A stretch of DNA of 59,079 bases from an uncultured Candidatus Saccharibacteria bacterium (lineage in GTDB: Bacteria; Patescibacteriota; UBA1384; JAGGWG01; CAZAJM01): positions 1-59,079 of the forward strand of contig CAZAJM010000005.1 in the NCBI GenBank assembly GCA_964485625.1, read 5' to 3'. The translations under genes were made by a program, and so were the position numbers. Under the pieces are notes generated by a model that saw only the letters and a list, made by a program, of their open reading frames with translations, was not told where the DNA came from and did not search any database. This document shows positions 1 to 59,079 of the stretch, piece by piece; position 1 is the first letter of the stretch, and every line of letters begins with the position of its first letter.

Positions 1-112
1 AATCTTCGGAAGTGCCAAACATGTTAGGAGAGTTTTTAAAGTAAGCAACAATTGGAGCTAGAATTGGCGTTGAGAGCTGCCAACGAATAAGGTAGAGAAT
101 AAATTTAACCAT
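1..112 (-). CDS. small membrane protein, GtrA-like family (runs off window edge)
   Basis: ATG at 112 reads MVKFILYLIRWQLSTPILAPIVAYF, open to the window edge; RWQLSTP is recalled from small GtrA-like membrane proteins. Confidence 0.55.
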   Translation of the reverse strand, partial: MVKFILYLIRWQLSTPILAPIVAYFKNSPNMFGTSED

Positions 113-203
113 AGTTAGAAATTTAATATTAATAGTATAATTTTACTACTTTTTTAAGTTTTTTAAAATAAAAAAGACCAATTAGATATTAAGAATATAT
201 ATG

Positions 204-584
204 CTATACTCCCAAACCAAACTGGTCTTGGTCATCTTCTTCATCTTCAGTAATACAAGACCACTGACTTAAATCTATTTCAAAACCAAGTAGATCAACC
301 GTTTCTGCCCCTTCTCTAAATAACTGTTCTGCTTCTGCTGCTCTGGCCAGAAGGTTGATATATATCACATAGCCAAGATCGTTCCTATCACAAACACTGG
401 TCTCAATCATATCAAACTGGTCCTGAGCAAATATTTCATCTATCATATTTAAAACAAGTTCGTAGAGAAATTCATCTTCTAGTATAGAAGCTGGGTAACC
501 AACCCTTCTTTCATCAACCAAACTGTCGATAAATTTGTCTATCTTATCCTCCAATGCTTCTCTAGTTGCTACACTTACTCTCAA
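204..584 (-). CDS. acidic hypothetical protein
   Basis: 126-aa ORF with TTG start; followed by long-loop hairpin (AAGACCA 174-180 / TGGTCTT 223-229) and T-tract. Confidence 0.5.
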   Translation of the reverse strand: MRVSVATREALEDKIDKFIDSLVDERRVGYPASILEDEFLYELVLNMIDEIFAQDQFDMIETSVCDRNDLGYVIYINLLARAAEAEQLFREGAETVDLLGFEIDLSQWSCITEDEEDDQDQFGLGV

Positions 585-745
585 AGAACAACCCTTAGCC
601 TGCTTATTGGCATACTTAATCTATTAAATAGAATGAGTGCTTTCAACACTTATTAGCAACGTCTTGCTCCTAGAAACTTTCATCTAATTTCATGGTTAGG
701 TTCTGTATATACCATGGCGCATAGTATTTAAAAAAATAGTAACAA

Positions 746-763
746 TATGCTATAATAAGCATA
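746..763 (+). promoter_or_regulatory. extended -10 promoter overlapped by an inverted repeat (putative TA operator)
   Basis: TGcTATAAT at 748-756; TATGCT-N6-AGCATA palindrome at 746-763. Confidence 0.55.
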
Positions 764-775
764 CAATTAATATAA

Positions 776-1063
776 ATGATGGCAAAAATCATACCCCAAT
801 CAGTAAAAACTACGCTCTGGTCGTATAATACTGAAAAAATTGACTTAAAAGAACATAAAAGAGCAATTATTGGTCAAGTTTTAAATTATGGTGATAAACA
901 GGCTACTGACTGGCTTTTTAATACTTACTCAAAAAAGGTGTTAAAAGAAGAGGCTGGGCAGATACCACTAGGGCAATGGGACAAAAAATCATTAGCACTA
1001 TGGAAACTGATCCTAGATATAGATCCTAGGCCAAAATCAGAAAGGGTATTAAATGACAAATAA
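776..1063 (+). CDS. DUF6922-like putative antitoxin
   Basis: LWSY...IIGQVLNYGD...WLFNTY pattern; overlaps the downstream AbiEii gene. Confidence 0.65.
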   Translation: MMAKIIPQSVKTTLWSYNTEKIDLKEHKRAIIGQVLNYGDKQATDWLFNTYSKKVLKEEAGQIPLGQWDKKSLALWKLILDIDPRPKSERVLNDK

Positions 1064-1691
1064 AATCCATTGGAACATTTTAGACAAGAAACGCACAAAG
1101 CACCTCCCAAGGCTGTCAGCTTTTAATGATAGTTTTTACTTAGCAGGAGGCACGGCTTTAGCCTTGCAAATTGGGCATAGAGATAGTGTAGATTTTGATT
1201 TTTTTACAGAAAAATCTTTTGATACAGAAAAACTTGAAAATAAAATAAACAAAGTATTTTCAGGGTACAAGATAAAAATCTCCCAGAAAGAACCCAACAC
1301 TTTATCAGTAACAATCGACAGTGAAGTCAATCTAAGTTTTATAAGCTATAAATACCCTCTTCTAAATAAGCTGATAAAAACAAAGCATCTTAAATTAGCT
1401 TCTATTGTAGATATCGGTGCAATGAAGCTATCTGCTATTATTAGTCGATCAACAATAAAAGATTATGTTGATCTCTACTATATAATTAAAAACATTGGTT
1501 TAGAAAAATTAATTAGTAGTACTGAAATTAAATATCCGGAGATTGATACTAACTTGATATTAAAAAGTCTTGTCTATTTTAAGGATATCAAAAAAGAACC
1601 AATTGATTTTAAAGAAGACAAAGAAGTGAAATTATCTGAAATCAAAACTTTTTTAAAGAAGTCTGTTCAAATTTATTTAAAAAAGCAGTAA
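1053..1691 (+). CDS. AbiEii/AbiGii-family nucleotidyltransferase toxin (type IV TA)
   Basis: YLAGGTALALQIGHRDSVDFDFF nucleotidyltransferase motif; C-terminal KDYVDLY. Confidence 0.85.
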   Translation: MTNKIHWNILDKKRTKHLPRLSAFNDSFYLAGGTALALQIGHRDSVDFDFFTEKSFDTEKLENKINKVFSGYKIKISQKEPNTLSVTIDSEVNLSFISYKYPLLNKLIKTKHLKLASIVDIGAMKLSAIISRSTIKDYVDLYYIIKNIGLEKLISSTEIKYPEIDTNLILKSLVYFKDIKKEPIDFKEDKEVKLSEIKTFLKKSVQIYLKKQ

Positions 1692-1732
1692 TAATAGTGA
1701 GTACGGGTCTTATTTAATTAATATATTACTGC

Positions 1733-2206
1733 TTAATTTAGTTTCCTAAACCTGCCAACTCTATTAGGATTGTATCTCAAGATCAGCTCATTTCCATCAA
1801 TCCTATACTCTATCTTGTACTTTGCTCCATCAGATCTATCAGTAATTCTTATCTCACTACCATTAACATCGCGAATATCAGAAACATCTTGGCCGCCCAA
1901 GACATAGTTTTCAACCATAACCCCATCTTCTATCTCAATAGAGCCGATTCCGGCACTGGGGCCCACCCAAGCGCCCTCTAGCTGAACCTCCTCGCTTATT
2001 GCTGGAACATATTGCTCTCTTACCTGAGAGCTAAACTCGCTGTCCTTGTCATGAATACCAAATAAGACAAAGTGTGCACCAATTAGCAAGAATAATCCAA
2101 TTACAATCTTAGTCCAAAGAGGAAATTCTGAATCACTACTGTCATTAATATTTCTGTAATACTTTTTTCGTAAATATGTTTCCAACTGTCTGCTTTTCTC
2201 AGGCAT
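1733..2206 (-). CDS. single-TM protein with lipocalin-like beta domain (paralog A)
   Basis: TM helix, then LEGAW and EYRIDGNELIL; SD GAGGAG upstream. Confidence 0.6.
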   Translation of the reverse strand: MPEKSRQLETYLRKKYYRNINDSSDSEFPLWTKIVIGLFLLIGAHFVLFGIHDKDSEFSSQVREQYVPAISEEVQLEGAWVGPSAGIGSIEIEDGVMVENYVLGGQDVSDIRDVNGSEIRITDRSDGAKYKIEYRIDGNELILRYNPNRVGRFRKLN

Positions 2207-2228
2207 TGGCTTGCTCCTCTGAGGCCTT

Positions 2229-2291
2229 TTTTAGCTACGTGCTTAACTAGAATACTACTACATCTCCCTTATTAAGGCAAATAAAAAGAGA
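2229..2291 (-). repeat. 63-bp direct repeat copy 1 containing a promoter
   Basis: identical to 2805-2867; on minus strand TTGCCT (2275-2280), 17 bp, TAGTAT (2252-2257). Confidence 0.95.
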
Positions 2292-2333
2292 TCAAACAAT
2301 ATATTATTTTAGCCTAGCAATAGATTACTTGAC

Positions 2334-2783
2334 CTAGTTGCCCTTACCTTCAATGAACTTTGAATATAGGAGATGAGTGCCTTCACTGTCAATCAATAGC
2401 AGCCTATCCCCGTCCAAACTGTACTCCATCGCTACCAAATTTCCATTCTCATTTAGTACCAACTGATCTCCATCTATAAAGTAGTCCTGATAAACCCGAT
2501 CAAAGTTACCACTGAATTCAACTCTGCCACTACTATTAAAAGTAATCGTCTTGGGCCCGAGAAAAATACCTCCGTTCTCTAACTTCCAGACTCCTTCCAA
2601 TTTACTCTCTGTGCTTAAGGGAATATTAACTTCCCCATCAGCCATCGCGGAAGTGTAGGTATCAAAACTATGGTTAGCAACTATTAACGACACAAAGATG
2701 AAAGTCAAGCCAATTCCAAGACAGATATTAATATACAATCGCTGCGCTCCTTCTAACCTATCATACCAGACCAGAGGGTTCAT
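2334..2783 (-). CDS. single-TM protein with lipocalin-like beta domain (paralog B)
   Basis: TM helix, then LEGVW and EYSLDGDRLLL; SD GGAGGT upstream. Confidence 0.65.
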   Translation of the reverse strand: MNPLVWYDRLEGAQRLYINICLGIGLTFIFVSLIVANHSFDTYTSAMADGEVNIPLSTESKLEGVWKLENGGIFLGPKTITFNSSGRVEFSGNFDRVYQDYFIDGDQLVLNENGNLVAMEYSLDGDRLLLIDSEGTHLLYSKFIEGKGN

Positions 2784-2804
2784 TCAGAGTACCTCCAACT
2801 CTTC

Positions 2805-2867
2805 TTTTAGCTACGTGCTTAACTAGAATACTACTACATCTCCCTTATTAAGGCAAATAAAAAGAGA
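2805..2867 (-). repeat. 63-bp direct repeat copy 2 containing a promoter
   Basis: identical to 2229-2291; TTGCCT (2851-2856), 17 bp, TAGTAT (2828-2833). Confidence 0.95.
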
Positions 2868-2908
2868 CGAATAAAGTCAATAATATATTTTGGCTAACTA
2901 AATTCGTC
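2866..2908 (-). terminator. long-loop terminator of the 2898-3410 gene
   Basis: GACGAAT/ATTCGTC 7-bp stem, 29-nt loop, followed by TCTTTTT; one arm lies inside the last codons. Confidence 0.55.
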
Positions 2909-3410
2909 CGTCCCTACCATGCTTTGGTGCTTGCGGGCAACCACTTCTTAAGAACATAGCATCCATTCCTGCATATACAAGTGCCTCCTTCGACTCATCA
3001 CTAAAGATCTGATTAACCCTATCATCATCCAAGCCCCAAATCTCGATGAATAGCTTCCTGACCATTCCCCTAAGCCTTGGTGTGCTTAAAATACTCTGCC
3101 AATGCTCTTCCAAATATGGCAACAAACTGCCGACACAGAATCGATGAGCTTCAATTTTCATCGTCATAGGACTCCTGAATTGGTTATGGTCTGATTCCTC
3201 TGGACTAACATCAACATAGCAGAAATATGGGTCCCTAATCTCATCTCCACTCATTCCCAATGCGCCAGCAAGCTCAGCTAGAAAATCAAAGTGAGGACAT
3301 ACTTTTTCTTTACTCATATAGAGAAAATAACCTTTCATACCCCCAACCATATCTTCTGTTTGAACATTAACAAATGTAGTTCCTTCTCTAGGATCAGAGA
3401 CTATACCCAC
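2898..3410 (-). CDS. hypothetical protein
   Basis: 170-aa ORF; SD GGAGGTG 6 nt before GTG. Confidence 0.65.
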   Translation of the reverse strand: MGIVSDPREGTTFVNVQTEDMVGGMKGYFLYMSKEKVCPHFDFLAELAGALGMSGDEIRDPYFCYVDVSPEESDHNQFRSPMTMKIEAHRFCVGSLLPYLEEHWQSILSTPRLRGMVRKLFIEIWGLDDDRVNQIFSDESKEALVYAGMDAMFLRSGCPQAPKHGRDGRI

Positions 3411-3470
3411 TTACTCCACCTCCATGTCAAGCTGCTTGTTTGCTCAACTAAATATTAATACAAATTAAAA

Positions 3471-3494
3471 AGAGAAGCAAATATATACTTCTCT
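3471..3494 (-). terminator. intrinsic terminator
   Basis: AGAGAAG/CTTCTCT stem, 10-nt loop, flanked by A and T tracts. Confidence 0.6.
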
Positions 3495-3508
3495 CTTTAT
3501 TTTTTTTC

Positions 3509-4990
3509 TTAGATAACAGGCTCAACGTAGATCGGGCTATCGGTTAGTGTAATGTTTTTAGCATTTTTAATAGTTTGGCTGCCATAGATATCCGTCACTT
3601 TAACTTGGCCTTCATTTACTAACTCTTTTGGTAACTCAGCCTCTCCCCAGAGAACATAGGTCTCATAGCTACCATTAATAAACTTGTACTGGCCAATTTG
3701 ACTATCGGCAGTTGTCGCTCCCTCTTCGCTCTCAATCTGCTCATACTCTTCTTCTACTACCTCTACCTGATCAAAGTAGTTTAGCTTATCGATTAGAGTT
3801 AGATAGACCTTGTGAGTACTGCTATTTCGCTGCTCATCAGTTAGCTCTTCCTCCATAGGCTCTTTCTTCTCCTCCTTATCTTCATCCTCAGGTGGCTTTC
3901 TGTCCATCATCTCTTCTTGATCCATCCCCCAGAAAAGCCAGTTTTGAATATATACCAGCTTCTGGGCCCCCAAGCTATATGAAAGGGCGGTTGCCTTAAC
4001 CATCTGTTTTTCAATCTGTTCTTTCTCTTCTTGACTGGGCTCATCCATCAAACTGCCAAATTGAACTTCTGTAATCCAGACCGGCTTATCTTCCAAGCCA
4101 TATTTTTCTAAGAATTTATTAAACTCAATCATATAGAGATCATCCCTGGTATCTGGGGTTGAGATAGTATGGTTATTGGCAATATCAAAGTACTCTCCGC
4201 CACCTTTGGCTAAGATAGGTCCCCAAAAATCTTTAACTTCCTGTTGCATACCGGCCATGCCTCCATTTAAGACCATGGCGCTACTATCGGCCGCCTTAAT
4301 AGCTTGATAGCTATTCTTTAGGGTATCTAGGTAATCTTGACTGCTACCGACAAAGAACTTCAATTCCTCTCCGGCTCCGCCCGTGCCACCTCCCTGCATA
4401 ATTGGCTCATTTATTATCTCCCAATATTTTATCGGCTCAGTTAGTCCAGGCATATCATCAATGCCATCGCCATCGTACCTCTCTACTGCTGCCATTAGAA
4501 ACTCCCGATACTCTTCCATCGAGCATGGCTTGCCCATCTTTAAGTCTCCCCCACTCTTAGAGTGCTCAGGCGCTAAATACTCATCTCCTTGATGGCAAGT
4601 ATCTTGGTCCCAATTAACAAAAGGCTGGATAATCACAATTGGGTAGGCCTCTCTGGTCTCTAAGATCATCCTTACCTTATCGTCCATCATAGAGAAATCC
4701 ATCTGATCTTTTACTGGCTCAACTTCACTCCAATTTAGATCACACTCTCTCACCCAATAGGCACCCATAGTATCGGCTATTTTGTTCAATCTAGACTCTT
4801 TGATGTCTTCTGATAAAGTGATTGCCTCTTGAGTACTGCCCTCTTCTTCTACCTCATCTTCAATCAGGTAGTACTGGTAGAAAAAATATCCTCCAACAAG
4901 CAAGAGAATAACCACTAGCAAAGCAATTATTAGATTTGTTTTTGAGCTCCTTTTGCCCATCTGCTCAACCTCTTCCATCTCCTTTTTCAT
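3509..4990 (-). CDS. membrane-anchored clan GH-A glycoside hydrolase-like protein
   Basis: N-terminal TM; WEIINEP (acid/base) and PVWITE (nucleophile) motifs; DGDGIDD loop. Confidence 0.75.
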   Translation of the reverse strand: MKKEMEEVEQMGKRSSKTNLIIALLVVILLLVGGYFFYQYYLIEDEVEEEGSTQEAITLSEDIKESRLNKIADTMGAYWVRECDLNWSEVEPVKDQMDFSMMDDKVRMILETREAYPIVIIQPFVNWDQDTCHQGDEYLAPEHSKSGGDLKMGKPCSMEEYREFLMAAVERYDGDGIDDMPGLTEPIKYWEIINEPIMQGGGTGGAGEELKFFVGSSQDYLDTLKNSYQAIKAADSSAMVLNGGMAGMQQEVKDFWGPILAKGGGEYFDIANNHTISTPDTRDDLYMIEFNKFLEKYGLEDKPVWITEVQFGSLMDEPSQEEKEQIEKQMVKATALSYSLGAQKLVYIQNWLFWGMDQEEMMDRKPPEDEDKEEKKEPMEEELTDEQRNSSTHKVYLTLIDKLNYFDQVEVVEEEYEQIESEEGATTADSQIGQYKFINGSYETYVLWGEAELPKELVNEGQVKVTDIYGSQTIKNAKNITLTDSPIYVEPVI

Positions 4991-5087
4991 AGATATATAT
5001 TAATTAATTCCTATTACTAAGCATTATACCACATTTAAGCTTTTCTGGTTAAATAAAATAAGGAGCAAGAAGAGAAATATTATAGTT

Positions 5088-5852
5088 TTAGTCTCTAACT
5101 ACTCCCAAAGAATTAACCAGCTCAACAGTTTTTCTAACCGAGCCTTCTAAATCGTTTAATACCGTCCGGCGGTCGCTAGGTAACCAATCATTATGAAACA
5201 TCATCCCAACCGGCTGACAATCATCCACCCTGTCCATAGTTGGGTCATAGATACCAGCAATCTTGTCGTAGGTCCTTTGAATAATGCTGATCATATCCCC
5301 GCTATAGCTATCCTCTCTGCCATTAAAACAAATCCCAAAATGGCTAAGCTGGAAACGAAAGACTTCCAAATCAATACCTGGTATATAGGGATCGGGCATT
5401 GTTTGCTGGTGAAGAGCCAGGCCTAAAGTAGACCAAACAATATTTGCCACAGCATCGGCAGCTACAAAGGCATTGATCATTCTCTGCTCATCACCACTAA
5501 ACTCAACAAAATCAATTCGACCACAACTACTGCGAACATTTGAAGCTCTGTGTATATAAACACCCGAACCGGAGCATGCAACCACGCTACCAACCAACTT
5601 AGTCTCAAGATATCTAATCACCAGCGCACTACCATCCAAATCGATATCGGCTAAGACAATCACATAATCATGATGTTTCTGAGTATAGCCAAAAATGGCT
5701 TGTGCTGCCTGATCCATCTGATAAAGACTGCCACAGCCACTACTAACACAGCTATATGTATAATCTCCTTCTGTCTGGCAAAACTCATCAATTGCCAAAC
5801 TGGTGATATCATCAATCCTACCATCATCAACAAGCACCCAGATCATGGGCAT
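5088..5852 (-). CDS. hypothetical protein with N-terminal receiver (REC)-like domain
   Basis: WVLVDD, VIVLADIDLDG and VVACSG match REC beta1/beta3/beta4; SD AAAGGAGG. Confidence 0.55.
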   Translation of the reverse strand: MPMIWVLVDDGRIDDITSLAIDEFCQTEGDYTYSCVSSGCGSLYQMDQAAQAIFGYTQKHHDYVIVLADIDLDGSALVIRYLETKLVGSVVACSGSGVYIHRASNVRSSCGRIDFVEFSGDEQRMINAFVAADAVANIVWSTLGLALHQQTMPDPYIPGIDLEVFRFQLSHFGICFNGREDSYSGDMISIIQRTYDKIAGIYDPTMDRVDDCQPVGMMFHNDWLPSDRRTVLNDLEGSVRKTVELVNSLGVVRD

Positions 5853-5895
5853 GGATTGCCTCCTTTAGTCTTTTTAGGCTACAGTTCCAATACTT

Positions 5896-5931
5896 AACCT
5901 AATATATATTTATAATTTTGGCAAATAAAAA
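5896..5931 (-). promoter_or_regulatory. sigma70 promoter for 5088-5852
   Basis: TTGCCA (5919-5924), 17 bp, TAGGTT (5896-5901); shares the TTTTTATTTGCC core with the 63-bp repeats. Confidence 0.65.
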
Positions 5932-5941
5932 AGAAGGTAGA

Positions 5942-6484
5942 TCAATAGGTTTCTAGCCCTAAGTGGTTAACTGTGGCTTCATATAGCGCCTCTGGTGCTT
6001 CCGGGTTAAATTGAGCTAAATGTAATTGATCACTACCTTCCTGTTCAACTAAATCATCAAAAGACAGCCCATTTCTAATTAAATCTCCTAGAATTGGGTG
6101 GCCAAGCCCATCAAACCTGATTAGTTCAGAAGTATTTCTTTTCTGAGGATTTCTAAGTAAGTGAGCCAAGTCTCTAGAAAGGTTTCTGCTACTTACATCT
6201 ATCGCTGGCAGCAGTATTAATTCGGCTTGGTAATGGAGGTAACAGATACACTGACTCTTGCCTACTCCGATAATATGACCATCAGGCAATACCAGACAAT
6301 CATGGTATTCCATATGGCCAATGGTTCTATCTGAGCTTGAATCCAGGCTAAAAAAGATTGGTCGCCATAGAGTAGTATCTACTAATAGTCTAGCTGAATC
6401 TGTTCTTTCTTCAAGCATACAGATAAGTGAGTAGAGCAAGTAATAACAGTTTTTGGTTATTGCATCCCTTCTGGCTATAGCCAT
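5942..6484 (-). CDS. hypothetical protein
   Basis: 180-aa ORF; own promoter TTGACA (6556-6561), 17 bp, GACAAT (6533-6538). Confidence 0.6.
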   Translation of the reverse strand: MAIARRDAITKNCYYLLYSLICMLEERTDSARLLVDTTLWRPIFFSLDSSSDRTIGHMEYHDCLVLPDGHIIGVGKSQCICYLHYQAELILLPAIDVSSRNLSRDLAHLLRNPQKRNTSELIRFDGLGHPILGDLIRNGLSFDDLVEQEGSDQLHLAQFNPEAPEALYEATVNHLGLETY

Positions 6485-6580
6485 CTTTCTCTGCCCCCTT
6501 CGGCTCTAGTAGAAAGCTACAAGTCCATCTATATTGTCTCTAAATTTAATATAATTGTCAAAGAAATTTTCTAAGAAAAA

Positions 6581-6611
6581 ATCCCGAATTAAGGACTAAT
6601 AGATTCGAGAT
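6581..6611 (-). terminator. intrinsic terminator
   Basis: ATCTCGAAT/ATTCGGGAT 9-bp stem with one G-U pair, 13-nt loop, T-tract. Confidence 0.7.
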
Positions 6612-6623
6612 AAAAATAACTTG

Positions 6624-6950
6624 CTAGCAAACTAGCCAAAAATAAATGATGTAATCAAGAAAAGAGTCTTCGTTAACATGCTCAGGAGAGCCAAGCTCCC
6701 TCTCAAATGAATCGACAACTTTATTCCTTTCAGCTATTGTTGTTTCTTCTCGTTCAAAGACCAAGGCGTAGTAGATGTCATCTCCAAATTGAACCTTAAA
6801 CACTCGGAAAGGAACTTGATCAAACCTATCTTCATAGCCATTAAGTAGATTTAACTTATTCTGACGAGATCTGTCGGCAAATAAAGCAGAATCATAAATC
6901 TCAATCTCCTCCCCCTCAATCAATGTCTCCCAAGTGGCTGATACACTCAC
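6624..6950 (-). CDS. acidic hypothetical protein
   Basis: SD AGGAGGAGG 7 nt before GTG; promoter TTGAAC (7019-7024), 17 bp, TAGTTT (6996-7001). Confidence 0.65.
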   Translation of the reverse strand: MSVSATWETLIEGEEIEIYDSALFADRSRQNKLNLLNGYEDRFDQVPFRVFKVQFGDDIYYALVFEREETTIAERNKVVDSFERELGSPEHVNEDSFLDYIIYFWLVC

Positions 6951-7062
6951 TATTACTCCTCCTCCTACTTCAGTTTGTGGTGCGCTGTCAATTTAAAACT
7001 AACACAATCACCTTAATTGTTCAACCTTTTTTGTTATATATACTTAATGTATAATAATAACA

Positions 7063-8286
7063 ATGGCCATAAACCAAAAATCTCAAGACTATCAAAAACT
7101 TTTTTTGGATATGAACTCCTTCTTTGCTTCTGTTGAAAAGCAGGTTCAGCCAAGCATTAGAGATATACCTGTAGGCATCACTCCATACACCGGTGATACT
7201 GGCTGTATAATAGCGGCCTGCTATCAGGCTAAAGACTTTGGCGTCAAGACCGGTTGTCGGGTAGGTGAGGCCAAGAAGCTCTGTCCGGACATTAAGATCA
7301 TTGAGGCCCGTCCTGCACTCTATATCATCTACCATAAAGAGCTCAAGAAAGTAGTTGAGTCCTTCTCTCCCTTCTATACCCCTCTTAGTGTCGATGAGTT
7401 TGTTATCAATCTAGAAAGAAACGAACAGAACAGAAAAACTTCCCTGGAAATTGGCAGGCAGATTAAAGAAAAAATTAGAGAAGAGGTCGGAGACTATCTA
7501 ACCTGCTCGGTCGGTATTGGGCCTAGTAAGTTACTAGCTAAGATGGCTGCCGAATCTAAAAAGCCAGACGGCCTAACTCTTCTTGAATTAAAAAAATTAG
7601 AGAACTTCTACTCTACTCTGGAGTTAACAGATATTCCCGGTATCGCCAAAGGAATGGGGAGAAGGCTTAGTCAAATTGGAATTAACAGCCCGCTTGAGTT
7701 CTACCAAGCAGATCTAGGCCTACTTAAAAGACACTTAGGCGTAATTGGCCGCTCTTGGTATTTTAGCTTAAGAGGTTACGAGCTGGAAAGTAGAGTTAAG
7801 AATAGAAGCATTGGTCACTCCTCTGTTCTGGCTCCAGAAGACAGAAACAAGAGAAGAGCTACTCAGGTACTTAGAAAACTAGCCCATAAAGTTGGGGAGA
7901 GAATAAGAGAAAGGGATTGGTGGGCAGAAGGAGTCAGAGTTTCAGTCAGTTTTCTGGGTAAAGGCCAGTTTAGTAGGAGCAAAAAAATAGCCCCTTTTAA
8001 AGATAATAGGAGTCTAAACATTCATATCGATAGTATTTTAAAAAACTGCTCCTGGCCCAAACCACCCTTAAAGGTAAGTGTCTCTGCTTTTAATCTAACT
8101 AAGCAGTTTAATGGGCAGTTAAATCTATTTGAAGATATAGATAGGTCTCGGCAAATTTCTGAAATGATCGATCAGATAAATAGCAAGTTTGGCCGACAGA
8201 CAATTAGCACCGCCTCTGCTTTTCAAGCTAAAGATAAATCTCCTAACCGAATTGCTTTTGGCCAACCGAACTATGAGATGGATTAA
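7063..8286 (+). CDS. dinB: Y-family DNA polymerase (DinB/Pol IV-like)
   Basis: LFLDMNSFFASVE, SVDE, LLAKMA motifs; C-terminal QLNLF clamp-binding motif. Confidence 0.9.
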   Translation: MAINQKSQDYQKLFLDMNSFFASVEKQVQPSIRDIPVGITPYTGDTGCIIAACYQAKDFGVKTGCRVGEAKKLCPDIKIIEARPALYIIYHKELKKVVESFSPFYTPLSVDEFVINLERNEQNRKTSLEIGRQIKEKIREEVGDYLTCSVGIGPSKLLAKMAAESKKPDGLTLLELKKLENFYSTLELTDIPGIAKGMGRRLSQIGINSPLEFYQADLGLLKRHLGVIGRSWYFSLRGYELESRVKNRSIGHSSVLAPEDRNKRRATQVLRKLAHKVGERIRERDWWAEGVRVSVSFLGKGQFSRSKKIAPFKDNRSLNIHIDSILKNCSWPKPPLKVSVSAFNLTKQFNGQLNLFEDIDRSRQISEMIDQINSKFGRQTISTASAFQAKDKSPNRIAFGQPNYEMD

Positions 8287-8295
8287 ATAAAAAAA

Positions 8296-8325
8296 CCGTC
8301 TTAATCAAGGGGGAGAAAAAAGACG
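8296..8325 (-). terminator. intrinsic terminator
   Basis: CCGTCTT/AAGACGG stem, 16-nt loop, T-tract on minus strand. Confidence 0.6.
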
Positions 8326-8326
8326 G

Positions 8327-8632
8327 CTAGATGCCGGGCAAGATTGAACAAATTATTTCAAGTGCTTGGATGTCATTTTGGAAAAAACAGAGTAGAGAGA
8401 TAAGTACTAAATAGAGGACAAAAAATACCATCATAATCAAAACCATCCCACCTAAACCAGATAAACTCTTATCATCTTTCATCTGATTATATGACCAAAT
8501 AGCACCAAAAATAATTATTGGTATGGGTGTTAGTAAAGTCAAACCAATAAGAACTCTATGGTTAATATTAGGCACAACGAGTAAAAAGACAAAACCAAGC
8601 AAATATGCAAGCAGGCTGATCACTAGTCTCAT
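8327..8632 (-). CDS. small multi-TM hypothetical protein
   Basis: start moved to ATG 8632 (SD GGGGAGG); promoter TTGAAA (8695-8700), 17 bp, TAGGTT (8672-8677); about 3 hydrophobic segments. Confidence 0.65.
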   Translation of the reverse strand: MRLVISLLAYLLGFVFLLVVPNINHRVLIGLTLLTPIPIIIFGAIWSYNQMKDDKSLSGLGGMVLIMMVFFVLYLVLISLLCFFQNDIQALEIICSILPGI

Positions 8633-8707
8633 GATTGCCTCCCCTGACTGTGAAGTTCCGAACATAAGTACAACCTAGCAAAAATATATTTTCTTTTCAA
8701 CCAAAAA

Positions 8708-8729
8708 GCCCGGTAGTAATTTACCGGGC
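8708..8729 (-). terminator. tig terminator
   Basis: perfect GCCCGGTA/TACCGGGC stem followed by TTTTT on minus strand. Confidence 0.85.
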
Positions 8730-8740
8730 CTCTTCTTTTG

Positions 8741-10084
8741 CTATTTTTTCTTACTTTTACTCTTACTTTTTTTCTTCTCCTTCTTTTCGCCTTTTTTCTT
8801 ATTGAGTTCTTTTAAGGCCTCTAGGGTCTTCTCGTTTCGTAAGACATTACTAATAAAGTTCTGGCCTTGCTCAGATTCGTAGTGTTCTCTAAGCTCATTC
8901 TTATCACCACCCTGCATCATTCCCTGACTGATCATTGATTCAGTTTTAGCCTTAATATCTTTATCAGTTGGCTTAACATCCTCTTCTTTGGCTAGCTGGT
9001 TAAGAACTAGAGCCACCTTAACGTTCTGCTCAGCAGACTCCTTAAGCTTCTTCTCATAGTCTTTCTCATCGATCTTAAACTTCTTGAAGTACTGCTCTTT
9101 GGTCATGCCTTGTTGGGCCAACTGACTCTCTTGCTCCTGGCTAATTCGGCTATACTCCTGTTCAACTAAGGCCTCAGGTAATTCAAACTTGGCCTTATCT
9201 ACTAGCTTGGCAATTAGGTCTTGTTCGTATTTCTTCTCTATCTCAGTCTCCATCTGTTTCTCTTGAGCTTCCTTAAACTTAACCTCAAGGTCTTCTTTGT
9301 CTTTAGCACCCATCTTCTTGGCTACCTCATCCAAACTTGCCTCTTTAACCTTCTTAACACCGTTAATCTCTACCTCAAATTCAACTTCTTTGCCTGCCAT
9401 CTCTTTATCAGGATGGTCTTTGGGAAGCTTTAGTTTAAAGCTCTTCTTCTCGCCTTTCTTCATTCCCTCAATCTGATCTTCAAAGCCATCGATAAAGCCA
9501 CCCTGGCCAATAACGAAAGGGTGATTCTGGCTAGAGAGCTGATCTACTTTAGCTCCTTTCAATTTACCTTCAAAGCTTACCTCTACCCAATCGCCTTTCT
9601 CGGCTTTTCCGTCTTTATCTTCATAGTCGGCCATTCTTTTCTTTAGGCTATCTAAGCCCTGCTTAATATCTTTCTTAGTTAGTTTAGCCTCTTCTTTTTT
9701 CACTTTTAAGTTCTTGTAGTTTGGCAATTTAATCTCAGGCATCAGATCAACCGTGTAAGACAGCTTAACTGGCTTATCTTCTTCAAACTGCTTGACATCA
9801 ACCTTTGGCTGACCGACTGCTTTTAAACCTTCATCCATAACCACCTTGCCATATACCTCCGGCAATGCCATCTGTAAGGCCTCTTGCTCAATCTTGCCCT
9901 CCTCTAAATGTTTCTTGGCAACTTTAGCAGGAACCTTACCTTTGCGAAAACCTTTAACTTCAACTTGCTTAGCTAGCTTCTCTAGAGCATCTTTCTTAAA
10001 CTCTTCAAATACCTTGACCGGCACCTCAACCAGAAGCTTAACTTTAGTCTTTTTAATCTCTTCTTTTTTAACTTTTAGATCCAT
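8741..10084 (-). CDS. tig: trigger factor
   Basis: GFRKGKVP ribosome-binding motif, FKBP-like domain, SurA-like C-terminal domain. Confidence 0.95.
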   Translation of the reverse strand: MDLKVKKEEIKKTKVKLLVEVPVKVFEEFKKDALEKLAKQVEVKGFRKGKVPAKVAKKHLEEGKIEQEALQMALPEVYGKVVMDEGLKAVGQPKVDVKQFEEDKPVKLSYTVDLMPEIKLPNYKNLKVKKEEAKLTKKDIKQGLDSLKKRMADYEDKDGKAEKGDWVEVSFEGKLKGAKVDQLSSQNHPFVIGQGGFIDGFEDQIEGMKKGEKKSFKLKLPKDHPDKEMAGKEVEFEVEINGVKKVKEASLDEVAKKMGAKDKEDLEVKFKEAQEKQMETEIEKKYEQDLIAKLVDKAKFELPEALVEQEYSRISQEQESQLAQQGMTKEQYFKKFKIDEKDYEKKLKESAEQNVKVALVLNQLAKEEDVKPTDKDIKAKTESMISQGMMQGGDKNELREHYESEQGQNFISNVLRNEKTLEALKELNKKKGEKKEKKKSKSKSKKK

Positions 10085-10149
10085 AGAATTTAAAATATTT
10101 AATTTAATTTTTGTTTACATCCTGTACAGCTTAACAAGAAAATGGCTTT

Positions 10150-10205
10150 TTGTAAAGAAAAAAGACGCTAATAACAGTAGAAATTAATACTACCTAACTA
10201 GCGAC
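10150..10205 (-). repeat. 56-bp terminator/-35 block A, copy 1
   Basis: 55/56 identical to 10781-10836; imperfect hairpin plus T6 running into TTTACA. Confidence 0.9.
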
Positions 10206-10719
10206 TGAACTTCATGCTCTCTATCAAGGTCCCTAACTGATCTTCACTGTATTTAACAGCGCCATAATACATATCATCAATAGCATCTTGTTGACGCTCT
10301 AAACAATAATTGATCTCACTGACTCTATCTGAGGTATAGACTATAACTCTAATCATAGGTCCAAAATCTCCAGTAACCTTAACTGCCTGAAACTGGTAGC
10401 AAGACCCAGAGTTAGGATAGAATACCTTATAGGCTTTAACAACCTCGCCTTCATTGGTCTTCCAACCTTCAGATTCATGAACAAATATCTCCGGACAATT
10501 AGCACGTATCCACTCTAAGGAAGCAATATCAAGATTATCTACTTCACCAATACCAACTCGGTAATAATATCTCTTCATGCCACGTATAATCATTATTACT
10601 CCAAATAATGCTAAAAACCCAAAAATGATAAGGTCATGAGTAGCCAACCAAACAAAGGCCAAAATAACTGACACTAGAATTAACTGAATATACAAGTACC
10701 TCCATGCCCTTGGGAACAT
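10198..10719 (-). CDS. 2-TM hypothetical protein (cassette paralog 1)
   Basis: start moved to ATG 10719 (SD GGGAGG 6 nt upstream); remote similarity to 10825-11331 (NL..LEWI..N.P.I, YKVFY). Confidence 0.7.
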   Translation of the reverse strand: MFPRAWRYLYIQLILVSVILAFVWLATHDLIIFGFLALFGVIMIIRGMKRYYYRVGIGEVDNLDIASLEWIRANCPEIFVHESEGWKTNEGEVVKAYKVFYPNSGSCYQFQAVKVTGDFGPMIRVIVYTSDRVSEINYCLERQQDAIDDMYYGAVKYSEDQLGTLIESMKFSR

Positions 10720-10729
10720 ATTTTTCCTC

Positions 10730-10794
10730 CCGTACTTCAAAGATCGATGCTGAATAAGATACTACACTAAATATTAGTTATTGTAAAGAAAAAA
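10730..10794 (-). repeat. 65-bp promoter/5'UTR block B, copy 1
   Basis: 64/65 identical to 11345-11409; TTTACA (10782-10787), 17 bp, TAGTAT (10759-10764). Confidence 0.9.
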
Positions 10795-10836
10795 GACGCT
10801 AATAACAGTAGAAATTTATACTACCTAACTAGCGAC
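10781..10836 (-). repeat. 56-bp terminator/-35 block A, copy 2
   Basis: 55/56 identical to 10150-10205; overlaps block B by the 14-bp core TTGTAAAGAAAAAA. Confidence 0.9.
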
Positions 10837-11331
10837 CAGTTGGCGTGCTTTTTCAAGATTAAGCCTACTTAGCTTAATAGCACTTTTATGAGCTGCAGCT
10901 AACGCTTTTCTTCTGTCTTCAATTGGATATCGCTCTTGATGGATATTACCCTCATCGTCGACCACATCAACAGTGATCTCATCTTTGCTTGGATTAAACT
11001 TTGCTTCAACGACTCGGAAATGGTCCTCGAAATACACTCTATACCTAGTTGTCAGGTTATCACAAAAAAGTTTATCGGCTAGTATCCCTGGCCTATTTTC
11101 TATTAGCCACTCAATATCTTCGGAAGACAAATTTAGTGTATCTTCTCTAATAGTTCTAAAATTTCGATCCAAGATTATCAACAGGGTGAGTATCAACGGA
11201 ATAAATATAATTATCACAATGGATAAACATAAATCACCAATACCGAAATCTAATCGAATTTTCAAAACAAAAAGTATCAACATACAAGTTGCTATCAATA
11301 TCACAAAGAGCTTTCTTTGGCTTGGCAACAT
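10825..11331 (-). CDS. 2-TM hypothetical protein (cassette paralog 2)
   Basis: likely ATG at 11331 (alternatives 11340, or TTG 11355); remote paralog of 10198-10719. Confidence 0.7.
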   Translation of the reverse strand: MLPSQRKLFVILIATCMLILFVLKIRLDFGIGDLCLSIVIIIFIPLILTLLIILDRNFRTIREDTLNLSSEDIEWLIENRPGILADKLFCDNLTTRYRVYFEDHFRVVEAKFNPSKDEITVDVVDDEGNIHQERYPIEDRRKALAAAHKSAIKLSRLNLEKARQLVAS

Positions 11332-11344
11332 GCTCCTCATCCTT

Positions 11345-11409
11345 CCGTACTTCAAAGATCGATGCTGAATAAGATACTACATTAAATATTAGTTATTGTA
11401 AAGAAAAAA
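11345..11409 (-). repeat. 65-bp promoter/5'UTR block B, copy 2
   Basis: 64/65 identical to 10730-10794; TTTACA (11397-11402), 17 bp, TAGTAT (11374-11379). Confidence 0.9.
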
Positions 11410-11472
11410 AGCTTCAATAAAGGTGTAAAAAAGTGCGGATCTAGTAACTGACCTTAAATTAAAGCTTGATAG

Positions 11473-11631
11473 TTAGTGCTCGTTATACCATTTCTGATTG
11501 TTATGACGACTATGAGGTAGCTTTCTTGGAGAGGTGCTCCCACATGTTACAATCTGCTCACAATAACTCTTAAATGATATACGATTAGTCTCCCCCTGCT
11601 TTCTGCTTCTTTCTTCTGTTGCCAACTTCAT
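11473..11631 (-). CDS. putative small protein of 50-52 aa (not in ORF track)
   Basis: MKLATEERSRKQGETNRISFKSYCEQIVTCGSTSPRKLPHSRHNNQKWYNEH; GGAGG 7 nt before in-frame TTG 11625; upstream TGaTATAAT (11667-11675); downstream hairpin 11410-11466 plus T-tract. Confidence 0.35.
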   Translation of the reverse strand: MKLATEERSRKQGETNRISFKSYCEQIVTCGSTSPRKLPHSRHNNQKWYNEH

Positions 11632-11814
11632 TCCTCCCTCTGCTGCCTTCCTAACGGCTTGAATATATTATATCAAACATTTATTAAGCCAGACTGTGGA
11701 TAGCTTTGAATAGTAGTAGTTTAAATTAAAAAAAGACAGTAAATATATACTAAAGATTAGTTTATGTAAAGAAAAAATAGCTGGTTTAACCTGTCTTCAG
11801 CTATTTAATCGATA

Positions 11815-12648
11815 TTACCTTATCTTCCAGTTTTTAATCACCATTTCATAGCTCTCCGGTGTGCCTGTGTCATACCAAACCCCGTCAAAAGGGTAGCCGT
11901 GTAATTCCTCGTCATCAACTAGGTTGGGGTAGACATCCTGCTCGATCATAGAAAAGCCGGTCTGGGGAATATATTTAATCACCTCCGGCTCAAGCATAGC
12001 TATCCCGGCATTTACCAAATTAGAGGGCTCCTCTCCTTTCTTTGGCTTCTCTACAAAATTTACTATTTGATTACCTCTCATCTCAACTACGCCAAGCTGA
12101 CTTACATCATCAACGTTAGCCAGAGCCATAGTTGCCAGTCCGGGATGGCTCTTGTGGAACCGGCTCATCTCTTTTAGATCAATGTCAGCCAAAATATCAC
12201 ACCAGATAAGCAGAAAACTATCTTTTAGCTTGTTCTCTATTTTTCTCAAAGGTCCAGCTGTGCCAAGCTTGTCTTTCTCCACAATATACTCAATATCTAA
12301 ACCATAGTTGCTACCATCTCCAAAGTGATCCATTATCTTATCGGCCATATAGCCGACAGAGATAAATATCTTCTCAAAACCATATCTTTTCAGTAATGCT
12401 AGGGTATGCTCGGTTAGGGCCTTGCCTTTAACCGGGATCAGGGGCTTGGGAACTTCATAAGTAAACGGTCGCAGTCGAGTGCCTCTACCTCCGGCCTGAA
12501 TCACCGCTGTCTTAACACTATGTAGGCCCATGCCCTCTTTTAGATGCCTCTCAATAGCTTGGGAGCGGTTCTCTCCTTCTTTAGTTGATTGGTTTAATTT
12601 CTTTAGTAGGTTTTTGTCAATTGAAAAACTAATACGTTGTTTACTCAT
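11815..12648 (-). CDS. ribbon-helix-helix / sugar-phosphate nucleotidyltransferase fusion
   Basis: N-terminal RISFSIDKNLLKKL...NRSQAIE (CopG-like RHH); AGGRGTRLRPFTYEVPKPL NTP-transferase motif. Confidence 0.85.
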   Translation of the reverse strand: MSKQRISFSIDKNLLKKLNQSTKEGENRSQAIERHLKEGMGLHSVKTAVIQAGGRGTRLRPFTYEVPKPLIPVKGKALTEHTLALLKRYGFEKIFISVGYMADKIMDHFGDGSNYGLDIEYIVEKDKLGTAGPLRKIENKLKDSFLLIWCDILADIDLKEMSRFHKSHPGLATMALANVDDVSQLGVVEMRGNQIVNFVEKPKKGEEPSNLVNAGIAMLEPEVIKYIPQTGFSMIEQDVYPNLVDDEELHGYPFDGVWYDTGTPESYEMVIKNWKIR

Positions 12649-12651
12649 AAA

Positions 12652-12680
12652 TGTATTACTTTGTATTACGTATGATTATA
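12652..12680 (-). promoter_or_regulatory. tandem GTA-N-TAC boxes downstream of a -10 (putative RHH operator)
   Basis: TGTATTAC at 12652-12659 and 12662-12669 (10-bp period); TATAAT at 12675-12680 on minus strand. Confidence 0.6.
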
Positions 12681-12682
12681 TC

Positions 12683-13078
12683 CTACTTTTCTATCACTTT
12701 CCAGCCCGATCGATCAGACTTATCCACAGTTATAGGAGAAAGGTATCTTTTAAGCTCTGAGAGAAAAATTATTGATCCGTAGTTGGCCTTATCTCTAATG
12801 CGCCAAAACTTATTAGTTGTTTTAGATTTTGATTGGTATCGTTTTTTTAATTGAGTAAGTTTCTGACCATCCAGCCTATCAAAAAAGAGCACGTTCTCAA
12901 TCCGTGCTTCTCCATAGACCTTGCCGCCCGATTTTTTGATTAAGATCAGCTCACCTCTTCTAGCCTGTTGGTAGGGAGCGATAGCCTTTTTAGAGAGCCT
13001 AATATCTACTCTTTTATCGGCCCTAAAAACCTTATCAATTTGATCTTTGCTAAAAACAGCAATATGTTTCTTGCTCAT
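12683..13078 (-). CDS. ASCH/PUA-like domain protein
   Basis: HIAVF...KRVDIRLS...PY...GELILIKKSGGKVYG pattern. Confidence 0.65.
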   Translation of the reverse strand: MSKKHIAVFSKDQIDKVFRADKRVDIRLSKKAIAPYQQARRGELILIKKSGGKVYGEARIENVLFFDRLDGQKLTQLKKRYQSKSKTTNKFWRIRDKANYGSIIFLSELKRYLSPITVDKSDRSGWKVIEK

Positions 13079-13115
13079 CTGACTTGAACTATTTAGTTAT
13101 TCAAGCCCCAGTCCT

Positions 13116-14069
13116 TTATATCTCTTCTTTACTTATCTTGACTTTATCTTCTGCTACTCTTTCTAAAACCTCACCCTTTGTTAAGAGACCTTTCTGAGCG
13201 CCAAACTTGGAGACTGCTCCTGCTGAATTAACAATACCCCACTTTAGGGATTGTTCTAGATCACCAGATTCCATAAAAGAAGCCAGAAAACCGCTACCAA
13301 AACTATCGCCTGCTCCAATGGCATTGATCTTGTCTTTAGGATAGGTAGAGGCCTTGATTAGCCCCTTGCCGCCATAGACCGCCGCTCCATCTCTTCCTCT
13401 AGTAATAGTAACTATCTTGGGGCCCATACCAACTAGCTCCTTAAAAACATCATCACCTTCTACTCCCGACAAACTCTCTGCTTCAGATTGATTTAACATT
13501 AAAATATCGGTTGAGAGTAGAACGCTGCTTAACTTCTCCCGTCCTATTTTAAGTTGCAATCTACCCGGGTTAAAGACCAGCCTAGTATTATGTTTCTCTT
13601 TCCGCCGAGCAATCTCATTGAGTAGCTCCACATCAGGGTTACCAACAGAGAGCAAGTACCAGTACTTAGCCTGACTAGCCTCCTGCCATCTAATCATATC
13701 ACTATCAAGCAGCTTATTAGCTCCGGAATAGACATAGGCAAGATGCTCTTTCTTCTTGTTCTGAATAATCACAGAAATGCCTGAAGAGGTGTCAGAATTC
13801 TCGCTGATCATAGAGGTATCCACTCCTCTGCGCTCCAACCTATTTCTAATCTCCTCTCCCTCAGGATCTTCACCTAGAACAACTGCCGGCGCTACGCTAT
13901 AGCCTAGCTTAACCAAACCGACTGCCACATTGGCTGCACCGCCGCCAACATCTAAGTGTGATTTTTTTACAATAACTTTCTCCTGAGGTATTCTCTCAAA
14001 ATTTTCTTGGTCGGTCTCTAAGATAATATCTCTAATTGCTTTGCCAAAGGTAACCACATCTAGTTTCAT
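13116..14069 (-). CDS. PfkB-family carbohydrate kinase
   Basis: GGGAANVAVGL and NAIGAGDSFGSGF signatures. Confidence 0.9.
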   Translation of the reverse strand: MKLDVVTFGKAIRDIILETDQENFERIPQEKVIVKKSHLDVGGGAANVAVGLVKLGYSVAPAVVLGEDPEGEEIRNRLERRGVDTSMISENSDTSSGISVIIQNKKKEHLAYVYSGANKLLDSDMIRWQEASQAKYWYLLSVGNPDVELLNEIARRKEKHNTRLVFNPGRLQLKIGREKLSSVLLSTDILMLNQSEAESLSGVEGDDVFKELVGMGPKIVTITRGRDGAAVYGGKGLIKASTYPKDKINAIGAGDSFGSGFLASFMESGDLEQSLKWGIVNSAGAVSKFGAQKGLLTKGEVLERVAEDKVKISKEEI

Positions 14070-14075
14070 AAAATT

Positions 14076-14885
14076 TTAGTTATTTACCCAATTAATCTTC
14101 TGCTTTATTACCTCTTTCATCTCCATCATCGAAGCAGACAAGACTCTTCTGGGATCAGACTCGTTAATATTCTCTCGCAGACCCTCCATAAAGGCGGCTC
14201 TAATCTCTGAGTCAAAATTAAACTTATTCGCCCCGCTGGCAACTAGTTTTTTAATCTCCTTCTCTTCTAAGCCCGAACAGCCATGGATTACTAGAGGAAC
14301 ATCTACTTTCTCTCTAATCTCTTCTAAGCGTTTAAAATCAAGTTGTTGGTCCTTAACAATTCCATGAACACTACCGATAGAAACTGCGATCGTATCGGCA
14401 TTAGTCTGCTTGATAAACTCTTCCACATCCTCCGGCTGACTGAGTAGGCCCTCATCTCCACTTAGTTTACCAACATGACCAATCTCAGCCTCCAAAACAG
14501 TATCCTTCTCGCCGATCATCTTCTTTATCTCTTTGGTTTTAGCAATGTTCTCACTTTCCGGCAGTGATGAGCCATCATACATAATAGAGTTAAAACCGGC
14601 CTCAATCGCCTTTTTTATTACACTTTTACTCTTGCCATGATCTAGGTGCAAGAAAAGATCTGTTTTAGATAGCTTACCGGCAGTCTTAACAATATCAACT
14701 AAATACTCAAAGCCGGCATACTTAATAGCATTCTCGGTTATGGCCAAGAAGGCGGGCTGGCTCTTCTCATTTACTACCTCAACAACAGACTTAACCATCT
14801 CTAAGTTATTAACATTAAAATGAGGTAGAGCGGTAAAATTGCTCTTCGCTTCTTCTAAATGTTTTTTAGGACTAATTAGTGGCAT
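14076..14885 (-). CDS. fba: class II fructose-bisphosphate aldolase
   Basis: HLDHG, GSVHG, LVIHGCSG zinc-binding motifs. Confidence 0.9.
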   Translation of the reverse strand: MPLISPKKHLEEAKSNFTALPHFNVNNLEMVKSVVEVVNEKSQPAFLAITENAIKYAGFEYLVDIVKTAGKLSKTDLFLHLDHGKSKSVIKKAIEAGFNSIMYDGSSLPESENIAKTKEIKKMIGEKDTVLEAEIGHVGKLSGDEGLLSQPEDVEEFIKQTNADTIAVSIGSVHGIVKDQQLDFKRLEEIREKVDVPLVIHGCSGLEEKEIKKLVASGANKFNFDSEIRAAFMEGLRENINESDPRRVLSASMMEMKEVIKQKINWVNN

Positions 14886-14899
14886 AGATATTTTTTTAA

Positions 14900-16111
14900 T
14901 TATTCAAACTGCTTGCTGGAAAAAACTGCTAAAGTTTTACCGGCTAGATAATCAAGCGCGGCACTGCCTCCGGTAGAGATGAAGTCAAAATCACTTAGAT
15001 GCTCAAGCTGCTTAATAGCCCGATGAGTATCACCTCCGGCAGCGTAGGCCTTGACCTGTGATTTTTTAATTGCTTCCATCAATCTTGCCGTCCCCTTGGC
15101 ATAATCCTCATTCTCAAACATACCCATCGGACCAGCCCAGAAAACGGTCTTAGCCTTGCTAATTATCTGGGAATACTTTTTGATTGTCTTAGGACCAATA
15201 TCCCTTACTTCAGGGATAAGATGGGAGGTTCCCTGCCTAACACTCTCCATCTCTATTATATCACCTTCTTCCAAATTACCATCAACAGGTAGGTTAATTG
15301 AGCTCGAGGTTAATAGCTCCTCTACGGGGTCATCTCTTTTTTTAACCAGCTCTTTCTGCTCCATCTCTTCAAGAAGCAATCTTACCTCGCTCTTATCTTG
15401 AATGGAAAATCGAGACTCATAGAGACTATTGGCAATTTTTCCACCTATTAAAACCTGATCGGCAATCTTAGATAGATTAACAATCACCGGTTGCTTGTCA
15501 GGTATCTTGGCCCCACCAATTAGAACCACCAAAGGTCGTTCCGGTTCTTCTTTGATCTTGCTAAGCTCCTTGATCTCTTTCTGGCAGCGCAAACCTAAAT
15601 ATGAGGGTAAGAACTTCTGAACACCCTTAGTTGAAGCATGGGAACGATGAGAGCTAGCAAAAGCATCAAAAACAAACAAATTGGCTAGCTTAGAAAGGGC
15701 CTTAGCCAAACTATCCTCATTTCTTCGCTCCCGCCAATGAAAACGAATATTTTCAAGTAAATAGATATCTTTGCTTACCCGATAGACGATAAAATCATCG
15801 ATCTTAGTCTCCTCTACCGGCTGGTTGTAGTCAAGCAGTTCATTAAGTCTCTGGGCAACGGGCTTTAGAATTAAGCCCGGGTTGTTACCTCGCACCTCTT
15901 CTGGCTCTTCCTGGCTCTTTATATTAGGCCGACCCATATGACCAACGATCATAATACGGTCTGGCTCTCTCTGATCTAGATATTTAAGCGTCGGCAACAA
16001 GGCCTTGAGGCGATAGTCATCATAGACCTTACCGTCTTTTAGTTCAACATCCGTATCAGCTCTAAGTAGAATTCGCTTACCCTTTATCTCTGCTTTTTGA
16101 ATCTTTTCCAT
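14900..16111 (-). CDS. pgk: phosphoglycerate kinase
   Basis: GHMGRP, LLENIRF, DAFASSHRSHAS, GGDT, STGGSA motifs. Confidence 0.93.
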   Translation of the reverse strand: MEKIQKAEIKGKRILLRADTDVELKDGKVYDDYRLKALLPTLKYLDQREPDRIMIVGHMGRPNIKSQEEPEEVRGNNPGLILKPVAQRLNELLDYNQPVEETKIDDFIVYRVSKDIYLLENIRFHWRERRNEDSLAKALSKLANLFVFDAFASSHRSHASTKGVQKFLPSYLGLRCQKEIKELSKIKEEPERPLVVLIGGAKIPDKQPVIVNLSKIADQVLIGGKIANSLYESRFSIQDKSEVRLLLEEMEQKELVKKRDDPVEELLTSSSINLPVDGNLEEGDIIEMESVRQGTSHLIPEVRDIGPKTIKKYSQIISKAKTVFWAGPMGMFENEDYAKGTARLMEAIKKSQVKAYAAGGDTHRAIKQLEHLSDFDFISTGGSAALDYLAGKTLAVFSSKQFE

Positions 16112-16187
16112 ATATAATCAAAAATTAAGCTTGTCTTTCTAGCTACTAGAACAATTTTATCTTAAATATTTCTACAAGTAAAGCAAC

Positions 16188-17948
16188 TTAATACCTATAT
16201 CTCTTCCAGACAAGACATGAAATCAATACTAACAATATTAAGACTACAGCTAGTAAATATGGCCATTGCCAAAATTTTGAACCATCCTGTTTGTTGTCAT
16301 CGGCGGAGGCAACTTGGACTTGAAACTTTTCACTTTTAATATTTCTATCCGACAACTCAGTCCATAACTCATAGTTCCCCGGATTAATATCTGAAAGTTC
16401 AATCTCCCAGCTACCAGATTGATCAGAGTAGGTACAGACTCTCCTCTCTTCTCCGTTGTTAAATATTAAGCAGATTTCAGTATTTGGATCTGTCTCACCT
16501 CTAAATTTGAACCTGTCCCCTCTGAGATAACTGTCTTTTTTGAGTTGATGGCTATTATTATCTGGATCAATAACTATTATTCTAACATCACTACTATCAC
16601 TACTTTCCTCTTTACTATCAACGCTCTTTTCATCTTGACTATCTTCTGTCTGACCGCTGCTTGGGATAAACTCTATCTCATCATCATTATTTGGAGGATT
16701 AATGATTAAACCCTCGTTATCCGTCTTAAATGAGTAGTTCTGCGTTGATCCGGTATTATTGTAAGCATCTCTTACCGAAACCATAAAATTATACTTTGTC
16801 CCGGGAGAAAGATTGATTAATTTCTTGTCATGTGTTGTTTTTAAAGTAGAATCGGTATACTGATTACCATAAGCAGTTGTCTTGCCCCAATTAATTATCG
16901 TTCTAGAGGGTTTAGAGGTTTGCCAACTGATAATGGCTGAATGTTTTTTAATACTACTAGCTTTAAGGTTGCTAACTGATGGAGCCTGGCCAATAGTAAT
17001 ACTATCACTATTTGAATCCATCTCTCCCCAAGTACTAACAACTACGTCTTTAGTGCCTGAACTGACCCCGGGCACAATCACCTTAATCTCAGTCTGAGAC
17101 CAAGAGCTAATTGTTGCTGATGTACCACCAACAGTGACGGTTGAATTATCACTTGGCCCAAAATCACTGCCTGAGATAGTAATAATATCTCCCTGATCCG
17201 GATTTGAAGGTGAGATTGAGATAATTGTAGGCGACCAACGTTGATCATATATTTTTACTTCATCAATAATTCCATTGGCTGAAAGACTAGAAGAATCGTT
17301 TTTATTTCCAACAAAAAGATTGGTTGGAGCGTTCAAGTTTTTGTAATCCCCATTGTGAGTAAATTCAGCCCCTTCACCATTAACTAATATCTGGGGAATT
17401 ATTATTGTAGCCGGGTCAGGATTAGCAACAAACTGATCATACCAGTATGCTTGAATATGGACCCAATCTCCTGCTTCCCAACCGATAGAGTGTTTAGTTG
17501 CCAAACTCATATCAAAAGTAGAAGAAAGTTTGATAAAAAGCCTAACAGAATTATCTGAGTTTAAATACTTAATATAGAAACGTTCACTTGAGTCAGAGAG
17601 TAAAAAATGATCGCGAGTATCATCATCTTGGTCATAATTGGGCTTATACCAAAAATCTATCACTCTCTCCTCTGGTATATCTCCATCATCTGATTGAAAA
17701 ATGCTGTCAGTTGGGTAGTAAAGATAGTCTGTATCAGAGCTAAAACTAGCACCATTACCGGAATAACCGGGGATAAAATCGCCGGCACCTAAATTAGTAG
17801 TGCCAGAAGGACCGGTGGTAGGAGTTTGAGCGGCCGACAATGAGTCAAGAGATGTATAGAGTAAAAGATTGTTGGCCAAAACGCTATCAACAAAAACCAA
17901 GCAAGCAAGAACAAAAATAATTACTAAAACAAACAGCGTTTTTTTCAC
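16188..17948 (-). CDS. cell-surface protein (LamG-like, IPT/TIG, FN3, Ig-like; C-terminal TM)
   Basis: signal peptide; GIIDEVKIYD (LamG), PNQGDIITISGSDFG (IPT), ISWQTSKP (FN3); C-terminal hydrophobic anchor plus basic tail. Confidence 0.75.
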   Translation of the reverse strand: MKKTLFVLVIIFVLACLVFVDSVLANNLLLYTSLDSLSAAQTPTTGPSGTTNLGAGDFIPGYSGNGASFSSDTDYLYYPTDSIFQSDDGDIPEERVIDFWYKPNYDQDDDTRDHFLLSDSSERFYIKYLNSDNSVRLFIKLSSTFDMSLATKHSIGWEAGDWVHIQAYWYDQFVANPDPATIIIPQILVNGEGAEFTHNGDYKNLNAPTNLFVGNKNDSSSLSANGIIDEVKIYDQRWSPTIISISPSNPDQGDIITISGSDFGPSDNSTVTVGGTSATISSWSQTEIKVIVPGVSSGTKDVVVSTWGEMDSNSDSITIGQAPSVSNLKASSIKKHSAIISWQTSKPSRTIINWGKTTAYGNQYTDSTLKTTHDKKLINLSPGTKYNFMVSVRDAYNNTGSTQNYSFKTDNEGLIINPPNNDDEIEFIPSSGQTEDSQDEKSVDSKEESSDSSDVRIIVIDPDNNSHQLKKDSYLRGDRFKFRGETDPNTEICLIFNNGEERRVCTYSDQSGSWEIELSDINPGNYELWTELSDRNIKSEKFQVQVASADDNKQDGSKFWQWPYLLAVVLILLVLISCLVWKRYRY

Positions 17949-18085
17949 CTCAACAATATTAAATATGTTTTGTTAATTATATCACAATTACAATTAAATT
18001 TACTACTATCAACAGATTAAGCTTACTTAATTAATATCTATAATATTTTGTGCTATAAGTAATTTTGAGGTAAAATAGATAGGTA

Positions 18086-19093
18086 ATGATCAAAAGGCTT
18101 GAAAAAGAAGAGCTGGTTAAATTTTTAAATAAAATTAGATCAGATTATCCAGTCTACCTACCAGAAGAGACTAAGGAGGGCCATTTTAATTTCTCTAAAG
18201 CAGTTGATGTTGATTTTAATCATATTAATCTAGAGAACTCTGCTACTATGACTCCCCCAACCACCTTTCTCTTGCCCTACAGAGAAGATCTACTAAAATA
18301 CGATAAAGGTGATTTTAGAAACATCGACGGCAAAGAAAGAAAGGCCTTAGTTGATGTTAAAGAGTATGACCTAGAAGCAATTAACCGGCTTAAGAAGATA
18401 TTTAAAGATGATCAGTTCTTTACTAGAAATGCTGACAATCTGATATTGATCACTAGCGAGACTGGTCAGCAAAGCCCCTTTGACAAAGCGATGCTAGAGA
18501 GAGATATTGAAGGCTTCGATATCAGAATAAATCAGATTGGCTCTGATTTTCAACTAGAATCAGGTTCTAGCTTAGGAGATCAGCTACTGGAAAACTACCT
18601 GCCAATGATTGCTAGCCAAGAAGAGATATATTTTTCTAAAAAGAAAAAAGCAAGCAAAGAGCCTATATTAAACCTAGACAAAATCAAGTGGGCGGTGGAG
18701 AAGACCAAGCCTGATAGGGATGATAAGAGCAAGGGTAAAGTTTGGCAGAAATGGGCAGAAGTCTGTCTGGGTTGTGGCAATTGTAGCTATGTCTGCCCAA
18801 TGTGCTTCTGTTACCGAATGGAAGATAAGGTTGATTTTAAAGGTCAGGTTACTAGAGAGCGCCGTCTTAGCAGCTGCTTTCTCTACTCTTTCGACAAGAT
18901 GGCTGGAGGCAATCCTAAAGAAAATTTTGTGGATCGGTTCTACCACTGGTACTATCACAAGTTTGTTGCCATGCCCGAGCAGTACGGTTTCTCAGGCTGT
19001 GTTAACTGTGGCCGGTGTATCAAGTACTGTCCTGTTAATATTAACTTTAGAACTGTGATCAAAGAGGCGATAGAGGAGGCGGAAAATGGCTAA
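18086..19093 (+). CDS. hydB: group 3b-like NiFe hydrogenase beta subunit (4Fe-4S dicluster)
   Basis: CLGCGNCSYVCPMCFC and CVNCGRCIKYCP motifs; first gene of the four-gene operon. Confidence 0.85.
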   Translation: MIKRLEKEELVKFLNKIRSDYPVYLPEETKEGHFNFSKAVDVDFNHINLENSATMTPPTTFLLPYREDLLKYDKGDFRNIDGKERKALVDVKEYDLEAINRLKKIFKDDQFFTRNADNLILITSETGQQSPFDKAMLERDIEGFDIRINQIGSDFQLESGSSLGDQLLENYLPMIASQEEIYFSKKKKASKEPILNLDKIKWAVEKTKPDRDDKSKGKVWQKWAEVCLGCGNCSYVCPMCFCYRMEDKVDFKGQVTRERRLSSCFLYSFDKMAGGNPKENFVDRFYHWYYHKFVAMPEQYGFSGCVNCGRCIKYCPVNINFRTVIKEAIEEAENG

Positions 19094-19910
19094 AAATATG
19101 CTAAAACCGATGCCGGCCCAGATTACAGATATCAGACCCGAAACCAAATGGGCCAGACTTTTAAAGATTAAGTTGAAGAATAGTTCTGATCGAGAGAACT
19201 TTATCTTCAAACCCGGTCAGTTTATTCAGCTCTCCCTGCCCGGCTTTGGAGAGGCGCCTTTCTCAATCTGCTCGAGTCCAAAAAAGAAAGAGCGTTTTGA
19301 AATATTGGCCCAGAAAGTCGGCAGTCTAACTAACAAACTTTTCACTCTTAGCCCCGGTGATGAAATTGGTATTAGAGGCCCCCTTGGCAATGGCTTCCCC
19401 TTGGAAGAAATTAGAGGTAAGAATATCTCTCTTATCTCCGGAGGCTGCGGCCTAGCTCCAATGAGATCAGTAATTTTAAGCCTATTACCTAAAGCAGATG
19501 AATACGGCAAGATCAAAATCTTCTACGGCAGCAAGAGCCAATCCAGCTTCTACTTTAATAACGAATTTAAGGATTGGTCCAAAGGTGCACAATTAAACTT
19601 AATAGTTGAAGAGAAAGACGATAGCTGGGAAGGTCAGACCGGTTATGTTAGCGATCTACTTAAGAAACAAAAATTTGGTTTTAAAGATATAGTTATGATC
19701 TGCGGCCCCCACCCTATGCTAGCTCCAACGATAAAAAACCTAAGAGATCGAGGTGTTAGAGATAAAAATATCTATCTATCTTTAGAGAGAAATATGTCTT
19801 GTGGTGTTGGAGTCTGTCAACACTGTAACTTTGGCACCAAATATGTCTGCAAAGATGGACCAGTCTTTAGTTTAGAAGAGATATTAAAAGAAGACCCTAA
19901 CTTTTTATAG
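19086..19910 (+). CDS. hydG: hydrogenase gamma subunit (FAD/NAD(P)-binding, 2Fe-2S)
   Basis: PFSICS, IRGPLGNGF, GGCGLAP, CGP, ERNMSCGVGVCQHC. Confidence 0.85.
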   Translation: MAKNMLKPMPAQITDIRPETKWARLLKIKLKNSSDRENFIFKPGQFIQLSLPGFGEAPFSICSSPKKKERFEILAQKVGSLTNKLFTLSPGDEIGIRGPLGNGFPLEEIRGKNISLISGGCGLAPMRSVILSLLPKADEYGKIKIFYGSKSQSSFYFNNEFKDWSKGAQLNLIVEEKDDSWEGQTGYVSDLLKKQKFGFKDIVMICGPHPMLAPTIKNLRDRGVRDKNIYLSLERNMSCGVGVCQHCNFGTKYVCKDGPVFSLEEILKEDPNFL

Positions 19911-20645
19911 ATGAACAATATTCGTAAACCAAAATTAGCTATCGTTGATCTAACAGACTGCGAAGGTTGCCAGGTAGAGTTCTTCGCTCTCAAAGATAGA
20001 CTACCCAATCTCTGGCAAAAGTTTGATATCATCTCTTGGAGGATGGGCCAAGACCAATCCAACCTGGAAAATATTGATGTCCTGCTGATTGAAGGAAGCC
20101 CAATTAAAAAAGAGAGTCGGGAAAGAATAATAGAACTTCGAAAGAAAGCAACTCTCGTCGGCACCCTAGGAAGCTGTGCCGATCTAGGCGGGATTAATGC
20201 TATACTCAAAGGCAGAGAGAGAACCAAAGCATTTAGAAGAGTCTACTCAAAAAACAAACCCCTGGGCAGAGAGGTGAAGCCACTCTCACAGTATATTAAA
20301 ATAGATTTTAGAATACCGGGCTGCCCGATCAGGCCCAACTACCTGGCAGAGGTTCTATCAGACCTACTTATCGGTAAAAACCCCCAGCCTAAACCCTACC
20401 CCGTCTGCTTTGAGTGCAAGCTTAGAGGAAATGAGTGCTTACTACTAAAGGGTGAGCCATGTCTGGGACCAATTACTGCCGGGGGTTGCCAGGCAATCTG
20501 CCCAAGCCAGAACCATCCCTGCTTCGGTTGCTTTGGGCTAATTGAGGGCGCTCAGACCAAGCAGATGAAGAATCATTTGGAAAAAGTTTTTGGCAAGAAA
20601 GAGGCCAGCAAAGTTTACAAGTTATTTTTAAATAATTTTAATTAA
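19911..20645 (+). CDS. hydD: NiFe hydrogenase small (delta) subunit
   Basis: DCEGCQ, GSCA, IPGCP, VCFEC, CLGPIT, CFGC motifs. Confidence 0.88.
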   Translation: MNNIRKPKLAIVDLTDCEGCQVEFFALKDRLPNLWQKFDIISWRMGQDQSNLENIDVLLIEGSPIKKESRERIIELRKKATLVGTLGSCADLGGINAILKGRERTKAFRRVYSKNKPLGREVKPLSQYIKIDFRIPGCPIRPNYLAEVLSDLLIGKNPQPKPYPVCFECKLRGNECLLLKGEPCLGPITAGGCQAICPSQNHPCFGCFGLIEGAQTKQMKNHLEKVFGKKEASKVYKLFLNNFN

Positions 20646-20652
20646 ATACATT

Positions 20653-21909
20653 ATGAAAGATAATTTTACTAAAAGAATAGAGGGCCACGGCAATTTACAC
20701 GTTGATTATCGTAATCACAGCGCCAAGGTAGTGGTAGAAGAAGAAGAACGTCTTTTCGAGCAACTGATCGTTGGCTACCCATATAAACGAGCTCCCTTTA
20801 TCACCGCCAGAATCTGCGGCATCTGCCCAACTGCACATTATCTTGCCAGTATTAAGGCAGTAGAAGCCGCTTTTGATATCAAGCCAAACAAAACCGTAAT
20901 CAAGCTAAGAGAGGCTCTACTCGCGGCCCAGATAGCTCAGAGTCACACTCTTCATCTTTTCTTCCTAGTTCTACCAGATTATCTAGGCACCAAGACAGTC
21001 AAAGAGATGGCACAGAGATACCCGGCCGAGTTTCATTTAGGTCTAAATTTAAAAAATACCTCCGACAAGATAGTCAAAGTGCTAGGCGGCCGAGAGGTAC
21101 ACCCCCTAACACCAGTGGTTGGCGGCTTTAATAAAGAGATTAAAGTAGAGGAGATCAGTGGCCTAACCGAAGAGATAGATAGCGTTCTTGATGAGGCCAG
21201 TGATACCGTTAAGTTAGTAAGCAAAATAGAATTTCCTGAGATACACCAAGACGGTCGAGCCTACTTATCTCTTGAGAGTAAAGAGTACCCTCTCTTGACA
21301 GGCAGAAAAGTTACAGGCAATCAAAACGAAGAGTTTGAGACCAAAAACTACCAAAAACATATTAGAGAGCACGAGAGAAAAGGAACTCTGGTCAAACTTT
21401 CTCAGTACAAAAACAGAAATAGCTCAAAGCTAATTATGGTTGGAGCTCTAGCTAGACTTAATAAGGCCAGTCAGAGACTAATGCCTAAAGCTAAGAAGTT
21501 ACTGGATAAATCTAGATTGAACCTGCCCTCCACTAACCCTTTTAACAATATCCTAGCTCAGGCAATAGAGATAAATCACTACCTTGAAGTTGCTAAAGAA
21601 AAATTAGGTTCTATTAAAGAGAGTGAATTAAATAATCTTGGTCAGGAAATCAGGCCCAAAAAAGGCATCGGAGTCGGTGCAGTCGAGGCACCCAGAGGTA
21701 CTCTCTACCACCAATATCAAACAGATAATAAAGGCCGTATTATTAAAGCAGATATCATCACCCCTACCGCCTCTTTCATGCTCTCCCTTGAAGATGATGC
21801 TGATAAGATTGTTAAATTAAACAAAGGCAGTAAACAATCAGACCTAGAACAGCTAGCAGAGAGTCTGATCAGGGCCTATGATCCCTGTCTGACCTGCAGT
21901 GTTCATTAA
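20653..21909 (+). CDS. hydA: NiFe hydrogenase large (alpha) subunit
   Basis: L1 RICGICPTAH, EAPRG, L2 DPCLTCSVH ending directly at the stop. Confidence 0.92.
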   Translation: MKDNFTKRIEGHGNLHVDYRNHSAKVVVEEEERLFEQLIVGYPYKRAPFITARICGICPTAHYLASIKAVEAAFDIKPNKTVIKLREALLAAQIAQSHTLHLFFLVLPDYLGTKTVKEMAQRYPAEFHLGLNLKNTSDKIVKVLGGREVHPLTPVVGGFNKEIKVEEISGLTEEIDSVLDEASDTVKLVSKIEFPEIHQDGRAYLSLESKEYPLLTGRKVTGNQNEEFETKNYQKHIREHERKGTLVKLSQYKNRNSSKLIMVGALARLNKASQRLMPKAKKLLDKSRLNLPSTNPFNNILAQAIEINHYLEVAKEKLGSIKESELNNLGQEIRPKKGIGVGAVEAPRGTLYHQYQTDNKGRIIKADIITPTASFMLSLEDDADKIVKLNKGSKQSDLEQLAESLIRAYDPCLTCSVH

Positions 21910-21996
21910 GGTCAGTTGCTAAAGATACAAATATTAGTTACTCTAGACAAGAAAGTAAACAGAGTCGCACCCCAACAAGAAAGGAGGTGGTGTTTG

Positions 21997-22734
21997 ATGA
22001 GCGGAAACATACTCGAAAGTGCCAGTCAAATTGGAGTAACAGAAGCAGCAGAAGATACGCTTGGAAAGATTTATGTAAGCTGCCCCATAACCTCTTCTAA
22101 TTTTGGCCGATTTAAGTCGATAAAAACCTTGGCAGATCTAGACAATATTGCCCGGCTATCAATGATCAGCTTGGTTAATATTGCGCAGGAGTCAGGCAAA
22201 GAACAGATCGATGCTGATGATATTGCCAGACTATTTGGTGGAAAGATTCATTTAGAGAACCTAGAGCTAAGAGCTAGTGGGGAAGGACTAATTTCAACCG
22301 GCAAAAGCTATAGGGAGAGATTAGAGAAGCTTGAGATAAGCGTTTTAACCAAAGAGAATGAGGCAGAGTTTGCCGTGATTGATATGCTTGTTGATGGAAT
22401 AGTTGGAGATATAAGAGGTGAAAGAGCGATAGTTACAAGTACGGTTGCTGGCGAGAATGTTGTTTTTGAGAATATCTACTTAGCTGGTGATGAAAGAGTG
22501 GGAATAGGCTCAACTGTGCTTGTTCATTACGGTATGGTGATTGGTCTAGTTGGTGAAGATGTCAACTTAGATGTTATTGGGAAAAACAGAGAAGACCAAG
22601 AAAAGAACAGTTACTTCCAAGAGCAGGCAAGCAACTTAGTCGGTACTATTGATTGTGAGCAAATTTGTGCAGATAAGAGTAGAGATATGACTGGTTTTGA
22701 TATAGCTCAGTGGGCTAGGCCCCGTCTTAGATAA
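21997..22734 (+). CDS. unknown protein with a HypC-like OB-fold segment
   Basis: start moved to ATG 21997 (SD AGGAGGTG 21982-21989); own promoter TTGCTA (21916-21921), 17 bp, TACTCT; GIVGDIRGERAIV...VGIGSTVLVHYGMVI. Confidence 0.65.
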   Translation: MSGNILESASQIGVTEAAEDTLGKIYVSCPITSSNFGRFKSIKTLADLDNIARLSMISLVNIAQESGKEQIDADDIARLFGGKIHLENLELRASGEGLISTGKSYRERLEKLEISVLTKENEAEFAVIDMLVDGIVGDIRGERAIVTSTVAGENVVFENIYLAGDERVGIGSTVLVHYGMVIGLVGEDVNLDVIGKNREDQEKNSYFQEQASNLVGTIDCEQICADKSRDMTGFDIAQWARPRLR

Positions 22735-22767
22735 TCAATCTTTGATGAGGTTTAGTCCACATTTTAT

Positions 22768-23010
22768 TTAATGGCTATGAGCGTGCTCGTGAGTATGATC
22801 ATGGTGATGATGGCAGTTTCCAACAATCTCTTTTATCTTCTCGGCCTCTTTTTTAGGTAAAGTATTTACTGCTAGATCATCATGAACCAATAAATATGAT
22901 CCAGGTCTAACTTTCTCTTTTATTAGTGAGATATCGATCTCCTTGCCACTAACATCAATAGCTGTGTCCTTATCTACTTCTTTCACCTTCAATGGTATTG
23001 CTAAACACAT
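22768..23010 (-). CDS. hypC: HypC/HybG chaperone with His-rich tail
   Basis: MCLAIP N-terminus, PGSYLLVH; tail CHHHHDHTHEHAHSH. Confidence 0.9.
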   Translation of the reverse strand: MCLAIPLKVKEVDKDTAIDVSGKEIDISLIKEKVRPGSYLLVHDDLAVNTLPKKEAEKIKEIVGNCHHHHDHTHEHAHSH

Positions 23011-23021
23011 TTTAAAATTAT

Positions 23022-24035
23022 TTAACTAGATTGAATATATTTAATAAACTTGGCCATTCTTATGGAGTAGCCCATCTCATTATCATACCAAGCAATAATT
23101 TTTGCTAGATTGCCCTTGTTTACCTGTAAGCAATTTAGATCAACTACTGCTCCATGGGGAGCTGCTTTTAGGTCACTGCTAACCAAAGGTTCTTCGGTCG
23201 TACTAATAATGCCTTGGTAGTCTTTTTTCTTAGCTGCCGCTGTAAATATTTGAGCTATCTCTTCTTTATTGGTCTCTCTTTTAAGTAGTGCTACCAGATC
23301 AACCAAGGAGACAGTCGGGTTAGGCACTCTTATAGCCATAGCACCGAGCTTGCCTTTAGCTTTGGGATAGGCAATCTCTGTCGCCTTATTAGCCCCGGTA
23401 GTAGTTGGCACAATATTCTCTGCCGCTGCCCTACCTCTTCTATAGTCTTTGCTGCTAGGGCTATCTTGAAGAGCTTGGCTAGAAGTATAGGAATGAATAG
23501 TGGTAGCAAAAGAGTTCTCTACTCCAAAATTCTCTTCTAAGACCATCATCAGCGGAGTTAGACAGTTAGTAGTACAGGAAGCTAGAGAAACTACCTCATC
23601 TTTTTCTTTATCAAAATCTTTATTATTGACTCCGTGAACAATCGTTTTAACAGCTTCCTCTCCTTTTGCCGGGGCAGTAATAATTACTTTTTTGGCTCCT
23701 ACCTTTAGATGAGCCTCAGCCTCTTTTTTAGTTCTAAAAACACCGGTCGACTCAACCACAACATCAACATTCAGCTGTGACCACGGTAGCTCTGAAGGGT
23801 CTTTAAGATTGGTTACCGGAATTAGCCTGCCATCTACTTGAAGCCCTTTCTTCCTGGCCAAAACCTCACCTTGATAAGGCCCATAACTAGAATCATACTT
23901 AAGCAAGTAGGCAAGTTGACCAGGATCTTGTAAGTCATTGATGGCCACCACCTCAAGATCTTCTTCCTGGGCAGCCCGAAAGAAAGTTCGGCCAATTCGG
24001 CCAAAGCCATTGATAGCGACTTTTACTTTTTCCAT
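23022..24035 (-). CDS. gap: glyceraldehyde-3-phosphate dehydrogenase
   Basis: AINGFGRIGR, ASCTTNCL, WYDNE motifs. Confidence 0.97.
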   Translation of the reverse strand: MEKVKVAINGFGRIGRTFFRAAQEEDLEVVAINDLQDPGQLAYLLKYDSSYGPYQGEVLARKKGLQVDGRLIPVTNLKDPSELPWSQLNVDVVVESTGVFRTKKEAEAHLKVGAKKVIITAPAKGEEAVKTIVHGVNNKDFDKEKDEVVSLASCTTNCLTPLMMVLEENFGVENSFATTIHSYTSSQALQDSPSSKDYRRGRAAAENIVPTTTGANKATEIAYPKAKGKLGAMAIRVPNPTVSLVDLVALLKRETNKEEIAQIFTAAAKKKDYQGIISTTEEPLVSSDLKAAPHGAVVDLNCLQVNKGNLAKIIAWYDNEMGYSIRMAKFIKYIQSS

Positions 24036-24056
24036 TATCTCCTCCTTTATTATTAT

Positions 24057-24824
24057 CTAATTGTTCTCTTTGACGCTTTGACAAATTTTAATAAATTCCT
24101 CTGCCTCAAGACTAGCATTACCAACCAAGACGCCATTGATCTCGGGTTGATCCTGGTAGTTAGTTACATCACTAGAGTCGACACTACCTCCATAGATAAT
24201 TGGCACTTTGTAGGCCAGCTCTCGATTATATATCGCTGCTAATCCTTGACGCAAGAGCATAATAATCTGGTTGGCATAGTCGGCATCAGCCGGGTTTTTG
24301 CCCTTCTCGCTACTTATAGCCCAGATAGGTTCGTAGCAAATTGTTACCTTACTAATATCATCTCTGCTAACATTTTTTAGACAACTCTTCATGTGCTCAA
24401 CAACCAAATCGGACTCTCCTTTTCGATAATCCTCTAAACTTTCTCCCAAACAAACTATCGGTCTAATATCCTGATCAAGTAATGTTAAGACCTTTTGATT
24501 TACCTCTTCATTATTCTCACCTCTCTCCGCTCTTACTTCAGAGTGACCTACTAGAGCATAACTACAATATTCCTTTATCATAGAGGCGGAAATTTCACCT
24601 GTGAATCTACCTGATATTTTACTGTGAATATTTTGAACTCCCAGATCAATAGAGGTTAATTTTAGCTCCTTACTAATGGTAGGGATGTAGACAGAGGGAG
24701 GCAACAGAGCAAGGTCGTAGCCAACAATGGGGATTACACCATCTTTAATTTTAGTAGCCAAAGAGTTAGCCTCCTTAAGAATAGATGGATTCATCTTCCA
24801 ATTGGCAATTATTTTGAATTTCAT
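24057..24824 (-). CDS. tpiA: triosephosphate isomerase
   Basis: ANWKMN, GHSE, YEPIWAI, YGGSV. Confidence 0.96.
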   Translation of the reverse strand: MKFKIIANWKMNPSILKEANSLATKIKDGVIPIVGYDLALLPPSVYIPTISKELKLTSIDLGVQNIHSKISGRFTGEISASMIKEYCSYALVGHSEVRAERGENNEEVNQKVLTLLDQDIRPIVCLGESLEDYRKGESDLVVEHMKSCLKNVSRDDISKVTICYEPIWAISSEKGKNPADADYANQIIMLLRQGLAAIYNRELAYKVPIIYGGSVDSSDVTNYQDQPEINGVLVGNASLEAEEFIKICQSVKENN

Positions 24825-24833
24825 TTTTGTATA

Positions 24834-25025
24834 TTAATGGCAAGTTGAGCAATCACTCCTACAGGCCTGACAGGCTGAACTGTTCTTAACGGAAACACTG
24901 GTTGGCTGTTTTTCCAGCTTAGCTTTATTACATTTTGGACAATCTTTCTCGACCTCCTTCTTGTCCAAGACCAGTTCTTCACTTTTGTAACTGCAATTTG
25001 GACACTGATAGATATATATTGGCAT
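24834..25025 (-). CDS. FmdB-family zinc ribbon protein
   Basis: MPIYIYQCPNC...CPKC plus a Cys-rich tail. Confidence 0.85.
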   Translation of the reverse strand: MPIYIYQCPNCSYKSEELVLDKKEVEKDCPKCNKAKLEKQPTSVSVKNSSACQACRSDCSTCH

Positions 25026-25077
25026 TTTATGCTATTAATTTTTATTTAATTGTAAAGCCTGTTTAATAATATTTCAA

Positions 25078-28000
25078 TCATCTCCCAAATAAATCCCTAA
25101 TATTAGCTAGGAAGCCAAAGGTGTCTTTAAGTTTGGTAATGATAATATCTAATACTGAGTCTTGAGCTTGGCCAGTAATAACTACATTGTCACTGCCTAC
25201 CGCTTGGTTGCCGGCAGAATCACTACTAACCGGTCTTAAATGGTAGGTTCTAGCTGGGTCTAACTCAGAGATAATAACGGTATGGTTCTCCCCTAGTGAA
25301 CTGTCTAAGGTGGTTCTGGATTGATAGGTAGAGCCGCCTACTCCTTGGCCATACTCAACTTGAGAGGTGGCTGGCTCATCCGTCTGCCAAGATACCACAA
25401 TCTGAGCCTTGGAATCAGTTCCTGTGCCGGTGATAGAAGTCTCCAATTTAATATCAGATATTTGGGGTGGACGAGAATCTTTAGCTGTTTTAAAGCTAGC
25501 AACTGAAGAGGTAGTTTGGTTACCATATTCATCTCTGCCACTGGCTACCAACTGATATTCTGTTTGATCGGCCAGGCCTTCTATGGTTAGATTATGATCT
25601 GTCTTAAGTCTAGCATCAGAGACGCTCTTAGGCTTGCCTCTATTACTTGAAGGGCTAACAGTTAGGGCAGAGGAGGTCTTAACATTGGTCTGCCAACTTA
25701 CCTTAACAGTAGCTGAGGGGGCGTCTTCAACTGACTGATAGCTCATATTAGAAATTGCGGGCAAGTCGGGAGTAGAAAAAGTAGCACCGCTAGAATATTC
25801 TGTACCATCAATAGTAGTCATCTTAACCCTTAGCTGGTAATCTTTTCCAGCCTGTAAGTCATTCAATGTCTTTGAGAAAGAGGTGGCATTGCCATCGATA
25901 GAGTCGGATTGATTGTATGAACCAACACCATATTCAATATCAGTGCTTGAGCTATAGTTTGTCAGCCAACTAGCAAGAACTTTTGTTGGTGATATAGTCT
26001 CAACTTTTAAATCTGTGACTTGAGGAGTCTTTTTAGTATTGGTCTCATACCACTGACTTTCTCCTAAATTACCATTATTATCCGTCCAAACTAGTTTGTA
26101 TCGGTAACTGGTCTCTGGTTTTAAACCTACCACATCTACCTCATGAGATTGACTGTAACCGGTATGGCCCTGCTCACTGACATATTGATTACCTTGATAG
26201 ACCTTAACGTAACTAGTAGTCTGTTTGGAAGAGGTCCAGCTGACATTAATTGAGCTGGGACCGGCCTCAATCTCAGGGCCGTCTACCACTTGAGCTACTC
26301 CAGTAGAGCAATAGACTGCTGTCTGCCAGTTAGAGCTATTACCTGCTCCGTCAACACTTCTTAGATAGAAAACATTGTCTCCTTCTTGATAACTGGCAGC
26401 TGATATCTCTAGGCTATCTGGATCGGCAATATCAATTATCGACCCGGTCGAACCAAGCTTGTATTGATATTTAGCTAACTGAGATCCGCCGGTGTCGGCT
26501 GGCTTGCTCCAACTAAAATCAAAACTATTGCTGGTAGAGCAGCCGGTTGGAGAGACATTGATGTATTCAGGAGAGCTAGGATTGGTTGGATCGTAGGAGT
26601 AGGTGAAGTAGGTCTGAGAAGCGGATATATTATTAATATCAGCATTGTTCTCGGTTTTAAGAATGAAGTAATATGTCTGACCGGCTTCCATTCGATCACT
26701 AATTGCCGGACTAACGCTCAAGTTAGTCTCTGCTTGAAACTGGACTGCCTCACCGGCGTTAATAATACCACTTGTAACTTCGGGATCAGCAGTATCGTCA
26801 GTACCAAAGTAAAGATAGTACCCCTCAACACCGGACTCTGGGTCAGAGGCACCCGACCACTCAAAGTACGGCTGATTATGATAATTCCACCCCGAAGACA
26901 GTTCTTGGTCTTGACTATCGGAGTTATAGGCGATAAAAGAAGTAGGATTATTAGGAGGGGTAGAGTCACCCTGCTCTTGACTTGCAAGTTCATAGAAGGT
27001 TCCAGGTGAACTGTTATTGTTATACTCAGTAGTTACCCAGCCTGTTGATCTAACATCGTGGACAATCAACATCCTCTCGATCTTTCCGTCGAAATCATAA
27101 CTTGTTTCGTTATGCCTTCTAGCCATACAAACTTGAAGATTTGATTCAGGTAAAGTGCCTCCCCAACCACCATCTACATTCTCTAAATTATCATCCAAAT
27201 AAATACTGGCTTCACCAGTTGCACCATTCCAAACACCATAACCTAAATACCATTGACCAGCGTTAAGCGTAGTGGTACCTCTAACGGGGCTAGCAGTTAG
27301 ATCCATAGCATTAAGATGTAATTTTGGAAGATTTGATGTCCCAGCGCTATTTTCAACATATAGCTGCCAGTTACCCGTTGTCCAAGCAGATCTAGCACCA
27401 ATAAAGGCGAAAGTTGAGCTTAGCGAATTGCTATCCGCAACAAAACTTGCCGATACCGATAAAGCCGTAGTGCTATCAGTAATAGGTGATCCATCACCAA
27501 AAGCAACAAATTCGTTGTTATTTTTGTCAAATTCTAACGCATAACCATTATTGTATTCCACCCAATCGGTTCCAGGGTCCATGTTGGTTAGAGTTCCATC
27601 GTTACCATTACCTGTATAGTCTGTTACTGTGCCACCGCTTCCTTCATTGAGTAACCAAACTCCAACATAACCGTTACTCCAAACATCAGCAACATTTTCC
27701 TGACTGCCAACATCGCTATTACCATAGTAGAGATTAATAGTAGTATCACTCGAATCTGTTAAATCAGCTTTGACCCAAGCTCTAAGCTTACCAGTACTGC
27801 CATCAAATACTTCAATTTGGTGAGAGAGAGTGTTGTCGCTACTATCGGTAAAGATAATATCATCACCATTATCTTGCGCATTAGCTGCTAACTCAGCATC
27901 AAAGTCAAGGTTAATTAAAACCGGAAAATCTGTTAAATCAGCATCCACTTGTTCATGCTGAATAGTAATAACTTTCCTATAGGCCCAACTATAATCGTAC

Positions 28001-28125
28001 CAAGCAGCAACTTCACCGCTCTCTTTTTCTCTGATATGACCAATAACTAATGAAGTCAAAACAAAAGCTACGAGCAAAGTAGCTAGCAAAAAATACTCTT
28101 TATTTTCACCAAAAAAATCTCTCAT
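25078..28125 (-). CDS. large surface protein (DUF2341, LamG-like, multiple FN3)
   Basis: YRKVITI...DFPVLI...DIIFTD (DUF2341); repeated SW.T...(S/T)..EYG FN3 units; start at ATG 28125 (7 nt after TATAAT) or 28134. Confidence 0.8.
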   Translation of the reverse strand: MRDFFGENKEYFLLATLLVAFVLTSLVIGHIREKESGEVAAWYDYSWAYRKVITIQHEQVDADLTDFPVLINLDFDAELAANAQDNGDDIIFTDSSDNTLSHQIEVFDGSTGKLRAWVKADLTDSSDTTINLYYGNSDVGSQENVADVWSNGYVGVWLLNEGSGGTVTDYTGNGNDGTLTNMDPGTDWVEYNNGYALEFDKNNNEFVAFGDGSPITDSTTALSVSASFVADSNSLSSTFAFIGARSAWTTGNWQLYVENSAGTSNLPKLHLNAMDLTASPVRGTTTLNAGQWYLGYGVWNGATGEASIYLDDNLENVDGGWGGTLPESNLQVCMARRHNETSYDFDGKIERMLIVHDVRSTGWVTTEYNNNSSPGTFYELASQEQGDSTPPNNPTSFIAYNSDSQDQELSSGWNYHNQPYFEWSGASDPESGVEGYYLYFGTDDTADPEVTSGIINAGEAVQFQAETNLSVSPAISDRMEAGQTYYFILKTENNADINNISASQTYFTYSYDPTNPSSPEYINVSPTGCSTSNSFDFSWSKPADTGGSQLAKYQYKLGSTGSIIDIADPDSLEISAASYQEGDNVFYLRSVDGAGNSSNWQTAVYCSTGVAQVVDGPEIEAGPSSINVSWTSSKQTTSYVKVYQGNQYVSEQGHTGYSQSHEVDVVGLKPETSYRYKLVWTDNNGNLGESQWYETNTKKTPQVTDLKVETISPTKVLASWLTNYSSSTDIEYGVGSYNQSDSIDGNATSFSKTLNDLQAGKDYQLRVKMTTIDGTEYSSGATFSTPDLPAISNMSYQSVEDAPSATVKVSWQTNVKTSSALTVSPSSNRGKPKSVSDARLKTDHNLTIEGLADQTEYQLVASGRDEYGNQTTSSVASFKTAKDSRPPQISDIKLETSITGTGTDSKAQIVVSWQTDEPATSQVEYGQGVGGSTYQSRTTLDSSLGENHTVIISELDPARTYHLRPVSSDSAGNQAVGSDNVVITGQAQDSVLDIIITKLKDTFGFLANIRDLFGR

Positions 28126-28147
28126 CCCCTCCATTATATCACTTACA

Positions 28148-29803
28148 CTAAAGCTTAACTAGTTCTTCCTTCCCACTCTCTCTATCCTTCTGTTCAACCT
28201 TATCTTTTTTAACTGTTTTAGGGCTGACTATCAATATTTTAGGGCAGCCGATTAGGTCTCCATCATTAAACTTGACACCCGGACTTTCATCTCGGTCATC
28301 ATAGATTACCGATTCTCCTGCCTTGGATAATTTCTGATAGAGCTTATCAGCATAATTTATTACTTTTTCCTCCTGACCAATAGTTATTAGATAGTACTTA
28401 GCTGGAGCAATCTCCTCGGGCCAAATAATCCCTTTCTCGTTATAATTACTCTCTACAGAAGCCGCCATTAGTCTTTCTAGGCCGATACCATAGCAACCCA
28501 TCTCAGGAACCTGTTCTTTGCCGTTCTTGTCTAGATATTTAAGATTGAAGCTCTTTGAATATTTCTTACCTAGTTTAAAGATATGACCAACCTCGATTCC
28601 TCTCTCTTCTTCTAAACTCATCTGGCATTTAGGACAGGTTAGACCGGCTTTAGCTTCGGCTATATCAACAATCTCTGCATTGCTACCTTTGTAGTCTCTG
28701 GGATAATTATAATTTTTTAGATGATAACCTTCTTTGTTTGCTCCAATCACTAAATTTTTAGTCTTCTCCACAGTTTTATCAATAAAAATTTTAGCTTTAA
28801 TATTGTTTGGATTAGCATAACCTGGCTGAGCACCGGCCTTCTTGATCTCATCTTCACTTGCATTTTCAAGCTCATTTACTCCCAAATAATTTAACAATTT
28901 TGTTTCACTTACTTCCAGGTCCCCTCGTACGACAACGGCTACGAGTTGGTTATTAGCTTTGTAAAAGACCATCTTGGCAGTCTGGCTAGGGGTAATTTTC
29001 AAAAGCTTGGATAGTTCCTCAATCGTCTTGGTCTTTGGCGTCTTAACCTCTTCAAGTTTTTTCTCTTTCGAGCCATCCTTCTCTACTCTAAACTCAGCCA
29101 CCTCCACATTAGCCTGGTAGTCACCACCTGGGCAGATAATCAATCGATCCTCACCCTTATCATTTAGAACCATAAACTCCTCTCCACCATAACCGCCCAT
29201 TGCCCCAACATCACTATCAACCATCAGGGTCTCCAGACCGCATCTCTTGAATATATTCTGATAGACCTCTCTTACCTTCTCATAACTTCTATCCAAGCCC
29301 TCTTTATCAGCATCAAATGAGTAGGCGTCCTGCATGATAAACTCTCTTAATCTAACCAAACCACCTCTTGGTCGAGGTTCATCTCGATATTTTGACTGAA
29401 TCTGATTAACAAGCAAAGGCAGATCCCGATAGGACTCCAAGTTAGCCGAAACCAAATCAGTGATCGCCTCTTCATGAGTAGTGGCTAGAACCAAATCTTT
29501 GCCTTTGCGGTTCTTAAACTGAACTAACTCCGGGCCAAAATCCTCTAACCTGCCAGATTCCTGCCAGAGACTGGCCGGCTGAACCATTCTACCCAATACT
29601 TCTTGAGCACCGGCCTTAGCAAACTCAGCTCTAATAACTTCCTCAATATTTTTTAGCACCTTAAAACCAAGAGGCAGAAAAGCGTAGCTGCCACTGGCCA
29701 CTTTATGGATAAACTTAGCTTGAAGAAGAAGCTTGGCTGAAACTAGTTCCTCTTCAGCCACCTCATCTTTGCTCGGTTTAGTTAATAGTTTTGATAACCT
29801 CAT
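28148..29803 (-). CDS. proS: prolyl-tRNA synthetase (with INS editing domain)
   Basis: LWQESGR, THEE, RGGLVRLREF, EVGHIFKLG, MGCYGIG. Confidence 0.96.
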   Translation of the reverse strand: MRLSKLLTKPSKDEVAEEELVSAKLLLQAKFIHKVASGSYAFLPLGFKVLKNIEEVIRAEFAKAGAQEVLGRMVQPASLWQESGRLEDFGPELVQFKNRKGKDLVLATTHEEAITDLVSANLESYRDLPLLVNQIQSKYRDEPRPRGGLVRLREFIMQDAYSFDADKEGLDRSYEKVREVYQNIFKRCGLETLMVDSDVGAMGGYGGEEFMVLNDKGEDRLIICPGGDYQANVEVAEFRVEKDGSKEKKLEEVKTPKTKTIEELSKLLKITPSQTAKMVFYKANNQLVAVVVRGDLEVSETKLLNYLGVNELENASEDEIKKAGAQPGYANPNNIKAKIFIDKTVEKTKNLVIGANKEGYHLKNYNYPRDYKGSNAEIVDIAEAKAGLTCPKCQMSLEEERGIEVGHIFKLGKKYSKSFNLKYLDKNGKEQVPEMGCYGIGLERLMAASVESNYNEKGIIWPEEIAPAKYYLITIGQEEKVINYADKLYQKLSKAGESVIYDDRDESPGVKFNDGDLIGCPKILIVSPKTVKKDKVEQKDRESGKEELVKL

Positions 29804-30879
29804 AGTATAAATTGTACAATATCTCGGTAAGTAATCAATATGATCAGAAGAATTAGTAGAGCAAAACCGATAAATTGCAAGACACCGACCACCTCTTCCT
29901 TGGCCTTCTTGCCCCTAATTTTCTCAAAAGCCAAAATTACTAGCTGACCACCATCCAGAGCTGGAATAGGGATTAAATTAATCACTGCTAGATTCATGGA
30001 GAGAAAACCAACAAGCTTTAATATCGGACCAATACCAAGCTTAACTATCTCACTGGTTAGCACAAATATTCCGACCGGACCGACCACTCCCTCTTGAACA
30101 GTCTGCTCTACAAGAAGCTTAGAAATTATTTGATAGAGGGTAACAAAGATTAAGCCGACTATCCGAACCGATTCTTCCAGAGCAATTAGAGGCACCTGAT
30201 AGAAAGCATAGTCCATCTGGCCATAACCCTGGCCAATCACCGCTCCGATCTTTCCCTCATCAGTTATATTAACCTCTTTCTCTACCAACTGGTTATCCTG
30301 ACTACTGTCCTTAAAAATAATCGTACTCAACTTACCCGGGTTCTCTTTGGTGTAGTTAATCAAATCTTCAACTTTACCAATCTGTTGGTTATCAACTCTG
30401 GTGATAAGATCTCCCTGCTCTAGACCAACCTGCTCAGCCGGACTGCCTGCTTGAGACTCAATCACAATCGTTTGATAAGCAATCTTCTCTTCAGGTAGAT
30501 AACGAGCCGGATCGGTTACGGTCGGGGGGTTGCCTAAAGAGAAATAGATAGCAAATATCAAAAAACCAAAAAGAAAATTCATTAATACCCCGGCAAAGAC
30601 TACCTTAGCTCTCTGCCAGACTGATCGGGAGGCAAAAGAATCCTCATCCTCTTCATGTCCGCCACCTTCACCATAGAGACTAACATAACCTCCAAGAGGA
30701 ATTAGGTTAAGAGAGTACTTGGTCTCACCATATTTCTTACTAAATACCCTAGGCGGGAAACCTATACCAAACTCTTCCACCTTTATTCCTTGGATTTTGG
30801 CAAATAAAAAATGCCCCAACTCATGAACAAAGACCAATACTCCCAAAGTGAGAGCGAAAACTATAATTGTTAAAACCAT
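29800..30879 (-). CDS. rseP: RIP metalloprotease RseP
   Basis: HELGH, PDZ domain, NLIPIPALDGG. Confidence 0.93.
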   Translation of the reverse strand: MVLTIIVFALTLGVLVFVHELGHFLFAKIQGIKVEEFGIGFPPRVFSKKYGETKYSLNLIPLGGYVSLYGEGGGHEEDEDSFASRSVWQRAKVVFAGVLMNFLFGFLIFAIYFSLGNPPTVTDPARYLPEEKIAYQTIVIESQAGSPAEQVGLEQGDLITRVDNQQIGKVEDLINYTKENPGKLSTIIFKDSSQDNQLVEKEVNITDEGKIGAVIGQGYGQMDYAFYQVPLIALEESVRIVGLIFVTLYQIISKLLVEQTVQEGVVGPVGIFVLTSEIVKLGIGPILKLVGFLSMNLAVINLIPIPALDGGQLVILAFEKIRGKKAKEEVVGVLQFIGFALLILLIILITYRDIVQFIL

Positions 30880-31443
30880 CTAGATATTCCTTAAGTTTGA
30901 AATTTTCTCCTCGGCCAGCTCATCGAGCTGCGTGTTATAATCCCCAACTAGACTATCAAGTTTATCTTTGCCTGTGTACCTATCATCTTCTGTCAGCTCA
31001 CCACTCTTCTCCATCTCCTGAATCTGACCCCAAACCTCTTCTCTTGCTTGCCTAATACTTAGTTTAGCTTGTTTTACTTTTTCCTTAACCAACTTAACTA
31101 GCTCCTCTCTTCTCTCACTAGACAGTGGAGGCAAATTAAGAATCAACCTCTGCCCATCATCGCTTGGATTTAGGTTTAGATCAGAGTTTTGAATAGCTAA
31201 AGAGATCTCCTCCTTGGCATTCTGGTCATAGGGAGTAATAAAGATCGTCTTTGGATCGGGTGTATTAATAGAGGCCATCTCCTTAAGAGAGACCTTAGAG
31301 CCATAATAGTCAACTTTTAAATCTTCGACCAAGCCGGAACTAGCCTGACCGGCTCTAACTTTTTTTAGTTCTTCACCAACAAACTCGAGAGCCTGGTCCA
31401 TTTTTGGTCTGGCACTGTCAATGAGATCGTTTAACTTAGCCAT
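30880..31443 (-). CDS. frr: ribosome recycling factor
   Basis: VRAGQAS, YYGS, LNLNP, PPLSSERR. Confidence 0.95.
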   Translation of the reverse strand: MAKLNDLIDSARPKMDQALEFVGEELKKVRAGQASSGLVEDLKVDYYGSKVSLKEMASINTPDPKTIFITPYDQNAKEEISLAIQNSDLNLNPSDDGQRLILNLPPLSSERREELVKLVKEKVKQAKLSIRQAREEVWGQIQEMEKSGELTEDDRYTGKDKLDSLVGDYNTQLDELAEEKISNLRNI

Positions 31444-31461
31444 AGTTAAAAATATTTAATT

Positions 31462-31914
31462 TTAAATTTCGTATCTTGTAAACTCAACTACTTCAATACG
31501 CTCACCAATCTTAGCGACTAACTCATCTAGAAGTTCCCTAACAGTCTTATCTTGGTCTTTGATATAGTTTTGCTCTAACAAACTATCTACATCCTCCGGG
31601 TTCATTGATGCAATCTGAAGAGTTAGATCGTGAGCAAACTCCCTGAAGTCATCATTTTTAGCAACAAAATCGGTCTCCGTGCCCATCTTCAAAAGCACAC
31701 CGACTCTACCGTCATGAGAGTAGGTGTCAATAAATCCGGCCTTGATCTCCCTCTCCTTCTTCTTGGCAGATTTGCTAGCCGCCTTCTTGCTTAAGACCTC
31801 TTTAGCCTTACTAAAATCTCCACCTGCTTCCTTTAAGGCCTCTTTAGCAGTCATCATGCCTACACCGGTCTCGTCTCGCAATTTGGCGACATCCTTAGCA
31901 TTAATTTTACTCAT
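31462..31914 (-). CDS. tsf: elongation factor Ts (short form)
   Basis: LRDETGVGMMTAKEAL, ETDFVAKN, KIGERI. Confidence 0.93.
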   Translation of the reverse strand: MSKINAKDVAKLRDETGVGMMTAKEALKEAGGDFSKAKEVLSKKAASKSAKKKEREIKAGFIDTYSHDGRVGVLLKMGTETDFVAKNDDFREFAHDLTLQIASMNPEDVDSLLEQNYIKDQDKTVRELLDELVAKIGERIEVVEFTRYEI

Positions 31915-32638
31915 CCTTCTTTCCTTTCTTTTCTTTTTTATCTTCTTTCTTCTTTTTTGATTTTTTGCCTAAACTGTAGGCCTTGCCAATAAGCTTTAGA
32001 ACCATCTCAACTGCCTTAATAGCATCATCGTTGCCTGGAATAGGATAATCAATCTCAGAAATATCAACATTGGTGTCAGTAAGGGCAATTACAGGAATAT
32101 CGAGCTTCTTAGCCTCCCTAATCGCTAGATCATCTATCCGCGCATCCATAACGATAACTAGATCCGGAACTTTACTCATCTCCCTAATGCCATCATAGAT
32201 CTGAGACTTCTCTTCAATTTCAAACCTCATCTCATTCTGCTCTCTTTTAGTATAATGGTCGAGGTTGCCCTGTTCAAGGTCCTCTTCCATCTTCTCAAGT
32301 CGATCGATGTTCTTCTTAATCGTATCAAAGTTAGTCAGCATGCCTCCCAGCCACTTGTAGCTAATGTAGAACATACCACTCTTTTCACCGACTTTCTTAA
32401 CGAGATCCCCAACTCTTACCTTGGTACCGACCAATAGAACCCTTTCATCTTTAGACCCAGCCTCCTTAATCCGCTCTAAGGCCTCCTTGATCTTTTCTCT
32501 GGTCTTAGTTAGATCAATAACATGGACTCCTTTTTTACTAGCAAAAATGTAAGGCTTCATGGTTGGATGCCACTTACCTTCACGGTGACCAAAATGTAGG
32601 CCAGCCTCGGCCAATTTTTCTTCACTTGGAATTTTCAT
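31907..32638 (-). CDS. rpsB: 30S ribosomal protein S2
   Basis: AGLHFGH, KWLGGMLTNF, PGNDDA. Confidence 0.97.
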   Translation of the reverse strand: MKIPSEEKLAEAGLHFGHREGKWHPTMKPYIFASKKGVHVIDLTKTREKIKEALERIKEAGSKDERVLLVGTKVRVGDLVKKVGEKSGMFYISYKWLGGMLTNFDTIKKNIDRLEKMEEDLEQGNLDHYTKREQNEMRFEIEEKSQIYDGIREMSKVPDLVIVMDARIDDLAIREAKKLDIPVIALTDTNVDISEIDYPIPGNDDAIKAVEMVLKLIGKAYSLGKKSKKKKEDKKEKKGKKDE

Positions 32639-32644
32639 TGTTTA

Positions 32645-32753
32645 CTCCGCCAACTGACGGACTCCTTGGTTACTACTACTCTCATCAACCCATCTCATAG
32701 CTCTTAAAATTAAGTTCCAATAACCTTAAGAGAGGAGTGATGGTCAAAGAGTA
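32645..32753 (-). promoter_or_regulatory. structured rpsB 5' leader (putative S2 autoregulatory RNA)
   Basis: long nested hairpin 32677-32753 and small hairpin 32646-32661; promoter TTGAAA (32798-32803), 17 bp, TAGATT (32775-32780). Confidence 0.55.
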
Positions 32754-32845
32754 TGATTTGTTATTAACAACATTAATCTAGCACATCTCTTGAATATTTT
32801 CAAGGTTTGTGTAATAATATCAATCAGTTAACTATAATAGAAAAC

Positions 32846-33103
32846 ATGAAAGAAAAAATACATCCAGATTACCAACAAGTAGAAGTCGAGTGCGATTGCG
32901 GCAACTCATTTAAAGTAGGCTCAACCAAGAAAGACAAGATCCATATTGAGGTCTGTGCTGCCTGCCATCCACTATATACCGGCAAAAAGAAATTAGTCGA
33001 CTCAACTGGTAGAGTTAAGCGCTTCCAAGAGATGGTAAAGAAAGGTAAGCAACTAAAATCAGGCAAAAGCAAGAAAAAGCAATCTAAGAAAAAAGAGAAA
33101 TAG
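32846..33103 (+). CDS. rpmE: 50S ribosomal protein L31 (zinc-binding type)
   Basis: MKEKIHP, CDCG, CAACHPLYTG, GRVKRF; ATG 32846 is 7 nt after TATAAT. Confidence 0.95.
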   Translation: MKEKIHPDYQQVEVECDCGNSFKVGSTKKDKIHIEVCAACHPLYTGKKKLVDSTGRVKRFQEMVKKGKQLKSGKSKKKQSKKKEK

Positions 33104-33160
33104 CTAACCTAAACCTATAAGTACCTAGTTTTTAAGGTACTTTTTTGATAAACTAAAATA

Positions 33161-34228
33161 ATGAAACAATTACAGCCAAAAATTAAAGAAATAAAAGGTC
33201 GAGCTGAAGAGGTAAACAATTTGCTCTCTAATCCAGACAAACTGACCTCCAACCAAATTAAAAAACTCTCTAAAGAACAAGCTGCCTTAAGTGAGACTAT
33301 GACTTTGGTTAGTCAATATGAAGAAGCTCTAAATCAAATCAATGATAACCAAGAGATTATCAAGACTGAGCCGGAGATGGCAGAGATGGCTAAAGGAGAG
33401 AACAAAGAGCTAGAGAAGAAAAAATCAAAACTAGAAGAAGAGCTTATCTCCCGCTTACTAACTAGCGACCCAGATGATAGCAAAGATGTAATTTTAGAGA
33501 TTAGAGCCGGTACGGGCGGACAAGAGGCTGAGCTTTTTGCCAGCGACTTGTTTAGGATGTACCAACGCTACTCAGCTAACAACGGTTTTAAGTTTAAGGT
33601 CCAGAGTAATAAAAGAAGTGAGTTGGGCGGACTAAAGGAAGTATCTGTTGAAATTAGCGGACAAGAAGTTTATAAAAACCTTAAATATGAGGGAGGAGCT
33701 CACCGAGTGCAGAGAGTTCCAGAAACAGAAAAATCCGGCCGAATCCACACTTCAGCCGCCACTGTTGCCGTTCTGCCACAAGCCGAAGAAGATGAAATTA
33801 AAATTAAACCAAACGATCTAGAGATCGAATCATTCCGCTCCTCGGGCCCTGGAGGACAATCGGTCAACACTACAGATTCAGCCGTAAGAGTAACTCATAA
33901 GCCAACCGGAGTTAGCGTTAGTTGCCAGGACGAGAAGTCTCAGCTGAAAAACAAAGAGAAAGCCTTAAAAATTTTAAAGACCAAGATTAAAGAACAACAA
34001 GCTAAAGAGAAACAAGAGAAAGAAGGAGAGGCCCGAAAGATGATGGTCGGTAGTGGAGATAGGAGCGAGAAAATACGAACCTATAACTTTCCTCAAAACA
34101 GAATCAGCGACCACAGAATTAACTTTACCACACATAAACTTGAGCAGGTCTTAGACGGCCAGCTAGGCATCCTGATTAAAAAACTTCAAGAAGAGGACCA
34201 GAAACGCAAACTAGCCCAAATTTCTTAA
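33161..34228 (+). CDS. prfA: peptide chain release factor 1
   Basis: EIRAGTGG, HRVQRVPETE (PxT), GPGGQ. Confidence 0.96.
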   Translation: MKQLQPKIKEIKGRAEEVNNLLSNPDKLTSNQIKKLSKEQAALSETMTLVSQYEEALNQINDNQEIIKTEPEMAEMAKGENKELEKKKSKLEEELISRLLTSDPDDSKDVILEIRAGTGGQEAELFASDLFRMYQRYSANNGFKFKVQSNKRSELGGLKEVSVEISGQEVYKNLKYEGGAHRVQRVPETEKSGRIHTSAATVAVLPQAEEDEIKIKPNDLEIESFRSSGPGGQSVNTTDSAVRVTHKPTGVSVSCQDEKSQLKNKEKALKILKTKIKEQQAKEKQEKEGEARKMMVGSGDRSEKIRTYNFPQNRISDHRINFTTHKLEQVLDGQLGILIKKLQEEDQKRKLAQIS

Positions 34229-34268
34229 TATCGGAAGTAATGTCGGAAGTCGGACTTCCGATTTATTA
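34226..34268. repeat. short palindromic element between prfA and prmC
   Basis: ATCGGAAGT (34230-34238) / ACTTCCGAT (34254-34262); left arm duplicated at 34243-34250; same ends as 34604-34674. Confidence 0.75.
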
Positions 34269-34274
34269 AGCTGA

Positions 34275-35180
34275 ATGAAAATAGCTGAAATTATAGCAAA
34301 AACAACCAAAAAACTATCAGTCCCTGCCTTTGTCGATCAACCCGATCTAGAGGCAGAGGTTTTGGCTATGTTTGTTTTAAATAAAGAGAAAGAATATATC
34401 TTCTCTAACCTAGATCATGAAATTACCAAAAATCAGGTCAAATTGCTGGACAAATTGGTAGATCGCCGGCTCAAAGGAGAGCCAATTGCCTATCTTCTTG
34501 GCCGGAAAGAGTTCTACGGATTAGATTTTCTGGTCAATAAAGATGTTCTAATTCCCCGCCCAGAAACTGAATTAATTGTAGACTTAGTTTTAACTCAAAT
34601 CGGTAAAATCGGAAGCCTGCTCGCCATCAGCAAAGCTTCAGTCTTTGGCAGGCGGGGTCCGACTTCCGATTTTAAGAATATCAAAATAATTGATGTTGGT
34701 ACGGGCTCCGGCTGTATTCCCATCGCTATTGCTAAAAATACTCTAAAAGATACTAATCTCTTAATATCTGCCTCTGATATCTCAGAGAAAGCATTAAATG
34801 TAGCTAAAATGAACGCTAGAAACCATCAAGCTAAAATCAATTTTATTAAATCAGATCTACTTAGAGATGTTAAAGACAGGTTTAATATAATAACTGCCAA
34901 CCTGCCATATATACGCTCAAGTGAAGCCAGCTCAATTGCCAAGCTGATTCATCATCCTAAGCTCTCTCTGGATGGCGGAAAGGATGGCCTAGAGCTAATC
35001 AAAAAGTTAATCCGGCAATCTAGAGATAAATTAGCAACTAAAGGAGTAATTTTATTAGAAATTGCACCTGAGCAGAAAAAAGAAATATATAGATTTACAA
35101 AAGAGATATTTAAAGATCCCAAAATTAATACTTATCAGGATTTAGCCGGCATAGACCGAGTAGTTGAAATTACTATTTAA
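34275..35180 (+). CDS. prmC: release factor glutamine methyltransferase with a ~23-aa palindrome-derived insertion
   Basis: GEPIAY, LIPRPETE, DVGTGSG, ANLPY motifs. Confidence 0.93.
   Translation: MKIAEIIAKTTKKLSVPAFVDQPDLEAEVLAMFVLNKEKEYIFSNLDHEITKNQVKLLDKLVDRRLKGEPIAYLLGRKEFYGLDFLVNKDVLIPRPETELIVDLVLTQIGKIGSLLAISKASVFGRRGPTSDFKNIKIIDVGTGSGCIPIAIAKNTLKDTNLLISASDISEKALNVAKMNARNHQAKINFIKSDLLRDVKDRFNIITANLPYIRSSEASSIAKLIHHPKLSLDGGKDGLELIKKLIRQSRDKLATKGVILLEIAPEQKKEIYRFTKEIFKDPKINTYQDLAGIDRVVEITI
34604..34674. mobile_element. MITE/RPE-like palindromic element inside prmC
   Basis: 12-bp perfect terminal inverted repeat TAAAATCGGAAG/CTTCCGATTTTA; GC-rich internal stem; 71 nt including both TA ends. 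Confidence 0.7.
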
Positions 35181-35183
35181 TTA

Positions 35184-36416
35184 CTAGAACTTATCGTGTC
35201 TGGCTAATTTAACATCTACTTGGCTCTCATCGCCTTCCCTAACATAAGTAATGGTGATGGTATCTCCTGGAGCATAATTTTGAAGTAAAATTGAAAGAGA
35301 GTTCTGGGGAGTTATTTTTTTATCATTTATTTTGGTAATAATATCTCTCTCTTTTAATCCGGCCTCATCAGCAGGAGAGTCAGAAACAACTGCCGGGTTT
35401 TGCAAACTGCCAGAATAGATTATCGCTCCTTCTTTTACAGAAAGATTATTCTTCTCAGCTAATTCAGGCGTAACTGCTAAATAGTGGACTCCCAAGAAAG
35501 GGCGAACAATCTTATCATATCTATTTAGAGACTCTATTGCAGACTGTAGTACAGAAGATGGAATAGCAAAACCAATATTATCTGCCAATTGAGCCTTAGC
35601 CACATTAACTCCAACCACCTGACCGTCTAAGTTAGCTAGTGGGCCACCTGAGTTGCCACTATTTATAGCGGCATCTACCTGGAGCAGACCTTCTAGATTG
35701 TCTGTCTCACCTGTCGCTCCCTGGGCACTGATATTTCTATTTTTTGCTGAGATAACACCATAGGTAACAGTGTTTTGAAACTCTCCCAGAGCATTACCAA
35801 CAGCGATTACATTTTGGCCAACTTTTAAATTACTGCTTGAGCCGATCTCTACCACAGGCAAGTTATCTGCCTTAATCTTTAGAATTGCTAAATCATTAAA
35901 AGGATCTCTAGAGAGAACTTTAGCGTTATACTTACTACCATCACTGAGATATACCTCATAGCTTAAGTTCTGATTACTAACAACATGTTTGTTAGTAACA
36001 ATATTGCCATCACTAGTGATAATAAAGCCGCTACCACCGGAAACCTCCGTGCTAACATCACCAAACAGATTCATCACTCTCTCCTTTGCCACAATTGAGA
36101 CCACTGAAGGCCTAACCTTCTCTACTGCATCGATCACCGCTGAAGACTCCTCAACTGTAATCTGTTTTTTCTCCGTAGTTGGTATAGATACCTCACCGGC
36201 TATGCCTAAGTTTTTAAGCAAATCTTGATCTTGATTGGCAAGTAGAACCAAGCCTCCCACCCCACCAACAGCTCCGGCAATTAACGAAAAAATTAGCAGA
36301 AAAACCACCAATCCACAGCCTACCTTCTTCTTTTTACTAAAAGGGTTTGTCTTTTTAGGGCTCTCTTTGCTGCCCCTAAACTTAATTCCTTCAATATTAT
36401 TATTCTCTTTGTCCAT
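35184..36416 (-). CDS. htrA: HtrA/DegP-like serine protease with PDZ domain
   Basis: TNKHVV, DLAILKI, GNSGGPL catalytic triad; TM anchor; PDZ. Confidence 0.92.
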   Translation of the reverse strand: MDKENNNIEGIKFRGSKESPKKTNPFSKKKKVGCGLVVFLLIFSLIAGAVGGVGGLVLLANQDQDLLKNLGIAGEVSIPTTEKKQITVEESSAVIDAVEKVRPSVVSIVAKERVMNLFGDVSTEVSGGSGFIITSDGNIVTNKHVVSNQNLSYEVYLSDGSKYNAKVLSRDPFNDLAILKIKADNLPVVEIGSSSNLKVGQNVIAVGNALGEFQNTVTYGVISAKNRNISAQGATGETDNLEGLLQVDAAINSGNSGGPLANLDGQVVGVNVAKAQLADNIGFAIPSSVLQSAIESLNRYDKIVRPFLGVHYLAVTPELAEKNNLSVKEGAIIYSGSLQNPAVVSDSPADEAGLKERDIITKINDKKITPQNSLSILLQNYAPGDTITITYVREGDESQVDVKLARHDKF

Positions 36417-36437
36417 ATCTACCTCCTTAATATATTA

Positions 36438-37835
36438 CTAGGATATTTTATTTTCTATTAATTCTTTTACCTGACTCGGATCGGCCTGCCCTTTAGTCTT
36501 AGCCATCACCTGGCCAATTAAATATTGAATAGAGGCCTTATTGCCCTGCCGATACTCCTCAACCGCCGAACTGCTCTCTTCTATTACTTCATCAATTACT
36601 TTTTCTAACTCATCTCCGGTCTGGGCAGAAAGTCCGGCTGACTCCATTAAGCTTTTAGGCTTTTTATTTGGCTCTTTACTCATTAACTCTAGTAATTGCT
36701 TAGCCATCGGACCGGGTAGTTTGCCCTTACTTCTTAATACAATAAACTGGCCGAAATATTTCGGGTCTATCTCTAAATTGACTTTCTCATTGGCTAGCCA
36801 GTTGATTAACTCTTTCTGGTCAACTTTTTCATTACTACTCACAACCTGACCATAGTATTGATAGAGCTTAGGTCGCTTAACGATTGACCAGAAATCTTCA
36901 TCGGTTAACCCAAGTTTCTCAAACTCTTCTCTAATCTCTAAAGGAGTTACCGGCAGACCCTCTCTTATTTTCTCTACTTCATCTTTATCAAACCTTAAAG
37001 GTGGAATATCCGGTTCGGGGAAATATCGATAGTCGGCCGCCTCTTCTTTCTCTCTTTGAGGGCTGGTCTCTTTCTTATCTGCCTGCCAACCTCTAGTCTC
37101 TTTGCGGGTCTTTTTGGAGAAATCTTCAAAATCCTGACTCAGTCTCTCCTGCTCATAATTTAGAGCCTGCTCAACTGCCTTAAATGAATTCATATTCTTA
37201 ACTTCAACAATGTTGGTGCTTTTCTTGCCCTTTTGAACAGAGATATTAGCATCAACCCTAAGATGACCTTTCTCCATACTAGCATCAGAAACTCCAAGGT
37301 AGATAACTAAATATTTAAGTAACCTTAAAAACTCCTTGGCTTGGGCTGGAGAGCTGATATCAGGCTCCGTTACTACCTCCATTAGTGGTGTGCCGGCTCG
37401 ATTTAAGTCAACCAAACTGCTCTCACCATCTTTTGGATGAACTAGCTTACCGGCATCTTCTTCCAGATGAACCCGATTAATACCGATCACCCCCTGACTG
37501 GTCTTAAGTTGACCATTCTTAGCAATAGGCTGATCGTACTGAGATATTTGAAAACCTTTAGGTAGATCGGGGTAGAAGTAGTGTTTGCGATCGAACTTAG
37601 ATTGAGCATTAATCTTACAACCTAAAGCTAGGCCAGTCTTAGCCGTCCAGTTAACTGCCTTGCTATTGGTAACGGGCAGAGTGCCGGGCATACCCAAACA
37701 GATCGGGCAGACATTGGTATTGGGCTTGGCATCTGCAGAGAAATTAGAGCAGCGACAGAACATCTTTGTTTCAGTCTTAAGCTGCACGTGTATCTCTAAG
37801 CCAATAGTAGTCTTAAACTCATTTAAACTATTCAT
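36438..37835 (-). CDS. gatB: Asp/Glu-tRNA amidotransferase subunit B
   Basis: IGLEIHVQL, YFYPDLPKGFQISQ, HLEEDAGK, YRYFPEPD. Confidence 0.97.
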   Translation of the reverse strand: MNSLNEFKTTIGLEIHVQLKTETKMFCRCSNFSADAKPNTNVCPICLGMPGTLPVTNSKAVNWTAKTGLALGCKINAQSKFDRKHYFYPDLPKGFQISQYDQPIAKNGQLKTSQGVIGINRVHLEEDAGKLVHPKDGESSLVDLNRAGTPLMEVVTEPDISSPAQAKEFLRLLKYLVIYLGVSDASMEKGHLRVDANISVQKGKKSTNIVEVKNMNSFKAVEQALNYEQERLSQDFEDFSKKTRKETRGWQADKKETSPQREKEEAADYRYFPEPDIPPLRFDKDEVEKIREGLPVTPLEIREEFEKLGLTDEDFWSIVKRPKLYQYYGQVVSSNEKVDQKELINWLANEKVNLEIDPKYFGQFIVLRSKGKLPGPMAKQLLELMSKEPNKKPKSLMESAGLSAQTGDELEKVIDEVIEESSSAVEEYRQGNKASIQYLIGQVMAKTKGQADPSQVKELIENKIS

Positions 37836-37862
37836 TACAAAAACTCCTTAATAAGTATCTTG

Positions 37863-37927
37863 CCCCGCTAATTACGCTTCTGAAATAACTGAATGTAATC
37901 CGTTTTTCAGAAAGTAATTTTGTGGGG
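37863..37927. repeat. 65-nt imperfect palindrome (REP-like)
   Basis: CCCCGC/GTGGGG, AATTAC/GTAATT and TTCTGAAA/TTTCAGAA nested stems. Confidence 0.7.
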
Positions 37928-37960
37928 TGTATTTCCAAACCAATAGTTGTCTTAAAATCA

Positions 37961-38395
37961 CTACTGTTCATTTTTATTAGATAATTTAATAATCAGAAAA
38001 CCTATTGCCCAATCTAGAATATAGCCGATCAAGGCAGCAATTGGTACTAAAATAACCGAACAAAGTAAAGCAAAAGGAATGCCAGTAAGAATTAAAAACG
38101 AAGTTTCTCCTCCTCCAATTGGCGGTGTAAAGCCAAAGTCGGCTGAGAGCAGTAACATTAAAGTCATCAACCACTTTCTAGTAAAACTTTTTTTCTGCCA
38201 ACTTTCGATTATCCAGTAAAAAATTGAAGGAAAAATAAGAAAGGGAATAAACAAAATTAATAAATAAAAGTAATCCTCAGACCCACCAGGCCTTAGCTGA
38301 CTACCAGATAAAATATATATTAGAAAAAGATTAATCAATCCAGCAACTGTAGAAATTATAGTCCATACTAATAATTTTTTTCTGACATCTTTCAT
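37961..38395 (-). CDS. 4-TM hypothetical membrane protein
   Basis: AT-rich, four hydrophobic segments; start overlaps the upstream stop. Confidence 0.65.
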   Translation of the reverse strand: MKDVRKKLLVWTIISTVAGLINLFLIYILSGSQLRPGGSEDYFYLLILFIPFLIFPSIFYWIIESWQKKSFTRKWLMTLMLLLSADFGFTPPIGGGETSFLILTGIPFALLCSVILVPIAALIGYILDWAIGFLIIKLSNKNEQ

Positions 38396-38781
38396 AATAT
38401 CCTTAATTCTTTTAAGCCCCGGCGATATTTAGCTATATTTGCTTTGGCTTGATATGAGTGAAGTTCATCGTTCTCATCATGAACCAATTGATTACGAAGT
38501 TTGTGAGCTGACCAAATGCCATTTCTTGTAGAACTAGAGAGCCTGTCTTGAGCCTTAGCCATAGACTTGGCCCAAGTCTCCTCATTATAGCCAAGCTCCT
38601 TTAAAACTCTGCCAAACAGTTTATCGGCCTCGATTAAACTTAATTTGAAATTACTCTCTCCACCTTGTTTAACCTTTTCCTCTATCTTTTGCCAATTACT
38701 TCTTATCTGCTCTTTTCTTCTTTGATTAAGAGTATCTTTCTTGGGGAAGAGCCAGTTTTTTAATATGTTTCTCAATCCCAT
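38392..38781 (-). CDS. hypothetical protein with HEPN-like RNxxxH motif
   Basis: start moved to ATG 38781 (SD GGAGGT); LIEADKL...AHKLRNQLVH. Confidence 0.65.
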   Translation of the reverse strand: MGLRNILKNWLFPKKDTLNQRRKEQIRSNWQKIEEKVKQGGESNFKLSLIEADKLFGRVLKELGYNEETWAKSMAKAQDRLSSSTRNGIWSAHKLRNQLVHDENDELHSYQAKANIAKYRRGLKELRIL

Positions 38782-38782
38782 T

Positions 38783-40264
38783 TTAAACCTCCGGCTTTCT
38801 ATCAATAGCCAGCTTATCTTCCAAAAGATCAGCTGCTGCTAAAATACTTTCTTCATCTTTCATTTTGCCAATTAGTTGAGCTCCAATCGGCAGACCAGAC
38901 TTACTAAAACCAGCCGGCAAAGATATAGCCGGCACACCAGCCACATTAATCGGTGTAGTATCGACATCAACCAAATACATAGCCAAGGGATCATCCAGGT
39001 TTTCTCCTAGTTTAAATGGTAGAACCGGAGCAACAGGGGTTAACAGTAGGTCATATTTTTCTAGCTTGTCCTCAAATTCTTTCTTAATCAGCGTCCTAAT
39101 TTGAGCTGCTTTCTTGTAATAGGCATCATAGTATCCGGCCGATAGAGTGTAGGTGCCCAACATAATTGAACGTTTGGCCTCATCGTCAAAACCGCTCTGG
39201 CGACTTCCTGTATAGACTTCTTCTAGGGTAAGTTTCTTGCTGTTAGTCTCTTTTAATTTGGAGTAGCCGTATTTAATACCATCATAGCGAGCCAAATTAG
39301 AGGAGGCTTCTGCTTTTACTAAAATATAGTAGACGGCAATAGCTTGCTTAACTGAAGGTAGGCTCATCTCTTCTACCTTGCCGCCTAAATCTTTAATTAC
39401 TTTAATCAAATTATTAATGGCCTGCTCTACTTCAACATCGGTACCTTTACCCATAAACTCAACTGGCAGACCGATAGTCTTGCCTGTCAAATCTTTCAAG
39501 CTGCTAATAGCCTGACTATATTTTCTAACACTATCCTGAATAGTTGTTGAATCATAGTAGTCCTGACCGGCTAGTTCTTCTAAGATAATAGCACTATCCT
39601 GAACTGATTTGGTAATTGGACCGATCGTATCAAAACTAGAAGCATAACTAATCACGCCAAATCGGCTAATTAGTCCGTAGCTAACTTTCATACCGACAGC
39701 CGAGCAGAAACTACTAGGTTGGCGAATGGAGCCTCCAGTATCAGTGCCCAAAGCAAAGGTACAAAGGTCGGCTGCTAGAGCTGCTCCACTACCACCGGAG
39801 GAGCCACCAGGTACTCGCTGCTTATCCCAAGGATTTTTAGTTGGACCAAAATGAGAGGTTTCTGTTGAGGAACCCATAGTAAACTCATCGGTATTAGTCT
39901 TGCCTAAAAGAACAGCCCCTTTGGCCTCTAAATTTTTATAGACTGTTGAACTATATGGTGGGATAAAATCATTTAAAATTTTTGAACCGGCAGTAGTCTT
40001 AATATCTTTAGTCAAAAAAACATCTTTTAAGCCATAAGGTATACCGTCTAATATCGAAAGGGGCTCACCTAAAGTTAGCCGTTTATCAGCAGCCTTGGCC
40101 GAATCAAGAGCTTTTTCTTTAGTGACAGTTATATAACAATTAAGCTCTTTGTCTATTTTTTCAATTCTATCTAAATAATATTTAGTTAAATCTAAAGAAC
40201 TAAATTTACCTGAATCCAGGCCTTGTCTGGCCTGCTTGATTGTCAAATTTGAAAATTTACTCAT
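38783..40264 (-). CDS. gatA: Asp/Glu-tRNA amidotransferase subunit A
   Basis: amidase signature PGGSSGGS, GTDTGGSIRQP. Confidence 0.97.
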   Translation of the reverse strand: MSKFSNLTIKQARQGLDSGKFSSLDLTKYYLDRIEKIDKELNCYITVTKEKALDSAKAADKRLTLGEPLSILDGIPYGLKDVFLTKDIKTTAGSKILNDFIPPYSSTVYKNLEAKGAVLLGKTNTDEFTMGSSTETSHFGPTKNPWDKQRVPGGSSGGSGAALAADLCTFALGTDTGGSIRQPSSFCSAVGMKVSYGLISRFGVISYASSFDTIGPITKSVQDSAIILEELAGQDYYDSTTIQDSVRKYSQAISSLKDLTGKTIGLPVEFMGKGTDVEVEQAINNLIKVIKDLGGKVEEMSLPSVKQAIAVYYILVKAEASSNLARYDGIKYGYSKLKETNSKKLTLEEVYTGSRQSGFDDEAKRSIMLGTYTLSAGYYDAYYKKAAQIRTLIKKEFEDKLEKYDLLLTPVAPVLPFKLGENLDDPLAMYLVDVDTTPINVAGVPAISLPAGFSKSGLPIGAQLIGKMKDEESILAAADLLEDKLAIDRKPEV

Positions 40265-40554
40265 AAAATTTTAGGTACTACTATATAGCCGTCCTCACTA
40301 ATAGGGGCGTTTTCCAATAGCTTGTCCCGACCTACTTTAATTCTACCTTTTAAACTATCTTCAACCATTACATCTTCCAAGCCAGTTACCTGGGCGCTAA
40401 CTACCACGCCTTTGGTTTCTACTTGGTCAACAGAAGAAAAATTAGCTAGAACACCTGCCAACTGCTTGCCAAATTTTTTAACCTCATCATCAGCTAGATT
40501 TAATTTAGCTAAAGCAGCGGTTTTGACAACATCTTTTCTGGAAATTTTGCTCAT
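40261..40554 (-). CDS. gatC: Asp/Glu-tRNA amidotransferase subunit C
   Basis: AALAKL...VPKIL; overlaps gatA start. Confidence 0.88.
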   Translation of the reverse strand: MSKISRKDVVKTAALAKLNLADDEVKKFGKQLAGVLANFSSVDQVETKGVVVSAQVTGLEDVMVEDSLKGRIKVGRDKLLENAPISEDGYIVVPKIL

Positions 40555-40634
40555 AATAAAAACCAAGAAAATTATATTTACAACAACATCTTATCAGTAT
40601 TAACTAAAAATTTCAATCTTAGATTAATCAATAA

Positions 40635-43223
40635 CTAACTTTTAGCTTGTCTACCAGCCATAAACTTTGGTTTAAATGATTTAACAATCTCAACAATAAA
40701 ATAGGAGACTGTAGTGATGCTTAGTATCATCAACCATTCCCAAGCAACCAGTGGGGTGGTTCTTAATAGGTTGCCCAATGGCGAATAAATAGCTAGTAGC
40801 TGTAAAGAGGTAGAAAATAGTACCGCTAAAACCAATAGTCTGTTTTTAAATGGACTCTCTTGCCAAAAAGGTTTGTCCGACCTAATAGAGAAAACAATAA
40901 ATAATTGAAAGAAAGCTGTTAGAGTGAAAACGTAGGTTCTTAAGCGATCAACTTCAATATCTCTAAAGACGATTAAAATAATTAAAGAAAAGAAGAGAGA
41001 GATAAAACCAATAAATATGGCGTGCTTAATTATGGGCTTAATAATACTGCTGTTGGGGTCTCTTGGCTTGCCCAACTCCTTATCATCTGGAGATTCAAAA
41101 GCTATGGCTAGAGCCGGGAAGGAATCAGTAATTAAATTAACCCACAAAATCTGGGCAGCAGTCAAAGGTTGGGGTAAGTTAGCTAAAAAAGCAATTATTA
41201 TTAGAAATATCTCATCAAAATTAACTGAGAGAAAGAAAGTTAGAAATTTTCTGATATTATCATAGATTGTCCGACCGTATTTAATCGCTGAAATAATACT
41301 ACTAAAACGATCATCCTTAAGAACAACATCGGCCGATTGGCGAGCAACATCGGTGCCCTGTTTACCCATAGCAATGCCCACATGAGAAGCCTTGAGGGCC
41401 GGGGCATCGTTGACCCCATCTCCCGTCACTGCTACTGACCAACCTTTTTTTATCATGGCCTTAACCAATCTCTGTTTCTGCACAGGAGTAGTCCTAGCCC
41501 ATAATTTAATCTGCTCTATTTTTCCAGCCAACTCTTTGTCACTCAGCTTGTCCAGCTTGTCCCCAACCTCAATTTGGCTATCATCAAGTTTAATGCCCAT
41601 ATTTTTAGCCACCCATTTAGCAGTCAGTTGATGATCACCGGTCACGATCACTGTTCTAATCCCTAAAGCTTTGGCTTCACGCAAGGATTTAGTAGCATCA
41701 GGCAATGGTGGGTCAACCAAACCAGTTAAACCGGTAAAAACTAAATCCTGCTCATGCTGATCGTCTCTGCCAGTCTTCTTAAGAGCAAAGGCTAATACTC
41801 GGAAACCTCTCATTGCCATCTTTTTTGAGTTTTCGAGCCACTCTTCTTTCTGCTTTTTACTAAAAGGCTTAATCTGACCATCCACCATTATCCGTCTGGA
41901 CCGATCGATAATAATTTCCGGAGCCCCTTTAGAATAAGCAATATATTCTCGATCTTGGTCAACAACTACCGTCATCATCTTTCTTTCCGAAGTGAAAGAG
42001 TACTCTTTAACAATCTCAATATCTTGCCTGGCTTGACCTAAGCCAGTTTTCTTGGCCAAGACCAACAAGGCTCCTTCCGTTGGGTCACCAATAATTTGCC
42101 AATCTTGAGTTTTGCTAGATTTGGCCAAATCAGCCGAATTACAGATAGCGCCAATTTCAATCAATTTGCTTAAATTGTTAACCTCCTTTGAATCAACAAA
42201 GTCGCCGTTAGAATCTATTAAGCGACCGATCGGCTCATAACCTGTTCCCTCAACCTGGTAATGATCATCTTCTGTCCAAATCTCTTTGACCGTTAACTCG
42301 TTTCTAGTAAGAGTGCCTGTTTTATCGGAGGCAATAAAATTGATTGTGCCCAATGTTTCGATAGCTGGCAAGTGCCTGACCACTGCTTTCTGCTGACTCA
42401 TTTTAATCACCCCTAGAGCCAAAGCTAAAGTTGTGACAATAGGCAGGCTCTCTGGTACGGCCGAAATCATTAAAGCTACAGCGTAAATTAAAATCTCTGT
42501 TAAAGGAAACCCCCTAATCACACCTAAAATAAAGACCACCAAACAGAGAGAGCCGGCTACGATAGCAATAATCTTGCCTAAATAGTTAAGCCTCTTTTGA
42601 AGTGGAGTGGCCTTATCTTTAATATCAATATGAGCTGCAATCTCGCCAATTTTAGCCCGAACTCCGGTTTGAACAACCTCGGCCAGACCATGACCTTTGA
42701 CAATGATTGTGCCTGAATAGAGTTGATTATCTTTCTCTATCGACTTTCTAACCGGTACCGATTCCCCAGTTAAAATTGCTTCATCAACTCTTATTTGGGT
42801 CGACTCAAGTAATTTGGCATCGGCCGGAATGCTATCGCCTGAATCTAAAATAATAATGTCACCGGGCACTAGATCGGAGGCAGGGATAATATCCTTCTCG
42901 CCATCTCTTATTACTTTCACCCTTAAAGGCAGCATCTTTTTTAATGAATCCAAAGCTTTCTCCGCTCGATACTCTTGAATAGCCCCCATAGAAGTATTGA
43001 CAATCACAATGATGATTAAGATATAGAAATCGACCATATCTTTAACCAACAAGGAAATAATACTGGCAGCTATCAATAGCAGTATCAAAAAATTACTCAA
43101 TTGACTGAGTATGATTTTGAATAAACTGCGCCCCCCCTTATCCTCAATTACATTTTTACCAAATTGAGCAGTTCTTTTCTTGACTTGGGCTTGAGTCAAG
43201 CCCTTGAAACCCTCCTTCTTCAT
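40635..43223 (-). CDS. P-type cation-transporting ATPase (P2A-like)
   Basis: TGES, PESLP, DKTGTLT, KGAPE, GDGVNDAP. Confidence 0.93.
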   Translation of the reverse strand: MKKEGFKGLTQAQVKKRTAQFGKNVIEDKGGRSLFKIILSQLSNFLILLLIAASIISLLVKDMVDFYILIIIVIVNTSMGAIQEYRAEKALDSLKKMLPLRVKVIRDGEKDIIPASDLVPGDIIILDSGDSIPADAKLLESTQIRVDEAILTGESVPVRKSIEKDNQLYSGTIIVKGHGLAEVVQTGVRAKIGEIAAHIDIKDKATPLQKRLNYLGKIIAIVAGSLCLVVFILGVIRGFPLTEILIYAVALMISAVPESLPIVTTLALALGVIKMSQQKAVVRHLPAIETLGTINFIASDKTGTLTRNELTVKEIWTEDDHYQVEGTGYEPIGRLIDSNGDFVDSKEVNNLSKLIEIGAICNSADLAKSSKTQDWQIIGDPTEGALLVLAKKTGLGQARQDIEIVKEYSFTSERKMMTVVVDQDREYIAYSKGAPEIIIDRSRRIMVDGQIKPFSKKQKEEWLENSKKMAMRGFRVLAFALKKTGRDDQHEQDLVFTGLTGLVDPPLPDATKSLREAKALGIRTVIVTGDHQLTAKWVAKNMGIKLDDSQIEVGDKLDKLSDKELAGKIEQIKLWARTTPVQKQRLVKAMIKKGWSVAVTGDGVNDAPALKASHVGIAMGKQGTDVARQSADVVLKDDRFSSIISAIKYGRTIYDNIRKFLTFFLSVNFDEIFLIIIAFLANLPQPLTAAQILWVNLITDSFPALAIAFESPDDKELGKPRDPNSSIIKPIIKHAIFIGFISLFFSLIILIVFRDIEVDRLRTYVFTLTAFFQLFIVFSIRSDKPFWQESPFKNRLLVLAVLFSTSLQLLAIYSPLGNLLRTTPLVAWEWLMILSITTVSYFIVEIVKSFKPKFMAGRQAKS

Positions 43224-43237
43224 ATATCTCTATTATA

Positions 43238-46155
<2,918 letters not shown>

Positions 46156-46225
46156 ATCAAAATTAAAAATTTAACCTATTACTGGTCAAATTATACATAA
46201 TAAAGGGGGTCAATTCAAGTTAATT

Positions 46226-47935
46226 TTAGCTAGCGCCGGCTCCACCACCGCCTCCACCTCCACCGGCACCTCCACCAGAGAAACCCGAACCTCCGCCATA
46301 ACCACTACCTCCAGATGGGCTGGAGAGCATAGTCGAACCGGCCGAAGTGTTTAGACCTGAAATGCTACTGGCCATAACAGCCGCGTTATAGCTGCCAATA
46401 TCCCCTTCTAACCAATCGGGTTGATTAAGTTTAAAATCTTTAAATCGATTGGCCCAAGCATCGGCCACGCCCAAGGCAATGGCGTAGGGCAGATACTCTT
46501 CAAAAACGCCCTCACCTACCTGAGACGACTTCCCTTTATCTTCAATCTCACTCATCTTGAATCTCTCCGTTTTACCTAAAAACATCTTAAATCCTTGCCA
46601 TTTCTGCCAACTTGAGACACCTTCAGCGGTTTTCTTGGTATTGGCTGCACCATAGATTAGCCAAATAATTAGTGATAGGCCCAAACTACCCACCAGATAA
46701 CCAACACCTCTTATTAAAATAGTCTCTAAAAATGTCGCTAAAAAGATTATACCTGGCAGCAGAAATGCAGTTAAGGCAATATATATTCCTCTTAAATTGC
46801 TTGGCTTATGATGAAACCACTTCAGACTAATCATCTTATCAGTAGCACTATCAACAATTTTCTTATAGTCCTTATAAAAACTATTCTTTAGGTCATCTCC
46901 CTTGACCTCATCTTTTCCGTCAAACATATCATCAGCTAATCTCCTTTCCAATTTGGTTAAGCCCTCAAAACTGCTCTTGGTTTTCTTAAAAATATATTCC
47001 TTACCCCGGCTGAAAATACCCTGCTTCTCTTTCTGAATAATCTTAATATATCCCTTGCGGGCAATATTAATTAGGCTCGAAGTCAGACCTGTCGAACCGA
47101 TCATCTCATTAGTTAAGCCTTCCACTAAGATAGGTTCTCTTTCTTTTGGAGGAGCAAACTCAGGCGCTATACTCCGGTTAAAGCCCAGCGCTTTCTTTTT
47201 ACGATAGTGATAAACGATTAAACCAACAATTGAAAGTATGGGTAGTATAAGAGCAATTATTTGAAAAAGTTTGGTCCTATTTAAACGATAATCAACTATC
47301 TCTTTAGGCCAGCCCAAGACGATGGTAAAATCCTCTCCAGGACCAAGCTCCGAGGAACTAAATCTAACACTACTATCACCAGCAACTTCAAAATTAGTAT
47401 TATCGGCCTGAGAATATATCTGATGACGCCAAGCCTGGCTATCTACTTCTGAGGGCAGATTAACTACAAGTGAAGCAGAGTTTATGGGCACATCGATCTG
47501 GCTGGGGGTAACATTCCAATAGAGTTCATCCCAACTCTCCTGATAGGTAACAACGCCATGGACAGTATAGTTAAGCTGATATTTCTTGACCTCTGAATTA
47601 ATCTGGTCATTAATAGTAATTTTCATCTCAGATAGATCACGGCTAACCTCATAATCGACCGGAACATTTCCAGAATCAATTATCTCTCTAACCGAAATAT
47701 CTTTGATGCTATCCAGACCTCGGTACTCAATGGAGCGCCAAAATTTAGAGAAACTACCATCAAAATCAATTTCAATAACTTCTCTAAAATCAATAGTACT
47801 ATCCTGGTTGATTGTCGCCTCCGCCTGCCAGCTTTCAAATTGATAACTCTTGGCGCTAGCAATATTAGGATTTAGAAGAAAAAGGCCTAGCAAAAACAAT
47901 GTTAGGCTAAAAAATATATATGATATTTTTCTCAT
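46226..47935 (-). CDS. DUF2207 domain membrane protein
   Basis: ELYWNV, WQGFKMFL, YLPYAIALG, Gly-rich C-terminus; lies between lemA and htpX. Confidence 0.85.
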   Translation of the reverse strand: MRKISYIFFSLTLFLLGLFLLNPNIASAKSYQFESWQAEATINQDSTIDFREVIEIDFDGSFSKFWRSIEYRGLDSIKDISVREIIDSGNVPVDYEVSRDLSEMKITINDQINSEVKKYQLNYTVHGVVTYQESWDELYWNVTPSQIDVPINSASLVVNLPSEVDSQAWRHQIYSQADNTNFEVAGDSSVRFSSSELGPGEDFTIVLGWPKEIVDYRLNRTKLFQIIALILPILSIVGLIVYHYRKKKALGFNRSIAPEFAPPKEREPILVEGLTNEMIGSTGLTSSLINIARKGYIKIIQKEKQGIFSRGKEYIFKKTKSSFEGLTKLERRLADDMFDGKDEVKGDDLKNSFYKDYKKIVDSATDKMISLKWFHHKPSNLRGIYIALTAFLLPGIIFLATFLETILIRGVGYLVGSLGLSLIIWLIYGAANTKKTAEGVSSWQKWQGFKMFLGKTERFKMSEIEDKGKSSQVGEGVFEEYLPYAIALGVADAWANRFKDFKLNQPDWLEGDIGSYNAAVMASSISGLNTSAGSTMLSSPSGGSGYGGGSGFSGGGAGGGGGGGGAGAS

Positions 47936-47951
47936 CCAAAAAACTTAAAGA

Positions 47952-48512
47952 TTAAAAATCCACTTCAGGATTCTTTTTAACTGCCTCGGCTTGAGACTCA
48001 TCAATCTGAAAAAGCTCCTTCTTCTTAAAACCAAACATATTAGCAACGATGTTTGAAGGAAAGCTCTCAATCTTAATGCTTAAGTCTCTAACATTGGCAT
48101 TGTAGAACCTTCTGGCCGCCTCAATCTTATCTTCCGTGTCGGTCAGTTCATCTTGAAGTTTCTGAAAGTTATCACTGGATTTAAGATCAGGATAGCTCTC
48201 CGAAACGGCAAAAAGGCTTTTAAGAGCATCTGATAATTGGTTCTCAGCTTTCTGCTGCCGTTTTACTCCACTGGCATTAATTGCCTCACTTCGAGCCTTG
48301 GTAACCTTCTCAAAAACCTCTTGCTCTTGCTTGGCATAACCTTTTACCGTCTTAACTAAATTAGGGATCAGGTTATACCTACGTTTAAGTTGAACATCGA
48401 TATCGCTCCAAGCCTCTTCAGCTCGGTTATCAAGTGAAACCAGTGAGTTATAGTAGCCGACAAAGACCAGGCCAACCACTACCACCAAACCGATAATAAT
48501 CCAAGTAATCAT
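47952..48512 (-). CDS. lemA: LemA family protein
   Basis: YNSLV, WSDIDVQLKRR, ESYPDLKS, RRFYN. Confidence 0.95.
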   Translation of the reverse strand: MITWIIIGLVVVVGLVFVGYYNSLVSLDNRAEEAWSDIDVQLKRRYNLIPNLVKTVKGYAKQEQEVFEKVTKARSEAINASGVKRQQKAENQLSDALKSLFAVSESYPDLKSSDNFQKLQDELTDTEDKIEAARRFYNANVRDLSIKIESFPSNIVANMFGFKKKELFQIDESQAEAVKKNPEVDF

Positions 48513-48543
48513 AATATTAACTTAATTAATTATTAAATATATC

Positions 48544-50091
48544 TTACTCTGTCGAAGTTAATCTGTAAAGATAGATACCATTTATCTGCTCTGCCTCCTT
48601 ATCATTCTCATTTTCAATCACACAGCTTAGGGTGTAGCTCTCCCCATCGCTAGTATAGCCGTAGAAGTGTCGATCGAAGAGCGGATCTTGGGGAATCTGA
48701 GTAATACTATCAGGAATCAACTTATCGGCAACCAAACTACCGGTCCGATCAATCTGATCAAGCTCCTCTGCCTGAGGATAACTCTCATTATCCTGATAGT
48801 AAGATTCTAGAGCACTCTGAATCTGAGCCAGATCTTCCTTTCTCATCTCGTCTCTAGTCTTAGTAGTCTTTTTCATATTCACAACTAGGTCTAACATACT
48901 CAAAGAACTTACCTTATCGCTAGCCTCTATCTCTCCTTCTAAGCTTTCCACACTATTGTACTCTGTGTATCTTTTCTTAAATGTCAGCTCTCCTTTAGAA
49001 AAAGTCCCTTCAAAATCAAGCTCTTGGGGCAAGTTACTCTCAACAGAAGAGTAAATTGTGACTTTTAAACTACTGGCCTGTCCTAAGCTATCATCAACAA
49101 TACTGCTACCATCTAGAACAATCTCATACTTATCAAGTTCTCCCTGACTATCTTTACTAACACTATTTAGCCCCCCTGAAGTTAGAGAAAGAAGCTGAAA
49201 GGAGCTAATAAAATCATCTTCAACTATTTCAACCAGATTATCTTCGAAGAAGAATTTACTACTCTCCAGTGCCAATCGATCTTCTCTCATCTTGGCCGAG
49301 ATTAACTCACTAGCAAAATCGGAGTAAATAGTATTGCTATTAGCCTCATCACTATCAAGGGATATTAATAGGTCGGCCCCTTGACTATTAACACTTCCCC
49401 TAGCACTGCCGCTAATTGTAGAAAGGCTATCTCCACCCTCCTGGCCCGGATAGCTAATAGAGTATTGGGCCTCAAACTTATGAGAGTTAGTTGACTGATA
49501 GGCCTGCCTTATCTCAACTAGATCATCTATTGGGTTGGCATCTTCCTGGGCAAAAGGCAGACAGCCTCCCTCCATACCAAAGCTAGTACAGATTTGATTA
49601 ACACCTAGATTAAGATAGCCCTTAGCATCTACATAGGCTAGACCGAAGAATATTATCATTACAGCTAGAATCGTAGCCCCGGCCAAACCTAAATATCTCC
49701 AAACTGATTCGCCTGACCCTCTTCTATCTGGATAATTAAAATCTTTCTTAGACTCTGACTGATCCTGACTTTCTTGTTGATTAACTTTAACTGGCTCAGG
49801 TCGCCAAGGCTTGGGCTGATCCTGAGGAGAACTTGAAATAGCCGGATGACGGCCCGATCTAGAGGATTTTTCTTTAGGCTTCTTTTGCTCTGGCTCAGCT
49901 TTCCTAGGAAAACTGCTCTCAGCCTTATTGTTCTTACTATTGTCACCCTCTAGAGCCATCTCTTCTAACTCTTCCTGTTCGGCCTGAGTAAGCTCCTCTG
50001 GCTCAACATCCGAGCCTAAACTTTGATCTAATTCTTCTTTCTCTTTATCGGTTAGACTATCTAAACTCTTCTTACTTGGTTCTTGTTCCAT
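48544..50091 (-). CDS. membrane protein with acidic disordered N-terminus and C-terminal GspG/pilin-like domain
   Basis: RDEMRKEDLAQIQSALESYYQDNESYP and PQDPL...YGY pattern. Confidence 0.65.
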   Translation of the reverse strand: MEQEPSKKSLDSLTDKEKEELDQSLGSDVEPEELTQAEQEELEEMALEGDNSKNNKAESSFPRKAEPEQKKPKEKSSRSGRHPAISSSPQDQPKPWRPEPVKVNQQESQDQSESKKDFNYPDRRGSGESVWRYLGLAGATILAVMIIFFGLAYVDAKGYLNLGVNQICTSFGMEGGCLPFAQEDANPIDDLVEIRQAYQSTNSHKFEAQYSISYPGQEGGDSLSTISGSARGSVNSQGADLLISLDSDEANSNTIYSDFASELISAKMREDRLALESSKFFFEDNLVEIVEDDFISSFQLLSLTSGGLNSVSKDSQGELDKYEIVLDGSSIVDDSLGQASSLKVTIYSSVESNLPQELDFEGTFSKGELTFKKRYTEYNSVESLEGEIEASDKVSSLSMLDLVVNMKKTTKTRDEMRKEDLAQIQSALESYYQDNESYPQAEELDQIDRTGSLVADKLIPDSITQIPQDPLFDRHFYGYTSDGESYTLSCVIENENDKEAEQINGIYLYRLTSTE

Positions 50092-50164
50092 AAAAGAGAC
50101 CCTCCATTTATTAAATAACTTCTATCTACCCCTATTATACCATCTCTAAGACAAATAATTAAAC

Positions 50165-50620
50165 CTACTCTTTCTTATCTTCTTTCAAGCCTTCTACCTT
50201 TAGGCCAATTTTTGCCGAAACTTTTGAAGTTAGGTTAATCTCCACCTCATAGTCCCCGGTCTTTTTAATTTCTTCTTCAAAAACAACCATGCCTGGCTCG
50301 ACATCATCTACTCCAACAACTTCAATAACCTCTTCCGGGCTAACCTTGGCATAGAGTTGTCCATCTGCTGTAGCGGTCTTTTCCAGAACAAAATCTTTCT
50401 TGGCCAGTTTTTCAGCTAGCTCTTTGGCCTCTTCCTCTCTCTTCTCCTTTCTCTTCTTAATTTCGGTTGCTTTCTTCTTCGCCCTCTCAATCTTGGCCTC
50501 TGTTGCCTTACTAGCTAATCCCTTAGGAAAAAGGTAGTTAAAAAAGTAGCCGGGAGCCACCTCCTTAATCTCTCCTTTAACACCTAGATTTGGTACGTTC
50601 TTCTCCAAATATACTTTCAT
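50165..50620 (-). CDS. rplI: 50S ribosomal protein L9
   Basis: LGVKGEIKEVAPGYFFNYLFPKGLA, LYAKV, IKKTG. Confidence 0.93.
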   Translation of the reverse strand: MKVYLEKNVPNLGVKGEIKEVAPGYFFNYLFPKGLASKATEAKIERAKKKATEIKKRKEKREEEAKELAEKLAKKDFVLEKTATADGQLYAKVSPEEVIEVVGVDDVEPGMVVFEEEIKKTGDYEVEINLTSKVSAKIGLKVEGLKEDKKE

Positions 50621-50634
50621 AAAATCTATTTAAA

Positions 50635-51840
50635 CTATTTTAATATCTCTAAAGCTTTCTCTAGCTGCTTATCATTATCACTGCCCACCTTACTGGCTTT
50701 CATCTCAAGACTTAGATCCGGCTTTAACCCCTTGGAGTTAATCAGTTGTTTTTCTGGGGTTAGCCACCTACCTGAGGTAATTCTTAAACTACCCCAATCT
50801 TCAATATTTTTCAAGTCTTGAACGCTGCCCTTGCCAAATGTCTTAGCCCCAACTAACTTAGCACCTTTCTGATCACGAAGAGCCCCAGCCATAATCTCAG
50901 CCGCTGAAGCAGAGCCCTCATTAATCAAAACGACTAAATCATAATCACTCATGGTAGCTTTACCAACTGCCTCAAAGCCTTCTGTCTGATCTTGGTTCTG
51001 TTGGTAGACAATAACCCCGTCTTCGATAAACTTACTACTGACCCTAACTGCCACATCAAAAAAGCCACCGGGGTTGTTACGCAAGTCAACTACCAGCTTT
51101 TGGGCTCCCTGATCACTAAAAAACTCAGAAGCATTATTTATTAAATCTAAAGTGTCGTTACCAAATTGGTTAATTCGCAAATAGCCGATATCGCCTTCTA
51201 TCATTTTGTAATTAACGCTCTCTACCACAATCTCTTCTCGAGTGATATTAAACTTTAATTGCTCATTATCTTCTGGCCTAAAGACAGTTAAAATAACATC
51301 GGTGCCAATCTCACCCCTAATATTACTGACCATCTCATCAAAGCTCATCTCCTCAACCAATTGGCCGTCAATCTTAACAATAATATCCTCAGCGACTAGA
51401 CCGGCCTCTTCTGCCGGAGATCCTTCAAGAGGTGAAGTGACGGTTAAATTGCCATCAACCAGCTCTATCATAATGCCAACACCACCAAAACTACCGTCTA
51501 GATCTTGAGAAAATATCTCTGATTGGTTAGGAGGCATAAAGGCAGAATATGGATCATCTAGAGCTCCGACCATACCCTCAATCGCCCCTCTAACTAACTC
51601 TTTATCATCGATCTCATTAGGGTTAACATAGCGCTGGTGAACCTGATCCCAGACCTGCCAAAAAACAGAAAAATCCAACTCTTCCGGTTGACCCTGCTCC
51701 TTATTAACAAGCTGATAGCTACCACCAACTGAGGCCTTACTAGCACCAAGATAATATCCAACTCCCAAAAACACCAAAGAGACAACCAAAACAGCCAAAG
51801 TCAAAAATATGGATTTTGCTAATCGTTTCTTTTTGCTCAT
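50635..51840 (-). CDS. ctpA: C-terminal processing protease (S41) with PDZ domain
   Basis: LDDPYS, PDZ, DLRNNPGG, SASAAEI, KTFGKGSVQ. Confidence 0.92.
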   Translation of the reverse strand: MSKKKRLAKSIFLTLAVLVVSLVFLGVGYYLGASKASVGGSYQLVNKEQGQPEELDFSVFWQVWDQVHQRYVNPNEIDDKELVRGAIEGMVGALDDPYSAFMPPNQSEIFSQDLDGSFGGVGIMIELVDGNLTVTSPLEGSPAEEAGLVAEDIIVKIDGQLVEEMSFDEMVSNIRGEIGTDVILTVFRPEDNEQLKFNITREEIVVESVNYKMIEGDIGYLRINQFGNDTLDLINNASEFFSDQGAQKLVVDLRNNPGGFFDVAVRVSSKFIEDGVIVYQQNQDQTEGFEAVGKATMSDYDLVVLINEGSASAAEIMAGALRDQKGAKLVGAKTFGKGSVQDLKNIEDWGSLRITSGRWLTPEKQLINSKGLKPDLSLEMKASKVGSDNDKQLEKALEILK

Positions 51841-51954
51841 AGCTATATCTTAAGTCATACAGATATATATTTCAACTCCAAAAATTTGAAAATATTTTAA
51901 ATACTAATATACTAATAATTAGTACGAACCTGTCCTAAACTGGGAGGAACTAGA

Positions 51955-52191
51955 ATGTCAGCACCCTGTCCTAATTGCGGATCTCCAGTTAAAACAACAG
52001 AAAAAGGAAACTGTAGCAATCAAGGCTGTGGTTGTCTTCTAGTTACTTTATCTATTTTTGTTTCACTATTTCTCTTCCCGATCGGTCCGATAATAGGAGT
52101 TGTATTTTTTGGAATGGGTCTTTGGATTATCTTAACATCAAAAAAAGAAACTACACCAAGTTGCACAAACTGTAACTGGGAAGGAAAATAG
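51955..52191 (+). CDS. LITAF-like split zinc ribbon with membrane hairpin
   Basis: CPNC - hydrophobic hairpin - CTNC; SD GGGAGG. Confidence 0.65.
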   Translation: MSAPCPNCGSPVKTTEKGNCSNQGCGCLLVTLSIFVSLFLFPIGPIIGVVFFGMGLWIILTSKKETTPSCTNCNWEGK

Positions 52192-52193
52192 TT

Positions 52194-52244
52194 AGCCCCT
52201 GATTATTATACCTATACACTACAATCATTATTGGGGCTTTTTTT
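52194..52244 (+). terminator. long-loop terminator abutting the next -35
   Basis: AGCCCC/GGGGCT stem, 33-nt loop, T6, then TTGACA. Confidence 0.6.
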
Positions 52245-52246
52245 AC

Positions 52247-52329
52247 TTGACAACAGAATTAAAAATACTATATTTAAGCTAGAATTTATCTTAGCGAATC
52301 GCACCTATCCTAGACAAGAATAGGAGGTG
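52247..52329 (+). promoter_or_regulatory. promoter and SD-sequestering leader of the HxH peptide gene
   Basis: TTGACA (52247-52252), 16 bp, TATATT (52269-52274); CACC-TA-TCCT (52302-52311) complementary to SD AGGAGGTG (52322-52329). Confidence 0.6.
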
Positions 52330-52335
52330 AATCCG

Positions 52336-52548
52336 ATGGGTCTTTTTGGTGGTAAGAGTGGTAGCAACCACTACCACAGAGGTGGCAAAGGCACGCACTC
52401 TCACGGCAACAAGCAGGGAGGCGACCACAAGCACACCTCGAGCAACCCCCGTGGCACCCACGGCCACCGCAGTGGCCAGACTCCTTCCGGTGGACACATC
52501 CATCGAGGTGGAAACACCGGAGGCACGCACTCTCACAAGACTCGCTGA
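52336..52548 (+). CDS. 70-aa Gly/His-rich peptide with six HxH motifs
   Basis: ATG 6 nt after AGGAGGTG; HYH, HSH, HKH, HGH, HIH, HSH; 16-nt internal repeat at 52389-52404 and 52521-52536. Confidence 0.75.
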   Translation: MGLFGGKSGSNHYHRGGKGTHSHGNKQGGDHKHTSSNPRGTHGHRSGQTPSGGHIHRGGNTGGTHSHKTR

Positions 52549-52567
52549 CCTCCTCCGGGATCCACAA

Positions 52568-52607
52568 GTGGGGCGTATCGAACCAGAAACAAAAACATAC
52601 GCCCCAC
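52568..52607 (+). other. GC-rich 11-bp hairpin without U-tract
   Basis: GTGGGGCGTAT/ATACGCCCCAC, 18-nt loop. Confidence 0.75.
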
Positions 52608-52631
52608 CCCATCCTCTTCTTAAATTAAACT

Positions 52632-53906
52632 ATGAATTATTTAATAAAAAAACTAGGCAATGGACTTAAATTACTAGTAATAAGCGATAAGAGTATAGAT
52701 GATATTAATATCTCCCTTACTATTAAAGCTGGTTCATTTAATGAAGAAAAATCTAATAATGGCGTAGCTCATTTAATAGAACATCTAATTCTGCCTAGCA
52801 CGGAGACTGACCATGGTTCCAATTTAAAAGAGATTACAGAACTAAAAGCAGAACTAGATCTATCAATTGATAAAGAATATGCTTACTTTAATGGTGTTTT
52901 TGGCAATAAAAGCCTGGAAAAAACTCTTATATATTTAAAAGATATGGTTTTCAAGCCAAAATTTAGAGATGAGACGATAGAGAGAGAAAAGAATATAGTA
53001 TATCAAGAGATTGAAAGATCTGAAGATGATGTAATATACCAAATAGAAGAACTTGCTGATTCGAATATCTTTAAAGAGAAACACGGCTTTAAATTACCAT
53101 TACTGGGTAGCAGGGAAAGTATAGAAAAAATAACCACGGGACAGGTAAAAAAATACCATCAAAAACACTATATCCCCAGCAACACTACCTTAGCTATTGC
53201 AAGCAGTTACACTAGAACCAAAGCCTTTAATATAGTTAAAGAAATATTTAGTAGCCTAAAAAAACAGGAGCTAGCTAAAACAAAAAGCCAGGAAACAACG
53301 AAGCAAAGTATTACTACTAAAGACTACAATCGAAATAACCGAGTCTATTTAAAATTAGACTTTAACTCTTTTGATATTAATACACCACTAAAAAATAAAA
53401 TAATACTAGGGTTGTTGAGTGAATATTTAACTGAATTCCAAAACTCACCCCTAATCCAAAAATTAAGAGTAGAGAACAATCTAATCTATGATATCTATAC
53501 CCAAACCCAATACTACGATCAAGTAGGAATCTTTAGCATAATTACCGACGTAAACAAAAAAGATACAGTAAAGGTAATCAAAACCATACTTAAAGAGCTA
53601 GATAAGTTAAAGATAGAAACAAATATTAACAAAGACTTACTAACCCAAGCCAGGCAATATTTAAACCGAGAAAACTTAAAAGCAGAGAATGATCTAGAAA
53701 CGAAAACAAACTGGCTACAGGAAGAAGTAATGGCCTATGGTAAACTTAAAAACTCACCCAAAAAAGTAATCAATATTAGAGAAAAAATAACAAGAAATGA
53801 TATTTCAAAAACAGCCAAACAAATATTCAACACTAAATATCTCCACATCTCAGCCTTGGGGCCAACTAGCAGGAAAGAAATAGAAAAAGCCTTAGAAAAA
53901 ACTTAA
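52632..53906 (+). CDS. M16 (pitrilysin-family) zinc peptidase
   Basis: inverted zinc motif HLIEH, downstream EKNIVYQE, LRVENNLIYDI in the C-terminal half. Confidence 0.88.
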   Translation: MNYLIKKLGNGLKLLVISDKSIDDINISLTIKAGSFNEEKSNNGVAHLIEHLILPSTETDHGSNLKEITELKAELDLSIDKEYAYFNGVFGNKSLEKTLIYLKDMVFKPKFRDETIEREKNIVYQEIERSEDDVIYQIEELADSNIFKEKHGFKLPLLGSRESIEKITTGQVKKYHQKHYIPSNTTLAIASSYTRTKAFNIVKEIFSSLKKQELAKTKSQETTKQSITTKDYNRNNRVYLKLDFNSFDINTPLKNKIILGLLSEYLTEFQNSPLIQKLRVENNLIYDIYTQTQYYDQVGIFSIITDVNKKDTVKVIKTILKELDKLKIETNINKDLLTQARQYLNRENLKAENDLETKTNWLQEEVMAYGKLKNSPKKVINIREKITRNDISKTAKQIFNTKYLHISALGPTSRKEIEKALEKT

Positions 53907-53960
53907 ACAACAACTAATTTTGTGCTATATTAAACTTAACCAAGAGAGAAAGATTTACTC

Positions 53961-54025
53961 TTGACAAACACCACTATAACTAGTATAGTGGAAGCAGAAC
54001 TCAACTACTCCTGTGAGGGGTAGTT
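53961..54025 (+). promoter_or_regulatory. consensus sigma70 promoter and 5'UTR hairpin
   Basis: TTGACA (53961-53966), 17 bp, TATAGT (53984-53989); stem 54003-54012/54016-54025. Confidence 0.7.
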
Positions 54026-54070
54026 ACGACGTACCGTACTCGAACAACAGTCGCAAGAGAGGTGAGAAAA

Positions 54071-55339
54071 ATGCAGAAGGCAGTTGTTGACACAGGACAA
54101 GACCGAAGTAAGATAGCTGAAAAGTTCGCAGCCATCATTGCAGTAATCATTGCCGCTGGCAAGATGGACCTCACAAAGACCTGGCTGGGCAAAATCCTCA
54201 AGGGTATTGCCTACACCGTTCTTGGCATCTTCGTCCTGGCGGCTGTTTTCGCAATCGTTTTCCTTGCCGTACCCCTTCTCTGGGGCTGGAGCGGACACTT
54301 TACGCTCCTATTTGACCAATCCTGGTCAATGGCTAACCCTGTCGAACAGGGTGCCATCATGCCTCTCTCAATCTACTACACTACCCCAACTGAAATCTAC
54401 CAAGAGGGTGACGTAGTAGTCTTTGACGATGAGGCGGGCCAGAACGGAAAAGACGGATCAGTCAAGCAGATTGTCGAAGTTCAGCAGTCTGACTATCTGG
54501 TCCAAGGTCTCAACGAAAAAAATACCGATGGCCCCTTCCCGGTCCCCAAGGACCTAGTTGAGGGTAAGGTGATCGCTGGCCGCCGAAGTCTGCTCCCAGT
54601 AAGCTTCTGGGACTGGTTGTCGATGGGCTTTACGCTCAATGACAACCATATCAAAGAACGTTTCTGGGACATCTTTTCACTGAGGACAGTTCTGGCTTCA
54701 CTAACCAACCCCTTTAGGAACCATGTCGTTCTTACATACCCGCCTCAAAATGTTCACAGGCTAGCGGGCAAGTATGTAATCGAACAGCCTGCCCAAGAGC
54801 TGGTGGAGATCTACTCAACCAATGGCCAACTACTCTATCACTTTGAGGGATCACTGCACAGCACAGATCAGAAGAGTGCAGTTATCCTCTCAAGATGGGA
54901 GAATGAGTGGACGGCCAACTACACCAAATATGATCTCACGACAAATGAAATCATTGAAGGTGTAGGCTCAGATGGCAACCCCCTGCCTGAGAACGCCAGC
55001 AACAAGAAAGTCACGCTGGCAGATGGCACCACAATCTCAGGCAACCTCACCGAGGTGGTAAAAGGTGGCAGCTGGATAGTTTCAGCCGCTACCGAACACG
55101 TCCAGACCTCTACCATCAACCCCGGCGGAGATAGTGTAAGCTCAATAACAATTTCCGGCGGCGGAGAAGCAGACGTCATAACTGAGATCAAGGTGGGTGA
55201 TGAAAATGTGGAGACGTTATATGGTAGCTCGTGGACACACCGCATTGATCACCCTCGTGAACTAGTCACTATAACCCTCAGTCGTAACGCACAACACCAT
55301 CACTCAGAAGGAGGAATTAATGAGATCATCGTCGACTGA
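54071..55339 (+). CDS. S26 signal peptidase I-like domain fused to a long extracellular region
   Basis: start moved to ATG 54071 (SD GAGGTG); TM, then QSWSMANP, EGDVVVF, SVKQIV, YLVQGLN, VEGKV. Confidence 0.6.
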   Translation: MQKAVVDTGQDRSKIAEKFAAIIAVIIAAGKMDLTKTWLGKILKGIAYTVLGIFVLAAVFAIVFLAVPLLWGWSGHFTLLFDQSWSMANPVEQGAIMPLSIYYTTPTEIYQEGDVVVFDDEAGQNGKDGSVKQIVEVQQSDYLVQGLNEKNTDGPFPVPKDLVEGKVIAGRRSLLPVSFWDWLSMGFTLNDNHIKERFWDIFSLRTVLASLTNPFRNHVVLTYPPQNVHRLAGKYVIEQPAQELVEIYSTNGQLLYHFEGSLHSTDQKSAVILSRWENEWTANYTKYDLTTNEIIEGVGSDGNPLPENASNKKVTLADGTTISGNLTEVVKGGSWIVSAATEHVQTSTINPGGDSVSSITISGGGEADVITEIKVGDENVETLYGSSWTHRIDHPRELVTITLSRNAQHHHSEGGINEIIVD

Positions 55340-55346
55340 GCACTGC

Positions 55347-55393
55347 CCCCTGGGCTTAGAATACTATTTCTACCGCCCAGGGGCACTTTTTTT
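55347..55393 (+). terminator. intrinsic terminator
   Basis: CCCCTGGGC/GCCCAGGGG stem, 19-nt loop, T7. Confidence 0.8.
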
Positions 55394-55401
55394 AATTAAA
55401 A

Positions 55402-55437
55402 TTGCCCAATTAATTCAACTGGGATATAATATATATA
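55402..55437 (+). promoter_or_regulatory. promoter of a probably leaderless transcript
   Basis: TTGCCC (55402-55407), 17 bp, TATAAT (55425-55430), 7 nt before ATG. Confidence 0.7.
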
Positions 55438-58400
55438 ATGAAGAAAAAGATATATATCTCATTATTTGCACTTTTTCTAATAGCACTGGGGCTATTTCTG
55501 ATTAACGATTCTTTTAAAATAAATAAGGAAGCTCTATCGGGGAGTCAAACCTACACTCTATCTTCTCAGGCCCAATGGCAAGCAGGATCAAATGAAAATA
55601 CCGATCTCACGTCAAGCCCCGGATCAATCCTTATTGATAATAAATCTGATCCAGTGAGACTAGACATAAGCGATGGAAGCGTAACCACTACCAGAGATGA
55701 TGGCGGAACAGCCAATCAAATTATTGACGGAATAGATAATGCCGGCTGGTGGTTTCAAGCATCTTCAACAACAAAACAATATGCAACGATAGATTTAGGC
55801 GAAACTAAGACTTTTTCTATTTACAAAATTAATCCCGGAGGAGATGCTGGAGGTAATTATTGCTCTTACTATAGTACTGACAACAATAGTTATACACCTT
55901 TATCAGGCGATATTGAAGCCTGGGGTGATGATACAAATTGTGTTGCAGGCGGAAATTGGACTCTTGACTCAATGAACGATGAGTATGGAATGGGTTTTTA
56001 CGCCGACTTAATCCCGGCTGTTGAGGCCAGATATATACAAATTGAAGCATGGTCAGGATCAGGTTCGGACTTGGTTGGGGTGACTAACATTGACCTCTAC
56101 ATTAACTCTGAAGCAACACATACGTCTTCTAGTTCACAGCTAGACTGTGGTGAAAACATCACCAGCTGGGATAGCCTCACTCCCACTCAAACCACTCCTA
56201 CTAATACTTATATTTCATATGAGTTTCGCTCTAGTAGTGATGGAGCTACCTGGACTGATTGGTCTAGTGCTCAAGAATACTCAGGTACACCCTTGGATCT
56301 AAGTGGTTTAATTGCTAATAGGTACTTACAAGTCCGCTCTACTCTCTCTACTACTAGCTCTGGCTCTACTCCCAGTATCGATGAGTATGATATCGCCTAT
56401 ACAGTTTCTGATGCTGATCCCTGTGCTGATTTTGATCACTTGAATAGCTATGTTAGCCCGGCCGGAAGTGTAAGTAGCGCTAGTGAAGGTGACGAATTTG
56501 TCTTCACGTCCCATGCCGTTGACGGTGGCGGAGGATATATAGATACGTCTCATAGCTTTGAGATAAGTCCTATTGTAGATGGTTTCTCTACAAGTGTTTC
56601 TAGTGGAGAGATAGGCGAGGCGGTCTGGAACGTGCCCAATGATATTGCCCCGGGAGAGTACACTGTTACCATTAGCTCGGGTTGTGGGGGTTCTAGCACA
56701 ATTGTTCTAGAAGTGCCAAATGATGATGACCCGGATCCTGATCCAGAACCCGACCCTGATCCGGTTGATGTTTGTGATAGTTTTAAAAATATTAAGCTAG
56801 ATCCAGCTGGAGGAACCTACGCTGCCGGTAGAAAGATAGAGCTTAGTGGTTATGCTATTGATGAGAGTGATTCCAAGATGAGTGGCTCTCTTAGCTACTC
56901 TCTAGTCTCAGGCTCTGGCAATGCCTCTCTTTCTGACTCAGGTCTTCTGACTATGCCCTTGGCTGGGGAGAAAGCAATAGTTAGTGCTAGTCATACCTGT
57001 GGCTCCCGCTCATATACTTTTAGCTCCTATGAGATAGATTGTGATGAACTTGACCATATAGAGCTACTCCCCTCTTCTAAGGAGCTGGGTAAGTCTCAAG
57101 GCTATGACTTTGATGCTTTTGCTTACAGAACCGATGGTAGTAGATACTCTAGTTCTCAAATTGGTTTTAACTACACTGCCAGTAAAGGTAGTATCAACTC
57201 TTCAGGTTATCATATTGCCAGTTCTACTCTTGGCGAGTATCAAGTTGGAGTAGAAGATAATGGAGGCTGTGGGGTTAGTGATAACTCTAGAGTAACTGTA
57301 GTCTCTAATCCCGGACCAGATCCTAGTGGTAAAGGTAAGCTTAGTATAGAGAGTCCGGGAGGAGCTTTAGATGAGAGCGGGTCGGTCTACACAGCCTACT
57401 TAGATGCTAATAACTACTCTGGAGAGACTGAGACCTGTGTTAATATCACTCCTAAGATGACCTATGCGGGTAGGGATGTTACTAGTAAGACTAATTTTAA
57501 CTATGAGCTTATCTATCCTACTGGTGTTAGCCGAGTAGATGATCAAGGAATATATTGTACTAGTGATATCTCTAAAGTTGGTCGGGTTGATGTAGGGGGT
57601 ATCTATGGTGGTAGGAGTTACTTAGTTAGCCAAAAGATAAACTTCTATGAGAGTGATAATGATTACTTTAAAGTAACCAGGCCCAATGAGAATAGTATCT
57701 GGAGTATTGATAGCCGGGAAGATATTAACTGGACTAGTAGTGAGCTAGAAGAAGCAATAGAGCAGGTTAAGATAGAGTACTCAAGCAATGGAGGTAGAGA
57801 GTACTTAGGAGTAGTAGATAACTTCCCTAATACTAATAACTACTCTTGGCAGATACCAAATGACTCTAGCTATGCTAGTAGTGAGGCTAAGATCAGAGTT
57901 AGTGGCTATGATAGCTGGGGTAACTATGTTATTTCTGATGAGTCAGATCAATTTATCATTAAAGATAAGAGAGATAGAGTCTCTCCTCTTGATCTAAAGG
58001 TAGATATGAGTAAACTAGCAACTACTGCAGCTGCCCAGGCTCCTTTGATGGGTTTAGCTCTAATTGGTCTAGCCTGGCCTTACTTAATTGGGGCGATTGG
58101 TAAGAACAACTTTAGTTTGTTAACTAACTTCTTTGGCTACTTATTCCAAGAGCTTAAGTACCTACTCTCTCCCTACTCCAAGCGGCCTAAGAAGTGGGGT
58201 ATAGTCTATGACTGGGATGATAAGACGCCCGTGGCCTATGCTAAGCTAATGCTCTTTGACGGGGAGAGCGACAAGCTTAAGCAAGTATATTACTCCAACT
58301 CTAAAGGTGAGTTTGGCTTTAAGATAGAAAAAGAGGGAGAGTACTATCTGGAGGTAGAGAAGCCGGGCTATGTTATAGAGAATAAATGTCAATTTGCGCC

Positions 58401-59016
58401 TAATAATAGCCAGGTTGGTAAACCAGGCAAGCAGAGAGATGAATTTAAAATAGGCTTAAGCGACAGCTACTACTCCAACCTCTACTTTGGCCAGGTTTTT
58501 AAAGTTGAAGATAAGGAAGACTCTGCTGTTAAGATGTCAATTCCTTTAAAGCTAGAAGAGAGAAGCTGGTTTAGTTACTTATTAGTCTGGCTTAGAAGAC
58601 TATCTAACTTCTTCTATCTTATCCGCATACCTGTCTTAATCGTTGGTAGTTTACTAGCGCTCTACTTGCTTGTAACTCAAAGAACAATTATTGATCTAAT
58701 AGTAATTGGACTCTATCTAATCTTCTGGTTAATAGAGATCCTAGCTGCTAAGAAGGTTAGAGGCTATGGTTTAGTAAAAAGTGAAGATGATAAGCCCTTA
58801 GATCTAGTTATGGTTAGAGCCTATGATAGTACTGGCAGATTAGTTCAGACCGTTATTACAGGACCGGATGGTAGGTTTATGTTAAATATTGATCCGGGAG
58901 ATATTATCTTAAAAATTAAAAAACCCGGCTATGCTTCTAAGATAGTCGAGATGGATCTAAAGTCGGTTAAGGATTTAAGTGGGGTTAATATTAGACTAGA
59001 ACAAACTAGTAGCTAA
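55438..59016 (+). CDS. large cell-surface protein (discoidin-like, three Cys-paired Ig-like repeats, TM segments, carboxypeptidase-regulatory-like domains)
   Basis: signal anchor; ATIDLG...ARYIQI (F5/8C-like); DP-repeat linker; C-terminal TMs; SNSKGEF and TGPDGRF. Confidence 0.78.
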   Translation: MKKKIYISLFALFLIALGLFLINDSFKINKEALSGSQTYTLSSQAQWQAGSNENTDLTSSPGSILIDNKSDPVRLDISDGSVTTTRDDGGTANQIIDGIDNAGWWFQASSTTKQYATIDLGETKTFSIYKINPGGDAGGNYCSYYSTDNNSYTPLSGDIEAWGDDTNCVAGGNWTLDSMNDEYGMGFYADLIPAVEARYIQIEAWSGSGSDLVGVTNIDLYINSEATHTSSSSQLDCGENITSWDSLTPTQTTPTNTYISYEFRSSSDGATWTDWSSAQEYSGTPLDLSGLIANRYLQVRSTLSTTSSGSTPSIDEYDIAYTVSDADPCADFDHLNSYVSPAGSVSSASEGDEFVFTSHAVDGGGGYIDTSHSFEISPIVDGFSTSVSSGEIGEAVWNVPNDIAPGEYTVTISSGCGGSSTIVLEVPNDDDPDPDPEPDPDPVDVCDSFKNIKLDPAGGTYAAGRKIELSGYAIDESDSKMSGSLSYSLVSGSGNASLSDSGLLTMPLAGEKAIVSASHTCGSRSYTFSSYEIDCDELDHIELLPSSKELGKSQGYDFDAFAYRTDGSRYSSSQIGFNYTASKGSINSSGYHIASSTLGEYQVGVEDNGGCGVSDNSRVTVVSNPGPDPSGKGKLSIESPGGALDESGSVYTAYLDANNYSGETETCVNITPKMTYAGRDVTSKTNFNYELIYPTGVSRVDDQGIYCTSDISKVGRVDVGGIYGGRSYLVSQKINFYESDNDYFKVTRPNENSIWSIDSREDINWTSSELEEAIEQVKIEYSSNGGREYLGVVDNFPNTNNYSWQIPNDSSYASSEAKIRVSGYDSWGNYVISDESDQFIIKDKRDRVSPLDLKVDMSKLATTAAAQAPLMGLALIGLAWPYLIGAIGKNNFSLLTNFFGYLFQELKYLLSPYSKRPKKWGIVYDWDDKTPVAYAKLMLFDGESDKLKQVYYSNSKGEFGFKIEKEGEYYLEVEKPGYVIENKCQFAPNNSQVGKPGKQRDEFKIGLSDSYYSNLYFGQVFKVEDKEDSAVKMSIPLKLEERSWFSYLLVWLRRLSNFFYLIRIPVLIVGSLLALYLLVTQRTIIDLIVIGLYLIFWLIEILAAKKVRGYGLVKSEDDKPLDLVMVRAYDSTGRLVQTVITGPDGRFMLNIDPGDIILKIKKPGYASKIVEMDLKSVKDLSGVNIRLEQTSS

Positions 59017-59078
59017 CTATCTTCAATCTCGATCTCTATTCCACTAGCTTCTAAGTTCTCTTTTGCGCCCGGACCAAT
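59013..59078 (-). CDS. 3' end of a partial gene, possibly NifB/NifX-family
   Basis: IGPGAKENLEASGIEIEIEDS then stop; only 21 residues visible. Confidence 0.3.
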   Translation of the reverse strand: MGPGAKENLEASGIEIEIEDS

Positions 59079-59079
59079 C

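Follow-up and report, generated by a model that had tools for sequence, protein, structure and literature searches.

A 70-residue HxH-repeat mini-protein next to an accessory M16 peptidase in an uncultured CPR bacterium: a putative cellular member of an undescribed phage protein family

Nickel binding is well established for Hpn and for the histidine stretches of HypB and SlyD. Hpn and the Hpn-like protein of Helicobacter are small and very rich in His; they carry poly-His runs together with Cys or Gln tracts, and they evolve fast. Among the M16 peptidases, PqqF is an M16B enzyme that processes the precursor of a ribosomally synthesized and modified peptide (RiPP). M16B enzymes such as the heteromeric pair PttP1/PttP2 also process RiPP precursors (PMC8960859, PMC10885120), and the natural substrates of bacterial M16B peptidases are mostly unknown (PMC8960859). 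A different use of histidine is found in gp37, the 1026-aa trimeric long-tail-fibre protein of phage T4 (PDB 2XGF; PF03335 Phage_fiber). The tip of gp37 is a Gly/Ser/Thr-rich chain with a GxHxH motif every 6-12 residues (6-11 residues apart in the tip sequence itself), and the paired His of these motifs clamp metal ions, seven irons in all (PMC11705849, which cites the gp37 structure). We compare with these systems a locus found in a 59,079-nt stretch of DNA from an uncultured Candidatus Saccharibacteria bacterium (the window), the features of which are collected in Table 1.

Table 1. Features of the peptide-M16 locus, in window coordinates
Feature	Position	Strand	Description
Sigma-70-type promoter of the peptide gene, predicted	52247..52274	+	TTGACA-16 nt-TATATT, 11/12 matching positions
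5'UTR hairpin, predicted	52301..52329	+	MFE fold; CACC..UCCUA pairs with UAGGAGGUG, could sequester the Shine-Dalgarno sequence
Shine-Dalgarno sequence AGGAGGTG	52322..52329	+	Ends 6 nt 5' of the ATG; identical in L005
HxH mini-protein CDS, stop included	52336..52548	+	70 aa; codon substitutions and homology to the phage HxH family
Direct repeat of 16 nt, copy 1	52389..52404	+	AGGCACGCACTCTCAC, encodes GTHSH
Direct repeat of 16 nt, copy 2	52521..52536	+	AGGCACGCACTCTCAC
Intergenic hairpin	52568..52607	+	Arms 52568-52578 / 52597-52607, 11-bp stem, 18-nt loop, no U-tract
Accessory M16B-type zinc peptidase	52632..53906	+	424 aa; PF00675 and PF05193

The small open reading frame translates as MGLFGGKSGSNHYHRGGKGTHSHGNKQGGDHKHTSSNPRGTHGHRSGQTPSGGHIHRGGNTGGTHSHKTR, a product of 7.3 kDa that is basic (pI ~11.9) and contains 12 His, 19 Gly and no Cys. 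All of its His lie in six HxH motifs starting at residues 12, 21, 31, 42, 54 and 65, five of which have a Gly at position -2 (GTHSH, GDHKH, GTHGH, GGHIH and GTHSH). The chain is built of three GxHxH-turn-GxHxH units (residues 10-23, 29-44 and 52-67) and of almost nothing else; only 10 residues precede the first HxH, and no signal peptide or membrane segment is evident. The two copies of the 16-nt repeat are in frame and 132 nt apart. The peptide gene has a GC content of 0.60 and a GC3 of ~0.63-0.64, against 0.31 and 0.28 for the M16 gene and 0.395 for the genome, and is one of nine GC-rich islands (at least 0.58 GC) genome-wide. When recomputed, these figures agreed with the original prediction, which had singled out the composition, the motif positions, the duplication and the GC-rich gene in AT-rich surroundings; the promoter, the perfect Shine-Dalgarno sequence and the intact M16 gene 83 nt downstream, with no evident promoter or Shine-Dalgarno sequence of its own, were likewise recovered. 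The lack of a Shine-Dalgarno sequence in front of the M16 gene is, however, common in this genome: a crude count finds one in only ~19% of the long ORFs, so that the unusual feature is the perfect site of the peptide gene and not its absence from the M16 gene.

The sole known relative of the peptide, with 69 residues, is encoded by a metagenome contig, L005, and is 87% identical, with all 12 His kept. The two genes differ by 46 substitutions, distributed 4/8/34 over codon positions 1/2/3. Read in the peptide frame, the codon changes are 34 synonymous and 9 non-synonymous, compared with 2 synonymous versus 40 and 2 versus 36 non-synonymous in the other two frames; dN is 0.076 and pS is 0.70, which is saturated. 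As judged from these substitutions, the gene is protein-coding and under strong purifying selection. Conservation is nearly uniform along the peptide, which is the most conserved gene of the block: the M16 peptidase is 59% and a surface protein 37% identical to the counterpart in L005, and the S26-like gene cannot be aligned. The HxH pattern lies far beyond chance, and the entire ORF has been kept in a second, deeply diverged genome. A TTGACA-16-TATATT promoter also precedes the L005 homologue, and the GAATCGCACC block is kept there; of the 5'UTR hairpin, which might serve to sequester the Shine-Dalgarno sequence, only the CACC/GGUG part is conserved. The intergenic hairpin lies in the 83-nt spacer, and L005 retains its stem but for a single mismatch; the hairpin would probably act as an attenuator or as a stabiliser of the mRNA 3' end between peptide and peptidase. 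By its codon-substitution pattern the ORF is a real small-protein gene, one that looks expressed and whose product looks abundant. The DNA-level repeat is not found in L005. The GC mosaic, on the other hand, recurs there despite saturated synonymous divergence, which makes recent horizontal transfer an unlikely cause of it; codon usage typical of highly expressed genes was also rejected, EF-Tu and rplI having no such GC3.

The peptide is undescribed, as had been suspected: every library searched lacks it. An exact-sequence look-up returned nothing and a word-based protein search no candidates; Pfam, PHROGs, NCBIfam and PADLOC had no match for the peptide or for its phage relatives (see below), and no PDB chain matched a profile of the family. 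It was not found in other CPR genomes (61 relatives, 162 genomes of the class and a 401-genome sample of the phylum, three sets that overlap), and a search of metagenome and viral contigs with the alignment of the two peptides confirmed no further relatives. By tblastn neither the peptide nor a phage member matched any of 50,697 phage records, possibly owing to low-complexity masking. Screening of 1.84 billion proteins by phmmer yielded a single, independent match, the HxH-repeat protein P0058 (E 2.5e-4). A motif scan then retrieved 34 metagenome loci, of which ~21 are true members (among them L014, L028, L048, L062 and P0058-P0073). These are unannotated proteins of 103-160 aa with six GxHxH motifs, encoded by uncultured phages on contigs of up to ~177 kb. 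Residues 28-70 of the peptide align with them without gaps at 36-44% identity; all of 22 sequences agree in the G, H and N columns. The peptide has the complete family signature, G-x-HxH-x3-N-P-x-G-x-HxH followed by a 9-residue linker (xxG-x4-G-x) and a second, identically spaced unit. With a profile made only from phage members, the window ORF ranked first among 9706 ORFs of the genome (E 9e-8; next 0.62), a result that is partly circular, since the motif used for retrieval had come from the window peptide and P0058. None of 20,000 shuffles reached the real score when composition was kept, and 6 of 20,000 did so when the His positions were fixed.

In the phages, the HxH gene belongs to the head module, where the order is TerL, portal, small proteins, HxH protein, a large unknown gene and the major head protein. 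In one case, L025, the HxH protein forms a fusion with an XkdF/S78 prohead protease. We considered that the downstream phage gene (549-605 aa) might be a protease as well and rejected the idea: its product has no significant similarity to the L025 fusion and no Pfam or PDB match, so that the pairing of HxH and protease in phages comes down to this one fusion. The window peptide shares with the phage proteins ~43 gapless residues with the same His/Gly/Asn spacing, the six HxH motifs per protein, the absence of database annotation and the absence of Cys (bar one phage member with one Cys). It differs from them in being a 70-aa, basic, chromosomally encoded protein of a CPR bacterium that consists of the repeat core only, whereas the phage proteins are acidic (pI 5-6.5), have an N-terminal helical region and have their genes located between those for portal and capsid. 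In the peptide it is the N-terminal unit that is additional, in the phage proteins the C-terminal one. Since the helical region is missing and the neighbours are cellular genes, the peptide is a derivative or minimal form and not a typical member, and its charge and the lack of that region suggest that its partners may differ. On the strength of the alignment, we regard it as a minimal cellular member, or a close derivative, of an undescribed phage HxH-repeat family. The family itself is new: Pfam, PHROG, NCBIfam and PDB hold no matching entry.

What these proteins may do is suggested by gp37. The peptide has the same GxHxH motifs, and by analogy with the paired His of the fibre tip it is probably a metal-clamping module. 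A metal-templated repeat fold, the second option of the original prediction, gains by the analogy: the GxHxH signature and its exact spacing are common to the peptide and the phage family, and the gp37 motif is an iron ligand. A phage ancestry is likely for the peptide as well. The differences are nevertheless clear. The window peptide is a free cellular protein of 70 aa and not part of a trimeric fibre, and only the peptide and the phage HxH family have the conserved NPxG turn and the G-x4-G linker of 9 residues. PF03335 has no match in the genome at E values up to 10 and is not matched by the family profile, a Pfam scan of the peptide and phage members found none at E up to 1, and hhalign of the family against the gp37 tip was not significant (probability 2.7%); with no PDB match either, the analogy with gp37 is one of motif. 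AlphaFold2 models of the monomer computed with no ions reached a pLDDT of 45 for the peptide and 52 for a phage member, and the lack of a confident monomer fold fits folding that depends on a cofactor or on oligomerization. By analogy with Hpn, metal buffering would also be plausible. In contrast to Hpn, however, the peptide has regularly spaced HxH motifs, no His run longer than one residue and no Cys, and it is highly conserved over its whole length. Its near-uniform 87% conservation exceeds what a simple metal sponge would need.

The gene downstream encodes a predicted peptidase with both M16 domains (75 and 93 bits for PF00675 and PF05193, above the cut-offs), with HLIEH as the HxxEH motif, a downstream Glu region (REKNIVYQEIE) and the R/Y pair in LRVENNLIY; the L005 enzyme keeps HLIEH and REKKIVSQEI. 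It scores far below every NCBIfam equivalog cut-off, among them those for YfmH (78 versus 250 bits) and PqqF (34 versus 320). The M16 orthologue shared across the class is a different gene of this genome, at C7:22707-23942. When compared with the single M16 of 28 relatives, that paralogue reaches 145-264 bits and the window M16 79-135 bits at the same loci, which identifies the latter as an extra copy. These scores indicate a divergent, lineage-specific paralogue and not the housekeeping enzyme. Its only close homologue, P0002 (59% identical), lies directly 3' of the peptide gene in L005, and a scan of genome contigs with the M16 sequence returned only an unrelated Bacteroidota match. The peptide-M16 pairing therefore recurs in the sole other known carrier of the peptide. 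The genes that flank the pair encode an S41 protease, a Cys-rich membrane protein, an S26-like protein and a surface protein. Upstream the neighbours are unlike (GreA in L005, the Cys-rich membrane protein and CtpA in the window), and the breakpoint of synteny falls right upstream of the peptide gene and not between it and the M16 gene. Downstream of the M16 gene, synteny continues.

We favor the view, with a probability of about 0.5, that the peptide is a metal-dependent fold unit related to the phage HxH family, one that may serve the M16 peptidase as substrate or partner. Transcription would start at the strong promoter of the peptide gene and read through the intergenic hairpin into the accessory M16 gene. 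The apo chain would be disordered and would fold only upon clamping a divalent metal (Fe2+, Zn2+ or Ni2+) between its paired His. Two geometries can be envisioned: each hairpin unit might bind about one ion through three or four imidazoles on one face of a β-hairpin with an NPxG or GGxG turn, or, as in gp37, three HxH motifs might share one ion, the motifs coming from three chains or from the three units of a single chain. Peptidases of the M16 type enclose and cut unfolded peptides of about 70 residues, and for this reason the metal-free form of the peptide is the most plausible substrate of the neighbouring enzyme, be it for turnover or for processing. It is tempting to go further and speculate that a CPR bacterium domesticated the HxH core of a phage head-assembly protein as a free "metal-zipper" and paired it with a dedicated M16 cage protease. 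The unfolded apo form would be degraded and the metal-stapled form, a single-chain bundle of three hairpins or a trimeric needle, would resist, so that the pair would buffer or sense metal by purely post-translational means; in many large uncultured phages, the same module would mark a metal-dependent step of head assembly that had gone unrecognised. This extended scenario is a long shot.

One competitor of the metal-dependent fold unit is that peptide and peptidase are unrelated neighbours, the peptide acting on its own and the adjacency being inherited synteny. Only two genomes carry the peptide, the genes downstream are syntenic too, so that the whole block may simply have been inherited, the GC3 of the two genes differs in both genomes (~0.63 versus 0.28), and a stable hairpin separates them. 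Yet both genes are lineage-specific additions that are found together, the synteny break lies 5' of the peptide, and the spacer between them shows no promoter-like site. The original prediction had itself cautioned that the adjacency might be due to chance. This concern is weakened by the finding that the M16 gene is a lineage-specific extra paralogue that recurs with the peptide; it persists in the form of inherited synteny, for which two genomes leave room. We regard functional independence of the two genes as rather unlikely. Less can be said for the proposal, also part of the original prediction, that the peptide is a RiPP-like multi-core precursor cut by the M16 enzyme into short HxH metallophores or signals. 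The layout is the usual one for precursor and processing enzyme, with a small gene behind a strong promoter and Shine-Dalgarno sequence, a hairpin and then a peptidase; the enzyme resembles PqqF and PttP1/PttP2 (PMC8960859, PMC10885120) in being accessory, in its two M16 domains, HxxEH motif and R/Y pair and in its position by a small peptide gene, and it co-occurs with the peptide. However, no modifying enzyme lies nearby, and several kb on either side hold no exporter or immunity gene. No signal or leader-like region is evident in the peptide, its conservation is almost uniform and not split into leader and core, and its repeat units show G-x-HxH as the only recurring flank motif and no recurring cleavage motif. 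The M16B RiPP enzymes described in the cited work are heteromeric pairs (PMC8960859), unlike the single subunit encoded here, which carries both HxxEH and the R/Y pair. The relatives of the peptide, moreover, are structural-looking phage head-module proteins and not natural-product precursors. These findings do not support the multi-core precursor, and we consider it highly improbable.

Three further readings were weighed. A protein dedicated to storing nickel for the NiFe-type hydrogenase, or to delivering it as a chaperone, would stand in for HypA and HypB, which are both missing: in a genome 95.7% complete there is no HypA (best score 17 bits against a cut-off of 28.9) and no HypB-type GTPase, the matches to the cobW model being EF-Tu and other GTPases, and the hydrogenase is accompanied by a HypC with a CHHHHDHTHEHAHSH tail. 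There is thus a gap that a nickel-binding protein in the manner of Hpn or of the His stretches of HypB and SlyD could fill, but nothing ties the peptide to it. The peptide gene lies ~30 kb from the hydrogenase genes and outside their operon, no other CPR genome in the three overlapping sets carries it, and its phage relatives have no link to nickel enzymes; the reading is improbable. One could also imagine that the domesticated core co-assembles through its metal sites with the HxH protein of an infecting phage, poisoning head assembly as a defence or serving a resident element. The only relatives are indeed phage head-module proteins, L005 shares its metagenome with a viral contig that encodes one of these (IMGVR_UViG_3300033148_001059), and the peptide is reduced to the repeat core, lineage-restricted and of atypical composition. 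Nonetheless, PADLOC gave no hits and no mobile-element or prophage genes lie nearby. For a gene caught up in an arms race, such strong purifying selection across a deep split, at which dS is saturated, would be unusual, and the M16 peptidase would be left with no role. Such a mimic therefore seems to us quite improbable. Finally, the GC-rich island might be a structured non-coding or dual-function RNA, instead of or besides a protein gene. It is one of only nine such islands, its plus strand folds with a z of -5.7, its GC3 stays high though synonymous sites are saturated, and RNAalifold finds 6 compensatory pairs. Covariation drawn from two sequences has little power, though, and the third-position bias, with 34 synonymous against 9 non-synonymous changes, proves selection on the protein; Rfam (Rfam 15) has no match within the ORF at the gathering threshold or at E values up to 10. 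An RNA function is hardly credible, and a pure RNA gene was rejected on the codon-position pattern, Rfam and ARAGORN having found nothing.

The HxH metal clamp has so far been associated with tail fibres. Its appearance in an unannotated repeat family in the head-gene modules of uncultured phages, tied here to a cellular gene, suggests that it may be a more general, portable building block. The peptide, at 70 residues, is of a size that allows it to be synthesised directly and studied by metal titration and NMR, and together with the adjoining accessory M16 it offers a candidate substrate for a bacterial M16B peptidase. The few conserved small proteins known from CPR bacteria also gain a well-supported member, one that gene callers miss: at the L005 peptide the caller picked the wrong frame, and this accounts for the absence of the peptide from protein databases.

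The small His/Gly-rich ORF encodes 70 aa, of which 12 are His, 19 Gly and none Cys; the His all fall within six HxH motifs, which begin at residues 12, 21, 31, 42, 54 and 65. This is the composition originally predicted; the gene's own TTGACA promoter, perfect SD and 16-nt internal duplication were likewise recovered. The protein is strongly basic (7.3 kDa, pI 11.9). Judged from sequence comparisons, this HxH mini-protein is genuine, new and highly conserved, and it is related to an undescribed family of phage proteins.

Coordinates of the peptide gene, its signals and the phage HxH genes on metagenome loci (L numbers)
Feature	Position	Strand	Details
HxH peptide CDS	window 52336-52548	+	translation MGLFGGKSGSNHYHRGGKGTHSHGNKQGGDHKHTSSNPRGTHGHRSGQTPSGGHIHRGGNTGGTHSHKTR
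Peptide promoter, TTGACA-16-TATATT	window 52247-52274		11/12 positions match
SD AGGAGGTG			ends 6 nt 5' of peptide ATG
Direct repeat in peptide CDS	window 52389-52404 and 52521-52536		16 nt, in frame
Hairpin 3' of peptide gene	window 52568-52607		11-bp stem, 18-nt loop, no U-tract
Phage HxH gene	L014:2785-3159	-	
Phage HxH gene	L028:8038-8514	+	
Phage HxH gene	L048:1229-1624	+	
Phage HxH gene	L016:1713-2198	+	
Phage HxH gene	L025:1551-3689	-	fused to XkdF/S78 prohead protease
Phage HxH gene	L062:8001-8360	+	

The case for translation comes from L005, a 5.3-kb JGI metagenome contig carrying P0002, the only close homologue found for the window's M16 peptidase. Directly 5' of P0002 is a 69-aa homologue of the peptide whose promoter, SD spacing and 3' hairpin are the same as in the window. 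The two peptide genes differ by 4, 8 and 34 substitutions at codon positions 1, 2 and 3, and their codon changes are 34 synonymous against 9 non-synonymous in the peptide frame, compared with 2 against 40 and 2 against 36 in the other frames. Nei-Gojobori estimates are pS 0.70 (saturated) and dN 0.076 for the peptide gene, and dN 0.29 for M16. The peptides are 87% identical (12/12 His kept) and the M16 proteins 59%; the surface protein encoded downstream reaches 37%, and for the S26-like gene no alignment was detectable. Because of the codon-position pattern, the synonymous excess and the 87% identity, we conclude that the peptide ORF is translated; it is also the most constrained gene of the block. 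Neither Rfam nor ARAGORN matched the locus. In L005 the gene call is the +1 frame (L005:1776-2021, 81 aa), which overlaps the true HxH ORF (L005:1712-1921). Small GC-rich genes in AT-rich genomes are open in all frames and are mis-called, and peptides of this type are therefore missing from protein databases. The S26-like gene (window 53961-55339) is GC-rich too (GC3 0.56), with its own promoter (TTGACA-17-TATAGT); its product, a membrane protein, matches signal peptidase I weakly (TIGR02228, E 0.004), has a large additional domain and is not alignable with its 264-aa positional counterpart in L005, which has a GHSMEPT motif.

As predicted, GC rises sharply over the peptide gene (GC 0.60, GC3 about 0.63-0.64) in a genome of 39.5% GC (724 kb, 31 contigs, mean GC3 0.38). 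GC3 stays high in the L005 homologue (0.54) despite saturated synonymous divergence. Two-fold pyrimidine-ending codons are NNC in 18/20 cases, a pattern seen neither in EF-Tu (GC3 0.32) nor in the window M16 (0.28). The predicted stability of the mRNA is unusually high (z = -5.7). Selection may have shaped the codon choice of this His-dense ORF or the structure of its mRNA. In the 5'UTR (window 52301-52329), a predicted fold pairing CACC..UCCUA with the whole SD may be a translational control element; L005 keeps nothing of it beyond CACC/GGUG and the GAATCGCACC block. Immediately 5' of the promoter, window 51955-52191 encodes a 78-aa protein with CxxC...CxxC motifs on either side of a hydrophobic segment and a weak TIGR04104 zinc-finger match, absent from the corresponding position in L005. 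Elsewhere in the genome, a few ORFs with GC3 of 0.66-0.79 and strong NNC preference (C10:2454-3362, C1:88034-88867, C4:11738-12202 and C7:30611-31261) could be foreign genes or contamination (contig C10 has 46% GC).

A word-based protein search with the peptide found nothing. Run in full against 1.84 billion representatives, phmmer returned a single match, P0058 (E 2.5e-4), a 112-aa protein that contains repeats like GEHRHTEQNPFGLHKH and shares the motif H-x-H-T-x-x-N-P-x-G-x-H-x-H with the peptide. Scanning with the back-translated motif retrieved 7 IMG/VR viral contigs and 34 metagenome loci. About 21 of these loci encode proteins of one family, with the pattern G-x-HxH-[TD]xxNPxG-x-HxH, a linker of 9 residues (xxG-x4-G-x), a repeat of that unit and a third, looser one, usually with six HxH per protein. 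Residues 28-70 of the peptide align with family members without gaps at 36-44% identity, and 13 columns (G29, H31, H33, G40, H42, H44, G52, H54, H56, N60, G63, H65 and H67, numbered as in the window peptide) are invariant across 22 sequences. A profile of phage members only ranked the window ORF top among 9706 genome ORFs (E 9e-8; runner-up 0.62), and the real score was reached by 0/20,000 composition-preserving shuffles and by 6/20,000 with His positions fixed. This profile evidence is partly circular, since the retrieval motif derives from the peptide and P0058. The motif sits in the second phage unit, aligned to the window's third unit, which itself lacks it; the first phage unit, not selected for, aligns with the window's motif-bearing unit, and the phmmer match is independent of the scan. 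By sequence, family members matched nothing in Pfam, PHROGs, NCBIfam, PADLOC or PDB, and the 15 found in databases are all unnamed or "hypothetical". The window protein is basic and consists of the repeat core alone, unlike the acidic phage proteins with their N-terminal helical part.

The phage proteins (103-160 aa, six GxHxH motifs) are encoded in head-morphogenesis modules on contigs reaching 102-177 kb, in the order large terminase, portal, one or two small basic proteins, HxH protein, an unknown protein of 450-605 aa and major head protein. In the L025 fusion, a 712-aa protein contains the HxH region and has the prohead protease at its C-terminal end. One viral contig with the family shares its source metagenome with L005.

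The function of the peptide is probably metal-dependent. The tip of T4 gp37 carries GxHxH motifs 6-11 residues apart, a signature that the HxH family shares; in gp37 they coordinate seven iron ions via paired histidines (PMC11705849, citing the crystal structure). The HxH family is not a member of PF03335 and hhalign against gp37 was not significant; the comparison is one of "works like", not "is a". Modelled by AF2 without ions, neither the peptide nor a phage member gave a confident fold, as would be expected for metal- or oligomer-dependent folding and equally for a disordered chain. Each G-x-HxH / NPxG turn / G-x-HxH unit would form a hairpin presenting four imidazoles on one face, binding either one metal per unit (about three ions) or one ion per three HxH motifs (two per single-chain bundle, six per trimer). 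The metal-templated repeat fold suggested in the original prediction fits these features. For its other proposal, a RiPP-like multi-core precursor, the adjacent peptidase is the only supporting feature. As for the idea that the peptide supplies nickel to the hydrogenase, in the whole genome (G000, 95.7% complete) no HypA and no HypB-type GTPase scored above cut-off, and a His-tailed HypC is present; nothing was found connecting the peptide to HypC or to the missing HypA and HypB. The window encodes the NiFe-type hydrogenase and this HypC (hypC at ~22.8-23.0 kb), which ends in CHHHHDHTHEHAHSH.

Downstream of the peptide hairpin, the window M16 was intact as claimed (424 aa, PF00675 and PF05193, HLIEH), and inspection of the sequence ahead of it revealed no promoter-like site or SD. 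The missing SD means little, since by a crude count SD motifs precede only ~19% of long ORFs in this genome. M16 is present in 29/31 related genomes, nearly always in one copy. The window genome has two, and the second (C7:22707-23942) is the class-wide orthologue, because it outscores the window M16 on related genomes' loci (145-264 against 79-135 bits); the window M16 is an extra, divergent, AT-rich paralogue, far below all named NCBIfam equivalogs. Six-frame searches of overlapping sets (61 relatives, 162 class members and 401 genomes sampled from the phylum), with no other genome of the lineage's family or genus among them, found the peptide in the window's own genome only. The predicted peptide-M16 pairing recurs in L005 but in none of the CPR genomes searched other than the window's own, and the peptide is known from two genomes. 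The paralogue has the same distribution and directly follows the peptide both times. Synteny breaks immediately 5' of the peptide (GreA in L005; an S41 protease and a membrane protein rich in Cys in the window), not between peptide and M16. A link between the two is plausible. HxxEH, the Glu-rich segment and the R/Y pair are kept in both the window M16 and P0002; with all three in one enzyme, the window M16 could act as a homodimer. M16 "cage" peptidases enclose and cut unfolded peptides of roughly this size, and so the unfolded apo-peptide would be the most economical candidate substrate.
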